A stretch of 64,000 bases of DNA. It comes from Candidatus Binatia bacterium. Its GTDB lineage: Bacteria > Desulfobacterota > Binatia > UBA9968. The stretch spans positions 6,167 to 70,166 of the forward strand of contig DASYRN010000041.1 of NCBI GenBank assembly GCA_036004365.1, given 5' to 3'. This document shows positions 1 through 64,000 of the stretch, one piece after another. The translations under genes and the position numbers were made by a program. The notes below the pieces were generated by a model. That model had not been told where the DNA came from. It ran no database searches and saw only the letters and a list, made by a program, of their open reading frames with translations. Position 1 is the stretch's first letter, and every line of letters starts with the position of its first letter.

Positions 1-500
1 TGTCGATGGCCAAGGTTTACGACGAATGGATCAACAAAATCACCAAGCTCCGCGAGGAGATGGGGCAATATGATCGCGTGGCGGCGACTATGCGACGCGA
101 GGAAACTGTAGAGGAAGATAAGATCTTGGAAGAGCTTCTGTATATAAAAAAAAGAATCAATTCCTCGTCGCAGATCCTTACCGATAAAAGCCGGACGGCC
201 TTCTTCTTTGTCCTGGTTCCCGAGGAAATGATTATCTTGGACACGAGGAAGGCAGCGGATTTGTTCGCACGCTTTGACGTTCCGATCTCGGGATACGTAG
301 TGAACCGCGTGCTGCCGCCGGAACTCGATCGTGACAACCTTCCTCCGTATCTGAGGAACCGGATAAGCCTCCAGCGGAAATACCTTGAAGAGATCCGTAC
401 AAGTCTCGGAAAAAATGTCCTGGCGTATGTTCCGGAGATGGAGCGTGACGTCACCGGCTTGGCGATGATCGAGCGGCTTGCCGAAAGGCTGTTTACATAG
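1..500 (+). CDS. ArsA/GET3-family ATPase, C-terminal part; the 5' end lies outside the window
   Basis: The frame is open from the window edge to TAG at 498-500. The 164 aa align by eye with the C-terminal half of the next ORF (KTAFFFV..PE, G.VVN..LP). Confidence 0.7.
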   Translation, partial: SMAKVYDEWINKITKLREEMGQYDRVAATMRREETVEEDKILEELLYIKKRINSSSQILTDKSRTAFFFVLVPEEMIILDTRKAADLFARFDVPISGYVVNRVLPPELDRDNLPPYLRNRISLQRKYLEEIRTSLGKNVLAYVPEMERDVTGLAMIERLAERLFT

Positions 501-568
501 TTAAAGCGTACAAGCCGTTCAAATTGTTTAAACGGGTAACTTTTTGGACGATTTGAACGGGCAGCACA

Positions 569-1585
569 ATGAGTCGGATCACCACTACCTTGACGCAGTA
601 CTTTGAGAGCCACCCAAACTTGAAGTATGTCTTTTACGGCGGCAAGGGCGGCGTCGGGAAAACCGCAATGGCTGGAACGACAGCGGTCTGGCTGGCAGCG
701 CGGGGAAAAAGGACCCTGCTGGCCTCGACAAATCCGGTGCATAGCCTGTCGTCTCTCCTCGAACAATCGGTGTTCGGCTCCCCTACTCTGGTAGAAGGCG
801 CCGAAAATCTGTGGGCCTACGAGATTGACACGAAGGAGACGATCGAAAAGTCCAAGAAAGAGATCCGGGATAAGATTCAATGGTTTTTGAAATTTGCCGA
901 TATCAGTATTAAGGCGGACGATTTTGTAGACTCCGCTACGATGAACCCCGCCTTTGAGGAATCGGCTATGTTCGAAAACATGGTGGACTTGATGTTGAAG
1001 GATGAGTACGACGTCTATGTCTTTGACACTGCGCCGGCGGCGAATGCTCGGCGCCTTCTGGGCATGTCAAAAGTCTACTCTTTATGGGTCGATAAGATGC
1101 TCAGGTCGCGGGAAGAAGCCCGTTCTCTGCGCGAGATGCTCTCTTTCACCAAGAAAAAAGAGGAGGACCCGCTGCTGAATTATCTGCTGCAATTTCGCCA
1201 ACGGATGGCACAGGCCCGGCAACGTCTGACGGACTCGGAAAAAACGGCCTTCTTCTTTGTAACTCTTCCTGAGGCGCTTCCTATCGCAGTTGTCAGCCGG
1301 TTTATCGGTTGGTTTCATGAATTCGGGATCCCGGTAGGCGGAGTTGTCGTCAACATGCTTTTGGACCGGCAGGCCCTTGGAGATGGGATACCGGAATTTG
1401 TCTCAAATCGGATTCAGATGCAGGAAGAACATATGAAGAGCATTTGGGAAAAGTTCGATGGGTCGGTTCGTGCGGTGTTGCCGCTCCTTGACCAGGAAGT
1501 TAAAGGGATTTCAATGCTTCGGCAGGCAGGGTTAGCTCTATTCGAGGTGCCGCAGCATCTCCAATTTGGTTCTCGCCTGCGGTAG
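569..1585 (+). CDS. ArsA/GET3-family P-loop ATPase (half-size, single nucleotide-binding domain)
   Basis: 338-aa ORF with deviant Walker A GGKGGVGKT. Family-type STNPVHS and DTAPAANARRLL segments sit where this family has its switch I/II motifs. Confidence 0.85.
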   Translation: MSRITTTLTQYFESHPNLKYVFYGGKGGVGKTAMAGTTAVWLAARGKRTLLASTNPVHSLSSLLEQSVFGSPTLVEGAENLWAYEIDTKETIEKSKKEIRDKIQWFLKFADISIKADDFVDSATMNPAFEESAMFENMVDLMLKDEYDVYVFDTAPAANARRLLGMSKVYSLWVDKMLRSREEARSLREMLSFTKKKEEDPLLNYLLQFRQRMAQARQRLTDSEKTAFFFVTLPEALPIAVVSRFIGWFHEFGIPVGGVVVNMLLDRQALGDGIPEFVSNRIQMQEEHMKSIWEKFDGSVRAVLPLLDQEVKGISMLRQAGLALFEVPQHLQFGSRLR

Positions 1586-1757
1586 AATTTTTTCTCGATA
1601 TATCGAGTCCAATTGGCTTGAGCGTTTTGTTGACAAGATTGGTACTTTTTCACCGATCTTAGGACAATTTCGTCCGCTGAAAGTGCCTCATTTGATTCCT
1701 GTCAGTGGAGAGAAATTCTTCGTTAATCCAACAGGTTACGTGAATTTGTTGAAATAG

Positions 1758-1772
1758 TGGCACAATTCCTGC
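1758..1772 (+). promoter_or_regulatory. Candidate sigma-54 (-24/-12) promoter, TGGCACaattcCTGC
   Basis: Perfect TGGCAC and correct GG-N10-GC spacing, with one mismatch to TTGC. It lies about 48 nt upstream of the GTG start at 1820. No enhancer-binding protein gene is in the window. Confidence 0.35.
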
Positions 1773-1819
1773 GTGTTGGGTGCTTTTAGGTAAGATCGAG
1801 TAATTTGAGGAGAGATTTT

Positions 1820-2029
1820 GTGGAAGAAATCCTTACTGCCATACAGGCCGCTGAGCTACTGCAAATCCATCCTAGGACTCTATATAAGCTAGCCCGCAAA
1901 GGGTCGATCCCCGGCAGAAAGCTTGGGGGTGGCTGGCGCTTTAGCAAAAGCGAGATCCTAAGGATGATCGCCAGCAACACGGACGGAGACGGTAAGAATC
2001 GCAATTCGTCTGAGTCGGTCGGGGGTTAG
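1820..2029 (+). CDS. Small helix-turn-helix DNA-binding protein (excisionase/MerR-like HTH_17 type)
   Basis: LTAIQAAELLQIHPRTLYKLARKGSIPGRKLGGGWRFSKSEI matches the excisionase-family HTH pattern. GAGGAGAG sits 5 nt before GTG 1820 (the ORF track starts at TTG 1805). Confidence 0.7.
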   Translation: MEEILTAIQAAELLQIHPRTLYKLARKGSIPGRKLGGGWRFSKSEILRMIASNTDGDGKNRNSSESVGG

Positions 2030-2992
2030 ATGAAAGGAGGCACTCGCTTCATTCCGCTTGTGCTTCTCCTTATCTGGTCCAGCCCGGCAGGGGCCAATAA
2101 GGTCACCCGCATCGGTGCCCTTGTATCCGAGGATTTTTTTTTGCCAGCTTTCGAGGGGTTCAAGGAAAAGATGGCGGAGAAGGGCTACGTCGACGGAAAG
2201 ACTGTTCAATATGACGTGCGCAATGCCAAGGGAGATCAGAAAGCTCTCCAGAAGCTAGCTCTGGAGCTGGTGCAACAGAAACCGGACCTCATTGTGACTT
2301 CATCCGGCAGGGCCACTCTGCCTGTAGCCAAGGCCACTCAAGGAACTCCCATCCCGGTGGTCTTCCTCGGAGTCGGGAATCCCTTAGAGTTTGTTAAGGC
2401 CTACGCCAGTTCCGGAAATAATCTAACCGGGATCTCTACCTCGGTCATTGACCTGACAGAGAAGCGGTTGGAACTTCTCAAGCAGTTGGCTCCGAGAGTC
2501 AAGCGCGTGGCATCCTTGAATAATCCAAACGGTTTGACTTACAAAGACAATCTTTTTGCCGTCCGGGAAGCCGCCAAAAAACTCGGATTGGAACTTTGGG
2601 AGGTTAACGTTACCGATAGAAGGGAAATAGAGCAGTTGATCCCCACCGTTACCCAAAAGGTTGTGGACGCTATCTTTCTCCCGCCTGATCGTCTCATAAC
2701 GGGAAACGTCGAGGTCTTCGTTAGGCACTCTATTAAGGAGAAACTCCCCCTCATACCGCCATCCGCGGCGTACGGCTCGGGAGGTCTGGCCACCTACGGA
2801 CATGATTACGTCGCCCTGGGTCGCCAAGGGGCTAACCTGGCAGACAAGATTCTAAAAGGGGCAAAACCTTCAGATCTTCCGATCGAGCAGCCCGACAAAT
2901 TGAAATTAGTGATTAATCTCAATGCAGCCAAGGCTATCGGCCTCAAGATTCCCAAAGAGATCTTGCGCAGGGCGGACGAGGTCATTGAATAA
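2030..2992 (+). CDS. Periplasmic solute-binding protein, ABC_sub_bind (PF04392-like) family, copy 1
   Basis: 320 aa with an N-terminal signal peptide. Family-typical KVxRIGALV, PDLIVTSS, ASSGNNLTG and DLPIEQP segments. Confidence 0.85.
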   Translation: MKGGTRFIPLVLLLIWSSPAGANKVTRIGALVSEDFFLPAFEGFKEKMAEKGYVDGKTVQYDVRNAKGDQKALQKLALELVQQKPDLIVTSSGRATLPVAKATQGTPIPVVFLGVGNPLEFVKAYASSGNNLTGISTSVIDLTEKRLELLKQLAPRVKRVASLNNPNGLTYKDNLFAVREAAKKLGLELWEVNVTDRREIEQLIPTVTQKVVDAIFLPPDRLITGNVEVFVRHSIKEKLPLIPPSAAYGSGGLATYGHDYVALGRQGANLADKILKGAKPSDLPIEQPDKLKLVINLNAAKAIGLKIPKEILRRADEVIE

Positions 2993-3007
2993 AAGAGTCT
3001 TTGAGTA

Positions 3008-3958
3008 ATGAAAGAATCAATTCTTGCACTGATTGCTGTCGGGGTTCTCTGGTGTCCGCAGCCATCTGGGGCCCAGAAGGTCTATCGCATCGGAGGACTA
3101 GTTGCCAGTGATCAGTTCGTGGCTTCGATTGAGGGGTTCAAAAAGAGGATGGCGGAGATCGGGTACATAGAGGGGAAAAATGTCAAGTATGATTTTTATA
3201 ACGCCAAGGGAGATGAAAATACTCTTAAAAAGCTGGCGCAGCAGTTAGTCCAAGATAAGCCCGATTTGATCGTTACCTCCTCTACTACCGCGACAGCACC
3301 TGTGGCCAAAGCAAGTGCGGGGACGAACATACCAGTGTTTTTTCTTAGTGCGGGAAATCCGCTCAGGTTTGTCAAGAGCTATGCCAGCTCCGGCAACAAC
3401 CTGACAGGAATCAGCACATCGTCGATCGATCTAACCGAGAAGCGGCTGGAGCTTCTTAAGGAATTAGTCCCGGGGATTAAAAGGGTAATAGCCTTGCATA
3501 ACCCCGAGGGGGAAAATTATGAGGGTCACTTGCGCTCGACACGAGAGGGGGCAAAGAAATTTGGCCTTGAGCTGACGGAAGTTAACATGGCAAGCGAGAA
3601 GCTACCCCTGATTAACAAGAAGTTGGGAGATGCGCTCTTTGGAGCCCCTGATGCTAGAGTCCAAGCTACCATAAAGGAGATCGTCCAACAGGCTATTAGA
3701 GAGAGACTCCCTCATATTGCTGCCAGCGTAGGCGATGTCCAAGGGGGAGCACTAGCAACGTATGCAGCAGACTATTTTGCCCTAGGACAGCAGGGGGCGG
3801 TGCTAGTTGACAAGATTCTTAAGGGGGCTAGACCCACAGATCTGCCTATTGAGCAGCCTTCCAAGTTGAACTTAGTCATTAACCTCGCGACCGCTAAAGC
3901 CATTGGGCTCAAGATTCCCAAAGAGATCCTGCGCAGGGCGGACGAGGTCATTGAGTAG
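3008..3958 (+). CDS. Periplasmic solute-binding protein, ABC_sub_bind family, copy 2 (tandem paralogue)
   Basis: 316 aa, collinear with copy 1. The C-terminus IGLKIPKEILRRADEVIE is identical to copy 1. Confidence 0.85.
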   Translation: MKESILALIAVGVLWCPQPSGAQKVYRIGGLVASDQFVASIEGFKKRMAEIGYIEGKNVKYDFYNAKGDENTLKKLAQQLVQDKPDLIVTSSTTATAPVAKASAGTNIPVFFLSAGNPLRFVKSYASSGNNLTGISTSSIDLTEKRLELLKELVPGIKRVIALHNPEGENYEGHLRSTREGAKKFGLELTEVNMASEKLPLINKKLGDALFGAPDARVQATIKEIVQQAIRERLPHIAASVGDVQGGALATYAADYFALGQQGAVLVDKILKGARPTDLPIEQPSKLNLVINLATAKAIGLKIPKEILRRADEVIE

Positions 3959-3966
3959 GAGATAGG

Positions 3967-4742
3967 ATGAAGAAGACACGTTTGTTTGTAGCCCTTGGAT
4001 TTTTTTTTGTTTCGCGGATTCGGTGGAGGCGCAGAAAGTCCATCGTATCGGGGCATTGGTGGCCGCTGATCAGTTTGTGCCAGCCATCGAGGGTTTTAAA
4101 AAGGGAATGGCTGAGCTGGGCTACTCCGAAGGTAAAAATGTGCAATATGACTTTCACAATGCCAAGGGAGATCGGGAGACAACTAGCGCGACTCTCCCTG
4201 TAGCTAAAGCTACAGAAGGAACGCGTCCCCCCGTTGTCTTCTCAGCGCCGGCAATCCTCTGGAATTTGTTAAGAGCCATGCCAGCTCGGGAAATAATCTA
4301 ACGGGAACCTCTACCTCGGTTATTGAGTTGACAGAGAAGCGGATGGAACTGCTTTGTAACGAGCACCGACGAGCTGAAGCAGAAGATAAGCCGGATTAAC
4401 CGCAAGATGGGAGATGGGATTTTTATCCCCCCGGACCCTCTCGTTATCGCCGCGATAAGCGAAATTGCCCAGCATGCCATTAATCAAAGGATCCCCTCTA
4501 TTACTCCCAACGAGGGCGACGTGAAGAGGGGCGTGCTGGCAACTTATTCCGCTGACTTTTACGCGCTAGGCCAACAGGGTGCAGTGCTGGTAGACAAGAT
4601 TCTCAAGGGCGTGAGGCCTGCTGATATTCCCATTGAGGAGCCTTATAAGTTGAAGCTGGTGCTTAACCTCAAGACCGCCAAGGATATTGGTCTTAAGATT
4701 CCCAGGGAGATCTTGCTCCGGGCGGACGAGGTGATCGAATAG
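3967..4742 (+). pseudogene. Decayed third copy of the ABC_sub_bind binding-protein gene
   Basis: The signal-peptide ORF (ATG 3967) changes frame inside a T9 run (4000-4008). A second frameshift lies near 4240-4250. Two internal stretches present in copies 1 and 2 are missing (after NAKGD and after TEKRxELL). The C-terminal 111-aa piece (4407-4742) is still collinear. Confidence 0.8.
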
Positions 4743-4751
4743 GTCGGTGCA

Positions 4752-7700
4752 ATGATGGAATGGAAGAAAACCATGGAGGCGATCGTGTATAGAGGCGGAC
4801 TGCGCCGTCGCCTCCTTTTCCTGGGCCTTACTCTTTTAGGCACCGCGCTTGTCATTAATACCCTTGCAGGCTCCTATTACACTCGGAATCTGATTGTTAA
4901 AGAGACCGCCGAACTCCAGACAGAGATTGCCGCGAGGGTGGCCCACGAGATCGGAGAGTTCGTGGAGAGCAAGATAACGCGCCTAGTGGATTTCTCATCC
5001 TCTGCTAGCTTTCACGGGCTGGGAAGTGAACAACAGCGCGTTCTCTCTCTTCTACTCTTAAAAAACGATAAAGCCTTCACGGAACTTGCCGTTTTGGATG
5101 ATAAGGGACGGGAAGTCTTGAAGATTTCCGAGAGGAGAGTTTTTCTCCCCACCGAGTTCTCGGAGCAAAGTCAGTCGGAAAAATTTAAGAAAGCTATCTT
5201 GGGTGAGATCTACATCGGGTCGGTCTACACTTCAGATAAGGCGGAGCCTTATGTGACCTTAGCCGTGCCTATTAAGCTTACTCCTCAAGAGACTATCGGC
5301 GTCGCCTCTGCAGAGACGAATCTCAAGACCCTTTGGGATGTCGTTGGTAATATCCAGTTTGGTCAAGCCGGCTATGCGTATCTGGTGGATGGCAAGGGCA
5401 ATCTCATTGCGCATCGGGATTCATCGCTGGTCCTCAAACGGCTGAACCTCAGTTTTTTACCGGAAATCAAGCAGTTTTTGCAAAATCCGAGGGCAGCGGA
5501 CCCTAGTCCTGCCAGGCAGGGTCCAGGCATCACGGGAGTGCCCGTTATCAGCACTTACGCTCCTGTGGCGAAGCTGGGGTGGGCGGTTGTGATGGCGGAG
5601 CCTGTATCTTTGGCTTTGAGCGAGTTGAGAAAGGTGCAGAGCTACGCATTCTTGCTCTTGGCCGCAGGGTTATTGGCTGGAGCGTTCATCATTGTTTGGG
5701 TAAGTAACAGGATAACGAATCCAATTCGCACCTTGCATCGCGGCGCTCAGCTCATAGGTGCTGGGAACCTCGATTACCGAGTCCACATCAAGAGCGGGGA
5801 TGAAATTGAGGAGCTGGCTCAAGGTTTTAACAAGATGGCCTTGGAGCTGAAAAGTTCCTATTCGAATCTCGAGCAGAAGGTCGATCAACGGACCCAAGAG
5901 CTCAGTGCTCTTTATACGGTCACGAGCACGGTGAACCAATCTCTGGAAGTCGAACCGGTCCTGCAGGAAGTGATCAAAAAGATCACGGAAATCTTCCATT
6001 TTGATGCCACAAGGATTTTTCTTTTCAATAGCCAGAGAACGGAGTTGCATTTGCGCGCTTCTTTCGAAACTCAGCCGGAATTTGCACGTGGCGTCAGAGT
6101 CTTTCAGCGGCGCGAAGGAATCGTTGGGAGGACGGCGGAGACCGGAGAAGCCATGATCTTCGAAGACGTGCATAGCGATCCACGCTATCAAGAACTCAGT
6201 CAATCAAATGCAATGCAAAAGTCCAAACTCAGTTTCATGGCGGCGCTTCCGATCAAGGCGCGGGAAAAGTGTGTTGGATCTATTCTCTTCTTCGGCGAAT
6301 ATCCCCGCAAGCTGTCGGAGGATGAAATGAAGCTGCTCACCTCGATGGCGGATCAGATTGGAGTGGCTGTTGAAAATGCACGGCTCTATCGGGAGACAAC
6401 CGTAAGGGCCAAAGAGGTTTCAGCCCTTTACGACGTCGCAGCGACCGTGAACCAATCCATGGATCCTACGGTGGTCCTGCGAGAGGTGATCCGGAAGGTC
6501 CTGGATGCAACTCAGTTCGATGCAGCTCGGATCTATTTGATCGACTCGGAGAGAGGGGAATTAGTGCTGAGGGCTCACCACGGGCTTAGTCCAGAGCTTG
6601 TTGCGAAGGCAGCAGTCTATCAAGTAGGAAACGGTATCAACGGCCGAGTGGTTCAGACCGGAGAGCCATTGATCTTCAAAGATATCCAGATCGATCCCGA
6701 TTTCAAGAGGATGGCCAAGAATCGAATTATCAACGACGCCGGATTCCATAGCTATCTCAGCTTTCCCTTGAAGTCTAAGACGAAAACTCTTGGAACTATG
6801 AACTTTCTCAGTTATCAGATTCGCGAGATTTCATCCAACGATATCGCTTTGCTCAACTCGATGGCGAACCAGATTGGCATCGCCTTCGAAAACATCAGTC
6901 TGTTCGAGGAGACAGCCAAAACGGCGCAGCAGCTGTCCGCCCTTTTTACCGTCACCGCTGCTGTCAGCCAGTCTCTGGATCTCCATTCAGTCTTGCAAGA
7001 GGTGATCAAGAAGATCGCGGACATTTTCCAATTTGATACGATGAGAATCTATCTGTTAAACGAACGAAGGGATGAGCTTCATATGAGGGGATCCTTCCCG
7101 AGCGATCGGGATGACAGTTCCCGGGTAAGCGTGTTTCGTGCCGGCCAGGGCATTGTCGGAAAGGTTGTGGAGTCCGGCGAGCCCATCATGTTTGAGGACG
7201 TTCGTTGTGATCCCCGGTATCGTGAGTTGAGCAGCACCAAAAACAGTCAAAACACCGGGTTTAGCTTCTTTGGAGCTTTTCCAATAAAAGCGAAGCATAA
7301 AACCGTTGGGGCGCTGATCTGCAACAGTCAAATGCCCCGCCGGCTCGCAGGCGATGAAGTTCGCCTGCTGACCTCGATGACTGACCAGATCGGAGTCGCT
7401 GTAGAGAATACAGCTCTGTTTGAGCAGGCGAAGGCGAGGGCACAACAGATTGCAGCTCTCCATTCGGTGGCTGCCACCGTGAGCCAGTCGCTGGATCTCG
7501 AAGTCATTCTCAATGAGGCAATCGAGAAAGTCCTAGATGTTGTTGGGCTCGATGCGGCGTGGATTTATCTGATCGACCCAGACAAAGAGAGAATGGTGCT
7601 GCGAGCTTGGAAGGGTATCGACGATGAGGTTTCCCAATCCATGAAGATCCGCCGCGTGGGAGCAGGGATTCCAGGGAAGGTTGCAGAGACAGGTATGCCC

Positions 7701-8702
7701 GTCGTGTTTGAAAATGTTGACGGCAATCCCCATTACAGCCAATTGTCTTCAACTAAGAAGGTCTTGTCTCTGGGATTCCACTCCGGGGCCAGTTTTCCAA
7801 TTAGGACCAAGAAGGTTCTAGGTGTCTTGAGCATTCTCAGTCGCGAGCCCCATAGATTCTCTTCCGAGGAGCTCCAGCTGCTCGGCTCGATCGCGAGCGC
7901 AATCGGAGTAGCAGTGGAAAATGCCTACCTTTTTGAGGAGACAAAACTAAAGACGGTAGAGCTGGAGCAGCTCAACCGAGATCTACAAGAAGCCAACAAT
8001 GCAAAATCAGAGTTCATGGCGGCGATGTCCCATGAGCTCCGCACTCCTCTGAACGTCGTCATTGGCAACGCGGATCTAGCGTTGGACGGGTTCTTCGGTG
8101 AGATCAATGATCAGCAGAGAAAGGCTTTGCAGAAGGTGCTCTCTTACTCCAAGACGCTTCTCAAGCTCATCAACGACGTATTGACTTTTACAAAGATGGA
8201 GGCGGGCAAGGCCTCGCTCGACGTTTCTACTTTTTATGTCGATGAGATTGTCAGCCGCGCGCAGGACTACGTGGAGCAGCTCAATCGAAACGGACACGTC
8301 AAGATCTCGTGGAAAATCGAAGAGGGCTTAGCCCCTATGACCACGGATGCCTTAAAATTAGAGGAGATTCTGCAGAATCTTATTGGGAACGCTTTTAAGT
8401 TTACCCCTAAAGGTATCATTGAGATCCGAGTGAGGGACTTGAAGGGGCAAGATCGAATCGAGTTCGCTGTTGAGGATACCGGGATCGGCATCAAACCCGA
8501 GGATCTGCCCCGCATATTCGAGCAATTTCACCAACTCAAAGAGGCCCACACAGGAAGCTTCAGTGGGGTCGGCTTAGGTCTGAGTATCGTCAAGAGGTAC
8601 CTGGAGCTCATGAAAGGCGACATCCAGGTGCAGAGCGACCCAGGAAAAGGGTCGACTTTTATCTTTACCTTGCCATATTCGGAGCCTTCCGTTTCAAACT
8701 AG
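4752..8702 (+). CDS. Sensor histidine kinase: TM, periplasmic Cache-like domain, TM, HAMP, 4 x GAF, HisKA, HATPase_c
   Basis: 1316 aa with two hydrophobic segments flanking about 270 aa. HAMP-like segment PIRTLHRGAQLIGAGNLDYRV, four GAF-like repeats, H-box SHELRTPLN, and N/G boxes (NLIGNAFKFT, DTGIGI, GVGLGLSIV). Confidence 0.9.
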   Translation: MMEWKKTMEAIVYRGGLRRRLLFLGLTLLGTALVINTLAGSYYTRNLIVKETAELQTEIAARVAHEIGEFVESKITRLVDFSSSASFHGLGSEQQRVLSLLLLKNDKAFTELAVLDDKGREVLKISERRVFLPTEFSEQSQSEKFKKAILGEIYIGSVYTSDKAEPYVTLAVPIKLTPQETIGVASAETNLKTLWDVVGNIQFGQAGYAYLVDGKGNLIAHRDSSLVLKRLNLSFLPEIKQFLQNPRAADPSPARQGPGITGVPVISTYAPVAKLGWAVVMAEPVSLALSELRKVQSYAFLLLAAGLLAGAFIIVWVSNRITNPIRTLHRGAQLIGAGNLDYRVHIKSGDEIEELAQGFNKMALELKSSYSNLEQKVDQRTQELSALYTVTSTVNQSLEVEPVLQEVIKKITEIFHFDATRIFLFNSQRTELHLRASFETQPEFARGVRVFQRREGIVGRTAETGEAMIFEDVHSDPRYQELSQSNAMQKSKLSFMAALPIKAREKCVGSILFFGEYPRKLSEDEMKLLTSMADQIGVAVENARLYRETTVRAKEVSALYDVAATVNQSMDPTVVLREVIRKVLDATQFDAARIYLIDSERGELVLRAHHGLSPELVAKAAVYQVGNGINGRVVQTGEPLIFKDIQIDPDFKRMAKNRIINDAGFHSYLSFPLKSKTKTLGTMNFLSYQIREISSNDIALLNSMANQIGIAFENISLFEETAKTAQQLSALFTVTAAVSQSLDLHSVLQEVIKKIADIFQFDTMRIYLLNERRDELHMRGSFPSDRDDSSRVSVFRAGQGIVGKVVESGEPIMFEDVRCDPRYRELSSTKNSQNTGFSFFGAFPIKAKHKTVGALICNSQMPRRLAGDEVRLLTSMTDQIGVAVENTALFEQAKARAQQIAALHSVAATVSQSLDLEVILNEAIEKVLDVVGLDAAWIYLIDPDKERMVLRAWKGIDDEVSQSMKIRRVGAGIPGKVAETGMPVVFENVDGNPHYSQLSSTKKVLSLGFHSGASFPIRTKKVLGVLSILSREPHRFSSEELQLLGSIASAIGVAVENAYLFEETKLKTVELEQLNRDLQEANNAKSEFMAAMSHELRTPLNVVIGNADLALDGFFGEINDQQRKALQKVLSYSKTLLKLINDVLTFTKMEAGKASLDVSTFYVDEIVSRAQDYVEQLNRNGHVKISWKIEEGLAPMTTDALKLEEILQNLIGNAFKFTPKGIIEIRVRDLKGQDRIEFAVEDTGIGIKPEDLPRIFEQFHQLKEAHTGSFSGVGLGLSIVKRYLELMKGDIQVQSDPGKGSTFIFTLPYSEPSVSN
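5898..7961 (+). repeat. Four tandem GAF-domain coding modules, each exactly 516 nt (172 codons)
   Basis: The conserved linker motif (E/Q)(L/V/I)(S/A)AL(Y/F/H).V...V.QS(L/M)(E/D) recurs at codons starting 5898, 6414, 6930 and 7446. I counted 172 residues between the motifs in the translation. Confidence 0.8.
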
Positions 8703-8823
8703 TCCAACCGTCCCCGCCTGCAGGAAGTTCCCTACCAGTCATTTGCCTGGCAGCACGGGTTTTTCGGCTCTTGACTTAGCCGCTTTATAAAAGCTAGGTA
8801 GAGCACACGAACAGGGGAAAGGT

Positions 8824-9999
8824 ATGAACGGCGCGCTGCAAGGGATTCGGGTGATTGAGCTAGCCAGTTATGTGACCGGGCCGTTTGCTTCGGTCCTGTT
8901 GGCGGATCTGGGTGCCGAGGTCATCAAAGTCGAGCAGCCCGGACAGGGAGATCCTTTTAGGGGTTGGGGTGAGAAGCTCTATTCCGCTACGTTCTGCAGC
9001 CTGAACCGCAACAAAAGGAGTGTCACCCTGGATTTCCGTCATGATGAGGGACGCGAGATTCTGGTCAAACTCATAGCCGGCTCCGATGTCTTGATAGAGA
9101 ATTTCCGGCCCGGCACTCTGGACAAAAGAGGGCTCGGCTATGACTCTCTGCGTGAAAGCAGTCCCAAGCTCGTCTACTGCTCGATCTCTGGATTCGGCCA
9201 TAAGGGCCCCTACAGGGATCTCCCGGGTTATGACACGGTCGGCCAAGCGTTGAGCGGGCTTCTAAGCCTCTTGACCGATCCAGGCGACCCCAAATGCATG
9301 GGAATATCTTTTTCGGATCACCTTACGGGGATGTACGCCTGCTACGGCATCCTGGGCGCTCTGATGCATCGCATGATGACAGGCCAAGGACAGAGGGTTG
9401 AGACCTCGCTCTTGCGCGCCTCGGTCTCGTTTATTAGCGAAAATGCGGCCCGCTATTTTGAGACCGGGGTGGTTCCCCGCAGAGCCAATCGAACTCGAAC
9501 AGCAGGTGTTTTTGCCTTTGTAGACCGTGAAGATCTCCCCTTTGTTATTCACCTCTCTTCACCGGAAAAATTTTGGCGCGGGCTTCTGGAGGTCGTTGGA
9601 AAGAAAGAGTGGGCGGAGGATCCGCGTTTTGGCAGCAGAAAAGACCGGATCGAGAATCATGATCTGCTTTCTGAGTTGCTGCAGGAGATTTTTCGTTCTG
9701 GCAAACGAGAAGAGTGGCTAAAAAAACTGAAAGACAAAGATGTCCCCTGCGCGCCGTTAAATAGTCTGGAGGAGGTCTTTAGGGACCCGCAGGTGAGGGA
9801 ATATGGGTTTCCGGTAGAGCTTGAGCATCCCCAGAAGGGAAGATTGCGGTTGGTCGGAAGCGGCATTGAGCTCAGCCGGACTCCGCCGCGAATCGATAAC
9901 CCGCCACCCGCTCTAGGGGAGCATACGAGCGAAATCTTGGAGGCGCTTGGGTATGATCAAGACTCGATCGCAAGATTGAAGGAATCAAAAGTGATCTGA
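8824..9999 (+). CDS. CoA-transferase family III (CaiB/BaiF-type)
   Basis: N-terminus LQGIRVIELASYVTGPFASVLLADLGAEVIKVEQPGQGDPFRGW is typical of the family. 391 aa. Confidence 0.85.
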   Translation: MNGALQGIRVIELASYVTGPFASVLLADLGAEVIKVEQPGQGDPFRGWGEKLYSATFCSLNRNKRSVTLDFRHDEGREILVKLIAGSDVLIENFRPGTLDKRGLGYDSLRESSPKLVYCSISGFGHKGPYRDLPGYDTVGQALSGLLSLLTDPGDPKCMGISFSDHLTGMYACYGILGALMHRMMTGQGQRVETSLLRASVSFISENAARYFETGVVPRRANRTRTAGVFAFVDREDLPFVIHLSSPEKFWRGLLEVVGKKEWAEDPRFGSRKDRIENHDLLSELLQEIFRSGKREEWLKKLKDKDVPCAPLNSLEEVFRDPQVREYGFPVELEHPQKGRLRLVGSGIELSRTPPRIDNPPPALGEHTSEILEALGYDQDSIARLKESKVI

Positions 10000-10061
10000 C
10001 CCTGGCCCTCGGTTCACGGGCTTTTCATTCAAGGAGCCGGAGAATTCGGCGGGAGGAAAAA

Positions 10062-10409
10062 ATGATCAGGCTTCAGATCGTTGAACGAAACGAGGCGAAT
10101 CTATTTCGGACGCTCATCCGAGCGATGCGCTCCGGCGATCTGCGGACTTTTGTGGCAGCGAAGCGCGGCAAAAGGATCACTCACAGAAATCCCAATTATC
10201 CGGGATCGATTAACTGTTCACATTCCGGCGGCGTGATCAGTTGCGAGATCGTTAGCCCGCGCAGCCCGGGAAGCGAGTGGCGGCTCCTAAGCGCCCTAAT
10301 TGGCCGCCTCGCGGATAAGTTCGCAGACAGCGTTCATACGATCAGTATCCAGTTCCCCGATGCGCGATCCGCTCCTAAGAGGCGGGTGAAGCGCCGACGC
10401 TCAAGATAA
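10062..10409 (+). CDS. Hypothetical protein with an Arg/Lys-rich C-terminus
   Basis: 115-aa ORF filling an otherwise empty interval. No recognisable motif. Confidence 0.35.
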   Translation: MIRLQIVERNEANLFRTLIRAMRSGDLRTFVAAKRGKRITHRNPNYPGSINCSHSGGVISCEIVSPRSPGSEWRLLSALIGRLADKFADSVHTISIQFPDARSAPKRRVKRRRSR

Positions 10410-10421
10410 TTCAAGCTGTCT

Positions 10422-11435
10422 TTAGAATCCTCGGTAAAGCCGATCTACAAAGCCGCTCTCTTCGAGTTTCCTGCAAAGGCTCATGTCAGCGACGTCCTCG
10501 GGTTTTAACTGCATCGCTTTGGAATTCAGCCCGTGGTGAGCCATGAGTTTGAGGACGGAGGCCACTCCCTCCAAGGTCGGGCATGGCTTGCGCGGGAGCT
10601 CTTTACGCAGGTCAGAGTAGGCCCTTTCGATCTGATCGGGTTTTTCCAACCTCAGATATTTGGCGATCGTCTGTTCGACCACCTTTCTGTTTGCTGGGTT
10701 GTGAATATAGGCTGCGGCTTCAATGATCGCCTTGGCCATGTTCTCCGCGAGGTGAGGATCCGACTTCATAAATCTACGGGAGGTGACCAACCCGGAGGAT
10801 TGGAAGGGAATATTTTCCTTTCCAGTGTCTAAGAGGAGTCGGTAGCCTTCACTCTGAACGATTTGACCGAACTCTGGCGACAGGCTCGTGGCTTCGACCG
10901 ATCCCGAGCGAAGCGCGGCCAGGCGCTCCGGCACGCCGCCCACCTGGAGCAGGACGATGTTGTCGCGCCGGGGAACGAGACCCAAGTAATCGAGGGCGAC
11001 ATAGGTTGCGAGGGAAGCGGAGCCCGAAGGCGTGCCGATCGCGACCTTTTTACCTTTGAGTTCCTCGGCATTCTTTACTGAGGGCCGAGCGATAAACAAA
11101 TAGTCCAGTTTGTTCTGCAAGCCGAGGATCATCGTGAGATCCCCTCCAGCCGTCACGGCATTGGCGACATGGGTAGCGCCGATCAAGCCAAGGGCCGCTT
11201 GGCCCGCGAGCATAGCCTGAGCCGCTCTTCCGGCGATGACAAATACAAGGTCTGCATCCAGTCCGTACTTATGAAAAAAACCCTGGTCCTTGCCGATCCA
11301 AAGGGGGGTCACATTGCTGCTAATGGCGCCATGAAGGAAGATCAGCTTTGTCGGGGGTTCGGCGGGCCACGCTTGAGCGATATGGAACACAAGGAAATGC
11401 ATGAATAATCCAACCATAGCAGTCCGACACTTCAT
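10422..11435 (-). CDS. Periplasmic solute-binding protein, NMT1/THI5-like (NitT/TauT-type)
   Basis: Start chosen at MKCRTAMVGLF... (signal peptide). The ORF-track start at 11519 would overlap the divergent gene. Similar to the two paralogues at 23.8-25.8 kb. Confidence 0.75.
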   Translation of the reverse strand: MKCRTAMVGLFMHFLVFHIAQAWPAEPPTKLIFLHGAISSNVTPLWIGKDQGFFHKYGLDADLVFVIAGRAAQAMLAGQAALGLIGATHVANAVTAGGDLTMILGLQNKLDYLFIARPSVKNAEELKGKKVAIGTPSGSASLATYVALDYLGLVPRRDNIVLLQVGGVPERLAALRSGSVEATSLSPEFGQIVQSEGYRLLLDTGKENIPFQSSGLVTSRRFMKSDPHLAENMAKAIIEAAAYIHNPANRKVVEQTIAKYLRLEKPDQIERAYSDLRKELPRKPCPTLEGVASVLKLMAHHGLNSKAMQLKPEDVADMSLCRKLEESGFVDRLYRGF

Positions 11436-11517
11436 GATCTCTCCCTCGACTGAAGTTCCATGGGTCAGCGTGCTTGTAGCATGGAGGCAGTTCGATGTAA
11501 ACATAGCTAGGACTGAC

Positions 11518-11985
11518 ATGCGTCGCCACCCGAGTTTAATGGCGCTTTCACACGATCATCACCACGGCTTGGCGCTGGCGCTCAGATGCCGCAAGCAGGC
11601 GCTGGGGCGGATCAAGCCTATGGGAATTCAGGGCCTCAGAGAGCGAGCCGATGAGGTGAAAGGTTTCTTTTCGAAGAATCTTGAGAGGCATTTCGAAGCG
11701 GAAGAAAAGATTTTATTTCCGCTCATGAGCTCGTGCGTCCCGGAATCGCAGTCGCTGATCCAACGCCTCATCGAAGATCACCGGAAAATGCGCGCCGCGA
11801 TGCGAAACCTTCGAGGGGATGCTGACATGGCAAAAATTTTGTTTGACTTCGGCGACCTTCTTGAAGAGCATATTCGCCGCGAGGAGCGGGAGCTTTTCCT
11901 GCTCTTTGAAAGATACATTACCCAGGAGGATGCCGGAAGAATCAAGAGCGAAATCGAGAGGGCGCTGGAACAGCGCGTTGCGTGA
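11518..11985 (+). CDS. Hemerythrin (HHE cation-binding) domain protein
   Basis: LSHDHHHGL..., HFEAEEKILFP and EHIRREERELF are His/Glu-rich helices typical of hemerythrin-like domains. Start set at ATG 11518. Confidence 0.7.
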   Translation: MRRHPSLMALSHDHHHGLALALRCRKQALGRIKPMGIQGLRERADEVKGFFSKNLERHFEAEEKILFPLMSSCVPESQSLIQRLIEDHRKMRAAMRNLRGDADMAKILFDFGDLLEEHIRREERELFLLFERYITQEDAGRIKSEIERALEQRVA

Positions 11986-11995
11986 AAGCGAGATC

Positions 11996-12670
11996 GTGAA
12001 ATTCATACGGCAAGGAACGGGAGAGGAGATCGATTTCGTCGCCAAGAAGGTATTGGTTGTCGGTTACACGGGCCGAGATCAGGCGGCGGTGAGGACGCAC
12101 ATCGAAGAACTTGCGGCTCAAGGGATTCCCGCTCCAAAAGAGATCCCCACGGTTTTTCGCACCCCTTTGGACCGACTTTTGGTGAACGAGGACTTAGAGG
12201 TGGTGGGCCAGCACACGTCAGGAGAAGCCGAGGCCGTTCTTCTCGTTGACGCGCGTGAGATCTGGGTGGCGGTCGGGAGCGATCACACGGATCGTGAATT
12301 GGAGAAGGTCGATATCCTAGCCTCTAAGCAAGTTTGTCCGAAACCCCTTTCCATCGAGGTGTGGAATTACGGCGACCTGCGCGACCACTGGGACAGTTTA
12401 GTCTTGAGGAGTTGGGTCGGCGAAGCAGGCCGTGAGCAGCTCTACCAAGAAGGCCGTATGTCAGATCTTCTTCCTCCCGACGAGCTGCTTGAGATGCTAG
12501 ATCGCCGTCTGGGGGGCTCTCTGGAAGGTTCAGTCATTTACACCGGCACGATCCCGTTGCGTGGCAAGGTCTTTTGGGCCAAACCGTATTTCGAGGCGGA
12601 ACTTGTTGATCAGTTGACTGGCCGATCGATTCGCTGCCGGTATCGCGTGCGGCGAGTAGATGACGTGTGA
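11996..12670 (+). CDS. DUF2848-like protein
   Basis: VVGYTGRDQAAVRTHIEELAAQGIPAP...VAVGSDHTDRELE resembles DUF2848 as I remember it. GTG 11996 follows the hemerythrin stop by 10 nt. Confidence 0.6.
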   Translation: MKFIRQGTGEEIDFVAKKVLVVGYTGRDQAAVRTHIEELAAQGIPAPKEIPTVFRTPLDRLLVNEDLEVVGQHTSGEAEAVLLVDAREIWVAVGSDHTDRELEKVDILASKQVCPKPLSIEVWNYGDLRDHWDSLVLRSWVGEAGREQLYQEGRMSDLLPPDELLEMLDRRLGGSLEGSVIYTGTIPLRGKVFWAKPYFEAELVDQLTGRSIRCRYRVRRVDDV

Positions 12671-12713
12671 ACGAGAATGAGCGTGCCGTTGCAGCGATAA
12701 GGAGGTCGCGGAG

Positions 12714-13061
12714 ATGTCGAAGGAAGAACTGGAATTTTTTGCCATCGAGGTCAAGCCCTGGCGCGATGTGCCTGGCAGTCGGTGCGCTGGTCTTCGGGAG
12801 CGCATCTTGACTGGAGATCCGGAGTCCGGGAACTATACTAGAATTCTAAAATTTGAACCGGGTTGCGATACGACCCCTAACGGAATCGTAACGCACGATT
12901 TCTGGGAGGAGGTTTACATCTTGGAAGGAAGCATTATCGATTTGAGGCTTAATAAAGAGTTTAGCGCGGGACAATATGCTTGCCGTCCTCCCGGAATGAC
13001 CCATGGCCCCTGGAGATCGCCGAGAGGGTGTACGACTTTTGAGGTTCGGTACACGAAGTAG
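12714..13061 (+). CDS. Single-domain cupin protein
   Basis: 115 aa. The THDFWEEVYILEG...GMTHGP spacing is typical of the cupin barrel. AAGGAGG RBS upstream. Confidence 0.7.
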   Translation: MSKEELEFFAIEVKPWRDVPGSRCAGLRERILTGDPESGNYTRILKFEPGCDTTPNGIVTHDFWEEVYILEGSIIDLRLNKEFSAGQYACRPPGMTHGPWRSPRGCTTFEVRYTK

Positions 13062-13355
13062 TGCAGCCGAGATTTCATCAAGCTGTTTTCGGTCTCAGCA
13101 GGATCTCTGCAAGACCTGTAAGATCCGTTTACATCTCGCAGGTGGTCTTACTTCTTTTGTGAAATGAACAGGATAGGTCAAATAAGGCGATTTTTGAGCG
13201 AAGCGTGTAAGATAGCCTGACAGTTTTCTGATCGTTATCCTCTCATCACGTTCTGCCACAAGATTCCGTTTTACGCCTTTACGCTCCGCCAATGACCGCA
13301 AACTCGGAATTCTTATAGGTCGGCACAAGCTTTGCTGCTCCAAACTTAACCTTCG

Positions 13356-13574
13356 ATGACGGACTCAACAAATCGGGATAGCGCGGATCTTCTTTGTCAG
13401 CGTTGTGATAGTCAGCCGCTTTTTTTTAGAGTGCGAAGCGAGATCATCGATATTAAGGTATGTGTTGAGTGCGGAGTAAAGGCCGCAACTCTGGGATTGA
13501 TCGTGACCGAGCTCTCCAAGGAGAAGGGAAGTGCTTCTGCTCTTTCGTCCGAGAATGACAAAGAATCAGCATAA
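13356..13574 (+). CDS. Zinc-ribbon mini-protein (CxxC-N18-CxxC), paralogue A
   Basis: 72 aa. LCQRC...FFRVRSEI.D..VCVECG...LGLIVT.LS is shared with the inverted ORF 14573-14839. Most nucleotide differences between the two are synonymous. Confidence 0.6.
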   Translation: MTDSTNRDSADLLCQRCDSQPLFFRVRSEIIDIKVCVECGVKAATLGLIVTELSKEKGSASALSSENDKESA

Positions 13575-13669
13575 TCATTTTCTATCCCTCTTACATTCGT
13601 AATTCTACTCTTGCATTGGTCACCGTTGTGTCATGACGGTCCTGGACCCGTACGAAGTCTGTGATTCGG

Positions 13670-13696
13670 TTGACATGGGAGCTGTCATTCGATAAT
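13670..13696 (+). promoter_or_regulatory. Candidate sigma-70 promoter (TTGACA-N15-GATAAT) for the bicupin gene
   Basis: Perfect -35 at 13670-13675 and a 5/6 -10 at 13691-13696. The spacer is short. It lies 40 nt upstream of ATG 13738. Confidence 0.35.
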
Positions 13697-13737
13697 TTCC
13701 ATCTCGACCTAATCGGAGCGTACTAATCGAGGAATTC

Positions 13738-14670
13738 ATGGAAAATTTCTACGAGAACTGGTTGGCCGAGTCGCAGCGTATTGAGAAGGCTGTTGCTGAG
13801 GGGCGCAGAGTGGTCCGCGGAAAGGAACTCAGCTGGGTGCGGACGCGCCAGGACCACAAAGCGGCACTTATGATCGCGCCCGAGATGGGATTTCCCACTG
13901 GCGGGAGTCTCCTCATGAAGGCCGAGATACCGACGGGCTGGCATACCGGTAAGCATTTGCATGGAGAAGAGGCAATCTATATTGAGCAGGGGGAAGGATG
14001 TTTGGTCTTAGACGATAAACGCTATGACTTTCGCCGCGGCACGATCTTTCATTTTCCCTACCGCTCCCCACATCAGCTTTTTAATACCGGCAAGGAGACA
14101 GTTGTCTATGTTTCCGGTTTGGCATGGCCGCTTGAAGCGGCCGTGCGCATGGGCCGGATGGAGCAGATCGAGGACGCGGGAGAAAATAGCCCTGCTTCGC
14201 TCGCGCACCTGGCATTCGAAGAGTCGCAATACTGGCCCATTGATGGGCGGCGGATTTCAATGCACGAAGGTCAGTTTGAGCTGTCGAGCGAAACCAAACA
14301 CGGCGCGACCTACTTTCTAATGGGGAGGAGTGGGAAGCAGAACGGGTTTAGAGCGACAGCAGTCGCGATCAGCTCGATCTTTGTCGATCTGCCGCGCTCC
14401 AAGAGCCACAGCCATGCACACCCCGAGGCCTATCTTTATGCGTTGGAAGGAAGCGGTTACTCGGAGATCGGCGGGAAAAAATACGAATGGGAGCAAGGTG
14501 ATGCCGTCCATGTTCCGCCAGGCATGATGCACCACCAGCACTTCAATCCCAACGATCGGATCATGAAAGAACTCAGGTTCGAATATGGGATTCGCTACTG
14601 GTTGGCCGATCAGTGGCGGGGCTATACGACCGTTGACCGGCATTTGAAAGCGACCCATTTGGATGAATAG
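13738..14670 (+). CDS. Bicupin protein (two cupin barrels; dioxygenase/isomerase-like)
   Basis: 310 aa with two metal-site-like motifs: HTGKHLHGEEAIYIEQGEG and HSHAHPEAYLYALEGSG...HVPPGMMHHQHFN. Confidence 0.8.
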   Translation: MENFYENWLAESQRIEKAVAEGRRVVRGKELSWVRTRQDHKAALMIAPEMGFPTGGSLLMKAEIPTGWHTGKHLHGEEAIYIEQGEGCLVLDDKRYDFRRGTIFHFPYRSPHQLFNTGKETVVYVSGLAWPLEAAVRMGRMEQIEDAGENSPASLAHLAFEESQYWPIDGRRISMHEGQFELSSETKHGATYFLMGRSGKQNGFRATAVAISSIFVDLPRSKSHSHAHPEAYLYALEGSGYSEIGGKKYEWEQGDAVHVPPGMMHHQHFNPNDRIMKELRFEYGIRYWLADQWRGYTTVDRHLKATHLDE

Positions 14671-14839
14671 GAGAGGCGGAGAGCTGAGTCACAATCAATC
14701 CCAAACTCACGGCCTCCAGGCCACATTCGACACACACGCTGACGTCGAGGATTTCGCTTCGAACACGGAAGAATATCGCATTGCTGTAGCAGCGGGCGCA
14801 GAGATTATGTCCATTGGTTTGTTTTCGTAAACCATTCAT
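14573..14839 (-). CDS. Zinc-ribbon mini-protein (CxxC-N18-CxxC), paralogue B
   Basis: 88 aa with a strong AAGGAG RBS 6 nt before ATG 14839. The conserved core is shared with 13356-13574. The 3' 98 nt overlap the bicupin gene convergently. Confidence 0.65.
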   Translation of the reverse strand: MNGLRKQTNGHNLCARCYSNAIFFRVRSEILDVSVCVECGLEAVSLGLIVTQLSASPIHPNGSLSNAGQRSYSPATDRPTSSESHIRT

Positions 14840-14952
14840 ACTTTGCTCCTTGGTTTTGGTCGGGCCGACTAGAATTCGTCATCCCGTTTTCTTCAAGTCT
14901 AAATAATCCCGTTTATTCGATTGGACCACAGTTTCGTCGCTCTCGTCTGCAA

Positions 14953-15153
14953 TCAATCCTCGGCCATTTCGGTTTTACGCCATCGGGGTTTGGTCTCCAT
15001 CTCGGGAAAAAGCTCACAAACTTCGATGACCGAGATGTCGTTGTGGGAAAAGCCCCCAGTCCTAAGTGAGCTTACGATAGCCTCCACTTGAGATTCAGAT
15101 TCGGCAACGCAAACGACAGCCTTTGACACATCCTCTCCTTTATACATGAGCAT
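14953..15153 (-). CDS. Hypothetical small protein
   Basis: ORF with internal Met start MLMYKGEDVSKAVVCVAESESQVEAIVSSLRTGGF. No clear RBS. Confidence 0.3.
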   Translation of the reverse strand: MLMYKGEDVSKAVVCVAESESQVEAIVSSLRTGGFSHNDISVIEVCELFPEMETKPRWRKTEMAED

Positions 15154-15328
15154 TTTTGTGAATCGACCGGTCAGCTTTATTTTCAAGTCTCACTTCGACT
15201 CCGGGAACTCGCGATTCCAGGACATCGGGACCCCCGTCTCGGGCGTCGACTCGTGGGGGCCTCTCTCGAGAGCATGCCGGAACCAATAAGCCAACACAAA
15301 ATGCGACCATGAGTAACTTCCGTTTCAT
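15140..15328 (-). CDS. Possible small lipoprotein
   Basis: MKRKLLMVAFCVGLLVPAC has a lipobox-like signal. Weak RBS. Part of a longer ORF-track entry (15140-15469). Confidence 0.3.
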   Translation of the reverse strand: MKRKLLMVAFCVGLLVPACSRERPPRVDARDGGPDVLESRVPGVEVRLENKADRSIHKNAHV

Positions 15329-15627
15329 CGTCCTGTTCGCAAACGGGATACCAAAAAGAATGGAGCATTTCGTACCGGTACAAGACAGTGTGTGCAGGAG
15401 TTTTCCTGCAGAAAAACTAAAAAGCAGCCCAAAAAACCATACAGCTTTCAGGCGGCATACCACCCTCATTCATAGCGAAAGAACCACCCGAACCAACGTC
15501 CCCCCGATCACAACGGAAGCGAATATTAAAATGAACCACATGGCGAGATCATTAATAATAGGTGGACTTCCCTCTATGGGAATCTTTCTTTTCATCATTT
15601 TCCCCAGACTCCTCACAATGCCGTGCT

Positions 15628-16059
15628 TCAAAGGTTAGGTCTCGGTCTCTCCCCAGTTCTGTTGATCCAAATATGTGTCCTAACAATGTGATTTCTCTGC
15701 TTATTCTTAATTCTCGGACTCAGACGGATGGCAGGGTGTTGCGCCCTTTCCTCTTCCTTCCACCGCCGCACTTGCTGGCGAATGTGTTCGGAACTTAACC
15801 CCAATACATCACAGATGTTTTCAAACGAGAACAACCGATCGTCGTCTGTGTCCAGCAGCCAATCCTCCACCTCGAGGAAGCGACAGTTCTCTTTAGGGAG
15901 GTATTTTTTGTAAGTCCAGATGGCGTCTTCCAAGACAGCAAGCATGAGCCTTTTTTCAGGCTCCAGGCGGTCCCTTCTACTCACGGTTTCCCAATACTGG
16001 ATTGGAAGCAAGACGTCCGGGTGAATGGGTTGAAACAAGCGGCCTATTTTGTCTTCCAT
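15628..16059 (-). CDS. Hypothetical protein (143 aa)
   Basis: GGAGGG RBS before ATG 16059 and protein-like composition. No recognised family. Confidence 0.5.
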   Translation of the reverse strand: MEDKIGRLFQPIHPDVLLPIQYWETVSRRDRLEPEKRLMLAVLEDAIWTYKKYLPKENCRFLEVEDWLLDTDDDRLFSFENICDVLGLSSEHIRQQVRRWKEEERAQHPAIRLSPRIKNKQRNHIVRTHIWINRTGERPRPNL

Positions 16060-16206
16060 CGGTTATCCCTCCGGATAATTCGTGTATTTTGAATTCACTG
16101 CAGCGTAAAACACGACGCAATTCCGATGCCACTCCACGGCGGTCGACGAACAGAATGCGAGTCGATTAGCGAGGCCGGTTAAAGGACCGGTCCCATAGGT
16201 CGCAGC

Positions 16207-16725
16207 TTAAGGTTGTGAAGAGGAGCGAAAGGAACCGTGTACTGCTCGAGCTAGCTTCTTTATTAACGGAAGGAAGGATTGCTTGACTGTGCCGAGGAGG
16301 TGTTGGGCGGTCCGATATTCCGGTCGGTGTGTAGACTCCACACCGACCGGCTGGCGTAGTTCGAGAGCTTTCTTGACTGCCAACTTAAGCTCTTCGTTAT
16401 AGACAGGTTTGATAAGGTAATCACTGGCGCCATTCTTAATCGCGGTGGCACCCAAACCACCCCGTCCAAAGGCAGTAAGCATGATAAACCGCAGAGCCGG
16501 GTTCACCGCTTTCGCTTCCTTTAATAGGTCCAGCCCGTTCATTCCGGACATATTTAAATCGGAGATGACGAGATCGAACCATTGATTTTTCAATTGACTT
16601 AAAGCCACCTCAGCGGAAGTGGCGCACTCCACCTCATAGCCCTCTTTTTGGAGGATTCTCTTGAAGAGAGGAAGTAGGTTTTCCTCGTCGTCAACTATAA
16701 GGATACGGTTATGCGGCGCTTCCAT
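16207..16725 (-). CDS. Response regulator, receiver domain plus a roughly 45-aa tail
   Basis: ILIVDDEE..., DLVISDLNMSGMNG and IKP are the acidic pocket, phospho-Asp and Lys of CheY-like receivers. The start overlaps the upstream kinase stop by 17 nt. Confidence 0.85.
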   Translation of the reverse strand: MEAPHNRILIVDDEENLLPLFKRILQKEGYEVECATSAEVALSQLKNQWFDLVISDLNMSGMNGLDLLKEAKAVNPALRFIMLTAFGRGGLGATAIKNGASDYLIKPVYNEELKLAVKKALELRQPVGVESTHRPEYRTAQHLLGTVKQSFLPLIKKLARAVHGSFRSSSQP

Positions 16726-18751
16726 AGTCCGTTGTCTTGATCAACGGGAAGTGAAGATAAAAGGTCGTGCCACTCCCGCAGGTGCTCTCTACTTTGATTT
16801 CGCCACCATGGGCCTTGATGATGCGCTCGCAAATGGACAAGCCGAGGCCCATACCTTTCTTTTTCTTCGTGGTGAAGAAAGGGCGAAAGATATTGGCCAT
16901 GGCCTCCGGTTCAATCCCTATCCCAGTGTCAGACACGGCAATCATCAGCTTTTCTTCCGTAGCTTGGTCGGGAAAGAGCGCGGTCGCGCGGACAGTCAAT
17001 GTCCCTCCTCCCGGCATCGCCTCCGCCGCGTTAAAAAAGAGATTGATCAATACCTGTACCAACTGGTTACCGTCTGCGGAAATCAAGGGCAGGTTGGGTT
17101 GGATGTCCATCGTGACCTTGATTTGTGAATTTACCAAATGGCCCATCACAACTTGAATGCTGTTGCGGATAATGGTTTCAATATCCAGCAACGCCAGGTC
17201 GGCGTTAGCGGGACGGGCGAAATCCAAGAGATTTTGAATGATCTCGCTGCAACGGAGGGTTTCTTTCTCGACGATCGTTAAGGCCTGATGGTCAGGGTGA
17301 GAAGGTTTCATCTCGCTAAGAAAGTCCTGAATGTAGCCGAGAATGATCTGCAGTGGGTTGTTGAATTCATGGGCGATAGAGGCGGCAAGCTCGCCCATAG
17401 AAACCAACCGGTCCGACGCGATGAGCTGCTGTTCGAGTTCTTTGGCAAGGCTGCTTAGTTGAGCCTCGCGGTCCCGCAACTTCTCCTCTACTTGTCTGCG
17501 CTCAGCGATCTCGGCCTTGAGCGCCTGGTTCACGGCGCCCAGCTGGGAGGTGCGCTCTCGCACGCGTTCCTCTAGCTCCAGGTGGCTCTTTTCAAGCTCG
17601 ATCGCCTGTCTTTTGAGCTGCTCGTAGAGCCGGGAGTTGTGAATGGCGATGGCCGCTTGAGCTGCCAGGGAAGAAAGGAACTCGATCTCTTCCACGCTGA
17701 ATTCGTGTTCCTCCTTGGCGTACAAACACAAGATCCCTATGACCTCTTCCTTAATGATTAACGGAACGGCGAGATACGAGACCAAACTGTTCCTGCTGTA
17801 CAACTCAGGTCGCCTCACGGAGCGCGGATCTGTTTGAACATCGCGGACTACCAGCGGAGCTTTAGTTCGGATCACCTCCTCAGCCCGAGGACCAGGTGAG
17901 TGCCGTCCGTACCCCTTCCAATCCGTCTGCTCAATATTTCGACAGAGTAAATACTCCAGCTCCCTGGTTTCCCGGTCCAATAACCTGACCGTAGTTGCGG
18001 TCGAATAAGAGATAAAATGTTCGAGTTTTTCTAGCAGGAGGCCCAACACCGTCTGCAGATCTAAACTTGACGTAATCGCAACGTTGATATCCCGCAGCGC
18101 GCTGATGCGTTCGAGATTACTTTTACTTTGCTTTTCGGCCTTCTTATGCTCGGTGATATCGCGCAGCAGCCAGCGCAGCCCGGCGTAGCCTTGGCCGTCG
18201 AACATTCGAGATACGCTAAGGGCGGCGGGAAAAGATCTAACTTTTTCACGCGGGTTTAACGGGAACCACCACTCGCCATCCATGTCCTCTTTAACCAGAC
18301 GGTTTAGCAGTTGAAAAAAATTGGTGTGACTCTCTTCCATGAGGAAGGTGACCATGGGTTTGCCTACAAGATAGTCTTGACGGCAATTGAGCATGGTCGC
18401 CGCGACCTTGTTGGCTTCCCTGATATTTCCGGACGGATCGGTTATCAGATAGCCAGCCGGGGCGAATTCGAAAAGTTCGAGATATCTTTGTCGCTGGGCT
18501 TCGACTTCCTGCCGAGAAGTGGTTACTTGGTCCACAGATGCGCGCAACTCTTCCAGAGCGATGGAAAGTTCCGCTAGTGCCTCGTCAACTAAGGGTTGGG
18601 GTAAGGGTGACATCGCGCTACGCACATAAAGGTCTGCCAGGCGATTACGCGCCGCTTCCACTTCGCTAGCGAGCTTGTTTTCTTTTATATCGGCTTTCAT
18701 CTCCGTTTCTTTTCCTTCATGAAGATCGCTCTGAGGTGATTTCTTTTTCAT
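16709..18751 (-). CDS. Cytoplasmic sensor histidine kinase: coiled coil, PAS, GAF, HisKA, HATPase_c
   Basis: 680 aa. PAS-like FEFAPAGYLITDPSGNIREAN, GAF-like region, H-box SIAHEFNNPL, and N/G boxes NLFFNAAEA, DTGIGI, GMGLGLSI. Confidence 0.9.
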   Translation of the reverse strand: MKKKSPQSDLHEGKETEMKADIKENKLASEVEAARNRLADLYVRSAMSPLPQPLVDEALAELSIALEELRASVDQVTTSRQEVEAQRQRYLELFEFAPAGYLITDPSGNIREANKVAATMLNCRQDYLVGKPMVTFLMEESHTNFFQLLNRLVKEDMDGEWWFPLNPREKVRSFPAALSVSRMFDGQGYAGLRWLLRDITEHKKAEKQSKSNLERISALRDINVAITSSLDLQTVLGLLLEKLEHFISYSTATTVRLLDRETRELEYLLCRNIEQTDWKGYGRHSPGPRAEEVIRTKAPLVVRDVQTDPRSVRRPELYSRNSLVSYLAVPLIIKEEVIGILCLYAKEEHEFSVEEIEFLSSLAAQAAIAIHNSRLYEQLKRQAIELEKSHLELEERVRERTSQLGAVNQALKAEIAERRQVEEKLRDREAQLSSLAKELEQQLIASDRLVSMGELAASIAHEFNNPLQIILGYIQDFLSEMKPSHPDHQALTIVEKETLRCSEIIQNLLDFARPANADLALLDIETIIRNSIQVVMGHLVNSQIKVTMDIQPNLPLISADGNQLVQVLINLFFNAAEAMPGGGTLTVRATALFPDQATEEKLMIAVSDTGIGIEPEAMANIFRPFFTTKKKKGMGLGLSICERIIKAHGGEIKVESTCGSGTTFYLHFPLIKTTDYGSAA

Positions 18752-18794
18752 GCTTCACCTCCTCCACGATCAGAACGGCTCAATCATATGGCAG

Positions 18795-19106
18795 CTATTC
18801 CGGACCTTCCGTTGGCGCGTTTACGTTGTCGCTTAGCAATAGCTGCTGGATTAGCTGCGCCTGTTTTTCGCTTGTAACTTGCAGTGCTGTGCGCCGGCTT
18901 AGGCTATCAGCCATCAGGCTGCGGTGGCGAGGATCGAGATGTTGGATTACGACGATAGCGGCCGGAAATTGAGCCGGCAGGGCAGCCAGAACTTGACTTA
19001 ATGCTCTTAGGCCGCCGGCCGAAGCGGCTAGGGCCACAATATCGAAGGCGCCGTTGGTGACGGCGGAAGAGGTGTGAGATTCGCCGGAGAAGTTTTTCTC
19101 CGTCAT
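18795..19106 (-). pseudogene. Truncated CheB-type methylesterase fragment
   Basis: FDIVALAASAGGLRALSQVLAALPAQFPAAIVVIQHLDP matches the N-terminal third of the CheB catalytic domain (Ser and His regions). The ORF ends after about 100 aa, before the Asp-containing part. Confidence 0.55.
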
Positions 19107-19287
19107 GAGTCACCTCGCTGCCACTCCACCTCGTCTCTTATTCCTGCGGGAAGAAGCACAATACTTCTTCTCTATCACAAAGGTCAAGCAAATAAATGCC
19201 TGAAGAAAAGGACTTTGCCAGGACCTCCAATGAGCCGTCAGTTGAGGCCGGATCGACTCGGAGAGGAAAAGAGTAGCGGATGGGAGC

Positions 19288-19326
19288 AACAAAAAAGGAA
19301 GGGAGAGCCGACGCTCTCCCTTCCTT
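19288..19326 (-). terminator. Rho-independent terminator (reads on the minus strand)
   Basis: Perfect 14-bp stem (19295-19308 / 19313-19326) with a 4-nt loop, followed on the minus strand by TTTTTTGTT. It lies downstream of the 58-aa ORF. Confidence 0.7.
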
Positions 19327-19429
19327 CATGAAACGGCCAGTCTTTGCTCTTACTTTGTCACCGGAAGTGATCCCCCCGCGAGTCAGACTGACCGCCCCCA
19401 TAATTGTGCCATGGGGGTAATCTTCCGCT

Positions 19430-19606
19430 CTACCTTTTCTTACGCTTGGTGCGTCCTTTCTTCCTGCGCTGTTTCATCACCGTTCTGGCGGCCACCTCTT
19501 TGGCTCTCTTTCCGTAACGCCCGGACCTTTGGGCGCTTTTCTTGATAGGTTCATATTGGCGCTTCTCTTTAGTCGAAGCGCCGCGTAAACCTCTTCCCCG
19601 TGGCAT
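19430..19606 (-). CDS. 58-aa highly basic small protein (below the ORF-track length cut-off)
   Basis: My translation is MPRGRGLRGASTKEKRQYEPIKKSAQRSGRYGKRAKEVAARTVMKQRRKKGRTKRKKR. AGGA sits 5 nt before the ATG, and the terminator is downstream. It resembles small basic proteins often annotated as plasmid stabilization protein. Confidence 0.5.
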   Translation of the reverse strand: MPRGRGLRGASTKEKRQYEPIKKSAQRSGRYGKRAKEVAARTVMKQRRKKGRTKRKKR

Positions 19607-19627
19607 GTGATCCTACTTTGTTAGTAC

Positions 19628-19879
19628 CTACGCCGACCGGCCTGCTACGGCGCGATAGAGGAAAAGCAAGATAATCGATCCCGCTACGGCCATCAGAAAA
19701 CTGACGGGATCGCCCTCGCCATACATCCCAAGTGCACGCCCAACAAAGCCGCCAACCAACGCCCCGGCAATACCAAGTAGGATCGTGATGATAAAGCCGC
19801 CCGGATCACGCCCCGGCATAAGGAGTTTTCCGACGATGCCGACAATCAGACCAAAGAAGATCCAACCTATAATACTCAT
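19628..19879 (-). CDS. GlsB/YeaQ/YmgE-family (transglycosylase-associated) small membrane stress protein
   Basis: 83 aa. GWIFFGLIVGIVGKLLMPGRDPGGFIITILLGIAGALVGGF is typical of the family. Confidence 0.85.
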   Translation of the reverse strand: MSIIGWIFFGLIVGIVGKLLMPGRDPGGFIITILLGIAGALVGGFVGRALGMYGEGDPVSFLMAVAGSIILLFLYRAVAGRSA

Positions 19880-20346
19880 AAAATCCCCCTCCTTGTTTTA
19901 TTGTTAGAAGTTAAGTTCGCCTTCGAATCTCGATGGCTTAAACTAAAGGGTTCTTTATCTAACCCGTGCGTCGTGTCCTGTCATCTGCTGCTCCTGGTTT
20001 AAAGGTCTGAGTGTTCGGTTCGTCAGTCGAAGGCCGCGGCGGACTCGCATTTTCCCGACGTTCGCGTACCGCCTCCCGCATGGCCCGATTCTTCTTGCTT
20101 TTGTTTCGGCCATCTTTTTTCTTGCGCTGCCTTTTATTCGGCATGTTTGTATCAACCAGGCAAAAGCAGTGCCAATAAAGTTAGATCTGGTAAGTGCGTT
20201 AATTTTAATTTGATTCTTCAGAACGTCGCGTTGAGACAAATTTTATTGGAGGAATTTTCCGACAGAGAATAACAGAGCGGAGAAGGAAGTGGCCGATTGC
20301 TCGGGAAGCCCACCAGAGGCTCAATCACCAAGGCAGGAAACCACCC

Positions 20347-21006
20347 TCATGCGCCGGACTTCATTTTGAAGTGTTCCCATGCCCGTAGTGTCGACGCAGG
20401 CTTGAAGGTTCTCCGGGCAACTCTCTCAGCCTCGTCCCGACTGATATAATGCGGCTCTCCTAGTTTCATCGCCTCTCCCTGCAGGCCGGCTGACTCTTCG
20501 AGATAGAGGGCAAGGATGCAAACCTCCGGGATGGACTGGCCCACGACTACTGCACCATGGCCGCGCAGAATCACTGCCTTGGAAGGACCTAGAAGGCGGG
20601 CGATCTCGGCCGCCCGATCCGGACTCTCAACCTGTCCGGTCCGTTCGAAAAGGGGCACCCCCTCGTAAAAAATCACGCTGTAATTATGCATGGGCCTGAC
20701 CGTCTGGCCGACGACGCTCAGAAGAATCGTGTGAGGAGAGTGAAAATGGATTACGGACTTGACGTCCGGGCGAGCTTTGTAGATCGCTTGGTGGACCGAT
20801 GATTGGGGAACCTGTTTCTCAAAGTCGACCACGAAGAGCTCTTTCGCCTTCACCAAGGCGGGGCTCTTGCGCGGCATAAACAGCATCTGACTGCCGTCGA
20901 CACGCGCACTTAGGTGCGCAAAGGCATCGCTAAGCCCTTGATCCTCGATGATCCTCAACGCAGCGACGAAGTCTTTTTTCATGGCTTGCAGTTGGGCTTT
21001 GTTCAT
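20347..21006 (-). CDS. Class II aldolase/adducin-family protein
   Basis: 219 aa. AHLSARV...HFHSP...LRGHGAVVVG pattern. Confidence 0.75.
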   Translation of the reverse strand: MNKAQLQAMKKDFVAALRIIEDQGLSDAFAHLSARVDGSQMLFMPRKSPALVKAKELFVVDFEKQVPQSSVHQAIYKARPDVKSVIHFHSPHTILLSVVGQTVRPMHNYSVIFYEGVPLFERTGQVESPDRAAEIARLLGPSKAVILRGHGAVVVGQSIPEVCILALYLEESAGLQGEAMKLGEPHYISRDEAERVARRTFKPASTLRAWEHFKMKSGA

Positions 21007-21123
21007 GGCTTGCCTCCTATCACAGCCCTACGCTGACTGCTCCACCTCTATTATCGTAAAGCATGCATCAATGTCTATCCGTTTTCCTTGCAGCATTTCT
21101 GCTTCCCTGATATTTTTTTACTG

Positions 21124-23163
21124 ATGCAGGGCCAAAGAAGAGAAGGGGAGTTCCGCTTAGTATCCGACTTTAAGCCTCAAGGCGATCAGCCGGCGGCGAT
21201 CGAAAAGTTGGTTCGAGGAGTGAAGCAAGGAGGAAAGCATCAGGTTCTCTTAGGTGTGACCGGTTCCGGCAAGACGTTTACCATGGCGAATGTCATCGCC
21301 CAGATCCATAAACCTACGCTAGTCATCGCACCGAACAAAACTCTGGCGGCCCAGCTTTATAACGAGTTTAAAGAATTGTTCCCGGACAACGCGGTCCGCT
21401 ACTTTGTAAGTTACTATGATTACTACCAGCCGGAGGCCTATGTTCCTTCGACGGATACCTACATAGAGAAAGACGCCTCGATCAACGATGAGATCGACAA
21501 GCTGCGTCACTCCGCCACCAGGGCACTGCTCGAGCGTCGGGATGTGGTGATCGTGGCCAGCGTCTCGTGCATCTACGGCCTGGGCTCGCCGGAGGCGTAC
21601 TTCGACTTGATGGTTTATCTGGAAGAAGGGATGGAGGTCGACCGGGATCAGATCCTGCGCAAGCTTGTGGATATCCAGTACCAGAGAAATGACTATGATT
21701 TTCATCGGGGAACTTTTCGAGTAAGAGGGGACATCGTCGAAGTCTTCCCGGCATATGAAGATAGTTCGGCAGTGCGCCTCGAATTTTTCGGCGATCGCAT
21801 CGAAGGGCTTTTCGAGATCGACCCGATCCGAGGGAAAATGCAGCGCCGCGTGGATAAAGCAGCCATCTATCCTGCCAGTCACTATGTGACGACCGAGGAT
21901 CGAATGAAGCTCGCCATCCAAGGCATACGCAGCGAGCTTACAGAGCGGCTGCAGGAGCTGAGATCTCAAAACAAGCTCTTGGAGGCCCAAAGACTCGAGC
22001 AGAGGACGCTCTATGACCTCGAGCTTCTCGAAGAGATGGGGTTCTGTCCGGGCATAGAAAACTATTCCCGCCATCTCACGGGACGAAAACCCGGAGAGCC
22101 GCCGCCGACTCTCCTTAATTACTTTCCCAGCGATTTTCTCTTGTTCATCGACGAGAGCCACGTGGCTGTTCCGCAGATCGGTGGAATGTATCGGGGCGAC
22201 CGGGCGCGCAAGGAGACCTTGGTGGAGTACGGTTTCCGCCTACCTTCCGCTTTGGATAATCGCCCGTTGAGCTTTGAGGAGTTCGAGGCGGCCGTGAACC
22301 AAGTGATCTATGTCTCGGCGACTCCGGCGGACTACGAGGTCGAACAAAGCAAAGGGGTCGTTGTAGAACAGCTCATCCGGCCTACCGGACTCATAGACCC
22401 GGATGTGGCAGTACGGCCGGCACGGACCCAGGTCGATGATCTGCTCGAAGAGATCCGGAAGAGAAGAGAGCGGAGCGAAAGGGTTTTGGTTACGACTCTG
22501 ACGAAAAGGATGGCCGAAGATCTTACCGATTACTATCAGGATCTGGGCGTAAAGGTCCGGTACCTCCACTCGGACATAGAGACCCTTGAACGGGTTGAAA
22601 TTATTCGTGAGCTCAGGAAGGGAACCTTCGATGTGCTGGTCGGGATCAATCTGCTGCGCGAAGGATTGGATATTCCCGAAGTGTCTCTGGTGGCGATCTT
22701 GGATGCGGACAAAGAAGGCTTTCTCCGTTCGGCGCGTTCCCTCATCCAGACGATCGGGCGGGCGGCGCGGAATGTCAATGGAACTGTGATTCTTTATGCG
22801 GACAGCATTACAGATTCGATGAAGCGCGCCCTGGACGAGACGAATCGAAGACGCCGTCTCCAAGCGGATTTCAATGCGAAACATAGCATTACGCCGCAGA
22901 CAGTGGTGAAGTCTCTCGGCACTCCGCTCGTGGAAGTGTACGAGGCTGACTATGTGACTGTGCCGCTGGCAGCGGAACGGGCCGAGCGGTACGATCCGAG
23001 AGAAACTCCCCGCCTGATCGAGCGGCTTAGGAAAGAGATGAAGCAGGCTGCGGCCAATTTGGAATTCGAGAGAGCGGCAGAACTCCGCGACCGCATCCGC
23101 GGGATTGAAGAGCGGGAGTTGGGGCTAAAAAACCCTTTAATGGCTCGGGGAGCAGAGGGATGA
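21124..23163 (+). CDS. uvrB: Excinuclease ABC subunit B
   Basis: [29 protein letters not shown], helicase motifs, and a C-terminal UVR motif ([12 protein letters not shown]). Start set at ATG 21124. Confidence 0.95.
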
Positions 23164-23210
23164 AGACGGCTATCGGCAATCAGCGATCGGAGGTCAGTTG
23201 GGGCACGAAG

Positions 23211-23753
23211 ATGCGATTGGTAGCGGCGTTGCTTGTTGTTTTTGTGGGTTGTTCCCGTGCTCCGAGTGATGACCGGGAAGCGAGGAGTGCTGCGAGTGCT
23301 TTTTACGATATCTATATGAAGATTCGTCCATCCGGGGTTCCGATCAAAGAGCAACAGGATCAATTGAAGCCAGTCCTATCGAGCCGGCTGACCGCTCTTT
23401 TTTACGAGGCTTCTGTTGCGGAAGGGAGTAACTTAAAACCGGTAGAGGGCGAAGCTTCGCCGAAGATAGAGGGGGATCTATTCACCTCTTTGGATCAAGG
23501 AGCGTTGTCGTACAAAATACTACAATGCGAAAGCCAGAAGGCATCAGCCACATGCATCGTTGAACTAGGGAACATCGATGATCGTGATAATTCCAAGTTT
23601 ACCTGGAAGGATCGGTTATTCCTTGTTCGAGAGGGAAACCGGTGGGTCGTGGATGATATCGAGTACCTCGGAGAGCGGCAGTTTATGCATAAAGGCCATC
23701 TCAAAGATCTGCTGAGCAAGGTCATAGAGGAAGCGAAAAAGGAAGCGGGTTAG
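23211..23753 (+). CDS. Lipoprotein, DUF3828-like
   Basis: MRLVAALLVVFVGCS lipobox. AASAFYDIYMKIRPSG resembles the DUF3828 N-terminus. Confidence 0.55.
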   Translation: MRLVAALLVVFVGCSRAPSDDREARSAASAFYDIYMKIRPSGVPIKEQQDQLKPVLSSRLTALFYEASVAEGSNLKPVEGEASPKIEGDLFTSLDQGALSYKILQCESQKASATCIVELGNIDDRDNSKFTWKDRLFLVREGNRWVVDDIEYLGERQFMHKGHLKDLLSKVIEEAKKEAG

Positions 23754-23783
23754 CAATCCTCTATCTTCTATCCTCTCGATTTC

Positions 23784-24773
23784 CTATCTCTTATAAAGCT
23801 GCTTGATAAAGCCCGATGTCTCCAGCTCCTTAACGAGGCTCATGTCGACAAAGGCCTTGGGATCTGCGGCTGCGGCCTTGGGATTGCGCGGCGCCATATC
23901 GTCGAGCATCGTCTTGACCCCTTCTGGAGTAGGGTAAGGTACTTCGGGGAAAACCGCACTATAGTCTCTGTAGGCTCTTTCAAGCCCATCCGGGTCTGTG
24001 ATCCCTAAATTTTTGGCGAAGATGGCTTTGGCTGCCTCTTTGTCGCTTTTTATAAAATGGATCGCTTCTACCATGGAGCGCACAAGCTTCATCATAAGCG
24101 GCCTCTTTGTCTTCAGGATGGCCTCCCGCGTCAAGATACCATTCCACCAAAAGGGGATTTTCAACGAGCCGATGTCGAAGAGATTCCTAAAGCCCAATTT
24201 TTCGGCCTCGCGCACGAACGGCTCAGCAATGATGGTGAATTGGGTCACTCCCTTTGACAGAGAGGCGAATCTCTCCGGAGCGCCTCCCACGGGGATAATT
24301 TTCGTGTCTTTTTCTGGATCAATCCCTAACCTTCTAAGCGCGAGGCGCAAACCTAGGTCAGAGGTGCTCCCCAGGCGATTTACACCGCCGGTTTTTCCTT
24401 TTAGCTGCTCGACACTAGTGATGCCCGGCGCAGATACAATGTGGTCCACGAAAGTCGGAACCACACCCAAGATCATGACCGTGTCAGCCCCTGCCAGGCG
24501 GGAGCTGGTCAAGGTAGTCACGGAGATGCTCGCGGCATCAATCTCGCCGGCCAGAAGGGCTTGAAGGACGGTGGGACTGGCGCTGATAGCGATGATCTCA
24601 GGCTGCACACCCTGTTTTTGAAGTAATTTTTTCTCCTGAATCACCCAGATCGGGCTGTTGGTAGGACTGAATCCCGCCCACGCAAGCCGGAGTTTTTCTT
24701 GAGCGATGCTTGAAGTTCCATAACCGAAAAGCGTTGCTAAAACGACAATCGTCATCGTAAACTGCCTCAGCAT
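23784..24773 (-). CDS. Periplasmic solute-binding protein, NMT1/THI5-like, tandem copy 1
   Basis: Signal peptide from MLRQFTMTIVVLATLFG, with GGGAGAGG RBS upstream of ATG 24773. Collinear with the next gene. Confidence 0.8.
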   Translation of the reverse strand: MLRQFTMTIVVLATLFGYGTSSIAQEKLRLAWAGFSPTNSPIWVIQEKKLLQKQGVQPEIIAISASPTVLQALLAGEIDAASISVTTLTSSRLAGADTVMILGVVPTFVDHIVSAPGITSVEQLKGKTGGVNRLGSTSDLGLRLALRRLGIDPEKDTKIIPVGGAPERFASLSKGVTQFTIIAEPFVREAEKLGFRNLFDIGSLKIPFWWNGILTREAILKTKRPLMMKLVRSMVEAIHFIKSDKEAAKAIFAKNLGITDPDGLERAYRDYSAVFPEVPYPTPEGVKTMLDDMAPRNPKAAAADPKAFVDMSLVKELETSGFIKQLYKR

Positions 24774-24818
24774 GGTCCTACCTCTCCCTTCAGGCAAAGC
24801 TAACACTTTGGTTCCGAT

Positions 24819-25808
24819 CTACTTTTTATAGAGCTGTTTGATGAAGCCCGACGCTTCCAGCTCCCGGACCAGACCTTGGTCGATGAAGGCTTTCGGATCG
24901 GCTGCCGCAGCCTTGGGATCGCGCGGGGCGAGATCGTCAAGCAGGGTCTTAACGCCGTCGGGTGTAGGCAGCAGATTATCAGGGTAAACTGCAGTATAAG
25001 CCTGGTAGGCACGCTCCAGACCTTCGGGATCTGACATGCGCAAATTTTTGCCCCAAATAGCCTTGGCCTCTTCTTTATGGGTCTTGTTAAAATGGATCGC
25101 TTCGGTCATGGCACGGGCGAACTTAAGCAGGAGAGGCCGTTTCGCCTTGAGTATCGCTTCACGCGTAAGGACGCCGTTCCACCAGAATGGAATCTTGAGG
25201 GAGCCGATGTCGAAGAGATCCCTAAAGCCCAACTTTTCTGCCTCGCGCACAAACGGCTCCGGCATGATGGTGAACTGGATTACTCCCTTCGAAAGCGCGG
25301 CGAATCTTTCCGGGTTGCCTCCCGCCGTGATGATTTTGACCTCCTTTTCGGGATCCACGCCTAGTTTTTTTAGAGCGAGCCGGAGTCCCAGATCCGACGT
25401 GCTGCCGATGCGGTTCACTCCGCCGATTTTTCCTTTGACCTGCTCGATGCCGGTAATGTTTTGCGCCGATATGATGTGGTCAACAAAAGTGCGGACGACG
25501 CCTAGAATCATAACCGTGTCGGCTCCGGCCAGACGGGACGAGACCAGCGTCGTTACCGAGGTGATGGCGACATCGATTTCACCAGCCAGGAGAGCCTGGA
25601 GGGCGGTCGGGCTAGCGCTGATGCTAATAATCTCAGGTTGAACGCCTTGTTTTTGGAGCAGCTTTTTCTCCTGAACTACCCAAATGGGGCTGTTGGCCGG
25701 ACTGGCTCCGGCCCATGCGATGCGGATTTTTTCTTGCGCGGCGGCTGAACCTAGCGCGCTCAAAAATACCATCGCGCAAATTGTCGTCACTAACAGTCTC
25801 GTGAACAT
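24819..25808 (-). CDS. Periplasmic solute-binding protein, NMT1/THI5-like, tandem copy 2
   Basis: 329 aa with a signal peptide. Roughly three-quarters of residues are identical to copy 1 by eye. GAGGGG RBS. Confidence 0.85.
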   Translation of the reverse strand: MFTRLLVTTICAMVFLSALGSAAAQEKIRIAWAGASPANSPIWVVQEKKLLQKQGVQPEIISISASPTALQALLAGEIDVAITSVTTLVSSRLAGADTVMILGVVRTFVDHIISAQNITGIEQVKGKIGGVNRIGSTSDLGLRLALKKLGVDPEKEVKIITAGGNPERFAALSKGVIQFTIMPEPFVREAEKLGFRDLFDIGSLKIPFWWNGVLTREAILKAKRPLLLKFARAMTEAIHFNKTHKEEAKAIWGKNLRMSDPEGLERAYQAYTAVYPDNLLPTPDGVKTLLDDLAPRDPKAAAADPKAFIDQGLVRELEASGFIKQLYKK

Positions 25809-25871
25809 CGGAACCCCTCAGAGTCGCGGTCAAACTAACACTTTGCTCCGAACCCGGTCAAGGTTTCGGCT

Positions 25872-25899
25872 GTCAGTGGTCAGCGGTCAGCGCTCAGAG
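25872..25899. repeat. Four tandem heptamers: GTCAGTG GTCAGCG GTCAGCG CTCAGAG
   Basis: Read directly in the divergent intergenic region between the binding-protein gene (start 25808) and uvrC. Confidence 0.7.
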
Positions 25900-25915
25900 G
25901 CGATTGAACTTCCAA

Positions 25916-25943
25916 TTGCTCGTCGTCGAATTTGAGCTATAAT
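25916..25943 (+). promoter_or_regulatory. Candidate sigma-70 promoter for uvrC (TTGCTC-N16-TATAAT)
   Basis: Perfect -10 at 25938-25943 preceded by TGAGC. The -35 matches 4/6. It lies 36 nt upstream of ATG 25980. Confidence 0.45.
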
Positions 25944-25979
25944 TTGGAAGCGGATATCTGATTCTTAAAGATTAATCCT

Positions 25980-27827
25980 ATGTCTTCTATCGAGGAAAAA
26001 CTGGAAGGCCTTCCCGCTGGCCCAGGTGTTTACCTGATGCGGGATCGGAACGGGAAGGTGATCTATGTTGGAAAAGCGAAAGATCTGAGAGCGCGGGTGC
26101 GCGCCTACTTCCGTCGCGGCGACGGGCGCTCCCAGATCGAGTTTCTTCTCCGCAAGGTGGGCGACTTCGAGTCGCTCGTCACCCAGAACGAGAAGGAAGC
26201 CCTGATCCTGGAAAACAACCTCATCAAGCAGTTCAAGCCGCGCTATAACATCCGCCTGAAAGACGACAAGAGCTACCTCAGTATCAAAGTCAACGTGCGG
26301 CATCCCTGGCCCAGAATCCTCGCGACGAGGAAAATCGTTAAGGACGGCAGTCGTTATTTTGGCCCCTACTCGTCGGCGATTGCCGTGCGGGAGACTCTCG
26401 ATATCATCGAAAAGCATTTTCTGCTTCGAAACTGCACGGAATACAACTTTAGAAATAGGTCGCGTCCTTGTCTGCAGTATCAGATCAAGCGCTGCTTAGC
26501 TCCCTGTGTTTTGCCCGTGGATCCGAAAGAGTACCAAGAGAACCTCAGGCAGGCCATTCTGTTCATCGAAGGCAAGCAGCAGGAACTGCTGAGCGAGCTG
26601 AAGCGCAGGATGAAGGAAAAGGCCGAAGCGCTGGAATTCGAGGCGGCGGCGAAGATTCGGGACCAGATCCAGGCGGTCGAGAAAACCGTCGAAAGGCAGC
26701 GCATGGTTTCTCACTGGGGCGCGGACCAGGATATCTTCGGACTCTATCGCGAAGGAGGATTTATCGAGGTACAGGTTCTTTTTGTCCGCCAGGGCAAACT
26801 GACGGGAAATCAAGCGTACTCGCTGGAAGATCTGGAGTTCTCCGATGAGGAGGTTATGGAATCGCTGCTCACTCAATTCTATCAGGGTGATCGATTTGTG
26901 CCTGACGAGATTCTTCTTCCCGTTGAGCTTGAAGACAGGGAAGTCCGGGAAGAGTATTTGACTGAGCGCCGAGGAAAGAAAATTTCGCTTTTGTGTCCGC
27001 AAAGAGGAGACAAGCGCAGACTCGTGGAGATGGCGGTGCAGAATGCCCGGCAGAGTTTCTTTGAGCGGCACGACCAGGAAAAGGAAAGAGAAAAGATGCT
27101 CGTCGAGCTGCAGGGACGGCTGCGGCTCAAGCACTACCCCCAGCGGATCGAGTGCTATGATATCTCCAACATTCATGGTTCGCATGCGGTCGGCTCCATG
27201 GTGACATTCATCAATGGAGAGCCGGAAAAGAAGTTCTACCGCCACTATCGCATCCGAACGATCGCCTCTGAGAACGGAGGGGATGATTTCGCCATGATGC
27301 ACGAAGTCCTGAAAAGACGCTTTGCACGAGGGATCCATGAAGGGGACTTGCCGGATCTCGTGGTGGTAGACGGTGGGAAAGGGCAGTTGGCGATGGCAAT
27401 TGCCGCGATGCGCGAAGTGGGAGTGCCAGACGTGGACGTGATTGCGCTGGCGAAGATGCGCGTTCAATCTAATGCGCGAAGCTCGGAGATCCACCGGATC
27501 GAAGAGCGTGTCTTTTTACCAAGGCAAGCGAACCCGATTATTTTGCCTCGAAACTCCAACGCCTTATTTTTGCTTCAGCGGGTCCGCGATGAGGCGCACC
27601 GCTTCGCCATCACCTACCATAAGAAGCTTCGCGGGCGGGCGACACTCTATTCGGCTCTGGATAGGATTCCTGGGATCGGCGGGGTGCGCAAGAGAGCGCT
27701 TCTCCGCGCTTTCGGCAGCGTCAAGAAGATCGAGGAGGCGACTTTAGACGATCTGCTGAAGGTGCCGTCCATGAATGAAAAAGTCGCTCACCAAATCCTG
27801 CAGTCATTGAAACCGCCCTCCGTGTAG
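25980..27827 (+). CDS. uvrC: Excinuclease ABC subunit C
   Basis: GIY-YIG N-terminus (GVYLMRDRNGKVIYVGKAKDLRARV), UVR motif, and C-terminal HhH. Confidence 0.95.
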   Translation: MSSIEEKLEGLPAGPGVYLMRDRNGKVIYVGKAKDLRARVRAYFRRGDGRSQIEFLLRKVGDFESLVTQNEKEALILENNLIKQFKPRYNIRLKDDKSYLSIKVNVRHPWPRILATRKIVKDGSRYFGPYSSAIAVRETLDIIEKHFLLRNCTEYNFRNRSRPCLQYQIKRCLAPCVLPVDPKEYQENLRQAILFIEGKQQELLSELKRRMKEKAEALEFEAAAKIRDQIQAVEKTVERQRMVSHWGADQDIFGLYREGGFIEVQVLFVRQGKLTGNQAYSLEDLEFSDEEVMESLLTQFYQGDRFVPDEILLPVELEDREVREEYLTERRGKKISLLCPQRGDKRRLVEMAVQNARQSFFERHDQEKEREKMLVELQGRLRLKHYPQRIECYDISNIHGSHAVGSMVTFINGEPEKKFYRHYRIRTIASENGGDDFAMMHEVLKRRFARGIHEGDLPDLVVVDGGKGQLAMAIAAMREVGVPDVDVIALAKMRVQSNARSSEIHRIEERVFLPRQANPIILPRNSNALFLLQRVRDEAHRFAITYHKKLRGRATLYSALDRIPGIGGVRKRALLRAFGSVKKIEEATLDDLLKVPSMNEKVAHQILQSLKPPSV

Positions 27828-27909
27828 ATCGCTCATCCGGATGCGAGGTTGAAAACGAGTCGGCCGGTCCAGTCTTTCGCTCGGATTTCCTACTCATTTT
27901 CTGCGAATT

Positions 27910-30453
27910 GTGGTAGCAAGCAGTCCGGGAGCGAGAGAGTTGGAGCAGTCTGTCGGGGCAAAGATTTTGACCCCAACTATTCCCGACCCGGCACGGAGGG
28001 GATGGCTGGAGAGAAGCCCGTCTGTCTGGCTTGTCACGCCAACTCTCGCTCTTCTTGCGGGTCAGGCCATGGCCGCCGCACCGATTCTCCTCCCGTATTC
28101 TTGTTTGGGTTTGTTCATATTCCCTGCGCTGCTGTTGTTGCGCCGGACTTGGAGGCCGTGGGCGGGCTTGATCGTGGTGGCGGGCATCGCGTTCGGTTTG
28201 GGCTACGTCAGACATCGGCAGCTTCTTCATCCTGAATTTCCCGTGAACCACCTTCGTGTGGTCATGGATGAAGGATCGCAAATCTATCTTGAAGGCGTGC
28301 TCGGCTACGAGCCGGAAAGACTGCCGCACCGCAGCCGCTGGGTGGTCAAGGCTCAGAGGGTCTGGCACGCTACGGGCGCCCAGGAGATCACGGGCGATCT
28401 GTTGGTCGGTGTTCGCCAGGCGAGAAGGGAATGGCGTTACGGCGACAGGATACGATTTTGGGCACGGCCCCTGATTCCCCGCAACAGCGGAAATCCGGGT
28501 GGTTTCGATTACCCTTCGTTTCTGGCGCGGCGTCAGATCTATGCGACCGCTTTCCTAGAAAACGACGACAGAGTGGAATTGCTTGCGCGGCGGTCTTCCG
28601 GGGTGTGGCACGGAATCGAGGATCTACGGAGGAAGATCCGCCGATTTCTCGAAGGAAATTTTTCGGCGCGAAACGGGGCGCTTATGAAAGCGTTGGTGGT
28701 GGGGGATATGGGTGGGATTTCCAGGGAGGTACGGAACGACTTTACCGCGGCAGGCGTAAACCATGTTCTCTCGATCTCCGGGCTTCACGTGGGCATGCTC
28801 GGGTTGGTTATCTTTCTTGGCATCCGCTTCCTCGGCCTGTTCAGCACCGCTCTGTTGCTGCGGTGGAATTTGCTCAAGGTCGCAACCTTTTTCTCTTTTT
28901 TGGCCGTGTTGTTTTATACCGCTCTTGCCGGAGCGATGATCCCAACTGTCCGCTCAGCCATCATGATAAGCATCTACGAGTTGGCCGTCCTGTTAGATAG
29001 GGAAGAGGAGCTGTTCAGTAGCCTGGCGTTTGCCGCGCTTTGCATCGGTCTTGTTTGGCCCGGAGCAGTGATGGATATCTCGTTCCAGCTTTCTTTTCTT
29101 GCCGTTCTTTTTATTATCGCTGGTTTGCGAAAAGTGAATCAGTGGCGCTCCGTAGAGCGGCCGCGTGAGTTGCCCCAGGAGCGCCGTTGGTGGGCGAGAA
29201 CTCTCCGGCCGGTCGGCCTGTATCTGGTGGTTCCTATCCTGGCGACCCTTGGAACCGGGCCTCTCATCGCTCACTATTTCGGCCATCTCTCACTGGTTGG
29301 ATTTTTTTCCAACTTGGTTGTTGTTCCCCTGGTGGGTTTCGTGGCGGTGCCCCTAGGTCTTCTGATCGGCTTCCTGTCTCTCCTGGCCCCCGGGTTAGCG
29401 TTTTTCGTTGTCCAGTTGGCCGAGCCTGTCTTGTCTGTGACGCATGAGATGGTGCAGTTTTTCTCGCGCCTGCCTTTGGCGAGTATCGGTGTGCCCGCTC
29501 CCAATCTCTGGGAAGTCGGCATGCTCTATTTCCTGATTCTTTCGATCTTGTTTCTGCAGCGCAGAACCTCTCTGATGCTCTTACTCGGGATCGCGTGTCT
29601 GTGGGTCTTCGGAGAGAGTTACTACTGGTGGAATGAGCGGTGGAGACGAACGGAATTGCGCGTAACCTATCTCAACGTGGGCCATGGCGATGCGGCGGTG
29701 GTGGAGTTTCCCGGCTCAAAAGTCTTGCTGGTTGACGCGGGAGGAACCGCGACAGGAGAGTTCGATACCGGAGAAGGGATTATCGCCCCCTTTCTGCGCG
29801 CGCGGAAGATTCTTAAGGTAGATTACCTACTCGTCACCCATCCCAGAGTAGACCACTATGGCGGAATGCGAACCCTCGTGGAGCGGTTCGCGCCGGCGGA
29901 ATTTTGGTCTGGACCCAGCAAAGGCCGCACTGTCCGCTACGAAGAGATGGATGCGGCAGTGCAAAAGTCAGCCATTCGCAAGATTTCTCTCAGTAGCCGG
30001 GAGCCGTGCCGCTTCATCGATGGCGTCAAGCTCTGTGTCCTTTATCCTGCGGAGTCCAACGGGGGTGACTTCTCCGTTGTTATCCGCTTGAGCTTCGGCG
30101 AAGTGCATTTTCTGTTTGCGAGCGACATCGAGGGAAGAGACGAAAAACTCCTGCTCCACCAGCAGACCGATCTTTCCAGCGCCGTTCTTAAGGTTCCGCG
30201 CCATGGCAGCCTCAGCTCCAGCACGGAGGAATTTATCACAGCCGTTAAGCCGCAACTTGCGATCTTCTCTGTAGGTCGTAGAAACGCCTTCGGGCTTCCC
30301 AGAGAGGACATCGTCGCGCGCTATGCAAAGCTTGGCAGCCAAATTCTTCGTACGGATCAGGACGGCGCGATTATCGTAGAGACCGATGGGACGAGAATCC
30401 GATATCACACCTATCTGAGTGGTAAAGCGGGGGTGCTAATGCCTGGATTTTGA
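27910..30453 (+). CDS. comEC: ComEC/Rec2-family DNA internalisation protein with a C-terminal metallo-beta-lactamase domain
   Basis: Polytopic membrane core (ISGLHVGML...) and HGDAAVVEF...HPRVDHYGG MBL motifs. The GTG start at 27910 is uncertain. Confidence 0.85.
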   Translation: MVASSPGARELEQSVGAKILTPTIPDPARRGWLERSPSVWLVTPTLALLAGQAMAAAPILLPYSCLGLFIFPALLLLRRTWRPWAGLIVVAGIAFGLGYVRHRQLLHPEFPVNHLRVVMDEGSQIYLEGVLGYEPERLPHRSRWVVKAQRVWHATGAQEITGDLLVGVRQARREWRYGDRIRFWARPLIPRNSGNPGGFDYPSFLARRQIYATAFLENDDRVELLARRSSGVWHGIEDLRRKIRRFLEGNFSARNGALMKALVVGDMGGISREVRNDFTAAGVNHVLSISGLHVGMLGLVIFLGIRFLGLFSTALLLRWNLLKVATFFSFLAVLFYTALAGAMIPTVRSAIMISIYELAVLLDREEELFSSLAFAALCIGLVWPGAVMDISFQLSFLAVLFIIAGLRKVNQWRSVERPRELPQERRWWARTLRPVGLYLVVPILATLGTGPLIAHYFGHLSLVGFFSNLVVVPLVGFVAVPLGLLIGFLSLLAPGLAFFVVQLAEPVLSVTHEMVQFFSRLPLASIGVPAPNLWEVGMLYFLILSILFLQRRTSLMLLLGIACLWVFGESYYWWNERWRRTELRVTYLNVGHGDAAVVEFPGSKVLLVDAGGTATGEFDTGEGIIAPFLRARKILKVDYLLVTHPRVDHYGGMRTLVERFAPAEFWSGPSKGRTVRYEEMDAAVQKSAIRKISLSSREPCRFIDGVKLCVLYPAESNGGDFSVVIRLSFGEVHFLFASDIEGRDEKLLLHQQTDLSSAVLKVPRHGSLSSSTEEFITAVKPQLAIFSVGRRNAFGLPREDIVARYAKLGSQILRTDQDGAIIVETDGTRIRYHTYLSGKAGVLMPGF

Positions 30454-30515
30454 GAGACCCGATGCGACCCAGCGTGAAAGTTTTAGCGGACGGGTTCTAA
30501 GAATTTCCGCAGAAA

Positions 30516-31352
30516 ATGTTTTCCTTGTTCATCGTGGCTTTCTTTTTTCTCTTTACCTCTCTTTGGGGCTTTTATATTTCCGTGAAACCGACAAAGATCG
30601 TCTCCGGAACCACGCCCAAGGATCTCGGACTCGAGTATGAAAAGGTTTCATTCACCACGGATGATAATGTGATGCTGCGGGGTTGGTGGATTCCCTGCAA
30701 GACAGAGTCGACAGCAAAGACGATCATCGCCCTGCACGGTTATCCCGCTGATAAAGGCAATATACTGCCGGCCATTGCCTTTTTAAGCCAAAGATACAAC
30801 CTGCTCTTGTTCGATTTTCGCTATCTCGGGGAAAGCGGCGGCACAAACTCCACTGTTGGCGCTGAAGAGACGAGAGATTTGAGGGCGGCCGTTGATTTCC
30901 TTAAAGCGCGGGGAATTCAAGAGATCGGGGTATGGGGATTTTCCCTGGGCGGGGCCGTAGCTTTGATGGCAGCTTCAACGGTGCCGGACATAAAGAGTCT
31001 CGTTTCCGAGTCGAGCTACGCCCGGCTGGACCTCATGGCCCCGGCGCTCTTTCAAATTCCGGTCCTCAGATATCCCCTTGCGTGGCTGACCGCTCTTTGG
31101 GCGAGGATATTTTTAGGCATCCGTCTGAGAGAGGTATCGCCCCAGGACAGCGCGAGAAACCTCGCGATTCCTGTTCTCATCATCCATTCCCAGGGCGATT
31201 ATCTGATTCCGTTTCAACACGCGCTGCTGCTTCAAGAGGCGCTGAAGAACAATCCCAAAGCGGAGTTCTGGTTTCACGACAAGCTGCCGCATGGCCATCT
31301 CGCGGCGGAATACCAAAAACGAATCCTCGATTTTTTCGAAAGAAATCTCTAA
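30516..31352 (+). CDS. Membrane-anchored alpha/beta hydrolase
   Basis: N-terminal TM helix, nucleophile elbow GFSLGG, and a late catalytic Asp/His region (SQGDYLIP...LPHGH). Confidence 0.8.
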   Translation: MFSLFIVAFFFLFTSLWGFYISVKPTKIVSGTTPKDLGLEYEKVSFTTDDNVMLRGWWIPCKTESTAKTIIALHGYPADKGNILPAIAFLSQRYNLLLFDFRYLGESGGTNSTVGAEETRDLRAAVDFLKARGIQEIGVWGFSLGGAVALMAASTVPDIKSLVSESSYARLDLMAPALFQIPVLRYPLAWLTALWARIFLGIRLREVSPQDSARNLAIPVLIIHSQGDYLIPFQHALLLQEALKNNPKAEFWFHDKLPHGHLAAEYQKRILDFFERNL

Positions 31353-33580
31353 GTCGATCCGTCCCGTCTTCTTGCCATGGCGCTAAAGATCTCTTCGGCT
31401 GTTATGGGCAGCGATTGGAGCCTTACTCCGACAGCATCTTCCACCGCGTTGGCAATAGCCGGGGCAACCGGGATGATCGCTGTCTCTCCAATCGCCATGC
31501 TGTTGTAGGGTCCTGATCCCGTGGGCGCTTCCGTGATCACGCTCTTGAAGTCCGGAATGTCCTGGATGGTCGGAATCTTATAGTCGCCGAAGTTCGCGGT
31601 GATGACTTTGCCTCCATCGACCATCAAATGCTCCATGAGCGCGTACCCCATTCCCATCATGGCGCCTCCTTCGATCTGCCCCTGATGCATAAGCGGATTA
31701 AGCACGGTGCCGGTGTGATGGGCGGTCGTGAATTTCTTTAGCTTGATCTGGCCTGTTTCAGGATCCACTTCAACTTCAGCGACTTGCGCGCACATGGAGG
31801 CGTCGTGGACTTTTGTTCTGTCGTTATAGTAGCCTTCAGCGCGAATCGGCGCGCCCACTGCCTTGACGAGTTCGGCGTAGCTCATGCGCCGCTCGGCGCG
31901 GCGGTGAAGCACTCCGCCGTTGGCGATGATGACATCTTCGGGCTTTCCGCCCAAATGTGCTGCCGCAGCCCTCTTGATTTCTTCTTTTACTTTGGTCGCC
32001 GCATCATAGGCGGCGTTGCCGTAAACTCGCGTGGCCCGACTCCCGCCCACGCCGGTGTCCTTCCGGCCGGTCCGGGTATCCAGAGACATGGCCTGAATTT
32101 TATCAAGTGGAACTTGAAGCTCTTCGGCGACAATCTCACAAAGGACGGTATAGGTTCCGGCTCCCTGATCGAGCATGGCCGAGGCCACCGAGATCTGTCC
32201 GTTTTCGTCGATCGTAACGGTTACCGCTCCCTCGCCACCATTAGTGAGCCATTGGGTGAGCGCGATGCCCCGCCCGGTATTTTTTGGCTTCGGCTTGAAA
32301 TAACCGGATTCTTTGAGCGCTATTTCAAGCGTTTCATGAGCTTTGATGTGGTGGACATCTCCCCCGGTGGGCAACTCGTCTCCGTCGCGCATGAGATTCT
32401 TGCGTCGAAGGTCGGCCGGGTCGATGCCCAATCTTCTCGCCACGAGATCCATCTGGCTCTCATTGGCGAACGCACCTTGAGGATCGCCCGGGGCCCGCAT
32501 ATGACCGCAAGGAACCTTGTTCGTGTAGACCATCCTCTCCTCGACGAGGGCGTGTGGGATTTTGTACGGGCCTGGGCACTCTCTTGGACCTTGCAGCAAG
32601 CCGTTGGGCTTGAAGGCGCCGTAGGCCCCGCTGTCAAAGATAAATTCCATATGGTGCGCGACAAGGGTCCCATCTTTTTTCACTCCGGTCCTAACTTTGA
32701 TAATCGATGAGTGTCTTGGGTTGCCAGCCGTAAACTCTTCGTCATAGTCCATGACCATCTTCACTGGGCGGCCGCTCTTGAGGGACAGGAAGTAAGCGAC
32801 AGGAATATCCATGAAATCGCCTTTGCCGCCAAAGTCACCCCCGATATAGCAGGGATGAATGACGAGCTTCTCAGGGTCGATCCTTACGGCAGTAGCGACC
32901 TGATCCCGAACGACGTAGGGAACTTTGCTGCACGACCAGATCTCTGCTCCGCCCGAAGGATCCGCCTTTGCCACGCAGGAATGCGGTTCGATATAGGCGT
33001 GGTGGACTTTGTTCGTCGTGAATGTGTTCTCCACGACGATGTCGGACTGGCGGAATCCCAGCTCAAGATCTCCCTTCTTCCAGGAGATATAAATAAACGT
33101 ATTGCTCGGCGTCTCCAGCTTGGCAGGGAGTCCCTTGTAACTCATCACGTCGGGATGGATCAAGGTCGCCATCGGCTTGATCGCCTCCGAAGGGTCCAGC
33201 ACCGGCTCGAGCTCCTCATACTCGACTTCGATGAGAGCAAGAGCCTGCTCGGCCGCCTCTTCGGTTTCCGCCGCCACCGCGGCTACTTTTTCCCCAATGA
33301 ATCGCACCACCCCGTCCGCCAGGATCGGCATGTCGTAGACCCGCCTGCCGATTCTGAGACCAGTGACATCTTCACCCGTGATCACGGTCTTAACTCCAGG
33401 GACTTGCCTGGCTCTATGGACGTCGATCCTTTTAATACGCCCATACGAGATGGGGCTGCGCAGTACTTTTCCCCACAGCGTTCCAGGCAAAACCACATCG
33501 ACTGCGTAAACCGCTTTCCCCGTAACTTTGTGCTCGCCTTCTACCCTAGGTGTAGGTCTGCCGACGATTTTTTTTGTCAC
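31349..33580 (-). CDS. Molybdopterin-binding large subunit of a xanthine-dehydrogenase/aldehyde-oxidase-family enzyme
   Basis: 743 aa. N-terminus GRPTPRVEGEHKVTGKAVYAVD and overall collinearity with CoxL/XdhB-type subunits. Confidence 0.85.
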   Translation of the reverse strand: MTKKIVGRPTPRVEGEHKVTGKAVYAVDVVLPGTLWGKVLRSPISYGRIKRIDVHRARQVPGVKTVITGEDVTGLRIGRRVYDMPILADGVVRFIGEKVAAVAAETEEAAEQALALIEVEYEELEPVLDPSEAIKPMATLIHPDVMSYKGLPAKLETPSNTFIYISWKKGDLELGFRQSDIVVENTFTTNKVHHAYIEPHSCVAKADPSGGAEIWSCSKVPYVVRDQVATAVRIDPEKLVIHPCYIGGDFGGKGDFMDIPVAYFLSLKSGRPVKMVMDYDEEFTAGNPRHSSIIKVRTGVKKDGTLVAHHMEFIFDSGAYGAFKPNGLLQGPRECPGPYKIPHALVEERMVYTNKVPCGHMRAPGDPQGAFANESQMDLVARRLGIDPADLRRKNLMRDGDELPTGGDVHHIKAHETLEIALKESGYFKPKPKNTGRGIALTQWLTNGGEGAVTVTIDENGQISVASAMLDQGAGTYTVLCEIVAEELQVPLDKIQAMSLDTRTGRKDTGVGGSRATRVYGNAAYDAATKVKEEIKRAAAAHLGGKPEDVIIANGGVLHRRAERRMSYAELVKAVGAPIRAEGYYNDRTKVHDASMCAQVAEVEVDPETGQIKLKKFTTAHHTGTVLNPLMHQGQIEGGAMMGMGYALMEHLMVDGGKVITANFGDYKIPTIQDIPDFKSVITEAPTGSGPYNSMAIGETAIIPVAPAIANAVEDAVGVRLQSLPITAEEIFSAMARRRDGST

Positions 33581-33776
33581 GATCTTCTCCTTTACCTTTC
33601 TTGGTTGAAGAGACTTGTCCCGGCGGTCTCAAGCGGCCAGTGATCTCAGAGAGGTTTCTTAACATAGGAGAGGAGCAGATTCCAAGCGATGCAAAAATGT
33701 GGGTAGTGAGCCATTTTGGCAGAGATCCTTCGCATTGCTCAGAATGGGAATAATGTCCAAAAAGTGTGTGTCATTT

Positions 33777-34270
33777 CTACCTCGGACACAGATGCAAATA
33801 CCATCGAAAATAAGCTTCACGATGATGTTGTGCCAGGCCTCGATGTTGTCGGTACTTGTGTTTCAGCCGAGCGAAGTAGCCTTCTAGTGCATTGGTAGAT
33901 TTGGCAATTAAAGGATCGTCGAGGTAACGGAACATGTCAGGCAAAGCAGCCAGCAACATGCTGCGGGCGCGCTTGAGATCGCTAAAGACCCAGCCCTTCT
34001 CTGGTGAGCGGGCAATGTGGCAGCCGTAACGGCGTTCCCAAGCATGAAGCTGCGAGAGGAAGCGATCGCGATCGGAAAGGTTGTGGAGGGACATGAGTTG
34101 GAGAAAAAGGGCTCTAAGATGTTTAGCGTCGGTGCGTTTGGGATGCTGCCTGCACCAACTGAGTCCTTGGCGTTGGATGTGCACCAGACAGCGCTGAATG
34201 AGGATCTCAGGCCATAATAGCCGCAAGATCCGCACCAGGTGCGGATTGCCGTCTATGGTAGCGCTTGTGG
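33777..34270 (-). pseudogene. DDE transposase remnant (C-terminal about 165 aa; IS256/Mutator-like motifs, family uncertain)
   Basis: TIDGNPHLVRILRLLWPEILIQRCLVHIQRQG ... STNALEGYFARLK resemble the second Asp and Glu regions of Mutator-type transposases. The upstream part of the ORF-track entry is not protein-like. Confidence 0.5.
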
Positions 34271-34359
34271 GTACTAAGCCGAGTTGGAGTAAAGCCAAAC
34301 AAAAGGATGTAGGTGCGCGGGCCCTTCGGCCGTCTCGGGAGCACCGTGGATGACTGTGA

Positions 34360-34722
34360 AGCACAGAACGCGGAAGCGTGGCGCTGTGTGGGCTACTCGA
34401 AACGCTATTGGAGGGTAAGGAGGATGTGTTCATCGCGTCTGCGGATCTACTGGAGAAGACGAAACAGACACCAGGCTTGCAATGGATCGGATCGACAAAG
34501 TCGTTGGGCACTTTTCTATCGAAGCTCGACTTTGTCTCGCGCAAAAACCCGGCTGGAAATAAACGCGTTTATGCCTTCGACCGCGACTCGTTGAACGATC
34601 TGAAACTAAGGTACACCCCTTCACCTTCCGAGAATTTGATGTCAGATCCGTCCGAACCCGCGTCAAATGGCCGTGAGAACGACTTTTTCAAAGCGTCCGA
34701 AGGGGGGTCGTCTGACACATAG
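34360..34722 (+). pseudogene. C-terminal fragment of a DUF3631-like (phage/plasmid primase-associated) gene
   Basis: IASADLLEKT...WIGSTKSLGTFLSKLDFVSRKNPAGNKRVYAFDRDSLNDLKLRY resembles DUF3631 C-termini. The frame opens only after a stop at 34357, next to the transposase remnant. Confidence 0.4.
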
Positions 34723-35270
34723 AAAATCAGGCGCAAACCCGCACCGGGCTTGGCCCTCGGACACATCTGACATCAAAAAGCGGGGGGATAGAGGGGAAGC
34801 GGGAAAATGAGATCGGAAGAAGAGCAAGCCGAAATAGTCAAAAGAGCGCTGTCTATATCCACCTGGGTTGATAGGTCGATGCCCCGCGGCGACAAAGAGC
34901 CTGGGGGTGAGACGGTCTGCGAACCCGTGCAACTTACCGGCGGCGCATGAAAGGCCTGTTGAGAGCCTGTTCCTGGCCGAGAACGAACCCGACGAAGTTG
35001 GCAAGATCCTGGCCGTGTGGAAACGTTTATTTGGGATCGATGTGGAAGAGGCGCGGAGACGGGACAATAGAATTCCGAAAGAGTTAAAGCCGGTAGGGGC
35101 ACATCTAAAACTCTTGCGGCGCCGGCAGGGGTGATCCAGTAGAGAAAAGATCAAAACGGGGGGATACCACACAGCCAGGGTCAGACCCGTGATCGTGTCT
35201 TTAAACGAAATTGCGATCGAAATTTTTTAAGCAAAGGATAAAAAAACCACAAAACGAGAAAGGAGTACCC

Positions 35271-35775
35271 ATGCGAGAAAATGAAAACGAGAGCCCGGCG
35301 GAATTCGTCGAAGCGCAACGGATACAATCAGACCGAAATCATCCGGAGCATCAACGGTGGGCCAATGGAGATCCGGCGATCGTTGAGAAGATTGTGAAGG
35401 GGTACAAGGCAATGTATGGGAGCGGGGAAGCGGAGGCCCCACACAAACCGACTGTCCTTGATCCTGAGCTCGAGGCCGTGAAAAAGAAACACGAGTCTCA
35501 GGCCAGCGCGGAACCGGCCGACTCGGCAACTCCATCTCCATCTCAACTCCGATCCGGCTCCGTGGGACTTCAACGAGGCCCAGAGGGAAGAGGCGCTCCG
35601 GCGAGATTATGGAGACTCTTACGAGGCCAAAGAGCAGGCTTTGCCGTCTGTTCTCGTGAAGCTTTTTGGCGACTTCGAGGATCGCCAATTTGTCAACGAG
35701 TTGTTTAACATAGTCGGGAATCATCCATCGGCCAGCAAATTGGTGTGGCACATTCGAGAAAAGCTAGGGACGTAA
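35271..35775 (+). pseudogene. Element-borne hypothetical gene, apparently frameshifted
   Basis: AAAGGAG RBS before ATG 35271. Protein-like translation switches from frame 0 to frame +1 around the CTCCATCTCCATCTC repeat (about 35530-35550) and continues to TAA 35773-35775 (…WDFNEAQREEALRRDYGDSYEAKEQ…). Confidence 0.4.
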
Positions 35776-35777
35776 AA

Positions 35778-35930
35778 ATGCTGGTCGGCGATCTTAATTT
35801 TGAGGTTTCGCCAGCGGTCGAAGGATTAAAGTTGCGCGTTTTTCTTAACGGCGTGCCGGGCACTGCTGTTGTGTCGGTAGTGACGAAAGAAGATATCCGG
35901 GGGCTGATTCAGTACTTGGAAGAAGTCTAA
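35778..35930 (+). CDS. Hypothetical small protein (50 aa)
   Basis: ATG lies 2 nt after the preceding stop. MLVGDLNFEVSPAVEGLKLRVFLNG... Confidence 0.35.
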   Translation: MLVGDLNFEVSPAVEGLKLRVFLNGVPGTAVVSVVTKEDIRGLIQYLEEV

Positions 35931-36002
35931 TGGGTAGTGGTATCGATATCGATACCCTAAAACATGTTCAGCGATTAAAAAAAACTAAAGGAGGGATTTG
36001 AG

Positions 36003-36368
36003 ATGACAGAGCAGCAAAAAAGAGAGCTTGCTCAAGATACCGGCGACGCACTTGGGGACCTGGTCCTAGAGCGAGTCGTTGGAAGGGTTGTGGACAGATA
36101 CAGCGCTGAGATTGCCCGTCTTGACAAGGCCGTCCTTGAGCGTGAAACAGGGATTGCTGAGCGCAATGATCACACAGCGAAATTGGACAAAGGCATTGCC
36201 GAGCGAACGGCGACAATTTCGGAGTTGAGTAAGAAAATGGGGGAATTGGAATTAAGGGAAAAAGCATCGGAGATGAGATGTGTTGATCTGGAGGCCAAGG
36301 AAAAGAAATTGGGGCGCCGCATCGAAATTCTAAACAGACCTTATCCGAGGAGGCACGGTCATGAGTGA
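36003..36368 (+). CDS. Hypothetical coiled-coil protein
   Basis: AAAGGAGGG RBS. 121 aa rich in heptad-like E/K/L repeats. Confidence 0.45.
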   Translation: MTEQQKRELAQDTGDALGDLVLERVVGRVVDRYSAEIARLDKAVLERETGIAERNDHTAKLDKGIAERTATISELSKKMGELELREKASEMRCVDLEAKEKKLGRRIEILNRPYPRRHGHE

Positions 36369-36966
36369 TCTAGAAGACTATGACAAGATCCTTGAGGACA
36401 GAGCGAAGCGGGAGAGGGAGGCCAAGTTGCGCGAGTATCGCGAGGCCATGGGGGACATTCCGCAGCGTGCCGAGAAAGCACGTCAAGCTCTTATTGCCTT
36501 CGGTAAAGATAGGAAACTCAGGCACGGTCTTGAGAGCTTGAAAAAACATGATGTTCCGCAAGCTTGGTATTACCCGTCGAAGCTCCAAGAGTTACTTCGC
36601 AAGTTGTTAGCTCATCGTAAGCAGGCGCTTGAGCAGCTCGAGCAAGCTCCATCCCTGATTCAGAAGGAATTGGACGCGATTGAGAGTCGCGGACCCAGAG
36701 ATTTCAGCTATGCGCCAGCCAAACTTGTGGACCGTGACAAAGCGGCCCTACAGCAGTGGATTGATAAAGCGGAAACTTTTGAGGCGGGTTTGAGAGACAT
36801 TGCGGCGCTTGAAAAAGAATTTAAAGAGTTACAGGCGTCGTTCGCTGCGCGTGAGAATCAGGGCGGAGGCCATCCTCTCCCGGACAGTCGTGGCGCCTAC
36901 GAAGCGCCGCCAAAAATGGAAGCGCCTACGTCGCGGCTGGCAAAGTTCGATCCGCGCCAAGAGTAA
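36361..36966 (+). CDS. Hypothetical protein (201 aa), start overlapping the previous gene
   Basis: 8-nt overlap with the upstream ORF. Helical, charged composition. Confidence 0.45.
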   Translation: MSDLEDYDKILEDRAKREREAKLREYREAMGDIPQRAEKARQALIAFGKDRKLRHGLESLKKHDVPQAWYYPSKLQELLRKLLAHRKQALEQLEQAPSLIQKELDAIESRGPRDFSYAPAKLVDRDKAALQQWIDKAETFEAGLRDIAALEKEFKELQASFAARENQGGGHPLPDSRGAYEAPPKMEAPTSRLAKFDPRQE

Positions 36967-37265
36967 TGGAAGAGGAAAAGAAATCTCCGTGCGACATCGC
37001 TCTAGAGGCGGCCAAAAAGGCCGAGCTTGCCATCCTCGGCGATATCCAGAAAGCGCAATTAGAGGCACCTCAGATCAAGCCGGAAAAGAAGAAAAGGGGA
37101 TATATGTATATGCGTATCCTAATAACGGGGGGTGCGAAAATGAAAGTCAGAGTGAACCTAACGCTGGACGACGCGACCTGGGAGAAATTCAGAATCCGGG
37201 CGATTCAAGAAAAAACGTCGGGCTCCGCGATCATAGACCGGTTTGATGGGGGCCTATCTCGGTGA
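36966..37265 (+). CDS. Ribbon-helix-helix (CopG-like) protein; may start at ATG 37140
   Basis: The C-terminal MKVRVNLTLDDATWEKFRIRAIQEKTSGSAIIDRF fits the RHH beta-strand plus two-helix pattern. Confidence 0.45.
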   Translation: MEEEKKSPCDIALEAAKKAELAILGDIQKAQLEAPQIKPEKKKRGYMYMRILITGGAKMKVRVNLTLDDATWEKFRIRAIQEKTSGSAIIDRFDGGLSR

Positions 37266-37564
37266 ATCTCCTTACCCCACAAGAGGCCGCAAACCTGCTC
37301 AAGGTAAGCGAGCGCACGCTAAGGCGGCTAAAACTGCCGCGGGTGAAGCTCGGAAAGCAGTATAGGTATAGGCCGGCGGATATTGACGGGTTTATAAACC
37401 TTCATCTCGAATACCCAGAAATCGGGGGGCACAATGTCAGTAGAATACAGAGAAAACCGAAAAAAGTGGGGTTACAGGTTCTACCTTCGCGGGCAATGCT
37501 TCAAGCGATACGCTTGGGACAGCAAAACGGAGGCGAAACAGGCGGAGCGGGAAGCGCAAGTTGA
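37262..37564 (+). CDS. Excisionase-type HTH protein (Xis-like)
   Basis: LLTPQEAANLLKVSERTLRRLKLPRVKLGKQYRYRPADIDGFI. It sits immediately upstream of, and overlaps, the integrase. Confidence 0.6.
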   Translation: MNLLTPQEAANLLKVSERTLRRLKLPRVKLGKQYRYRPADIDGFINLHLEYPEIGGHNVSRIQRKPKKVGLQVLPSRAMLQAIRLGQQNGGETGGAGSAS

Positions 37565-38705
37565 GGCCAGGAAGAATCCAGGGCTACAGCCTGCGGCTTT
37601 GGCGACAGCAAGCGGCGCTTATCTCATAGCCTAGCGGGAAGAGGCCGGTCGAAGTGGCGGATAGACGGTTTAAACTATGCCTTCAAGGCGCATATCATCC
37701 CGCACTTTGGCGAGTCGGCTTTGATAACTGACTTGACGCCACAAATGGTCGAGAATTTCATCGCGGCGCTGAAACGAAAGAGGCTCAAGAACAAGACAGT
37801 CAAGAACATCATCACGGACCTACGAGCGATGTTTAATTGGGCGATGGAAGAAGACATCAACCTTGTGGCGAGAAACCCGGTAACAAAGAAGGTGGCCAAG
37901 CTCATCGGGAGCACCAGAGCGGTTAAGGCGCCGATTAATCCCAGATGGTTCGACATCGCGGCGAGCGCAATCGAGAATAAGCGCGATCGGGCTTGGTTCG
38001 ATGTTACGCGCTATCTCGGGATGAGAAAAGACGAAGCCAACAGGCTTCAGTGGTCAGATATCAACTGGAGCGCGGGCAAAGTAAGAATACCCGGAACAAA
38101 AACGGATGAAGCGGAAGCATGGCTGCCGGTGGCTCTAAAGACATTGAGAGAATTATACGACTCGGCGGACAGGGATAAATCGCCCTACGTATTCCCTGGA
38201 AGGTCAGCGCAAACAAAAAGGGAAGAAAATCTACAGCCGGCGTAGAGTCTTTGAGAGAATCCAGCGGGTGACGGCTGTCAAGAAATATATGAGGCAGAAG
38301 TTAAGCTATGAGCAGGCCATGGAGGCGTGCAGCAAAGAGGGCTTTAAGGGCGGCATTCACCTTGCGCCAAAGGACCTGCGCGACTTCTTCTGTACTGAGA
38401 TTGCAGCCAAGTCGGATGATGCAAGCGTGGCCATGCGGCTGATGAGGCATACGAGCTTAGCGACTACGACTAAGTACATGAGAACGGTGGAAACAAGGAT
38501 GAGAGAAGCGGTTGAAAATCTTGGAGGCGGTTTTGGAGGCGATCCAATGGCCGGAAAAGGTCATGAAATGTCGCAACTGGCCAAGTTAGAAGAAATGAAA
38601 AAATTTGCCAGGGACTTGATAAAGCACGGAAATCTAAAAGGGATTTTTGGTGGCGGTGGACAGACTCGAACTGTCGACTCCGCGGATATGAGCCGCGTGC
38701 TCTGA
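37434..38705 (+). pseudogene. Tyrosine recombinase/integrase interrupted by two frameshifts
   Basis: There are three collinear pieces. Frame 0 (37434-37634) is N-terminal: KWGYRFYLRGQ. Frame 2 (about 37631-38245) carries GMRKDEANRLQW. Frame 0 (about 38205-38705) carries HLAPKDLRDFF, LMRHTS and TKYM, i.e. the R..H-x-x-R..H..Y catalytic set. The shifts are at about 37625-37635 and in the A5 run 38215-38219. Confidence 0.75.
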
Positions 38706-38724
38706 CCAACTGAGCTACACCGCC
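38648..38724 (-). tRNA. tRNA with CAT anticodon (elongator Met, or Ile2 if lysidine-modified); CCA encoded
   Basis: I folded a perfect cloverleaf by hand: GGCGGTG/CACCGCC acceptor, GCTC/GAGC D stem, CGCGG-CTCATAT-CCGCG anticodon arm, GACAG-TTCGAGT-CTGTC T arm. The G1-C72 pair argues against an initiator. Confidence 0.9.
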
Positions 38725-38797
38725 ACGCGAACCAATTTTGCAGTGGGCTTCAAAAGACTTAGATAGAAGTGTTATTATTGGAGGCCCTAATTGAAAG

Positions 38798-39532
38798 TCA
38801 AGCTGTAGGGGTGAAAAACGGAGTCTTTTGCTTCCATTGATTGGCGACGCTCTTTCGAACCACCGTTTTTTTTCGCCTTTCAATTTGAAAGAGGATTTTG
38901 TCTTGAACCTCTAGGCAACTAAGTTGGTTTCCATAGACAAGACCGGTGTCCAAACCAATCTTGTAGGGAAGATCAAAGAACACCTCCCTATGAGGAGTAT
39001 GACCAAAGAGAACGGTGTAGGGAAGGGCGTGAGGGTTGAAAATAAATTCATCGCGGATCCAGAGAAGTTCCTTCTCCTTTTGCTCATTTAGAGGCCTCAA
39101 AGGATGAATACCGGCGTGAACACAAAGAAAGGGCTCTATCAAGCAATAGGTTCGGAGACTTTTCAAAAAGTCTATATGACTTCGCGGAATACGGAAATCG
39201 GCCTCCTGCGCAGAGATTATCGTAGGAGCGATCCCGTAACTGGTCAAGGTTGTGCCTCCACCGTTGAAAAGAAAGATTTCGCTATTCTTGCCTGGTAGGT
39301 CTAGGTAGGAAAGAAACATATCCTCGTGATTACCCTTGAGAAAGATAAACTCTTGTTGTCCTATTTTTTGCCGTTCAATAAGGTGGGAGATGACCCCCTT
39401 TGGGTCAGGGCCGCGGTCTATATAATCTCCCAAGAAAACAAGGCGATCCGAAGGTTCAAGGGGCAGCGAGTCCAGGAGACATTCTAGTTCCCCGAGGCAA
39501 CCGTGGATATCTCCAACAACGTAAGATCTCAT
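38798..39532 (-). CDS. PPP-family metallophosphoesterase (Ser/Thr phosphatase / ApaH-like)
   Basis: GDIHG, GDYIDRG and GNHE motifs in canonical order. Confidence 0.85.
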   Translation of the reverse strand: MRSYVVGDIHGCLGELECLLDSLPLEPSDRLVFLGDYIDRGPDPKGVISHLIERQKIGQQEFIFLKGNHEDMFLSYLDLPGKNSEIFLFNGGGTTLTSYGIAPTIISAQEADFRIPRSHIDFLKSLRTYCLIEPFLCVHAGIHPLRPLNEQKEKELLWIRDEFIFNPHALPYTVLFGHTPHREVFFDLPYKIGLDTGLVYGNQLSCLEVQDKILFQIERRKKTVVRKSVANQWKQKTPFFTPTA

Positions 39533-39636
39533 AGTCGTATCGTAGGCTACTCTCCTGTGTAGTGCAAGCCGGTTGAAAGGAGTTTCGTGTTAAAGATTTG
39601 AACTCCGGCGGTGGATTTGTTATTGAGCTTACAAGT

Positions 39637-40050
39637 ATGAAATTGCGCGATATTTATTCAAGTTACATAGTCGTGGCGGGTTTTGTGTTTCTTCTATTGG
39701 GTGTTGGCAATTGGGTGGTCGGCGCGGTGCAGATCACAAGATATCAGGGGTTGCTGTTGAGGATAGCCCAAACCGGTCTTGAGGATAACTATCGTAGCTT
39801 TCAAGAGTTGGATCATCAAAAAAACGAAGAGGTGCTTCGCAGAATCAACCAAGATCGAGAAAAGTACAGTACCGCGCGGGTTAAACTCGACTTTTATTAT
39901 GTTGTATTAAGCGGCGGAAGATTTCTCTTTTTCGTGGGGATCTTAGTGACATTTTTTGCCTTGATCCGTGTAATACGGCAAGACGCCGTCACAAAAATGA
40001 GAAGACTAACAGCTAAGCCGGTTGAGAATCACAGTTCTATCAAATTGTGA
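39637..40050 (+). CDS. Hypothetical membrane protein (two TM helices)
   Basis: Start at ATG 39637 (MKLRDIYSSYIVVAGFVFLLLGVGNWVVGA). A second hydrophobic helix lies near the C-terminus. Confidence 0.45.
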   Translation: MKLRDIYSSYIVVAGFVFLLLGVGNWVVGAVQITRYQGLLLRIAQTGLEDNYRSFQELDHQKNEEVLRRINQDREKYSTARVKLDFYYVVLSGGRFLFFVGILVTFFALIRVIRQDAVTKMRRLTAKPVENHSSIKL

Positions 40051-40065
40051 CCGATTTGGGTGTAG

Positions 40066-41088
40066 TTACTTTGAAGGTTTGGATTTTTGGTATTTTCGAT
40101 AGTCGTAACCCGTTGCCATTGCCAGCAGAATGTCTTCCATACCTCCATCCTTTTCCCGGCGAAGGATCAAGAGGCGGTCGAAGAACTCTTTGAATTCTCT
40201 GTAACCTCTTTTTTCTTCCTCAATTTTTCGGAGATAGAAATCTTTAATTCGGGTTACAGTGAATCTGAGTGCGGAAAAACGAAGCTCATTAGGAAAAGAA
40301 TCCCATTCTGGCAGAGAAAGAGGGCGCAAACTTTCGTACCCCGCTATTAGAGGCTCGAACCGATCAATTCGGTACCGACCATCCAAATAGCAAAGGGCGT
40401 TTACTGCCGTGGCGAGATCATAAATAAGCTTTCCACGACATGCGGCTTCAAAATCCAGAATCCCTACTACTCTCGAGCCGCGAAATTTTACATTGTCGGG
40501 AAAGAAATCGCCGTGAATAATCCCCTTTGGAAGGTTGTTATCCAGGTAGTTTTCCAAATATACGGTTTCGTCGTCTAGCACCCTTATGATATTTTTGAGA
40601 TGGGACGGCAGTTGCTTTCTAACATCCCGATAAATAGCTACAATTTTTGTAAAACCGAATCGATTATCAATCCCTTTCTTGTATCCTTTCCCTATGAGGT
40701 GGAGATTCGCGAGACTGTGGCCCATGGCTTCCAGTTGGGCCGAGGTCAGTGCTTCCAGAGGGAACTCTATTCCATCCAAGTATCGACTAATGGATAAGTA
40801 TTTGCCGTGAAATTCGTAATAGTGTTTGCCCTTTTTGCTTTTGAGAGGTTGTGGACATGGGCAACCTTGGCGTTTGAGATAGAGAAGCAGCTCCAGTTCT
40901 TGTTTAATCTCGAGTTCGCTTTTTACTTCATCGATTCTTACAAAAAAACGGCCTTTTTTTGTTTCGAGAAGGTAATGTGTATTAACAGACCCATTGCGGA
41001 TGCCACTAAAGCTAACAATGTCACCCAGCGCGAACTCGTCTGAGATTCGCCCGGCCTCTCTTTTTGTCAGACTTGTATAAATTGCCAT
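40066..41088 (-). CDS. Homoserine kinase type II-like / aminoglycoside-phosphotransferase-fold kinase
   Basis: The N-terminus MAIYTSLTKREAGRISDEFALGDIVSFSGIRNGSVNTHYLL and the catalytic IIHGDFFPDNV loop fit the ThrB type II pattern. Confidence 0.7.
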   Translation of the reverse strand: MAIYTSLTKREAGRISDEFALGDIVSFSGIRNGSVNTHYLLETKKGRFFVRIDEVKSELEIKQELELLLYLKRQGCPCPQPLKSKKGKHYYEFHGKYLSISRYLDGIEFPLEALTSAQLEAMGHSLANLHLIGKGYKKGIDNRFGFTKIVAIYRDVRKQLPSHLKNIIRVLDDETVYLENYLDNNLPKGIIHGDFFPDNVKFRGSRVVGILDFEAACRGKLIYDLATAVNALCYLDGRYRIDRFEPLIAGYESLRPLSLPEWDSFPNELRFSALRFTVTRIKDFYLRKIEEEKRGYREFKEFFDRLLILRREKDGGMEDILLAMATGYDYRKYQKSKPSK

Positions 41089-41360
41089 TGATTTATTCTA
41101 GATAGCCTTTGGCTTAAAACCCGTCGGCCCATGTATTTTATACTAGGATTAAAAAATGTCAATATAAAAACGTTTTTCTATTTATAGCACTTTCAAATTT
41201 TAGTGTTTTATCTTAAGTATTTATCGCTACAAATTCACGAATAGATCCTACAGAACATGGCAAGAATCGAACCTACCTGTGGTGTCTCAATGACCGTGTG
41301 GCTTCAGAGTCGTTCCCTTGACTGCTTGTTAACTGCACCTTATCCAAAGGAATTTTTTTC

Positions 41361-41388
41361 TTGACAAGGGCGCTGGGCTTTATCTAAT
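41361..41388 (+). promoter_or_regulatory. Candidate sigma-70 promoter (TTGACA-N16-TCTAAT) for the cold-shock gene
   Basis: Perfect -35 at 41361-41366 and a 5/6 -10 at 41383-41388. This implies a roughly 130-nt 5' UTR. Confidence 0.5.
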
Positions 41389-41524
41389 GTCGCTCAACAA
41401 AAAGCGTGTCTTTGCCCAGCTTGATTGATTCGCAAATTGCATTACGAATCGGCTCCCAAAAGGAGCTCCGCGAGAGGTAGCCGCGCAACATAGCGGCTGG
41501 TTTAGAGAGGCAGGAGGCGTAATC

Positions 41525-41725
41525 ATGGCGACTGGAAAGGTCAAGTGGTTTAATAATGCAAAAGGATATGGGTTTATCGAGAAAGAAGGGGGTGGCGATG
41601 TTTTTGTGCATTATACAGCTATCCAAGGGGATGGATTCAAAACGCTTAACGAGGGACAAACGGTTGAGTTTGATATTACGCAGGGAGAAAAGGGTCCGCA
41701 GGCAATTAACGTTGTTAAAGTCTGA
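41525..41725 (+). CDS. cspA: Cold-shock protein (CspA family)
   Basis: 66 aa with RNP1/RNP2 motifs KGYGFI and VFVHY. Confidence 0.95.
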
Positions 41726-41777
41726 AGTTGGTCGCAATAAGCGAGAAAACTGGCGACTCGGGCCCTCTGCAGAAAGA

Positions 41778-42152
41778 CTATCGGAGTAGTTTCTGGATTT
41801 TATTCTTCAGAATCGTGTAGTCCATGATAGGTTTCGCGATGTAATCATTGCAGCCGACATTAAGAGCCTTATCTTCATCGTTTTCCATTGCTTGAGCAGT
41901 TAGGGCGATAATAGGTAAGGCCTTTCCCCAAGTTGTTTTTCTCACGGCCTTGGTGGCTTCCCAACCATCCATTACAGGCATCTTCATGTCCATAATAATT
42001 AGATCCGGTGTGGACTTGCCTCCTATCTCAATAGCTTCCTTACCGTTGGTGGCAATCAAAACTTCATAGTTGCCCATGCCTTTAATTCTGTAAAGAAGGA
42101 TCTCACGAGTGTCTTCATTGTCTTCAACAACAAGTATCCTTTTCGCTTCCAT
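41778..42152 (-). CDS. Stand-alone receiver (CheY-like) response regulator
   Basis: ILVVEDNED, DLIIMDMKMPVMDG, ALTA and AKP motifs. 124 aa. Confidence 0.85.
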   Translation of the reverse strand: MEAKRILVVEDNEDTREILLYRIKGMGNYEVLIATNGKEAIEIGGKSTPDLIIMDMKMPVMDGWEATKAVRKTTWGKALPIIALTAQAMENDEDKALNVGCNDYIAKPIMDYTILKNKIQKLLR

Positions 42153-42217
42153 GCGAAACTCTGCGCCTTACGACAGCCGTTATATCCCGGAGCCAGGGTA
42201 AAACTTAGGGGTCCTAC

Positions 42218-42246
42218 TTGTCAAGCAGATAAAAGAATAATATAAA
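42218..42246 (+). promoter_or_regulatory. Candidate sigma-70 promoter (TTGTCA-N17-TATAAA) for the sulfate-assimilation operon
   Basis: Read directly. It lies 38 nt upstream of ATG 42285. Confidence 0.5.
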
Positions 42247-42284
42247 AATGAACAGCGATTCTGTCTGACTATTATTTTGGTGCC

Positions 42285-42773
42285 ATGTATACTGAAGCTG
42301 GCGAGGAGCAGTTGTTATCGCAAAGTGTGGTTGTGACCCGGCTTGATAAGGCACTTGGTTGGGCGCGCAAGTATTCGATTTTCCCTTACCCCTTTGCTAC
42401 CGCATGCTGCGCCATGGAATATATGTCATTATCTATGTCGCCGTATGATATTGACCGTTTCGGGGCGCTCTTGCCTCGCTTTAGTCCGAGACAAGCTGAC
42501 TTGCTTATGGTCATAGGGACTGTGAATCATAAATTGGCCCCGGTGCTGAAAAGAGTTTACGAGCAGATGGGTGAGCCGAAATGGGTCATGGCCTTTGGTG
42601 CTTGTGCAGCAAGTGGGGGTTTTTACGATAACTACGCCACAGTTCAAGGAATTGATCGGATTATTCCGGTGGATGTTTATGTTGCTGGGTGTCCTCCCAG
42701 GCCTGAAGCGGTGCTGGATGGCTTAATGGAACTACAGGGCAAAATAGCAAAGCAGTCCCATCCTCTCATTTAG
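42285..42773 (+). CDS. NuoB-type (Oxidored_q6, 20-kDa subunit-like) [4Fe-4S] protein, orphan
   Basis: Collinear with complex I NuoB: ACCAME, RFSPRQADLLMV, GACAASGGFY and VAGCPPRPEA supply the four cluster cysteines. No other nuo gene is in the window. Confidence 0.8.
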   Translation: MYTEAGEEQLLSQSVVVTRLDKALGWARKYSIFPYPFATACCAMEYMSLSMSPYDIDRFGALLPRFSPRQADLLMVIGTVNHKLAPVLKRVYEQMGEPKWVMAFGACAASGGFYDNYATVQGIDRIIPVDVYVAGCPPRPEAVLDGLMELQGKIAKQSHPLI

Positions 42774-42853
42774 AAAAAATTTTTTTGCTATAGTTGACTT
42801 TAGCGATTGGAAATTATAAGAATGGAGCAAATACTGATCCCCAGACATTGTTA

Positions 42854-45166
42854 ATGGAGATTTCTATGATTGAAACTCAAACATGGAGGGAGAAACTTGC
42901 GGACCGCATGCCACTCGAGCTCGCCCGGGAAATCGACATCTTTGAGACCCAAATCGAGTTGCGGAAGCAAGGTAAAATAGATGAGAGAGTCTTTGCCGAA
43001 ACACGCCTGCGCCGTGGCGTTTATGGCCAGCGTTATGATAATGGGCAGCGCCATGATGGTAAACGGGTTCAGAAAATTAAGTTACCCTCCGAGAATTTAA
43101 CCAAAGGACCTGAAACAGTATGGGATGCTCCTGGCATGATGCGCATCAAAATTCCCTTCGGCGGCCTCGATCCTGAGCAGATGCAGGTGTTGGCCGATTT
43201 ATCCGAGGAGTATTCAGATGGAGTTTCCCACGTCACAACGCGCCAGGATATCCAATATCACTTTGTTCACATCGATGACACTCCCTCTCTTATGCGGCGT
43301 CTGGCTGCTGTCGGTATAACCACAAGGGAGGCGTGTGGTAATGCGGTGCGTAATGTCACGGCATGTCCGTTAGCTGGTGTTTGCAGGGATGAGATTTTTG
43401 ACGTGACTCCCTACGCAAAGGCATGTTCGAAATTCCTATTGGGTCATCGAGATACTCAGGACTTTGGCCGAAAATTCAAAATTGCATTTTCGGGATGCCA
43501 GCAACATCCGTGCGGTCTCGTCAGCATGCATGACATGGGAGCGATCGCGAAGAAAAGGCTCATCGATAATCAGGAGCAGCGTGGTTTTGAATTTTATGTT
43601 GGAGGCGGCCTTGGGGCTGTTACTTATAAGGCTCAACTATTCGAGGAATTCCTACCCGAAGAAGAACTTTTGCCTATGGCTCAGGCGATATCGCGAGTCT
43701 TTGCCCGATTAGGTGAAAAACGCAATCGAGCTCGGGCACGTATCAAATTCTTGGTTGCACATCTGGGTATCGAGGAATTCCGTAGAATTGTTTTAGAGGA
43801 GCGACGAAGACTTTCGCACGATCCCCGATGGACGGATTACCTGGCTAAGGCCTACGATTATTCTGAGACTCCGCTAAAATCGCCTGTGTTTCTCAACGGG
43901 GGTGAGCATCCCGAAGGATTCGATGCCTGGCATGCTACAAATGTCTATCGTCAAAGACAACAAGGGTATGCCGTAGCAACAGTGACCCTTCCTTTGGGTG
44001 ACATCACGGCAGATCAGCTTCGGTCCTTGGCGGATATTGCACAGCGTTTTGTCAAAGATACCATACGGACCACAGTAGACCAAAATATTCTACTGCGTTG
44101 GGTGAGTGAGGCAGACCTTCCCGAAGTTTATCGTGCTTTAAAAGCGATCGGACTGGCAGAGCCGAACGCCGGGACGATTGTTGACGTAACAGCGTGTCCG
44201 GGAACAGATACTTGCAAGCTCGGTATTGCGTCCTCCAGAGGACTCGCGCGGGAGCTCAGAAATCGCTTAAGTGAAAAGGGCTTTGAGACAGATTCGGCGG
44301 TTAAGGATCTCCGAATCAAGGTTAGCGGCTGCTTTAATTCCTGTGGGCAGCACCATATTGCAGATATCGGTTTCTACGGCATCAGCAGGAATGTTAACGG
44401 CTATACCGTGCCACATTTTCAGGTGATTCTGGGAGGAAAATTTAGTGAGAATGCCGGCGCATACGGCCTGCCCATTGGGGCTATTCCGTCAAAACGGATA
44501 CCCGAAGTCGTCGAGCGGGTCACCAGTCGCTACATCAAGGAGCGCCAGAAGGGGGAAAGCTTTCAGAATTTTAGCAACCGCATTGGCAAGAAACAGCTTA
44601 AAGCTATGTTGGAAGATCTCACACAGATTCCTCCGCACGACGTCGATCGTTCGTATTACAGCGATTGGGGTGACCCGCGTGAATTTACCTTAAGCGATTT
44701 GGGCACTGGAGAATGCGCCGGAGAGGTTGTTTCTCAGTCGCAGTTTAGTCTCGCGGCAAGTGAGCGGGAGTTTTTTGAGGCTCAGATCTATTTTGATGCC
44801 GGGGATTTTAAGAAGGCGATTCAAACCGCTTATGGCGCCATGGTTCAGGCGGCTCAGGCACTCGTTAAGATCGAGAACTACGATATTTCGAATGACGAGA
44901 ACGCTATTCTTAGTGAGTTTCGCCGCCGCTTCTGTGAAACAGAGATCTTTTATGACAAATATGCAGGCGGAAAATTTGCAGAGTATTTGTTCAAGGCGGG
45001 AGAAATTTTAAAGAGCAATGGTGATGTAGACAAGGATATAGGGCTGCAGCGTCTTCAGGAGGCGCAGCTTTTCATTGATGCGGCACATAGCTGCTACAAC
45101 AAAATGCAGACGGCGGCTGCGAGTCGGCCGGGCCATGCCGTTCCCACCGCCGCGGCCCGAGCTTAG
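42854..45166 (+). CDS. sir: Siroheme/[4Fe-4S] sulfite (nitrite) reductase hemoprotein, ferredoxin-type, with an extra C-terminal domain of about 180 aa
   Basis: Cluster/siroheme motif TACPGTDTCKLG ... SGCFNSCGQH and a pseudo-repeat N-half. Start is ATG 42854 or ATG 42866 (GGAG 6 nt upstream); the ORF track starts at TTG 42794. Confidence 0.85.
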   Translation: MEISMIETQTWREKLADRMPLELAREIDIFETQIELRKQGKIDERVFAETRLRRGVYGQRYDNGQRHDGKRVQKIKLPSENLTKGPETVWDAPGMMRIKIPFGGLDPEQMQVLADLSEEYSDGVSHVTTRQDIQYHFVHIDDTPSLMRRLAAVGITTREACGNAVRNVTACPLAGVCRDEIFDVTPYAKACSKFLLGHRDTQDFGRKFKIAFSGCQQHPCGLVSMHDMGAIAKKRLIDNQEQRGFEFYVGGGLGAVTYKAQLFEEFLPEEELLPMAQAISRVFARLGEKRNRARARIKFLVAHLGIEEFRRIVLEERRRLSHDPRWTDYLAKAYDYSETPLKSPVFLNGGEHPEGFDAWHATNVYRQRQQGYAVATVTLPLGDITADQLRSLADIAQRFVKDTIRTTVDQNILLRWVSEADLPEVYRALKAIGLAEPNAGTIVDVTACPGTDTCKLGIASSRGLARELRNRLSEKGFETDSAVKDLRIKVSGCFNSCGQHHIADIGFYGISRNVNGYTVPHFQVILGGKFSENAGAYGLPIGAIPSKRIPEVVERVTSRYIKERQKGESFQNFSNRIGKKQLKAMLEDLTQIPPHDVDRSYYSDWGDPREFTLSDLGTGECAGEVVSQSQFSLAASEREFFEAQIYFDAGDFKKAIQTAYGAMVQAAQALVKIENYDISNDENAILSEFRRRFCETEIFYDKYAGGKFAEYLFKAGEILKSNGDVDKDIGLQRLQEAQLFIDAAHSCYNKMQTAAASRPGHAVPTAAARA

Positions 45167-45175
45167 TGGGACAGA

Positions 45176-45784
45176 ATGGAGCTCCAAAAAATTAACGTAA
45201 AGTTTTTCACGCGAAGTCCCTACGAGGTTTCCCTGACCGACTTTATCGATATTTTTAATTCGTGGGTTCAAGGCTCGGAAGGGGATTTCTATGATTTAGC
45301 TGACTACAGTCACATGCAGGCGGGCCCGGGCATCCTATTGATAGCTCATGAGGCCAATATCAGTATTGATGAAACCGGAGGCCGTCGAGGGCTGCTTTAC
45401 AATCTCAAACGGCCCCTCCAAGGCTCAAACAGTCACAGGCTTAGATGGGTCTTTATGGCTGCGTTGGAGTATTGCCGACGCATAGAGGAAGAGCCTTCGA
45501 TAAAGGGAAGAATCAAGTTTTCCGGAGATGAGGCTCTTTTGTTGATCAATGACCGGCTTCTTGCGCCCAATAATGAGGAAAGCTTTCATGTTGTAAGGCC
45601 CGACCTAGAGGATCTAGCGCGGACTCTCTATGCGGGCGCCAACTTTAATTTAGAGCCGAGCACAAGAGATCGCAGAGAACGGTTTGGGGTGAAAATAAAA
45701 ACGCCTATCTCCTTCGACATTGTGACGCTCCTAAAGAATCTAGAGGAGCGCCATGCTGATGTAGGGAAAAGCGCGGTCACCTAG
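45176..45784 (+). CDS. Hypothetical protein (202 aa) embedded in the sulfate-assimilation operon
   Basis: It starts 9 nt after the sir stop and ends 22 nt before the next gene. I recognise no motif. Confidence 0.6.
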   Translation: MELQKINVKFFTRSPYEVSLTDFIDIFNSWVQGSEGDFYDLADYSHMQAGPGILLIAHEANISIDETGGRRGLLYNLKRPLQGSNSHRLRWVFMAALEYCRRIEEEPSIKGRIKFSGDEALLLINDRLLAPNNEESFHVVRPDLEDLARTLYAGANFNLEPSTRDRRERFGVKIKTPISFDIVTLLKNLEERHADVGKSAVT

Positions 45785-45806
45785 AATGGAAGAGAGGAAA
45801 TAAGCG

Positions 45807-47750
45807 ATGTCAATAACTGCGAAAAGTCAGGATTGGCTCCAACAGAGTGAAGCCCTAGAGAAACTTTCAGCCACAGAGCTTCTGGAGTGGGCATTTAAAA
45901 TCTTTTATCCAAGAATTACGCTGGCCTGCTCCTTTCAGGCTGAAGAGTCAGTGCTCATAGACATGATGCATGCCGTTCGCGGATCCGATTTTCGGATATT
46001 CACATTGGATACGGGGCGGCTCAATCAGGAGACCTATGATTGCATGGACGCGATACGACAGCGCTACGGGATCCACATTGAAGTTTTCTTCCCTGATGCT
46101 TCCCAGGTGGAGAGCATGGTTCGGAACTATGGGCTCAACCTCTTTTACAAATCCGTGGATTTACGCAAAATGTGCTGCGGGATCCGCAAGGTAGAGCCCC
46201 TCAACCGGGCGCTGAAGGGTTTAGATGCCTGGATAACCGGACTACGCCGTGAGCAGGCTGTTACCCGAGGCGCTGTCCGGAAGGTTGAGATCGACAAAGA
46301 CCACGGCGGAATTGTCAAGCTGAATCCATTGGCCGATTGGAGCGACAGACAGGTGTGGGACTACATCCATGAAAATCACCTGCCTTACAACAAGCTCCAC
46401 GATCAGGGGTATCCCAGCATTGGCTGCGCCCCTTGCACGCGGGCCATCAAACCCGCGGAAGATGTTCGTGCCGGAAGATGGTGGTGGGAAACACCGGAGT
46501 CGAAAGAGTGCGGACTTCATGCGGCCTCTATAGCGAAGGAAGCGGTGAAAACAGTTACAGGCGAAGAAAAAAACGGGACAGGACAAATAGCCCCTCACGG
46601 AGGGCGATTGATTAATAGGGTTCTGGTTGGACAGGAGCAGGAAGAGACGCTGGCGAAATCCGGAGAGCTTAAGAAGATCGCCCTAAATGCCCGCACCCTC
46701 TCGGATCTCGAACTCTTGGCCGTTGGGGCCTTCAGTCCTCTGGAAGGTTTCATGGGAAGGAAGGATTACGAGCGTGTCGTTAACGAAATGCGCCTTTCCT
46801 CCGGGCTCCTCTGGACTCTCCCCCTCACTCTAGCCGTTTCTTCCGATGAGGCAAAGGAGCTGCGTGAAGGAGAAGAGATAGCCCTACTCGACTCATCGGG
46901 AGAGGTGGTGGCGGTTTTCTTTCTCGAGGAGAAATATGGCTATGATAAGAAGGAGGAGGCGTGGAAAGTTTATCGGACTGACGAGGATAAACATCCAGGA
47001 GTTTGGTATCTCTACCAACGAGGGAACACGCTCTTGGGCGGTAAGATTAGCCTCGTGCGGAGGCCATCTCTCCTGTCTGGCTTTGAAGCCTACAAACTTG
47101 ATCCGGCTGAAACCAGAGCGATATTCAAGCAGCGAGGTTGGCGTACTGTGGTTGGGTTTCAGACACGAAATCCTATCCACAGATCTCACGAGTATATCCA
47201 AAAGAGCGCCCTCGAGTTGATGGACGGTCTCCTAATTCATCCTCTGGTAGGCAAGACAAAGCTGGATGACATCCCATCCGAAGTCCGGCTGCGCTGCTAT
47301 GAGGTTTTGATCGAGCATTATTTTCCTAAAGAGCGGACTCTCCTATCGGTTTTTCCTGGGGCGATGCGCTATGCGGGGCCGAGGGAAGCGGTCTTTCACG
47401 CTATCGTTCGAAAAAATTACGGCTGCACACACTTCATCGTGGGGAGGGATGCGGCGGGGATCGGGGGATATTATGGTCCCTATGAGGCTTGGGACTTGTT
47501 CGCTCTCTTTAAGCGAGACGACCTGGACATCACGCCCCTTTTCTTTGCCGAGGCTTTCTACTGCCGCAAGTGCGACGCCGTGGCCTCAGCCAAGACTTGT
47601 CCCCACGAAAGTCGCCACCATGTCGCGCTTTCTGGGACTAGGGTTCGTGAGCTGCTTCAGGTCGGAGATCCCTTGCCACCTGAGTTCACCCGCCCGGAAG
47701 TAGGGGAGATCCTGGGAGAATGGTCCCGAGGCCAATTCAACGACCAATAG
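45807..47750 (+). CDS. Fusion protein: Fe-S-type APS (adenylylsulfate) reductase (CysH-like) N-terminal, ATP sulfurylase (Sat) C-terminal
   Basis: N-half has the CC (KMCCGIRKVE) and CxxC (GCAPCT) cluster cysteines plus ECGLH. C-half has PHGGRLINR, QTRNPIHRSHE and GPREAVFHAIVRKNYGCTHFIVGRDAAG. It is a single 647-aa ORF with no internal stop. Confidence 0.85.
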   Translation: MSITAKSQDWLQQSEALEKLSATELLEWAFKIFYPRITLACSFQAEESVLIDMMHAVRGSDFRIFTLDTGRLNQETYDCMDAIRQRYGIHIEVFFPDASQVESMVRNYGLNLFYKSVDLRKMCCGIRKVEPLNRALKGLDAWITGLRREQAVTRGAVRKVEIDKDHGGIVKLNPLADWSDRQVWDYIHENHLPYNKLHDQGYPSIGCAPCTRAIKPAEDVRAGRWWWETPESKECGLHAASIAKEAVKTVTGEEKNGTGQIAPHGGRLINRVLVGQEQEETLAKSGELKKIALNARTLSDLELLAVGAFSPLEGFMGRKDYERVVNEMRLSSGLLWTLPLTLAVSSDEAKELREGEEIALLDSSGEVVAVFFLEEKYGYDKKEEAWKVYRTDEDKHPGVWYLYQRGNTLLGGKISLVRRPSLLSGFEAYKLDPAETRAIFKQRGWRTVVGFQTRNPIHRSHEYIQKSALELMDGLLIHPLVGKTKLDDIPSEVRLRCYEVLIEHYFPKERTLLSVFPGAMRYAGPREAVFHAIVRKNYGCTHFIVGRDAAGIGGYYGPYEAWDLFALFKRDDLDITPLFFAEAFYCRKCDAVASAKTCPHESRHHVALSGTRVRELLQVGDPLPPEFTRPEVGEILGEWSRGQFNDQ

Positions 47751-47781
47751 TTTATACAAAAGAGGCTTTAAAATACTGGAC

Positions 47782-48105
47782 ATGTCAGGACCTAGTAATA
47801 TCGAAGTGCAAAAAGATCTCTTTCATCACGGTTTTATCAGCAAACTTTTCCCCAGCAACAACATGGGATTGGTTCGGACTGAGAGCGGTCGAGAAATTCC
47901 GTTCTCGTTCCAGTTTGTCATTCTATTGGGTGAGGTGAACAATCCTAGTGAACTCACGGAGGGGCAGGCAGTTGGCTATGATTTAGGCTGGACCTCTAAT
48001 GGCCTCCGCGTGACCAAAATCAAGACTTATGCGGGCGAGCCGCCTGGAAAAACAGAGTCCGATTTAGAGGGGGAGGGAGGTCAAAGCCAGAATCTGCCTT
48101 CCTAG
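47782..48105 (+). CDS. Hypothetical protein, possibly OB/cold-shock-domain-like
   Basis: 107 aa, 31 nt after the fusion gene. The pattern GFISKLF...GLVRTESGREIPFSF...EGQAVGYDL loosely recalls a CSD without RNP motifs. Confidence 0.4.
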   Translation: MSGPSNIEVQKDLFHHGFISKLFPSNNMGLVRTESGREIPFSFQFVILLGEVNNPSELTEGQAVGYDLGWTSNGLRVTKIKTYAGEPPGKTESDLEGEGGQSQNLPS

Positions 48106-48894
48106 GATCTCTCCCACGAACACACCGAGTAGGGCAATGTAGAAAAGGCCGGTGGCTGCCATCGTATGAGGTATTTGTAGGGTGCGCCATATCATGTAGG
48201 ATAAAACCAAAGGGCAAACCTGGCCTATCAGCAGCCGGGCTAAAAGGAGCAGGCGGTGATTTTCCCAGAGGAGCTCAAGATTGGATGCGGCTGCCGGGGT
48301 TCCCAGCACGTACAACAACAAAGAAGAAGCGATCGCCAATCCCGCTTGAACCACTAGCGATATCAAGAAGAATTTGAAAATACGGACAAAGGGGTCGATG
48401 CTCTGTCCGGTATCGATCAGATACCAGTGGCCAATGAGCATGCCTACAGTTACCGCTCCGAGAAGCAGCGAAGAAGCAACGAAGCTTAGCGGATAGATCA
48501 AGGTCTCAATCGACCAGAAGGGGGCTCGGTGAAATGCCTCGGCACTGACGCAGAGGCCTGCCACACCCAAAAATAGAGAATGGGCAAATGCGCGAGCCCT
48601 AAGGACAACCTTCTCGCCCCAAAGAGAATAGAGATAGAGGGCAAAACTGAGCAGGAAGAGAATATAAAGGGCAATCTCTATCTTTGTTGCCAAGCTACTG
48701 GATTCACTAAGAGATCTCCTATAAAGATCAATCTTTCCCCATAGACCGAGCAACCCCAATACGAACAGGACACCAGCAGTTGATTTGTAAAAGCCCCTCT
48801 CTAGTTCGTGGAATGGAGTCGCTGCGACGGCGAAAAGACCACCCACGGCAACCTGATAAAAGAGGATCAAAAAGCTTTCCGGAAATACCTGCAT
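48064..48894 (-). CDS. Polytopic membrane protein of unknown function
   Basis: 276 aa with about 8 hydrophobic helices. It is the last gene of a minus-strand polyprenyl synthase-ubiE operon, 7 nt after the ubiE stop. Confidence 0.6.
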   Translation of the reverse strand: MQVFPESFLILFYQVAVGGLFAVAATPFHELERGFYKSTAGVLFVLGLLGLWGKIDLYRRSLSESSSLATKIEIALYILFLLSFALYLYSLWGEKVVLRARAFAHSLFLGVAGLCVSAEAFHRAPFWSIETLIYPLSFVASSLLLGAVTVGMLIGHWYLIDTGQSIDPFVRIFKFFLISLVVQAGLAIASSLLLYVLGTPAAASNLELLWENHRLLLLARLLIGQVCPLVLSYMIWRTLQIPHTMAATGLFYIALLGVFVGEILGRQILALTSLPL

Positions 48895-48901
48895 GGGTAG
48901 A

Positions 48902-49633
48902 TCAAAGTGAAGGCGATTTTTGGGCTATATGGAGGCAGACGGCTCCTCTGAGAAATCGCTCGATTTTTATCCCTTCAAAACCCGCCTGATGCATTAATTG
49001 GCTTATCGCCTCGGGCGGATCAAATATTCTCACCGAATTGCTCAGATACTGGTAAGCGCTTCGATCTCGCCCTAAGCTCGCGCCAATCCATGGAACCAAA
49101 CGGTAGAAATAAAGAGAGTAAAAAAGAGAGAACAGGCTGGGGGCTGGCGGAAACATATCTAGAGAAACGAGCTTTCCACCAGGCCTTAAAAGACGATAAG
49201 CCTGAACAAAGAAGAGAGCCAAATCGGGGATATTGCGCAATACAAAAGCAGTCATGACCGCGTCAAAGGCTTGCTCCTTGAAGGGCGGGTTCAAAGCGGT
49301 TCCTAGTATGTAATCTGTCTTGTCGCCGTACGACGTCTTCTTTTTCTTTGCCCGAGCCAGTCGCAGCATCTCAAGGGAAAAATCGAGACCAAAGATTCGT
49401 ATCTGACCTTTTAGCTCTCTTGCTGCGGTAAGAGCCAGATCGCCGGTCCCTGTCCCGAGGTCTAAGACAAGCCTGTCGTTGCTTCCCAAGGCCAGCGCCC
49501 TAACTGCTTTTTTTCTCCAACGGGTATCAAGGTGTAAGCTGAGAACCCGATTGAGAAGATCATACCGGTGAGCGATGCGGTTGAATAGCGCTTGGACGAG
49601 CTGCTGACGTTGCGTGTTGGGCGGGGACGCCAT
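48902..49633 (-). CDS. ubiE: Demethylmenaquinone/ubiquinone C-methyltransferase (UbiE/MenG family)
   Basis: FNRIAHRYDLLNRVLSLHLDTRWRK and SAM motif LDLGTGTGDLAL. Confidence 0.85.
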   Translation of the reverse strand: MASPPNTQRQQLVQALFNRIAHRYDLLNRVLSLHLDTRWRKKAVRALALGSNDRLVLDLGTGTGDLALTAARELKGQIRIFGLDFSLEMLRLARAKKKKTSYGDKTDYILGTALNPPFKEQAFDAVMTAFVLRNIPDLALFFVQAYRLLRPGGKLVSLDMFPPAPSLFSLFYSLYFYRLVPWIGASLGRDRSAYQYLSNSVRIFDPPEAISQLMHQAGFEGIKIERFLRGAVCLHIAQKSPSL

Positions 49634-49666
49634 GCTATCGGATTCCGGCCGGTGGCGGCCGGAAGG

Positions 49667-50680
49667 CTAAAAATCTCTCTCGATGATGAGCTGGACCAGA
49701 GTCTTAAGTCCGTTTCGGTATGGAGAAGGGGGAAATTTCTTGATGGATTTGAATGCTAGCTCAGCGTAGTTTCTGCAAATAACTCTAGCCTCTTTCAGTA
49801 CTTTTCCCTCGCGGATCGCTTCAATCGCCTTTCGGATCTCCTCCTGATTGGGTTGGCTGGATTCGAAAGCCTCTAAAACGGATCCCTGCTTGTCATTTAA
49901 GGCCAAGATGATAGGAAGCGAAGGATTACCATCCTGGAGATCGATCCCTGTGGGTTTGCCCAGAAGCTCTTGATGCCCGACGATGTCCAAAACATCGTCG
50001 ACGATCTGGAAAGCAATTCCAAGATTGAGACCGTATCGGCCCATCTCTTCCACCAAAGAACGGTTGGCGCCTGCCAAATAGGCGCCTACTTTGGCTCCGG
50101 TCTGAAAAAGCGAGGCCGTCTTTCGTCTTACGATTTCCAGATAATCGTCGACGGTTACCTTGGGATTCCGATTGAAATATCCCTGGAGCATCTCTCCCTC
50201 AGTTAAGTGGGTGCAGGCGTCCGCCGTCCATTGCACGACCGTCTCATCGAACTTTCCGGCAAATTCAAAGGCCTTAATAAAAAGGAAGTCTCCCGCTACT
50301 AAGGTAGACTTAAGACCGAATTTTTTGTAAGAGGATTCCTTTCCACGTCGGGTTTCAGCGCCGTCAATGATATCATCGTGAAGCAAGGTGGCTGTATGGA
50401 TAAGTTCGATCGCTGTAGCGATATCGACTATATCGTGGATTCTTTTTCCTCCGAATAGTCTAAAAGCAAGCAGAGTAACCATTGGGCGGATCCTCTTCCC
50501 GCCTCCGTGGATGAGATAGGAAGAGATCTCGGTCAGGGAACGTTCGGAGGAGCGAATAGAGCGGGTAAGAGACTGCTCTACCAGTTCCAGCTCTTCAGTG
50601 ACGCAGTTAAAAGGATCAATGGCTCCCTTGAGGGAGGGTAGCTTCTTTACAATATCCGTTAGGAGGGCGGGGCTCGTCAA
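49667..50680 (-). CDS. Long-chain polyprenyl-diphosphate synthase (trans-IPPS)
   Basis: First and second Asp-rich motifs LLHDDIIDG and FQIVDDVLD. Confidence 0.9.
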   Translation of the reverse strand: MTSPALLTDIVKKLPSLKGAIDPFNCVTEELELVEQSLTRSIRSSERSLTEISSYLIHGGGKRIRPMVTLLAFRLFGGKRIHDIVDIATAIELIHTATLLHDDIIDGAETRRGKESSYKKFGLKSTLVAGDFLFIKAFEFAGKFDETVVQWTADACTHLTEGEMLQGYFNRNPKVTVDDYLEIVRRKTASLFQTGAKVGAYLAGANRSLVEEMGRYGLNLGIAFQIVDDVLDIVGHQELLGKPTGIDLQDGNPSLPIILALNDKQGSVLEAFESSQPNQEEIRKAIEAIREGKVLKEARVICRNYAELAFKSIKKFPPSPYRNGLKTLVQLIIERDF

Positions 50681-50899
50681 TTTTCTTTTGCTTTCTTGAA
50701 ACAGAAAAAACTCCAGGCCTGAGAACTAGGGGGAAAATGGCACAGATTAGAGATCACGTCAAGACGAATGTCGCGACGCTGGAGGCGGAGGACCTGAGCA
50801 ACGCTAAAGGGTTATGTCCATCGTCAAAGACCTTCGGTCTTTTTGGGGCGTGGCCGACGCAGGAAGTCTTTAGCCGCCGCGATAAAGAGGATTTTATTC

Positions 50900-50929
50900 T
50901 TGACAATCGAAACCGCAAGTTAATATAAG
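50900..50929 (+). promoter_or_regulatory. Candidate sigma-70 promoter (TTGACA, -10 within TAATATAAG)
   Basis: Perfect -35 at 50900-50905. TATAAG is at 50924-50929 (spacer 18) or TAATAT at 50921-50926 (spacer 15). It is upstream of the gene at 50984, which has a GGAGGAGAGG RBS. Confidence 0.45.
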
Positions 50930-50983
50930 AGCAAGCAAAAATCCCAACCGTTTGGCAAGCCAAGATAGAAGGAGGAGAGGATT

Positions 50984-51688
50984 ATGGAACTATGGTTATT
51001 TCTTTTGCGGTGGATACATTTTCTTGCCGGCATAACTTGGATCGGACTTCTCTATTATTTCAATTTCGTTCAAACTCCTTTTTTCGCCGAGACTGATCCT
51101 GCGGTCAGAAGCGGCGCCATTCAGAAACTGGTTCCACGTGCGCTCTGGTGGTTCCGTTGGGGCGCCATGGGGACTTTTTTGGCTGGAATCCTAATGTATA
51201 TCCATAAGTTGAGCGAGCTGGGCGGGGCTGTTTTTTATACCTCAACATATGGCTTGGCGATCACGGCCGGTGGACTACTGGGTACGATTATGTTTCTCAA
51301 CGTGTGGCTCGTGATCTGGCCGAATCAGAAGGTCGTGATAGCGTCCGCCGTACAGGTGGCTCAGGGCGGGCAGCCTATTGCCGATGCGGCGGCACGGGGT
51401 CGTCGCGCAGCGCTTACGTCGCGAACCAACGTCGTCTTTTCGATTCCCATGCTGTTTTTTATGGGCGCAGCGAGCCATTATCCTTCACTGATCGGCCAAA
51501 CGAGCGGGGGCGCTGCGGCAGGGCTTATTATCATCATTTTGCTGATCGCCGGAGCTGTCGAAGCCAATGCGCTTGTGGGAACCCAAGGACCAACGAAGAA
51601 GCCGCTCGATTCGGTCTCAGAGACGCTCTGGGCAGGCTTTATCCTAGCGGCGGTTTTAGACGTTTTGTTCCTGCTGTTCCGTGGCTAA
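50984..51688 (+). CDS. Integral membrane protein resembling the N-terminal membrane domain of urate hydroxylase PuuD (Urate_ox_N-like)
   Basis: LLRWIHFLAGITWIGLLYYFNFVQ is a family-typical opening. Multiple TM helices, and no cytochrome c domain in this ORF. Confidence 0.65.
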   Translation: MELWLFLLRWIHFLAGITWIGLLYYFNFVQTPFFAETDPAVRSGAIQKLVPRALWWFRWGAMGTFLAGILMYIHKLSELGGAVFYTSTYGLAITAGGLLGTIMFLNVWLVIWPNQKVVIASAVQVAQGGQPIADAAARGRRAALTSRTNVVFSIPMLFFMGAASHYPSLIGQTSGGAAAGLIIIILLIAGAVEANALVGTQGPTKKPLDSVSETLWAGFILAAVLDVLFLLFRG

Positions 51689-52104
51689 CGGAGGTAGGCT
51701 GCCAGATCCGGTATGGCCGATTTAAGATACGGCTGCGCCGGCATAGCATTAGTTTTCCGTTTAGGGTTGTAGCCGGGAGGATAGGTTCCCCGAAGTACCT
51801 TTGCCTCTAGAAGTTCTTGTGAGGACCCTTTAATTGCCGGGCCGATTGATCCCTCTTTAGAGGGGTCCATGTTGTGACACGTCACGCAATGCGCCGCATA
51901 GACCTGCCTGCCTCTGGCCGGATCGCCCTTAGCCGCTGTGTCGGCAGGGCGATCTGATTCCTTTCCACAGGAGCTGAAAAAAAGAGCCAGGAGGAAAAGC
52001 AAAAACAGATACCTTACCTGTCGAAGACAATTCCCTGGCTTTACGCATGGAACAACTCTCGTGCCGTAAGGTTGCGCTGTTTCAGGGACTCTTTCCTGCT
52101 GCAT
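51685..52104 (-). CDS. Class I c-type cytochrome, probable lipoprotein
   Basis: CVTCH heme-binding motif, a distal Met (NAMPAQ), and lipobox LFFSSC. Start set at ATG 52104 because the longer ORF-track version runs through tRNA-Leu. Confidence 0.7.
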   Translation of the reverse strand: MQQERVPETAQPYGTRVVPCVKPGNCLRQVRYLFLLFLLALFFSSCGKESDRPADTAAKGDPARGRQVYAAHCVTCHNMDPSKEGSIGPAIKGSSQELLEAKVLRGTYPPGYNPKRKTNAMPAQPYLKSAIPDLAAYLR

Positions 52105-52205
52105 TACTCTAGCACTCCAACCGCTCTCCCCTCTGACAGAATCTTGGATTTGGAAAGGGATGAATAGAGAAAAATCCGTGGCTATGATACGTTGATGATA
52201 GCGAA

Positions 52206-52293
52206 TGGTGCGAAAGGGGGGAATCGAACCCCCACGGGTGTTAGCCCACAGGATCCTGAATCCTGCGCGTCTACCAAGTTCCGCCACTTTCGC
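52206..52293 (-). tRNA. tRNA-Leu (CAG), long variable arm, CCA encoded
   Basis: Hand-folded: GCGAAAG/CTTTCGC acceptor, CAGGA-TTCAGGA-TCCTG anticodon arm, variable-arm stem GGG/CCC, and GGGGG-TTCGATT-CCCCC T arm. 88 nt. Confidence 0.9.
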
Positions 52294-52371
52294 ATATCGT
52301 GCAGAGCTGGATTTCTATCTTACTTGTGCCTTGAACCTTGTCAAGCCAATTCCGTTTTTCAGGAATAATGT

Positions 52372-52902
52372 ATGAGCCAAATTCTTCTTATCGAGCCCTA
52401 TAAGGTCCTGCGGCAGGCGATTACTCTCTTCCTCTCACCGGATCACGAGATTAAGGTACAGGAGGACACCAAGGGGCTTACAGGGGAATCTCTAGTCGAG
52501 TACGATCTAATCGTTGTCGATGGAACCGCGTTGCGAGAGACCGGGCAGCTATCGCCTGAGTTTACACGGGCTCTACAGGCGACTCGCGCAAAGATATTTT
52601 GGTTAGAAGAAGACGATGCGCCGCCTTCGGTCAAGAAAGAGGAGTGGGTCATTCTGAGAAAACCCATCGAAAGGCAGACTTTTGAGAGAGCGCTGACGAA
52701 TCTTTTTTCTCCTCAACAGGTTAGGAGAGGTCCAAAAGTTGATGCCCTGAGCCCTTCAAACCCAAAGGTTGAGAGATCGAGCAAAAGAAGGCAGCCTGAA
52801 GATCTGCGACAAGCAACGCTGCAATTCATCGAGCTTACGGACGCAGTCGAAGAGGCATCGTCAACGAAGAAGGAGAAGAAGGCTCCGAAGAAGTCGAAGT
52901 AG
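52372..52902 (+). CDS. Receiver-like (atypical/pseudo-receiver) protein with a Lys-rich tail
   Basis: ILLIEPYK replaces the usual DD acidic pair. DLIVVDG and LRKPI are retained. C-terminus is KKEKKAPKKSK. It ends 4 nt before valS. Confidence 0.5.
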   Translation: MSQILLIEPYKVLRQAITLFLSPDHEIKVQEDTKGLTGESLVEYDLIVVDGTALRETGQLSPEFTRALQATRAKIFWLEEDDAPPSVKKEEWVILRKPIERQTFERALTNLFSPQQVRRGPKVDALSPSNPKVERSSKRRQPEDLRQATLQFIELTDAVEEASSTKKEKKAPKKSK

Positions 52903-52906
52903 CGTC

Positions 52907-55684
52907 ATGGAATTGTCCAAGTCGTATTCACATAGAGAGGTAGAAGCGAAGTGGTACGCCTACTGGGCCGAGCACGGTTACTTCCAACCTTTTAGGCCAG
53001 ATCGGCCAAGCTTCTCCATGGTGATTCCGCCGCCGAATATTACGGGCTCACTCCACATCGGCCATGCCTTAAATAACACCCTCCAGGATATCCTTTGTCG
53101 ATATAAACGGATGGCCGGTTATAACGTCCTTTGGGTGCCGGGAACGGACCATGCGGGCATTGCCACGCAAAATGTAGTGGAGAGGCAACTCGCTGAAGAA
53201 GGACTGAAGCGTTCTCAATTGGGAAGGGCGAAGTTTGTTGAGCGAGTTTGGGCCTGGCGAAAACAGTCCGGCAGCACGATCTTGCGGCAGCTTAGAGCGC
53301 TAGGAGTTTCGTGTGATTGGAGTCGGGAGCGCTTCACCATGGATGAAGGCCTCTCTGCGGCGGTCCGGGAAGCGTTTGTCCGCCTTTGGGAAGAGGGGTT
53401 GTTGTATCGCGCAGAGCGGCTGATCAACTGGTGCCCCCGCTGCAAGACGGCTCTTGCAGATATCGAGGTGGTTCACGAAGAGGTGGACGGGCATCTGTGG
53501 CACATTCGCTATCCGTTCGTCGACGCTCCGTCCGGTGGACTAACAGTAGCCACAACTCGTCCAGAGACTATGCTGGGCGACACAGCCGTGGCTGTCCATC
53601 CGGAGGATGAACGCTATCGCCATCTCATCGGGAAGAAAGTAAGGTTGCCGATTGTAGGACGACAAATTCCCATCATCGGAGATTCTTTCGTCGACTTGGA
53701 ATTCGGCAGCGGAGCTCTAAAGATCACTCCCGGGCATGATTTCAACGATTTTGAGATCGGGGAGAAGCACGGCCTGGACAAGATCTGCATCTTCGATGAG
53801 GAGGCGAGGATAAGTCCATCGACGTTCGCGCGCGATGGTCAAGAGCCTGCTTGGCTGGAGCGCTACCGGCTCAAAGATCGTTTCGAGGCCCGAAAGATCA
53901 TCGTCGAAGAGCTCAAAGAAAAAGGGTTGTTGGAGAAAGTTCAGCCATACAAACATGCCTTGGGCCGATGCTATCGCTGCCAAACGGTCGTTGAGCCCTA
54001 CCTCACGCCCCAATGGTTCGTCAAGATCAAACCGCTGGCCGAACCCGCGGTCGAAGCGGTTCGCGATGGAAAGGTGCGAATCATCCCCGAAGGATGGGCC
54101 AACTCATACTTTGCCTGGATGGAGAATATCAAGGATTGGTGCGTGTCCCGCCAGATCTGGTGGGGGCATCAGATCCCCGCTTGGTATTGCGTCACTTGTG
54201 ATGCAAAAAATATTTTCCAGACTGGCGAAGGCGAATTCATGTTAGGCCGAGAAGCAAGCCCCCTCGTTGCACGCGAGGAGCCACAAAAATGCCCGCGCTG
54301 TGGCGGGGATAGATTTGTGCGGGATCCTGACGTCTTGGATACTTGGTTTTCCTCGGCCTTGTGGCCTTTCTCTACGCTCGGATGGCCCGAGACGACAGAC
54401 GATCTTAGGAAGTTTTATCCCACTTCTGTGCTGGTCACTAGTTTCGATATTCTCTTTTTCTGGGTGGCGCGGATGATCATGATGGGCTTGAAATTCATGA
54501 AAGACGTTCCTTTCAGAGATGTCTATATTCATGCTTTGGTGCGGGATCAAGAAGGTCAGAAGATGTCGAAGTCGAAGGGAAATGTCATCGATCCTCTTGA
54601 GGTCATGGAGCGCTACGGGACGGACGCTTTCCGATTTACGCTGGCGGCTTTGACTGCGATGGGGAGAGACGTGAAGCTGGCCGAGGAGCGGATTGTGGGG
54701 TACCAGAATTTTGTCAACAAACTCTGGAATGCCGCGCGCTTTGTTATGATGAACGTGGGGCAAGACGGCGATGACCTGCCGCTTGGTTCGTTGCATGAGG
54801 AAAGTTTGAATCTGGCCGATCAGTGGATTTTATCTCGCTTGAACAGCACCATTGAAGAGGCAAGAAAGGCAATCGATTCGTATCGCTTCAATGAGTTTGC
54901 CCACCATCTATATCAGTTCGTTTGGCACGAGTTCTGCGATTGGTACATCGAGATGAGCAAGCTTTCGCTCAACGGAACTCTGAGAGATGATTCTGCCAAG
55001 ACTCGAAGGATTCTGATCACGGTTCTTGAAAAACTGCTTCTCTTGCTGCATCCCCTGATGCCTTTTGTTACTGAGGAGATATGGCAGGCGTTGACCGAGA
55101 AACGGAAGGCGAAGGCCAGAGAACAAAGTTGGAGTATCATGATCCAACCCTATCCAGAGGTAGATCGGGGCTATATCAGATCCGAAGTGGAGGATAAGGT
55201 AGGCTTTTTGGCGGATGTCATACGCGCCATCAGAAATCTCCGAACAGAGATGAACTGCCCGCCGTCGAAACAGGTTCAGGTTATCCTATTCGGCGCGGAT
55301 CAAGAGATCGCGTTTTTGAGATCCCAAGAACCGTATCTGCGGGCTCTAGCACGGGCAGATTCGGTGGAATATCAAACATCGGGCGGGAGACCGAAAGGCG
55401 CCGCGACGGCTATGGTCAGGGCCACAGAGATCTATCTTCCGCTCGACGGCATGGTCAACCTGCGGGAAGAGAGAGAGCGGCTTCTAAAGGAGATCCCCAA
55501 ATTAGAACAGGAGCTGGCCCGGGTTCAGAAGAAACTCGACAACCGGGCGTTTTTGGTCAATGCCAAAGAAGAAGTCGTCGAGAAGGAGAAGGGAAAACTC
55601 CAAGAATTTGAGGAAAAGCTGCAAACTCTTCGCCGTAGCTTGCAACGGATTCAGGAGATGTCCGAGGCCGGACCGAGAGCTTAG
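52907..55684 (+). CDS. valS: Valine--tRNA ligase
   Basis: PPPNITGSLHIGH and KMSKSKGN class I motifs, and a C-terminal coiled coil. Start set at ATG 52907 (MELSKSYSHREVEAKWY). Confidence 0.95.
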   Translation: MELSKSYSHREVEAKWYAYWAEHGYFQPFRPDRPSFSMVIPPPNITGSLHIGHALNNTLQDILCRYKRMAGYNVLWVPGTDHAGIATQNVVERQLAEEGLKRSQLGRAKFVERVWAWRKQSGSTILRQLRALGVSCDWSRERFTMDEGLSAAVREAFVRLWEEGLLYRAERLINWCPRCKTALADIEVVHEEVDGHLWHIRYPFVDAPSGGLTVATTRPETMLGDTAVAVHPEDERYRHLIGKKVRLPIVGRQIPIIGDSFVDLEFGSGALKITPGHDFNDFEIGEKHGLDKICIFDEEARISPSTFARDGQEPAWLERYRLKDRFEARKIIVEELKEKGLLEKVQPYKHALGRCYRCQTVVEPYLTPQWFVKIKPLAEPAVEAVRDGKVRIIPEGWANSYFAWMENIKDWCVSRQIWWGHQIPAWYCVTCDAKNIFQTGEGEFMLGREASPLVAREEPQKCPRCGGDRFVRDPDVLDTWFSSALWPFSTLGWPETTDDLRKFYPTSVLVTSFDILFFWVARMIMMGLKFMKDVPFRDVYIHALVRDQEGQKMSKSKGNVIDPLEVMERYGTDAFRFTLAALTAMGRDVKLAEERIVGYQNFVNKLWNAARFVMMNVGQDGDDLPLGSLHEESLNLADQWILSRLNSTIEEARKAIDSYRFNEFAHHLYQFVWHEFCDWYIEMSKLSLNGTLRDDSAKTRRILITVLEKLLLLLHPLMPFVTEEIWQALTEKRKAKAREQSWSIMIQPYPEVDRGYIRSEVEDKVGFLADVIRAIRNLRTEMNCPPSKQVQVILFGADQEIAFLRSQEPYLRALARADSVEYQTSGGRPKGAATAMVRATEIYLPLDGMVNLREERERLLKEIPKLEQELARVQKKLDNRAFLVNAKEEVVEKEKGKLQEFEEKLQTLRRSLQRIQEMSEAGPRA

Positions 55685-55686
55685 TC

Positions 55687-56538
55687 ATGGATGTTCTCAT
55701 CACGTCTGAGATCGAAGAACTCATCAAGCGCGTGTTACAGGAGGACATAGGCGCAGGAGATCTGACCACACTGAGCACCGTTCCGATTGAGCTCCGAGGC
55801 AAAGGATTGTTTCGAGCCAAAAGGGACGGTATCGTGGCCGGTCTTTTTCTGTTAAAAAAAATATTTTCGCTGGTGGATGTAGAAACGAGGGTCCGTTGCC
55901 TCTCTCAGGATGGGGACACGGTGAAGCAAGGGGCTGTGGTTGCGGAGGTCGAGGGACCTGTGAGAGCTCTGCTCATAGGGGAGAGAACCGCGCTCAATTT
56001 CCTTCAGCGCCTGTCGGGAACGGCGACGTTGACCCGGCGTTATGTAGACGCGGTCAAGAATTTCTCGTGCAAGGTCATAGACACGCGCAAGACAACGCCG
56101 GGGCTTCGAACTCTTGAGAAGTATGCGGTCCGGATGGGTGGCGGAACCAATCACCGTTTGGGGTTGTACGACGCAGCCTTGATCAAAGACAACCATATTG
56201 CAGCCGCCGGCTCGATTGCCAAGGCGGTGGAAATGGTTCGAGAGCATGCTCCTTTTATGGCGAAGATCGAGGTGGAGTGCGCGGATCTCAAGCAGGTTCA
56301 GGAGGCTATTGACGCGAAAGCCGATGTTATCATGTTGGATAATATGGGAACCCAAGAGATGGCCGAAGCGGTGCGGCTCATCAGCAAGCGGGCGTGGGTC
56401 GAGGCATCGGGCGGGATCACGCTCGAACGGATTCGGGAAATCGCGGCGACCGGCGTGGACTTCATCTCCATCGGGGCTTTGACCCATTCGGCGCCGGCCG
56501 TCGACTTCAACATGAAGATTTCGGTGTCTCGGCGCTGA
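55687..56538 (+). CDS. nadC: Nicotinate-nucleotide pyrophosphorylase (quinolinate phosphoribosyltransferase)
   Basis: DTRKTTPGLR and GGGTNHRLGLYDAALIKDNH motifs. Confidence 0.9.
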   Translation: MDVLITSEIEELIKRVLQEDIGAGDLTTLSTVPIELRGKGLFRAKRDGIVAGLFLLKKIFSLVDVETRVRCLSQDGDTVKQGAVVAEVEGPVRALLIGERTALNFLQRLSGTATLTRRYVDAVKNFSCKVIDTRKTTPGLRTLEKYAVRMGGGTNHRLGLYDAALIKDNHIAAAGSIAKAVEMVREHAPFMAKIEVECADLKQVQEAIDAKADVIMLDNMGTQEMAEAVRLISKRAWVEASGGITLERIREIAATGVDFISIGALTHSAPAVDFNMKISVSRR

Positions 56539-56542
56539 GAAG

Positions 56543-57373
56543 ATGGATCAAGGGTTTGTGGGACCAAGGATTGAAGGGTTAGCGCCCCTAGACCCCCATG
56601 AGATCAAGAGAGACCTAAAGACCAAGCGACTCGGTGGAAAGATCCACTATTTCACGGAAATCGATTCGACAAATGTTTACGCTTACAAGATCGCCAAAGA
56701 GGGGGCAGAAGAGGGTGAGATCGTTATCGCCGAGGGACAGAGGAGAGGTAAGGGAAGAATGGGAAGAGGTTGGATCTCTCCTCCCTACCTCAATCTTTAT
56801 CTCTCCGCGATTCTACGCCCTCGCCTTCCTGCAAGCCATGCGCCTCAGCTCACTTTAATGTCTGCGGTCGCTTTGGCCGAGACGGTTCACTCTTTCATTC
56901 CAAGTCTTCCTCAGATCAAGTGGCCAAACGATATTCTCGTCGGAGAAAAAAAACTGGCGGGGATTCTGACTGAATCTTCCTGTGAAGGCGACGAGATAGA
57001 ATTTGTCGTTGTCGGGATCGGGATCAATGTTAATTTCCCGAAAGAGCTCATGCCCGAGGCGATCAAAGAGACGGCAACGTCGATCCTGAGTCTGGTCAAC
57101 AGACCGGTGAACCGCGTGATCCTTGCCCAGCGATTGATTCAGAACCTCGACCGATGCTATGGGGATCTTAAAGAGAGGGGGTTCCCTTATATCGCTAGTC
57201 GGTGGGAGAGTTTCTTTTACCTCCGAGGAAAAAGAGTTAGGGTGGAGCTAATGGGGGATTCGATCTTGGGAAGAGCCACCGGGATAGACGCCGACGGAGC
57301 ATTGCTCTTAGAGGATGACCGAGGAATCTTAAAGCGCATTGTTGCAGGAGATGTCATTCCTGTTGAACCGTGA
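56543..57373 (+). CDS. birA: Biotin--[acetyl-CoA-carboxylase] ligase, class I (no N-terminal HTH)
   Basis: GQRRGKGRMGRGWISP biotin-binding loop and KWPNDILV. 276 aa. Confidence 0.85.
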   Translation: MDQGFVGPRIEGLAPLDPHEIKRDLKTKRLGGKIHYFTEIDSTNVYAYKIAKEGAEEGEIVIAEGQRRGKGRMGRGWISPPYLNLYLSAILRPRLPASHAPQLTLMSAVALAETVHSFIPSLPQIKWPNDILVGEKKLAGILTESSCEGDEIEFVVVGIGINVNFPKELMPEAIKETATSILSLVNRPVNRVILAQRLIQNLDRCYGDLKERGFPYIASRWESFFYLRGKRVRVELMGDSILGRATGIDADGALLLEDDRGILKRIVAGDVIPVEP

Positions 57374-57387
57374 AAGCCGGGTAGCAC

Positions 57388-58176
57388 ATGCTCTTAGCCA
57401 TCGATATCGGCAATACGAATATTGTTTTGGGGCTTTACAAGGGAAAGAAGCTCCTGATTCATTGGCGACTTTTGACGCAGCCCGACCGGACCGCCGACGA
57501 ATACGGCCTATTGATCTCCCAGCTTGCCGCCTCCAGAGGTTTCACCTGCGACCAAATCCAGGCGATCGTTGTTTCCTGTGTGGTTCCTCCGATGCTGAGT
57601 CTCATCCATGAACTCAGTGAAAGATATTTTAAAATCCATCCGTTGGTGCTTGGGCCTGGCATCAAGACTGGGATGCCGATTCTCTATGAGAGCCCCAAAG
57701 AAGTCGGTGCGGATCGAATCTGCAATGGCGTGGCCGCATATGAAAGGTACCATGACGCGTGCATAGCAGTCGATTTCGGAACCGCAACCACCTTCGACTT
57801 CATTTCCAAAGCCGGAGAATACATGGGCGGGTCGATTGCGCCCGGTTTGTTAATTTCGGTTGAGGCACTATTTCAAAAGGCTTCCAAGCTTCCCAGAGTG
57901 GAGATCGTCAAACCGAGAGAAGTGGTGGGCAAAAACCCGGTCCAGTCGATCCAGTCCGGGATCTTCTATGGCTACGTAGGTTTGGTCAACGGCATCGTCG
58001 AGCGGATCCAGAAAGAGAACCGAGTCCGTGCCAAGGTGATAGCCACCGGAGGCCTGGCGCCACTCATCGCGCCTGAGTGCTCTGCCATTAACGATATCGA
58101 CGAGTTTCTGACATTGGAAGGCCTGCGGATCATATACGAGCGCAACGCTGCTCAGGAAATCAAAAAGCGGGCCTAG
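57388..58176 (+). CDS. coaX: Type III pantothenate kinase
   Basis: MLLAIDIGNTNIVLGLY and DFGTATTFD motifs. Confidence 0.9.
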   Translation: MLLAIDIGNTNIVLGLYKGKKLLIHWRLLTQPDRTADEYGLLISQLAASRGFTCDQIQAIVVSCVVPPMLSLIHELSERYFKIHPLVLGPGIKTGMPILYESPKEVGADRICNGVAAYERYHDACIAVDFGTATTFDFISKAGEYMGGSIAPGLLISVEALFQKASKLPRVEIVKPREVVGKNPVQSIQSGIFYGYVGLVNGIVERIQKENRVRAKVIATGGLAPLIAPECSAINDIDEFLTLEGLRIIYERNAAQEIKKRA

Positions 58177-58193
58177 GCGAGAAGGGGGAAAGA

Positions 58194-60284
58194 ATGGCTG
58201 TCGAGATCGACAAGATACGCAACGTGGGGATTTTAGGCCATGGAGGCGTCGGAAAGACTTCGCTCGGCGAGGCGATGCTTTTCGCTGGCGGCGTTACACA
58301 GCGCTTAGGTCGCGTCGAGGATGGTACATCACTTTTTGACTTTGAGCCCGAGGAGATTAAACGGCGCATTTCCATTTCCACCTCATTTCATTCGCTCAAT
58401 TGGAAGAAGTTTGCTCTTACTCTGATGGATACTCCTGGCTATGCGACCTTCCTGGCCGATACGATCTCCTGCATGCGCGCTTTCGGCGGCGCGGTTTTTT
58501 TGCTCAGTCCTTCGACTGGCCTCAGAGTGGAAACCGAGCGCCTGTGGACGCGGGCCAATGAGTCGAACATGAGCCGGCTGATTTTTATCAGCAAGATGGA
58601 TCGCGAAAAGGCCAACGTCCATGAAGGTATAGAAACGATCTTCAATGGACTCGAGGCTAAGCCTGTGTACCTTCAGTTGCCGATCGGGGCGGAGGAGAGC
58701 TTTAAAGGCATCATCGATCTTTGCCAGATGAAGGCTTTTGTCTTTGAGGGCCAGAGCGGCAAATTCACGCAAACGGATATTCCGGAGGATCTAAAGAAGA
58801 TCGCGCAAGAGAATCGCGTCGAATTGATGGAGAGTGTGGCGGAGACAGATGACGCCGTTTTGGAAAAGTACCTCGATGCTCAAGATCTCTCTTTCGAGGA
58901 ACTCAAGCTGGGGATTCGCGCAGCCGTTCTCAAGGGAAGGTTGTTTCCGGTCTTGTACGGTTCTGCGAGCCGGCTTATCGGCGTCCCTCAACTGTTGGAC
59001 GCCATCGTGGATTATCTGCCGTCGCCGATAGATGAGGGTGAGGTTCAAGGTAAAAATCCGGTTACAGGGGAGGTCGAAAAGCGAACGCCGGATCCCAATG
59101 GTCATTTAGCCGCTTTTGTTTTTAAGACCATCATCGACCCCTTCGCCGGCAAGCTCTCGGTGATGCGAGTAGTTTCGGGGAAAATAGCGACGGACATGAA
59201 CGTCTACAACCCTAATAAACAGGCGCGAGAGAAGATCGGCCAGATGTTTCGTCTGGAGGGAAAAAAACAAGAGGTGGTTCGGGAGGCGGGTGCGGGAGAA
59301 ATCGTTGCCGCTGCCAAGCTCAAAGATGTCTCTACAGGTGATACCTTCTGTGACGAGAGAGCCCCGATCCAGTTTGAGGGGATGCCCCATTTTACTCCAC
59401 TGATCTCTTTCGCTCTCGAGCCGAAGAGCAAGTCCGATGAGGAGAAGATCCCCCAGGGTTTGCACAGAATAATGGAAGAAGATCCGACCATCGAGGTCCA
59501 TCGCGATGAGGAAACGAGAGATTTCATCCTTTCTGGAATGGGGCAGCAGCATGTCGAGATTATTGTTGAAAAGCTGAAGCGGAAATATGGCGCGGATGTC
59601 ATACTCAAGGCGCCAAAGGTACCTTACAAAGAAACGATCCGGGGCAGCGCCAGCGCCCAAGGGAAGTTAAAAAAGCAATCGGGAGGACGGGGGCAATATG
59701 GAGATACCTGGCTTAAGATCCAACCGCTCCCTCACGGCAAGGGTTTCGAATTTGTCGACGAGGTTGTCGGTGGCGCCATCCCGCGGAACTACATCCCCGC
59801 GGTGGAAAAAGGGGTGAAAGAAGCGATGGCTGGGGGCGTTCTCGCCGGATACCCGATGGTGGATATCCGCGTCACGCTCTACGACGGTTCCTATCACGAC
59901 GTGGACTCATCGGATATGGCATTCAAGATCGCTGGTTCCATAGGGTTTAAAAACGCCGTCGAGAAAGCGAAGCCGGTGATTCTAGAACCGATCATGACCA
60001 TGGAAGTGACCGTGCCTGACGATTGCATGGGCGATGTCATCGGTGATCTCAATAGCCGCCGGGGCAAAGTGCTTGGCATGGATACGAAGGGGCACACTCA
60101 AGTCATCAAGTGCAGGGTGCCCATGGCTGAGGTATTGAAGTATGCCCCTGACCTCCGATCTGTTACGAGTGGACGGGGTGAGTTTCATATGGAGTTCTCA
60201 CATTATGAGGAACTGCCACCTCACTTGGCTGAGAAAGTGATCAAACAGGCAAAAGCGGCGGTTGAGGCGCAGCACAAGGCATAG
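58194..60284 (+). CDS. Elongation factor G paralogue with non-canonical G motifs
   Basis: Full five-domain EF-G architecture. However G1 reads GHGGVGKTS, G3 reads DTPGY and G4 reads SKMD. It is not in an rpsL-rpsG-fusA-tuf context. Confidence 0.85.
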   Translation: MAVEIDKIRNVGILGHGGVGKTSLGEAMLFAGGVTQRLGRVEDGTSLFDFEPEEIKRRISISTSFHSLNWKKFALTLMDTPGYATFLADTISCMRAFGGAVFLLSPSTGLRVETERLWTRANESNMSRLIFISKMDREKANVHEGIETIFNGLEAKPVYLQLPIGAEESFKGIIDLCQMKAFVFEGQSGKFTQTDIPEDLKKIAQENRVELMESVAETDDAVLEKYLDAQDLSFEELKLGIRAAVLKGRLFPVLYGSASRLIGVPQLLDAIVDYLPSPIDEGEVQGKNPVTGEVEKRTPDPNGHLAAFVFKTIIDPFAGKLSVMRVVSGKIATDMNVYNPNKQAREKIGQMFRLEGKKQEVVREAGAGEIVAAAKLKDVSTGDTFCDERAPIQFEGMPHFTPLISFALEPKSKSDEEKIPQGLHRIMEEDPTIEVHRDEETRDFILSGMGQQHVEIIVEKLKRKYGADVILKAPKVPYKETIRGSASAQGKLKKQSGGRGQYGDTWLKIQPLPHGKGFEFVDEVVGGAIPRNYIPAVEKGVKEAMAGGVLAGYPMVDIRVTLYDGSYHDVDSSDMAFKIAGSIGFKNAVEKAKPVILEPIMTMEVTVPDDCMGDVIGDLNSRRGKVLGMDTKGHTQVIKCRVPMAEVLKYAPDLRSVTSGRGEFHMEFSHYEELPPHLAEKVIKQAKAAVEAQHKA

Positions 60285-60336
60285 ATCGTTGCTCGTGTCG
60301 TAAACGAGCAAGATCATCGAGCACAGTTTTATCTTT

Positions 60337-60534
60337 ATGGAGAAGAGTTTTGATCAGTTTAATGCATCCTTGCTTTACTGCAATCAATGCGGTCAGGCGA
60401 TGCCTGTTCGGGAGCGGCTTCTTTTAATCCTTCCCGACGGGGAGCTTTACGACTACCTTTGCCAGGGTTGTGGCAGTTCGCTCGGCTCTAAAAAAGTTAG
60501 TGGGCCGCAGATCGCTAAGGCTTTGCGCCCCTAA
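60337..60534 (+). CDS. Small zinc-ribbon protein (CxxC ... CxxC)
   Basis: 65 aa. YCNQCG ... LCQGCG. Confidence 0.45.
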   Translation: MEKSFDQFNASLLYCNQCGQAMPVRERLLLILPDGELYDYLCQGCGSSLGSKKVSGPQIAKALRP

Positions 60535-60628
60535 GCCAAAGAGACGACGATCCAAACATAATTTCCGGCTGTATCAGGTTGACTCAACGTCGACAGGGAT
60601 GTAGCTTTCCGAGGCATTAGGCTATTTT

Positions 60629-61654
60629 ATGGTCGTCGATTTTCAAAGCCATATTTTTCCGGACCAGTACCTCGATGAGATCCGTCGTGTCGGCCGGGGC
60701 GTGGTGTTGGAGCATGCCGATCCGTACAGCGGGTTGAGCTATTTTTATGACCAGAAGCTCGGCTGTCGGATTAACACGGCGACGTTTCATGGACGCGATC
60801 CCGAGGTCCGAATCCGGCACATGGATAACTTAGGGATCGACGTTCAGGTATTGAGCGTGCCGCCGCCCGGCGCGGATCGATTTGAAGGAGAAGACGCAGT
60901 TGCGATCGCGAAAAAGGCCAACGAAGCGCTCGCGGATCTTTGCCAAAGGTATCCCAGCCGCTTCGTGGGTCTCTGTACTCTGCCGACGTCCTCGGTCAAA
61001 GCTTCCTTGGACGAACTCGACCGCTCAATCCAAGATCTCGGGCTTAGAGGGTTTGGTTGTTACTCCAACCTTAATGGCAGACCGCTGGATAGCGAAGAGC
61101 TTTTTCCGCTCTATGAGAGAATCGCGCGCTATCACATCCCGATCTACATCCATCCCACAGCGCCTCTGGCCACCCAGGCTGTCGGCCTGGATATCATGCC
61201 TGTGCTGATTTACGGTTGGGCGTTCGATTCAACGGTCGCCATGACTCGTTTGGTCTACGGTCGAGTGGTTGAAAGGTTTCCAGAGATCCATTTCGTAGTA
61301 GCGGACGTGGGCGGTGTTCTTGCTTTTTTTGCCCAAAGAGCGAGAAACATTTATACCGGAAGAACCGCGGAGATTGAAAAGAGATATGGTCTCAAAGTGA
61401 ATCCCTTGGATTCTTTCCGAAGATTTTATGTGGATACGGCGGATCATCCGGCCTCAACGCTTCGCTGTGCGCTCGATTTTTTTGGCCCGGATCGTCTGGT
61501 CCTGGGAACCAACTATCCCTACGGCCCGGAGGAAGGGTGCATTCTCGTCAAGAACAGCCTGAGTGCAGTGGAGCAATTAGATCTTCCACAGGCGGAGAAG
61601 CAGAAAATCCTCGGCCTGAATGCGGCCGCAGTTCTCAGACTGGAGGCATCGTGA
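60629..61654 (+). CDS. Amidohydrolase_2 family protein (ACMSD-like metal-dependent hydrolase/decarboxylase)
   Basis: MVVDFQSHIFP opening (metal-binding His), HP..P and D-containing C-terminal motifs. 341 aa. Confidence 0.75.
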   Translation: MVVDFQSHIFPDQYLDEIRRVGRGVVLEHADPYSGLSYFYDQKLGCRINTATFHGRDPEVRIRHMDNLGIDVQVLSVPPPGADRFEGEDAVAIAKKANEALADLCQRYPSRFVGLCTLPTSSVKASLDELDRSIQDLGLRGFGCYSNLNGRPLDSEELFPLYERIARYHIPIYIHPTAPLATQAVGLDIMPVLIYGWAFDSTVAMTRLVYGRVVERFPEIHFVVADVGGVLAFFAQRARNIYTGRTAEIEKRYGLKVNPLDSFRRFYVDTADHPASTLRCALDFFGPDRLVLGTNYPYGPEEGCILVKNSLSAVEQLDLPQAEKQKILGLNAAAVLRLEAS

Positions 61655-63258
61655 AACTCAAAATCATCCACTCCAAAGCAGCCAGACCGGTGGTTATCGG
61701 CCACCGCGGTACGGTAGCCTCGGGGCATCTTCTGGCGTCCGTTTCCGGATTACAAGTATTAAAGGACGGCGGCAACGCGGTAGACGCCGCGCTTGCTACA
61801 GCTTTTACCGTCGCCATGGTGAAGCCTGACACTTGCGGCCCTGGCGGGGATCTCTTTGCGTTGGTTTACATGAAAAAACAAGGAAGGGTTGAGGCCCTCA
61901 ATGCCAGTGGCCCGGCACCTGCCAAGGCGACAATAGAGATGTTCCGGAAGAAAAGGCTGAATAGAATCCCGACCCATGGCCCGCTCAGCATCGCTGTGCC
62001 CGGCGCTGTCGATGGCTGGCTGGAACTACATGGGAAATACGGGACGTTTGAACTCGAGCGCCTGGTCCAAGATGCCGTAGCCTACGGCAGGGAAGGCTTC
62101 CCCCTGACACCATTTCTCGCCGCCAGAATTGAAGAGTTAAGCTCAACCTATCCTTCGATCAGGCAGAATTTCCACAAGCCTTTGGGCGATCTCAATCCTG
62201 GGAAGAGGGTCATCCTCAGCGAGCTTGCCGATACGTTGGAGCAGATCGCTAAAGACGGGCGCGATGGCTTTTACCTTGGGGAGATCGGAAAACGCATCTG
62301 CGCCGCGGTCCAGGCCAAGGGAGGTGTGCTCAACGAAGAAGATCTTCAAGGAAAGTATGCTGAGTGGTTAGAGCCCCTGACAACGAGTTATAAAGATTAT
62401 CTGTTATTTGAGCAGCCCCCGGTATCCCAGGGTTTTATCGTCTTGGAAATGCTCAATATCCTAGAAGGCTTCGCGCTGCAAAAGATGGAGCGATCTGAGG
62501 CTATTCATCTCATGGTGGAGGCGAAGAAACTCGCCTTCGAGGATCGGATCAAACATCTTGACGACCCACGCTTCGGAGATCCTGAGGTAAGCCGTCTCAT
62601 TTCCAAGGCGCACGGAAAAAGGAGACGAAGCCTTATTATGACTCGTCCCCGCGTTGGGCTGCGCGCAGCCGCAGGAGGTGGCGGAGAGACGACATATCTC
62701 TGCGTTGCGGATGGAGAGGGAAACGTAGTCTCCCTTATTCAGAGCATTTTCGCCGGCTTCGGCTCTCGGGTGATTGCCGGGGATACGGGCGTGATCATGA
62801 ATAATCGCCTCTGCAGTTTCGTGCTTGACCCGCGGAAGGCCAATGCTCTGAAGCCGGGAAAGAGACCGGCGCACACCCTCAATTCCTACATGGTCTTCTG
62901 TGATGACCAGTTTTTCGGCGTAGGAGGCTCTCCGGGAGCCGACGACCAGCCACAGACCAATCTGCAAGTTCTGCACAATTTGCTTGACCGTCAGATGGAT
63001 CCGCAGTCGGCCGTTGAGGCGCCGAGGTGGAGCCATTCACCCGGAACCCCGCCGCGCCACCGCTTGCCTGAGTTGCTCAGCATGGAAGCGGGTTTTAGCC
63101 CCGACATCATTCGGCGGTTAGAAAGGAAAGGCCATAGGGTAAAGACAGTGGGTCCTTGGTCATTCGGAAGCGCCAAGGTGATCTTGAGAGACCCGGTTAC
63201 TGGCGCGTGGATGGCGGGCGCCGACCCGCGAAGAGAAGCCTATGCGATAGGCTGTTGA
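61651..63258 (+). CDS. ggt: Gamma-glutamyltransferase
   Basis: GGNAVDAALA, GGGETTYLCVADGEGNVVSLIQS (autoprocessing Thr) and GSPGADDQPQ. The GTG start overlaps the upstream stop (GTGA). Confidence 0.85.
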   Translation: MKLKIIHSKAARPVVIGHRGTVASGHLLASVSGLQVLKDGGNAVDAALATAFTVAMVKPDTCGPGGDLFALVYMKKQGRVEALNASGPAPAKATIEMFRKKRLNRIPTHGPLSIAVPGAVDGWLELHGKYGTFELERLVQDAVAYGREGFPLTPFLAARIEELSSTYPSIRQNFHKPLGDLNPGKRVILSELADTLEQIAKDGRDGFYLGEIGKRICAAVQAKGGVLNEEDLQGKYAEWLEPLTTSYKDYLLFEQPPVSQGFIVLEMLNILEGFALQKMERSEAIHLMVEAKKLAFEDRIKHLDDPRFGDPEVSRLISKAHGKRRRSLIMTRPRVGLRAAAGGGGETTYLCVADGEGNVVSLIQSIFAGFGSRVIAGDTGVIMNNRLCSFVLDPRKANALKPGKRPAHTLNSYMVFCDDQFFGVGGSPGADDQPQTNLQVLHNLLDRQMDPQSAVEAPRWSHSPGTPPRHRLPELLSMEAGFSPDIIRRLERKGHRVKTVGPWSFGSAKVILRDPVTGAWMAGADPRREAYAIGC

Positions 63259-63270
63259 ATCATCGTTTCC

Positions 63271-63771
63271 ATGGATAAAAGATCAACTGGGGCTGTGTAC
63301 TCAAATTCTCGGACGCTTCGGGCTATTGGCCAGGCGCTGGAGCAAAAACACGTGGAGGACTTCGAGCTAAAAAACCAGGACGGTGAGTTTAGCGTTCGCG
63401 GACGGCAGGCCTTGCCTGAAGGAGGAGAGGAGTTGCTTCGGGACATCATGAGGAGACTGCGGCAACAAGGCGGCTTTACGGAACTTCACTATACGCATGA
63501 GGATGTCGATCGCTTAGACGAGAAAGGTCGGGCAAAGCGACGCGAGAAGAGCGGGATGCCGGATTTCTATACCCTGTCTCAGACCTTGCGTACGGTAGGT
63601 GCCTATGTCGATGAGAAGGGGGCGGATTTGCTTGGAGTTTCTAGGACCGGATTGAGGTTAACCATTCAGTACAAAATAGGCCAAGGCCAGCTCACCATAG
63701 AGACTCACGACGCGCCTTCGCTCTACAAGTTTTTCACCGAGCTGTATCTGCATCGGGGCCTTGAAGCCTGA
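63271..63771 (+). CDS. Hypothetical protein with an internal sequence duplication
   Basis: 166 aa. (V/F)Y..S.TLR..G....(E/D).K appears twice, about 90 aa apart. Confidence 0.45.
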   Translation: MDKRSTGAVYSNSRTLRAIGQALEQKHVEDFELKNQDGEFSVRGRQALPEGGEELLRDIMRRLRQQGGFTELHYTHEDVDRLDEKGRAKRREKSGMPDFYTLSQTLRTVGAYVDEKGADLLGVSRTGLRLTIQYKIGQGQLTIETHDAPSLYKFFTELYLHRGLEA

Positions 63772-63845
63772 GAAGAGGCGTGCGGAATATTCGGATTTTC
63801 GCTTCGCTAACGAAGTCATGGCTGAGTTGGGTAAAAAGTAATTTT

Positions 63846-64000
63846 TTAGGCCTCTTTTCTTTTTTCCAATCGAATACAAAAGCCGCCCTTTCGGACATAG
63901 ATCTGACAGTGGGCTCTCTTTTTGCTCAGCTCCTCGAGAAGAGCCAAAACAAGATTCTTCGAAATCGTATACGACGGGGTCGGTCCTGCGGCGCGCATAG
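63846..64000 (-). CDS. Small or 5'-truncated ORF at the window edge, unknown function
   Basis: The frame is open from the window end (ATG at 63998) to TAA at 63846-63848. It reads ...TPSYTISKNLVLALLEELSKKRAHCQIYVRKGGFCIRLEKRKEA. Confidence 0.25.
   Translation of the reverse strand, partial: MRAAGPTPSYTISKNLVLALLEELSKKRAHCQIYVRKGGFCIRLEKRKEA

Follow-up and report, generated by a model that had tools for sequence, protein, structure and literature searches.

Paralogous Cys4 mini-proteins flanking a bicupin gene in Candidatus Binatia belong to an unnamed family and are candidate small regulators

The best sequence match of any solved structure to the two mini-proteins described here is the N-terminal finger of McsA, the activator of the arginine kinase McsB. 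The zinc fingers of McsA are known to mediate binding to a partner protein (PMC7235348). As aligned to PDB chain 8wtb_B (E = 3.6e-4), the family profile covers 33 residues and the similarity is dominated by cysteines. It comprises an M-x-C-Q-x-C start, a beta-hairpin with a hydrophobic-polar pattern and an h-C-x-x-C-A-x-E segment leading into a helix. McsA has two fingers and a C-terminal McsB-activating part within about 185 residues, whereas each mini-protein combines a single finger with a disordered tail; the McsB/CtsR context is missing here, and the organisms belong to a different phylum-level group. The NCBIfam model for McsA (NF053706) matched neither mini-protein and gave 13.3 bits with family member P0016 against a cut-off of 210. 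With a whole-protein score so far under the cut-off and one finger only, membership in the McsA family was rejected.

VdcD and ShdD of the UbiD-type phenolic acid decarboxylases (PDB 7ae4, 7ae7) are similar in size (about 60 residues), in their MKCxRC start followed by another CxxC some 20 residues on, and in being encoded by a stand-alone mini-protein gene beside an enzyme gene. Nevertheless, the match reached only E = 0.023, no UbiD/UbiX gene is found at the locus and adjacency to the neighboring enzyme gene is not conserved. Assignment as VdcD/ShdD subunits was rejected because the match is insignificant and UbiD-like and UbiX-like genes are absent among the window neighbours, which are cupins, hemerythrin, DUF2848, a kinase and a receiver. 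A single Cys4 finger in 55–75 residues is also shared with HVO_0758-type micro-proteins, Zn_ribbon_8/FmdB and the TFIIB ribbon. The best scores of the relatives against the models Zn_ribbon_8/FmdB, Zn_ribbon_TFIIB, HVO_0758 and Trm112p were, however, 13–18 bits against cut-offs of 22–70, and the conserved motifs RVxS(D/E)xxDxKVC and LGLxV are specific to the mini-protein family. The ZAS factors (e.g., RsrA) offer a functional analogy only: they are small cytoplasmic zinc-thiolate proteins paired with a helical HTH transcription protein, as is proposed for the mini-proteins, and oxidative-stress genes lie near several mini-protein family members. The mini-proteins lack HxxxCxxC and any sequence or fold similarity to ZAS factors, and the candidate partner described below (F143) is not a sigma factor.

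The two mini-protein genes, termed copies A and B, lie on either side of a bicupin gene in the window, the whole 64-kb stretch of DNA that was analyzed:

13356–13574, + strand: copy A mini-protein, 72 aa, in the list of open reading frames; Cys4 finger core and variable hydrophilic tail
13392–13517, + strand: Cys4 finger core of copy A (residues 13–54)
13738–14670, + strand: bicupin gene, 310 aa, two Cupin_2 domains (Pfam, E = 1.5e-24)
14573–14839, − strand: copy B mini-protein, 88 aa; core at 14678–14803, AAGGAG ribosome-binding site at 14847–14852

The original prediction had counted about 27 identical positions in a shared core of 43. By BLASTP, the two cores are identical at 29 of 42 positions and similar at 36 without gaps (E = 4e-22). 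Over the 42 codons, differences by codon position number 12, 4 and 26 (the excess at third positions having a binomial P of 1.4e-4), with pN of 0.18 and a saturated pS of 0.83. The dN/dS ratio was 0.05–0.10 for A against B and for both against their orthologues (0.05 for copy A against that in genome L010). The ratio is not near 1, and the third-position signature of purifying selection that had been read from the codons was borne out. The predicted AAGGAG motif, 7 nt ahead of the copy B ATG, and the 98-nt antisense overlap of the copy B C-terminal extension with the 3′ end of the bicupin gene (14573–14670) were both found, as were the two cupin domains. The extension that forms the overlap is lineage-specific: orthologues P0010, P0007 and P0005 stop about 20 residues past the core, and the copy B end falls 31 nt (L010) and 76 nt (L004) short of the bicupin stop. 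A hint of expression comes from one weak 156-nt soil RNA-seq contig (14680–14835) that covers exactly the copy B core; its depth is 2, and a DNA origin is possible.

Orthologues of copy A are P0001 (96% identical) and L010 5488–5709 (− strand). Copy B forms a clade with L010 3854–4078 and L004 6001–6225, so that B-type copies are known from three genomes, and L010 is the second genome that keeps both copies around the same bicupin gene. Saturated synonymous sites together with a B-type clade spanning three genomes imply that the duplication is ancient and that the repeat is neither recent nor recombining. On the sequence evidence, A and B are real protein genes, selectively maintained as paralogues, and the pair is the product of an old duplication, both copies being kept in at least two genomes. 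The cassette-like duplication proposed earlier thus stands as an ancient event, not as a recent or recombining repeat.

The homologue search returned 523 or more database proteins, forming 112 clusters at 50% identity. The family was present in 23 of 41 relatives, with up to 13 copies per genome, and in none of 150 examined elsewhere in the phylum; no members turned up outside this bacterial order. A search for the locus with a narrow family alignment returned the same-genus MAG VBLN01000234 alone. The domain spans about 42 residues, CxxC-x18-CxxC, and is followed by a variable hydrophilic tail. Among 53 diverse members C17, C36 and C39 are invariant, while C14 is conserved in at least 90%. 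Copies A and B gave no Pfam match at E < 0.1, and Pfam, NCBIfam, PADLOC and PHROGs held nothing above threshold for the mini-proteins. As judged by these searches the family has no Pfam or NCBIfam model and is unnamed and unannotated, in keeping with the original description of zinc-ribbon-like proteins of no recognized family.

In the AlphaFold2 model (core pLDDT 91–94), strands 24–27 and 32–35 are followed by C36 and C39 immediately before helix 37–45, with a further strand at 49–52. In this prediction, the first CxxC sits on the knuckle of a beta-hairpin and the second at the N-terminus of the helix. The predicted fold of beta-hairpin, zinc knuckle, helix and strand is that of a treble-clef-type Cys4 zinc finger. 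Foldseek placed treble-clef fingers (RING, ZZ, B-box) nearest among PDB folds, all at non-significant scores. Neighborhoods of other family members are heterogeneous, 133 neighbors matching 111 Pfam families. Some have an oxidative-stress context: at two unrelated loci a family member adjoins a catalase gene, with Fur present as well at one of the two, and genes for SOD and DJ-1/PfpI lie near some members.

The region upstream of copy A contains three elements:

13117–13133, no strand assigned: distal 17-nt dyad TGTAAGATCCGTTTACA, ending in TTTACA, 204 nt upstream of the sigma-54 element; putative enhancer-binding site
13206–13222, no strand assigned: proximal 17-nt dyad TGTAAGATAGCCTGACA, 115 nt upstream of the sigma-54 element, ending in CTGACA
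13321–13336, + strand: sigma-54 −24/−12 element CGGCACAAGCTTTGCT, 20 nt before the copy A ATG, matching at 10 of 11 positions

A sigma-54 promoter was defined by GG and GC 10 nt apart within TGGCAC-N5-TTGCW, located upstream and conserved in orthologues, in a genome with rpoN. The copy A element has the sequence features of such a promoter. It is conserved in L010 with a diverged spacer, the sole change in a soil strain variant falls on spacer base 13327, and rpoN is located at C170:29341–29817. Only two exact GGCAC-N5-TTGC sites occur in the 64-kb window, one of them being this element. Transcription from sigma-54 promoters starts about 12 nt after the GC. The original prediction had noted a GAATTCT..TCGGC motif upstream of both starts. 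The two words are indeed present (13307–13313 and 13320–13324; reverse complement 14877–14863), but their spacing differs (6 versus 2 nt), the copy B orthologues in L004 and L010 lack them, and TCGGC at copy A is the start of the −24 element, which leaves the shared motif with only partial significance. Directly before copy B there is no sigma-54 element, only these words without the −12 GC.

Of 51 family members, 16 have a sigma-54 element ahead of them where two would be expected (eight-fold, P = 7e-11), at stereotyped distances. No dyads were found before the other sigma-54-positive members, which implies different activators there. The whole promoter cassette of about 230 bp, with dyads at −204 and −115, is found at just three places in the genome: ahead of copy A, of an NtrC-family activator gene and of an XrtA/PEP-CTERM-associated ATPase-like gene. 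Dyad and sigma-54 geometry is identical in all three, with a 98-nt spacer (13223–13320 at copy A). The window holds no further dyads of this kind, L010 has the same pair, and in G018 the same dyad and sigma-54 element lie ahead of the gene for a PEP-CTERM-tailed protein.

The cassette was compared with the PEP-CTERM box of the PrsK/PrsR regulon. As described by Haft et al. (2006, PMC1569441), this cis-element is a 17-nt motif ending in TTTACA, sometimes repeated and then followed by a sigma-54 site; a spacer of 32–92 nt separates the last motif 1 from the sigma-54 motif, and the element was reported from Proteobacteria only. By comparison with that text description, the copy A promoter resembles the box in its repeated 17-nt motif ending in TTTACA upstream of a sigma-54 element. 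In addition, the genome encodes a PrsR orthologue (512.2 bits; curated cut-off 502.6), and one of the three cassettes lies ahead of the XrtA/PEP-CTERM-associated ATPase-like gene. The differences are the spacer, which exceeds the published range (PMC1569441), and the gene downstream, which encodes a cytoplasmic mini-protein and not a PEP-CTERM protein. A search of the 96%-complete genome for an exosortase/EpsH found none.

Copy B is the last member of a same-strand string that carries its own sigma-54 elements and runs from a kinase through a receiver, F143, a 42-aa membrane peptide, a lipoprotein open reading frame and a YflT-like gene:

16709–18751, − strand: PAS/GAF histidine kinase, heading the same-strand array
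16207–16725, − strand: response regulator with only the receiver domain left after loss of its AAA+ sigma-54 activator region
16116–16131, − strand: sigma-54 element TGGCATCGGAATTGCG, ahead of F143; L010 homologue TGGCACCGGAATTGCG at 2169
15628–16059, − strand: F143, 143 aa, all-helical, HTH-like, of an unannotated family; recurrent same-strand mini-protein neighbor
15470–15598, − strand: conserved micro-protein, 42 aa, single transmembrane segment; homologues at the same position in L004 (5229–5345) and L010 (2700–2828)
15338–15353, − strand: weak sigma-54-like element TGGTATCCCGTTTGCG, 8 of 11, ahead of the lipoprotein open reading frame, the YflT-like gene and copy B
14953–15132, − strand: YflT-like small protein, 59 aa, GTG start, ribosome-binding site AAAGGAGAGG, just upstream of copy B

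Positional homologues of TGGTATCCCGTTTGCG are TGGTATTGCGTTTGCT (L004 5485) and TGGTATTGCCTTTGCT (L010 2975), and both precede a YflT-like gene. The YflT-like gene has homologues that precede copy B in L004 (75 aa) and in L010 (263 aa), and the L010 protein matches PF11181 YflT (E = 1.3e-8) as well as DUF1269. The receiver is 69% identical to residues 1–125 of its 409-aa NtrC-type L010 orthologue, with no alignment past that point. With this neighboring activator truncated, the local circuit may be partly in decay in the genome studied.

The F143 family comprises more than 6125 proteins, with 7–13 copies per genome. An F143 gene was found within 1.5 kb of a mini-protein gene on the same strand at six independent loci compared with 0.38 expected (P = 2e-6), and in L039 and L056 the two genes abut or overlap. 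About 12% of mini-protein family members adjoin an F143 gene. F143 gave no curated match above threshold in Pfam, NCBIfam, PADLOC or PHROGs and no PDB match. Foldseek comparison of its model with the PDB gave nothing significant, sigma region 4 matches having E above 1.

Taken as a whole, we consider it an even call that A and B are small zinc-finger regulatory or adaptor modules in sigma-54-controlled stress and envelope programs, and not helpers of the bicupin. Copy A would be transcribed from a PrsR/PEP-CTERM-box-type sigma-54 promoter, giving a transcript predicted to start near 13346, with a leader of only about 10 nt and no Shine–Dalgarno sequence, and transcription would probably read through into the bicupin gene; no terminator was predicted between A and the bicupin gene, nor between the convergent genes. 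Copy B would be co-transcribed with the YflT-like stress gene. Both proteins may bind other proteins as small regulatory or adaptor modules, with the HTH-like F143 protein as the likeliest partner. The Zn(Cys)4 site would be an interaction scaffold and possibly a thiol-oxidation switch, comparable to the McsA fingers or the ZAS anti-sigma factors. Zinc binding, the partner and the redox role are what we infer for A and B.

Several observations count against the regulatory reading: the heterogeneous neighborhoods, the low proportion of members beside F143, the short and cysteine-rich similarity to McsA, the truncated activator beside the locus, the shallow RNA contig, and the long copy A spacer together with the missing exosortase. 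Other explanations were therefore weighed, beginning with a subunit or metallochaperone of the bicupin, on the model of VdcD/ShdD. The paired layout kept in the window and in L010, the retention of copy B in G001 and the weak profile match to ShdD 7ae7 favor it. Bicupin orthologues, however, are single-copy and 71–84% identical in 35 of 41 relatives, and the cases with a mini-protein alongside are confined to G000, G001 (same genus) and L010. In 14 genomes the bicupin is present and the mini-protein absent altogether, and of 10 further genomes inspected, not one had anything from this neighborhood, a mini-protein included, within 2 kb of the bicupin. Of the 111 Pfam families matched among the neighbors of other members, none of the top 25 by frequency is a cupin. 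The bicupin itself gave only sub-threshold NCBIfam matches, to ring-cleaving dioxygenases. A widespread bicupin with adjacency confined to this genus, and the 14 genomes without a mini-protein, argue against a chaperone or subunit role, which we regard as improbable. The location around the bicupin appears to be a genus-level accident of gene order rather than evidence of a biochemical link. The survey of co-occurrence thus went against the functional tie to the metalloenzyme put forward in the original prediction; among its options of metallochaperone, regulator, redox partner and cassette, the regulator survives. That the pair is a neutral inverted repeat or a non-coding regulatory element is hardly credible. 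A 101-nt inverted repeat does exist (13417–13517 and 14678–14778), but at 71% complementarity it is too diverged for recombination, there are hundreds of protein homologues, Rfam had no match between 11 and 21 kb, and the substitution pattern (low dN/dS, saturated synonymous sites) already refutes the idea.

Alternatively, the finger itself might contact DNA, RNA or RNA polymerase, as a TFIIB-type ribbon or in the manner of DksA/TraR, and tune sigma-54 transcription without F143. This is possible, though we think it unlikely: a JGI label of "Zn ribbon nucleic-acid-binding protein" on two members, sub-threshold Pfam matches to TFIIB-type ribbons (E = 0.002–0.004), a PDB match to the Rpb9 ribbon (E = 0.12) and the sigma-54 promoter enrichment are set against a core of acidic to neutral character in which few basic residues are conserved beyond R16 and R25, matches that all fall under family thresholds, and source labels that are automatic. 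A toxin–antitoxin, defense or mobile-element module of F143 and mini-protein would explain the high copy numbers, as both families are multi-copy and their genes abut or overlap in L039 and L056. PADLOC and PHROG gave no matches, though; in most cases either gene occurs without the other nearby, neither integrase nor transposase is prominent among neighbors, and the locus is syntenic across genomes, leaving this very improbable. Ribosomally made peptide precursors, with a conserved N-terminal "leader" and a hypervariable C-terminal tail, would fit the conserved domain, variable tails and multi-copy family. We give them slightly less credence still, given hydrophilic, low-complexity tails without a cleavage motif, recurrent neighbors without a maturase, radical-SAM or peptidase-transporter family, and a "leader" predicted to be a folded zinc finger.

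A more specific form of the regulatory reading is speculative and, as a complete scheme, rather doubtful. The mini-protein and F143 might be an undescribed two-part regulatory device in this uncultured soil lineage, in which a Zn(Cys)4 micro-protein under sigma-54 induction would bind a small DNA-binding protein and perhaps let it go in response to redox state. Such a device could provide feedback on, or stress gating of, sigma-54 and PEP-CTERM-type regulons. It would have multiplied to a dozen copies per genome, many of them transcribed from sigma-54 promoters with almost no leader.

The attractive but probably mistaken guilt-by-association inference of a cupin-enzyme helper gives way here to a testable regulatory proposal, and defined promoters and protein pairs are now at hand for tests in laboratory hosts. 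By resemblance, the PEP-CTERM-box-type sigma-54 promoter would extend to a target gene that does not encode a PEP-CTERM protein, and to a genome with a same-genus relative labelled Deltaproteobacteria. Small proteins are often missed by annotation. At this locus, two of them point to two large families without a name, the mini-proteins (523 or more) and F143 (more than 6000), both concentrated in an uncultured soil order.

Two inverted paralogous zinc-ribbon genes had been noted on either side of a bicupin gene in G000, the Candidatus Binatia genome of the window (a soil MAG of 4.27 Mb, GC 54.5%). Both open reading frames were found, and two Cupin_2 domains identified the intervening gene as a bicupin gene:

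13356–13574, plus strand: copy A, 72 aa
14573–14839, minus strand: copy B, 88 aa

BLASTP gave an ungapped alignment of residues 13–54 of the two products, with 29 identical and 36 similar positions in 42 (E=4e-22), and at the DNA level the copies form an inverted repeat of 101 nt with 71% identity. Differences over the 42 aligned codons fell 12/4/26 at codon positions 1/2/3 (binomial P=1.4e-4), in agreement with the third-position bias noted originally. The core gave pN = 0.18 and pS = 0.83, the latter saturated. Comparison of the window copies with the orthologous copies on two other contigs (L010, a Logan contig from another genome, and L004) gave dN/dS of 0.05–0.10 for every pair with an estimable dS, and the neutral-repeat reading was ruled out. 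Together with the third-position excess, these values indicate that both copies code for protein and that purifying selection on them is strong. The AAGGAG ribosome-binding site before copy B and the 98-nt overlap of its 3' end with that of the bicupin gene were also found. The short words shared upstream of both genes exist, but their spacing is unequal and they are missing from copy-B orthologues. In a soil 'RNA-Seq' run (X25), a single 156-nt contig, 98% identical, coincided exactly with the conserved core of copy B (14680–14835); the run had no other match in 13000–16200.

Only eight close relatives were found among 5.8 billion proteins. A profile built from them yielded 112 clusters at 50% identity, and a second-generation profile (A2, 53 sequences) retrieved 523 proteins, all carrying 'hypothetical' or arbitrary automatic names. 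No Pfam or NCBIfam model matched at threshold. The signature, (M)xC-x-R-C, 8–13 residues, (F/Y)RVxS(D/E)xxDxKVCxxC(A/G)xxAxxLG(L/I)xVxxL, is followed by a hydrophilic, variable tail of 5–40 residues; R16, C17, C36, C39 and A43 never vary, and at least 90% of members keep C14, V26, V35 and G47. The AlphaFold model (pLDDT 91–94 at residues 20–50) runs through a hairpin, a strand, a helix directly after the second CxxC and a last strand, the predicted treble-clef arrangement of a Cys4 zinc finger. Foldseek gave no significant match to this model; the best non-significant ones were RING, ZZ, B-box and ArfGAP fingers, all treble-clef relatives. By profile, the closest solved structure was that of McsA (8wtb_B), matched at its first zinc finger (33 residues, E=3.6e-4), followed by ShdD/VdcD, which is the small zinc-containing subunit in UbiD-type decarboxylases (E=0.023); both are cases of resemblance, not membership. 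Zinc micro-proteins with a single finger are a known kind. Copies A and B bear the marks of paralogous genes that are translated and conserved, and each product is predicted to contain a treble-clef finger of the Cys4 type.

Of 41 relatives, 23 carry the family, at up to 13 copies each; no member was found in any of the 11 genomes belonging to one genus of the order, or in 150 genomes drawn from the remainder of the phylum. G000 has only two copies, A and B. Both flank the orthologous bicupin gene in L010, oriented as in the window, while L004, from a genome of the same genus as G000 (G001, GenBank VBLN01, 'Deltaproteobacteria bacterium DP_36'), carries a B-type copy alone, the A position being taken by an MFS transporter gene. 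In a tree, the B-type copies of the three genomes formed one clade (support 90/94) with the A-types outside, so the A/B duplication predates these genomes. The 34-residue tail of copy B, which overlaps the bicupin gene, is peculiar to the window's lineage; copy-B orthologues are shorter and end 31–76 nt from the bicupin stop.

For 51 members, the 260 nt preceding the first Cys codon were scanned for sigma-54 elements. Sixteen had one (2.0 expected, P=7e-11), eight of the 51 had a match of at least 10/11 (0.64 expected), and distances were stereotyped at about 40 or 75 nt. The family is unannotated, lineage-restricted and frequently preceded by sigma-54 promoters. In one sub-family (M..C.HCG...YRVTSE..G..LLD..VC; L067–L069 and L073–L076, from G024, G012, G002 and G004), the first Cys codon follows TGGCAT-N5-TTGC(T/C) at a constant ~40 nt, which implies that its sigma-54 transcripts would be almost leaderless.

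Copy A has its own specific promoter cassette. The element CGGCACAAGCTTTGCT, 20 nt upstream of its ATG, matches the sigma-54 consensus TGGCAC-N5-TTGCW at 10/11 positions; exact GGCAC-N5-TTGC occurs just twice in the 64 kb window, once here. The equivalent position in L010 reads CGGCACGGGCTTTGCT; the spacer has thus diverged, with GG and GC kept. In a soil strain variant the sole change is a spacer base. Two 17-nt dyads, the only ones of this type in the window and also paired in L010, lie upstream of the element:

13117: dyad TGTAAGATCCGTTTACA
13206: dyad TGTAAGATAGCCTGACA

Across the whole G000 genome, dyads at -204 and -115 accompany 3 of 723 sigma-54-like sites, and the three regions can be aligned over ~230 nt:

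window 13100–13340: cassette before copy A
G000 contig C170, ~17411, minus strand: cassette before the gene for a 459-aa NtrC-family activator
G000 contig C225, ~9004, plus strand: cassette before the gene for an XrtA/PEP-CTERM-associated ATPase-like protein with a LysM domain (298.8 bits against TIGR03015, cut-off 324.5)

Exactly such an element, made up of a 17-nt motif that ends in TTTACA and is repeated in some cases, a spacer and a sigma-54 site, was reported upstream of PEP-CTERM genes by Haft et al. (PMC1569441), who assigned it to the activator PrsR; descriptions of this PEP-CTERM box are so far from Proteobacteria only. G000 encodes rpoN and a PrsR orthologue scoring over the curated cut-off. 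The putative copy A promoter is called PEP-CTERM-box-like because its 98-nt spacer slightly exceeds the range given in the literature and a search of the G000 genome for an exosortase was negative. Among sigma-54-positive family members the dyads are confined to A-type copies, which implies other activators for the remainder. Sigma-54 transcription usually begins about 12 nt past the GC, so the copy A leader would be only ~10 nt long, without a Shine-Dalgarno sequence. No terminator-like site was predicted between copy A and the bicupin gene, making read-through plausible. A dyad and sigma-54 element as at copy A also occur in L083 (G018:C1, 885–1914), before a gene that adjoins the G018 bicupin orthologue on its upstream side and encodes a 290-aa protein whose C-terminus is of PEP-CTERM type.

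Sigma-54 elements were also located on the copy-B side, where F143, a gene for a 143-aa protein (15628–16059, minus strand), lies:

16131–16116, minus strand: sigma-54 element preceding F143
15353–15338, minus strand: weaker sigma-54 element preceding the lipoprotein/YflT-like/copy-B segment
20174–20159, minus strand: sigma-54 element TGGCACTGCTTTTGCC upstream of a Transgly_assoc gene
19631–19879, minus strand: Transgly_assoc (GlsB/YeaQ/YmgE) stress-protein gene (PF04226, E=3e-14)

The first two have homologues at the same positions in L004 and L010, with better matches. The gene preceding copy B encodes a YflT-type stress protein. Beside this string, a response regulator (16207–16725, minus strand) has a receiver domain only; its L010 orthologue is an intact 409-aa NtrC-type sigma-54 activator, so the G000 protein is a remnant whose AAA+ module was deleted. 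The sigma-54 promoters nearby are still present. A 42-aa micro-protein with one transmembrane segment (15470–15598, minus strand, MMKRKIPIEGSPPIINDLAMWFILIFASVVIGGTLVRVVLSL) keeps its position in L004 and L010. An ORF of ~61 aa with a lipoprotein-type signal (15140–15325, minus strand, MKRKLLMVAFCVGLLVPAC...), between the weak sigma-54 element and the YflT-like gene, is missing from both.

Genes around the 51 members were clustered. Response regulators or sigma-54 activators were same-strand neighbours at 11 loci, and F143 at eight, six of them independent (0.38 cases expected at ~10 F143 genes per genome, P=2e-6), showing that the F143 pairing is non-random. Either F143 precedes the mini-protein gene, abutting or overlapping it, or it follows with one gene between. 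F143 had no match in Pfam, NCBIfam or PDB. Its unannotated family exceeds 6125 members (~125–180 aa) in public data, with the conserved core LEPEKxLMLAVLEDA...W(L/I)FSFENICExLG...YxRxGLxxWK; homologues carry the labels Deltaproteobacteria or Candidatus Binatia. Genomes of this bacterial family carry 7–13 copies (G000 has eight besides that of the window, e.g. C20:10512–10883 and C113:8832–9287), and a sister genus lacking mini-proteins carries one. The model is all-helical, confident at residues 31–110, with non-significant likeness to sigma region 4 and homeodomain HTH folds. At unrelated loci, mini-protein neighbours included catalase (twice, directly adjacent), Fur, SOD and DJ-1/PfpI. The catalase genes lie on unrelated metagenome contigs (L012, 5001–6772; L015, 4419–5812), and in one of these a Fur-family regulator gene comes next.

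A metallochaperone or redox partner for the bicupin had been proposed, along with a co-occurrence survey. The bicupin orthologue is single-copy in 35 of 41 relatives (71–84% identity), yet a mini-protein adjoins it only in G000 and G001, and 14 genomes have the bicupin without any family member. No mini-protein, Cupin_7, DUF2848, hemerythrin or F143 was found within 2 kb either side of it in ten other genomes. Among 133 neighbours of mini-protein genes at 44 other loci, matching 111 Pfam families, no cupin family ranked in the top 25 by frequency. The association is local, with no conserved link, and the survey is strong evidence against the mini-proteins serving the bicupin as metallochaperone, subunit or dedicated redox partner; an enzyme-accessory role appears very unlikely. 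A variant of the regulatory reading given below, with direct contact of the finger with nucleic acid or RNA polymerase, is improbable, though less so. A toxin–antitoxin or defence module, a RiPP precursor and a non-coding reading of these loci are each scarcely credible.

No description of the family, its sigma-54 control, its expansion or its association with another unknown family was found in the libraries and literature searched. The reading preferred here, with about an even chance of being right, is that the mini-proteins serve as small regulators or adaptors in stress and envelope programmes under sigma-54 control. They would act through protein–protein contacts, with F143 as the best candidate partner, and the zinc–thiolate site may also serve as a redox switch.

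Follow-up and report, generated by a model that had tools for sequence, protein, structure and literature searches.

The locus examined here, part of a 64-kb stretch of DNA (the window) from an uncultured Binatota (Candidatus Binatia) bacterium, quite probably holds two independent units side by side: an autonomous sulfate-reduction cassette and a gene for a complex I subunit B homologue, nuoB*, that stands in a conserved frame of its own. Binatota are a globally distributed uncultured phylum. The original prediction had read the same genes as one four-gene operon in which the NuoB-like protein, perhaps together with a 202-aa ORF and the C-terminal domain of the sulfite reductase (Sir), served as a dedicated electron input. 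All five ORFs that it claimed are present at the coordinates it gave, the intergenic gaps of 9, 22 and 31 nt after sir, ORF3 and cysH::sat are correct, and its domain calls were upheld by Pfam and NCBIfam profile searches. The electron-input model itself is largely refuted by a survey of gene neighbourhoods. The features of the locus are as follows.

42219..42247, strand not set: promoter-like element in the intergenic region that separates nuoB* from the response-regulator gene, seen in the sequence, of putative function
42285..42773, plus strand: nuoB*, 162 aa (PF01058, NF011392, alignments and neighbourhood tables)
42794..42822, plus strand: promoter-like element of the sulfur cassette, a conserved box of putative function
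42866..44602, plus strand: sir core (start at 42866, or at 42854 as first predicted), with two PF03460 domains plus PF01077
44603..45166, plus strand: Sir C-terminal extension (homologues, AlphaFold2 model and Foldseek)
45176..45784, plus strand: ORF3, 202 aa, member of an uncharacterised family
45807..47750, plus strand: cysH::sat fusion, 647 aa (Pfam and NCBIfam matches)
47782..48105, plus strand: ORF5, 107 aa (tblastn neighbourhood tables)
48064..48894, minus strand: Mem276, a 276-aa polytopic membrane protein kept beside ORF5 across Binatia orders

By domain, score and cysteines, NuoB* is a bona fide homologue of complex I subunit B (NuoB/Nqo6/PSST). It matches PF01058 over its full length (94.8 bits), exceeds the cut-offs of the NuoB equivalog NF011392 (278.1 bits vs 271) and of TIGR01957 (210 vs 142.7), and aligns full-length with E. 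coli NuoB and Thermus Nqo6. All four N2-cluster cysteines (in ACCAME, GACA and GCPPRPE) and the conserved acidic residues of canonical NuoB (D and E positions) are retained. The protein is 74–94% identical in 80/80 genome matches, all of them Binatota/Binatia MAGs or genomes under older labels used for that phylum. Its gene is flanked in the window by a response-regulator gene and sir, and the 64 kb hold no other nuo gene, including a second nuoB, nuoF or nuoG, such that nuoB* lies outside any nuo operon there.

Among the 22 closest genomes (NuoB identity of 86% or more), nuoB* is followed by ORF5 with no sir in 17, and the sir cassette is inserted in the remaining 5; the informative metagenome loci show nuoB*-ORF5 without sir in 27/29 and with the sir cassette in 2/29. 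The cassette sits between nuoB* and ORF5 in one sub-lineage only, in which the nuoB*-sir arrangement recurs at twelve loci (L032, L033, L084, L085, L088, L096, L099, L164, L166, L170, L173 and L174). ORF5, which follows nuoB* directly where sir is absent and is part of the nuoB* frame, is a small conserved protein with no Pfam or NCBIfam match even at E = 10. Kinship of ORF5 with cold-shock-domain proteins was considered and is unsupported (hhalign probability 7.7%). The right-hand border of the frame is formed by Mem276, convergent with ORF5, in which the motifs GHWYLI and IPxTMAATGLFY are invariant and for which no Pfam, NCBIfam or PDB match was found. In the 58 genomes of other Binatia orders, nuoB* is followed by nuoF-nuoG in 42, and nine genomes carry it ~650 nt upstream of an 11-gene nuo operon (nuoA-B-C-D-H-I-J-K-L-M) that has its own nuoB.

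These nine genomes, which belong to another Binatia lineage, bear on the possibility that nuoB* is simply the present genome's sole nuoB, moved out of a nuo operon that now has none. Such a displacement would agree with the equivalog score, with the presence of all functional residues and with the extreme conservation expected of a core subunit; complex I has been reported in all Binatota (PMC8262859), and Nitrospina gracilis offers a precedent in its stand-alone nuoB2 and nuoACHIJKLMN cluster (PMC3578206). However, where a second nuoB resides in the nuo operon, NuoB* is a paralogue, and we consider displacement conceivable but rather doubtful for the genome studied here. We view NuoB* instead as a paralogue of complex I subunit B that is very conserved throughout the Binatota and would belong with NADH-dehydrogenase genes; in the window's lineage its gene stands alone in the frame CSD, response regulator, nuoB*, ORF5 and Mem276.

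The promoter-like elements of the locus are consistent with two units. The site TTGTCA-N17-TATAAA, originally placed ahead of all four genes, does have its hexamers at 42219-42224 and 42242-42247, but its conserved part fits the minus strand better, as a TTGACA-N17/18-TAC(T/C)CT site that would serve the divergent response-regulator gene and whose TAC(T/C)CT-type -10 lies further upstream in plus coordinates. The sequence TTGTCAAG together with CAGRGTAARAC is kept in 19/19 spacers that have the response regulator, and the plus-strand TATAAA is confined to the window, L173 and L174, the latter two being its nearest relatives. A second promoter-like site, missed in the original prediction and much better conserved, lies between nuoB* and sir (TTGACTTTAGCGATTGGAAATTATAAGAA, 42794..42822). 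It contains TTGACT at 42794 and, as its -10, either TATAAG (15-nt spacer) or AAGAAT (18-nt spacer); its ATTGGAAAT part resembles the ATCGGAAAT half-site of a CCGAT..ATCGG palindrome in relatives. The box TTGAC[AT]-N14-18-TAnnAn is present in 14/14 nuoB*-sir spacers (background of 0.004 per 150 nt) and also precedes sir in L002, which has no nuoB, and it occurs in 0/43 of the sir-less nuoB*-ORF5 spacers. This consensus match predicts that the cassette has a sigma-70-like promoter of its own.

The survey of neighbourhoods, named beforehand as the refuting test of the electron-input model, was run and found sir adjacency missing in most close relatives. Conversely, the Sir-ORF3 cassette exists with no nuoB in close relatives (L002, L168/L169 and L172), and across the relatives surveyed no input module is obligately co-encoded with Sir or fused to it. 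The NuoB* of sir-linked loci cannot be told apart from that of sir-free loci by sequence: NuoB* from sir-less loci is up to 94% identical to the window protein, the same as from sir-linked loci, and extended Sir proteins are 77–83% identical regardless of whether nuoB* lies upstream. It is true that nuoB* and sir share a strand with an 80–92-nt gap, that their arrangement recurs in the sub-lineage, and that the cassette includes no other electron donor gene, a ferredoxin or ferredoxin reductase gene being absent from it. No terminator-like site was found between the two genes either, and read-through co-transcription is thus possible. Against this, NuoB carries a single [4Fe-4S] cluster and the PF01058 domain only, with no donor-oxidising site, its usual genomic partners are nuoF/nuoG or a nuo operon, and both ORF3 and the Sir C-terminal domain, the further candidates for electron input, are devoid of cofactor motifs. 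We therefore hold a dedicated NuoB*-based input encoded by one operon to be highly improbable. That nuoB* adjoins a self-contained cassette with a putative promoter of its own is probably due to chance, so NuoB* is probably not a new electron donor to sulfite reductase.

Siroheme reductases are nevertheless found downstream of nuoB* in two arrangements, a recurrence that exceeds the expectation for random gene order and that inherited synteny accounts for only in part. In the window, Sir comes directly after nuoB*. A shorter Sir clade (Sir') comes after nuoB*-nuoF-nuoG in L036, L038, L044, L050 and L122, and lies near this triad in L152, L159 and L161. NuoB* could be supposed to combine with NuoF and NuoG, whose genes adjoin nuoB* in most Binatia and would lie elsewhere in this genome, into a soluble module that oxidises NADH and feeds siroheme reductases among other acceptors, much like the HoxFU-HoxY diaphorase/small-subunit part of NAD-linked hydrogenases. 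The triads of 42 genomes, which come without nuoA/C/D/E/H, the tight placement of Sir' after nuoG and before ORF5 in L036, L050 and L122, the recurrence of siroheme reductases at the nuoB* locus in two orders, and the "extra" status of NuoB* in the nine genomes with a separate operon-borne nuoB would all be in keeping with such a module. However, any sir-type gene is near nuoB* in only ~9/80 genomes, a large opposite-strand gene separates Sir'-ORF5 from the triad in L159 and L161, and nuoF and nuoG are absent from the window. The adjacent NuoF (TIGR01959, 610 bits vs 559) and NuoG (TIGR01973, 469.6 vs 470.05) score as ordinary complex I subunits, NuoB* keeps the canonical complex I residues, and N. 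gracilis provides a documented case of dispersed complex I genes that include a stand-alone nuoB (PMC3578206). We regard this module as unlikely in the present genome. The more general proposal, that in Binatota NuoB*, NuoF and a short NuoG make up an NADH-oxidising Fe-S module that is not (only) complex I and donates electrons to siroheme sulfite/nitrite reductases, appears equally unlikely to us; if true, it would explain why two Sir clades lie downstream of nuoB* or nuoB*-nuoF-nuoG in different orders.

Returning to the cassette as a unit of its own, the sir ORF that had been placed at 42854-45166 is real, but its likelier start is ATG 42866 rather than 42854, with GGAG 6 nt upstream and homologues that start M-T-x-x-x-x-W; TTG 42794 is a further possible opening of the ORF. 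Pfam searches returned PF03460 twice and PF01077 (up to twice), giving the duplicated NIR_SIR_ferr plus NIR_SIR architecture, and the translation contains both cysteine motifs of the siroheme-[4Fe-4S] centre, CPGTDTC and CFNSC. Among proteins of solved structure, Sir is closest to the ferredoxin-dependent NirA/SirA of M. tuberculosis (1zj8, E 2e-54, residues 95-576). The protein belongs to the NirA/SirA type at the family level only, as the curated equivalog thresholds are missed for both NF007126 (NirA family, 283.7 bits, threshold 523) and TIGR02042 (sir, 120.1 bits, threshold 731). With cysH, sat and siroheme genes as its context, sulfite is favoured over nitrite as the predicted substrate.

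The Sir extension (~190 aa) consists of a conserved linker (DWGDPREF..GECAGE) followed by a helical bundle that ends in HSCY, and its 682 homologues are nearly all annotated as sulfite reductase fragments. Its AlphaFold2 model (pLDDT 81) has a HEPN-like fold: the top Foldseek match is the HEPN protein AF_0298 (PDB 2hsb, E 1.4e-4, probability 1.0, target TM 0.78), followed by numerous other HEPN proteins, and the four/five-helix up-down bundle of HEPN domains is common to both. Unlike HEPN domains, the extension is fused to a redox enzyme, has conserved GECAGE and HSCY motifs of its own, finds no Pfam match (HEPN families included, at E <= 10) and lacks the catalytic Rx4-6H motif, the sole conserved His being that of HSCY with no Arg 4–6 residues before it. 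Only two cysteines are conserved in it, and no cofactor motif or match to a cofactor-binding family was found.

ORF3, the "unrecognised" 202-aa ORF, remains so: no Pfam or NCBIfam match was obtained even at E = 10, nor any PDB-sequence match, and a fold search with its AlphaFold2 model (pLDDT 82, pTM 0.83) gave no significant match. It has 894 close homologues, and a profile search delimits a family of 1,601 clusters at 50% identity. In every locus examined ORF3 directly follows the extended Sir, and the suggested link between the two is borne out, as ORF3 and the extension always co-occur. ORF3 is fused to rhodanese in P0501/P0526, and it has no cofactor motif and no cysteine conserved across the wider family. 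We infer that ORF3 and the HEPN-like domain are a Sir-specific accessory pair, one that may handle sulfur species or assembly and not electrons.

The last gene of the cassette encodes a protein with PF01507, PF14306 and PF01747. Its CysH part (residues ~7-241) is an Fe-S-type APS reductase, scoring 272 against a cut-off of 235 for TIGR02055 and 292 against 154 for NF002537, with the CC..CxxC cluster ligands (CCGIRK and GCAPC) and the catalytic KECGLH in the translation. The Sat part (residues ~260-642) is an ATP sulfurylase with PUA_2 and ATP-sulfurylase domains (NF003166, 547 vs 387; TIGR00339, 439 vs 323). The fusion is real, since it recurs in the independent assemblies L173 (647 aa) and L175 (640 aa), which exclude an assembly artefact; cysH and sat are separate genes in L085, L170 and L171.

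As such, the predicted self-contained route from sulfate to sulfide holds, with Sat, an Fe-S-type APS reductase and a siroheme sulfite reductase all encoded, as do its non-textbook features, namely the extended Sir, the 202-aa partner and the CysH::Sat fusion. From its putative sigma-70-type promoter, the autonomous assimilatory cassette (~42794-47750) would express sir, ORF3 and cysH::sat; Sat would convert sulfate to APS, the thiol-dependent Fe-S APS reductase would reduce APS to sulfite, and Sir would reduce sulfite to sulfide. A ferredoxin encoded elsewhere would be the most likely electron donor to Sir, as in its closest characterised relatives. The cassettes of relatives also hold siroheme-biosynthesis, TauE and CysA-like genes, and the cassette is thus a coherent sulfur island; an Rrf2-type regulator gene lies upstream of the nuoB-free cassettes in L168/L169 and L172.

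Had the NuoB-Sir model held, it would have described a novel electron supply to assimilatory sulfite reductase, but the evidence is against it. What emerges is of moderate value. A widespread HEPN-like Sir variant is strictly paired with an uncharacterised family (~1,600 clusters at 50% identity), and this pair, ORF3 plus the Sir extension, is a concrete candidate for an accessory role still missing from ferredoxin-type sulfite reduction. A bacterial APS-reductase::ATP-sulfurylase fusion is a second finding. Finally, a phylum-wide and unusually conserved second NuoB with variable genomic partners raises the question of how complex I, or a module derived from it, is built in Binatota.

Among known systems, NUO-2 of N. 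gracilis (stand-alone nuoB2 and nuoF2; PMC3578206) likewise has a bona fide NuoB-type gene that is not part of a nuo operon, in a lineage whose genomes carry more than one set of nuo genes. In contrast to NUO-2, which has an FMN-less NuoF2 and a cluster without nuoB, the nuoB* of Binatia mostly has seemingly canonical nuoF and nuoG as neighbours and can adjoin an 11-gene operon already supplied with nuoB. Methanogen Fsr (PDB 7np8), the precedent cited in the original prediction, rests on the same concept, a siroheme Sir joined to a dehydrogenase module. However, Fsr carries its FrhB/FpoF-like domain for F420H2 oxidation in the same polypeptide as the reductase and matches the present Sir weakly and over the Sir half only (E 1.6e-9), whereas the present system has neither a donor-oxidising domain nor a fusion, and co-encoding is not conserved.

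The actinobacterial ferredoxin-type operons (sirA/nirA-cysH-che1 of M. tuberculosis and fpr2-cysIXHDNYZ of C. glutamicum; PMC1266029) resemble the cassette in having a monomeric NirA/SirA-type Sir with genes for a small accessory protein and an Fe-S APS reductase after it, in lacking CysJ and APS kinase, and in the presence of siroheme genes in the same cluster, as seen in the window's relatives. They differ in that the Sir described here bears the HEPN-like C-terminal extension, ORF3 is unrelated to CysX (82 aa, four cysteines), and a homo-oligomeric type of Sat fused to CysH takes the place of CysDN. A fusion of ATPS and APR in the dinoflagellate Heterocapsa triquetra, presumed to channel APS (PMC2275785), also unites both enzymes in one polypeptide. 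The present fusion, by comparison, is bacterial, has the order APR then ATPS, and arose recently from adjacent genes that are still separate in L085, L170 and L171.

Sulfate assimilation, as the original prediction held, is the function encoded in this region. The coordinates of the five open reading frames were given exactly, and the domain calls (NuoB-type protein, siroheme sulfite reductase, CysH-Sat fusion) agree with Pfam and NCBIfam matches. The locus and its flanking genes are arranged as follows.

41778-42152, minus strand: single-domain response-regulator gene, divergent from nuoB*
42285-42773, plus strand: nuoB*, a complex I subunit-B paralogue of 162 aa, full-length NuoB (PF01058; NCBIfam equivalog NF011392, 278 bits against a cut-off of 271)
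42854-45166, plus strand: sir, siroheme sulfite/nitrite reductase with duplicated PF03460 plus PF01077 architecture
45176-45784, plus strand: ORF3, 202 aa
45807-47750, plus strand: cysH::sat fusion, first part Fe-S-type APS reductase (TIGR02055, 272 against 235), second part ATP sulfurylase (NF003166, 547 against 387)
47782-48105, plus strand: ORF5, 107 aa
48064-48894, minus strand: Mem276, a 276-aa polytopic membrane protein

A better start for sir would be the ATG at 42866, judging from a GGAG 6 nt upstream and from agreement with homologue N-termini. ORF3 and ORF5 gave no Pfam or NCBIfam match, even with hits up to E = 10 included, and the possibility that ORF5 is a divergent cold-shock/OB-fold protein was rejected (hhalign probability 7.7 %). 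Mem276, which is convergent to ORF5 and kept across Binatia orders (L001, L036, L116, and other fetched homologous loci), carries the invariant motifs GHWYLI and IPxTMAATGLFY and has no match among Pfam, NCBIfam, or PDB profiles. Rfam detected neither a riboswitch nor another RNA family in the region, the only hits being two tRNAs elsewhere. Further upstream in the window, one ORF (37721-38245) resembles the N-terminal half of a tyrosine recombinase/integrase and the next (38268-38705) its C-terminal half. The pair adjoins a minus-strand tRNA gene at 38651-38724, and an integrated element may have left the stretch 37721-38724 behind.

Almost all homologues of ORF3 and NuoB belong to metagenome-assembled genomes of 'Candidatus Binatia' (Binatota/UBP10), many under older 'Deltaproteobacteria' labels. 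The best 80 genome matches to NuoB are all of this kind, each genome contributing a single locus, at 74-94 % identity. The neighbourhood survey covered 80 metagenome and 80 genome loci around NuoB*, onto which the window proteins, the neighbours found in L036, and the E. coli Nuo subunits were mapped as probes. The original prediction had proposed the NuoB-like protein as the dedicated electron input of the sulfite reductase, and had named a neighbourhood not conserved in related genomes as evidence against this role. Adjacency proved not to be conserved. Where NuoB* is at least 86 % identical, 17 of 22 genomes show the order APH (minus strand), CSD, nuoB*, ORF5, Mem276, UbiE, and polyprenyl synthase (the last three on the minus strand), which is the frame of the window, but nuoB* and ORF5 adjoin without intervening genes. 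The genes sir, ORF3, and cysH lie between nuoB* and ORF5 in only five of the 22, all five of which have the response-regulator gene, and among metagenome contigs sir is absent in 27 and present in two. A dedicated electron input is thus unsupported. The NuoB subunit of complex I holds one [4Fe-4S] cluster and lacks any site at which NADH, F420H2, or ferredoxin could be oxidised, so that NuoB alone cannot be an electron-input module.

When sampled from the ORF3 side, sir and ORF3 form an invariant pair that occurs downstream of nuoB* in L164, L166/167, L170, L173, and L174 and without nuoB in L002, L168/169, and L172, with an Rrf2-type regulator gene directly upstream of sir in L168/169 and L172. 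The extended Sir proteins share 77-83 % identity irrespective of the upstream gene, and sir-free loci encode NuoB* proteins as near to that of the window (up to 94 %) as those encoded next to sir. In relatives, the cassettes include siroheme-biosynthesis, TauE, and CysA-like genes. The cassette is a coherent sulfur island able to occupy different chromosomal sites; base composition, checked as a sign of its insertion, revealed no clear anomaly. The response-regulator gene is present in all sir-carrying loci with a readable upstream flank, and at least one locus without sir, L005, has it too.

The spacer between nuoB* and sir contains a strong sigma-70-like box (TTGAC[AT]-N14-18-TAnnAn, starting at 42794 in the window). 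It is shared by 14 of 14 spacers of this kind, the background frequency being 0.004 per 150 nt. The same box lies upstream of sir in the nuoB-free cassette L002 and none was found in 43 nuoB*-ORF5 spacers; therefore, the cassette brings its own putative promoter. Near this promoter, a conserved CCGAT-N7-9-ATCGGAAAT palindrome is found in the nuoB*-sir spacers of L032, L033, L096, and L099, with a similar stretch at 42800-42815 in the window, and this CCGAT..ATCGG element is a plausible operator. The promoter-like hexamers originally named upstream of nuoB* (TTGTCA-N17-TATAAA) are present at 42219-42247, but only the two nearest relatives of the window share the plus-strand TATAAA. Across 19 response-regulator/nuoB* spacers, conservation is seen in CAGRGTAARAC and CTTGTCAAG, which on the minus strand read TTGACA-N17/18-TAC(T/C)CT, a putative promoter of the divergent response-regulator gene that overlaps the site named for nuoB*. 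As no terminator-like site was detected between nuoB* and sir, some read-through into sir is possible.

Along its entire length, NuoB* can be aligned with E. coli NuoB and Thermus Nqo6 (46-52 % identity), and the four cysteines of cluster N2 are retained together with the conserved acidic residues. In other Binatia orders, complex I genes lie to the right of nuoB*: 42 of 58 genomes have nuoF next (TIGR01959, 610 bits against 559), then a short nuoG (TIGR01973, 469.6 against 470.05). In nine genomes, the closed chromosomes OZ243961.1 and OZ243979.1 among them, nuoB* stands about 650 nt upstream of a nuoA-nuoB-C-D-H-I-J-K-L-M operon that encodes a second NuoB, with only 41-45 % identity to NuoB*, so that two nuoB genes lie within about 1.6 kb (L109, L110, L111, L115, L117, L118, L123, L127, and L131). 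This 11-gene operon is without nuoEFG. NuoB* is thus a distinct, strongly constrained, NADH-dehydrogenase-linked paralogue; it is not a sulfur-assimilation protein. In L153 and L106, the usual NuoB* neighbours (nuoF/G, nuoA operon, ORF5, sir) were undetected within the fetched flanks. L110, from OZ243961.1, exemplifies the double arrangement, with ApbC-like, ferredoxin, FNR-like, and IscU genes before NuoB* and an Rrf2 regulator gene after it.

L110 9962-12056: two nuoB genes with an Rrf2-type regulator gene between them
L110 6932-9926, directly upstream of NuoB*: Fe-S-biogenesis-like gene set, comprising an ApbC/Mrp-like gene (323 bits, under the cut-off of 348), IscU (TIGR01999, above cut-off), a 2Fe-2S ferredoxin, an FNR-like protein, and a small ORF read as a candidate DUF971-like gene

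Stand-alone nuoB genes have been described in Nitrospina gracilis, as part of a dispersed second complex I (PMC3578206). A Binatota survey states that complex I is encoded by all genomes and nothing more on it (PMC8262859), and subunit-level data were not found in the literature on Binatota complex I.

A second, shorter siroheme reductase clade, Sir', raises the possibility that NuoB*, NuoF, and NuoG constitute an NADH-driven module able to serve siroheme reductases. Sir' is a short, NirA-like reductase (549-565 aa, 39-41 % identical to Sir) without the HEPN-like extension and without ORF3. It lies between nuoB*-nuoF-nuoG and ORF5/Mem276 in L036 (9959-15331), L038, L044, L050, and L122, where the nuoB*-nuoF-nuoG-sir'-ORF5 clusters are tight, and near the nuoB*-nuoF-nuoG cluster in L152, L159, and L161, with a large opposite-strand gene intervening in the latter two. 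At none of the loci did a nuoE homologue turn up within 10 kb. Sir and Sir' have diverged to a degree similar to that seen for ORF5 and Mem276 across these lineages, making it plausible that an ancestral nuoB*-nuoF-nuoG-sir-ORF5 order was followed by losses. We regard the NADH-driven module as improbable.

The Sir core ends at about residue 590, and the remaining ~190 residues form an extension not present in M. tuberculosis NirA/SirA (1zj8), the closest solved relative. This extension has 682 homologues, nearly all labelled sulfite reductase fragments, with the conserved motifs DWGDPREF..GECAGE and HSCY. Its AlphaFold2 model (pLDDT 81) matches the HEPN-domain structure 2hsb (E 1.4e-4, target TM 0.78) and dozens more HEPN structures; the extension carries neither an Rx4-6H motif nor a Pfam HEPN match. 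The confident ORF3 model (pLDDT 82, pTM 0.83) is an alpha/beta fold for which Foldseek against PDB returned nothing significant (best E 8e-3, TM at most 0.39); coproheme-decarboxylase, ACT, and KH folds were set aside as weak matches, and comparison with PDB sequences gave no meaningful match.

A profile search with ORF3 retrieved 1,601 clusters at 50 % identity, of which 350 reach E <= 1e-30; almost all are ~190 aa long. Of ten family members scanned with Pfam, seven were without a match, two were the fusion candidates, and the tenth matched DUF6944 alone, below threshold. The conserved positions are polar (D40, D43, Y44, H46, D65, E104, R127, and N132), with no conserved cysteine. A 348-aa family member with a C-terminal rhodanese domain and a CQSGARS active-site loop (P0501/P0526) was found in two independent sources. 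Another, P0409, was considered as a Rosetta-stone link between Sir and ORF3. Since its junction swaps the last HEPN helix for low-complexity sequence, it probably stems from a frameshift artefact, and it was taken only as evidence of adjacency. Every HEPN-extended Sir examined is followed by ORF3, which is absent beside the Sir' clade. We tentatively infer that ORF3 and the HEPN-like domain may be a Sir-specific accessory pair for sulfur species or assembly, and not an electron input.

The cysH::sat fusion was found again in independent assemblies, the two genes being separate in close relatives; an ATPS-APR fusion has been reported from a dinoflagellate (PMC2275785). Kinship of ORF3 with C. 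glutamicum CysX was rejected, as CysX is an 82-aa four-cysteine protein and thus only a positional analogue. The locus represents a new version of an established arrangement, the ferredoxin-type sulfate-assimilation operon, adjoining an unrelated but interesting NuoB paralogue.
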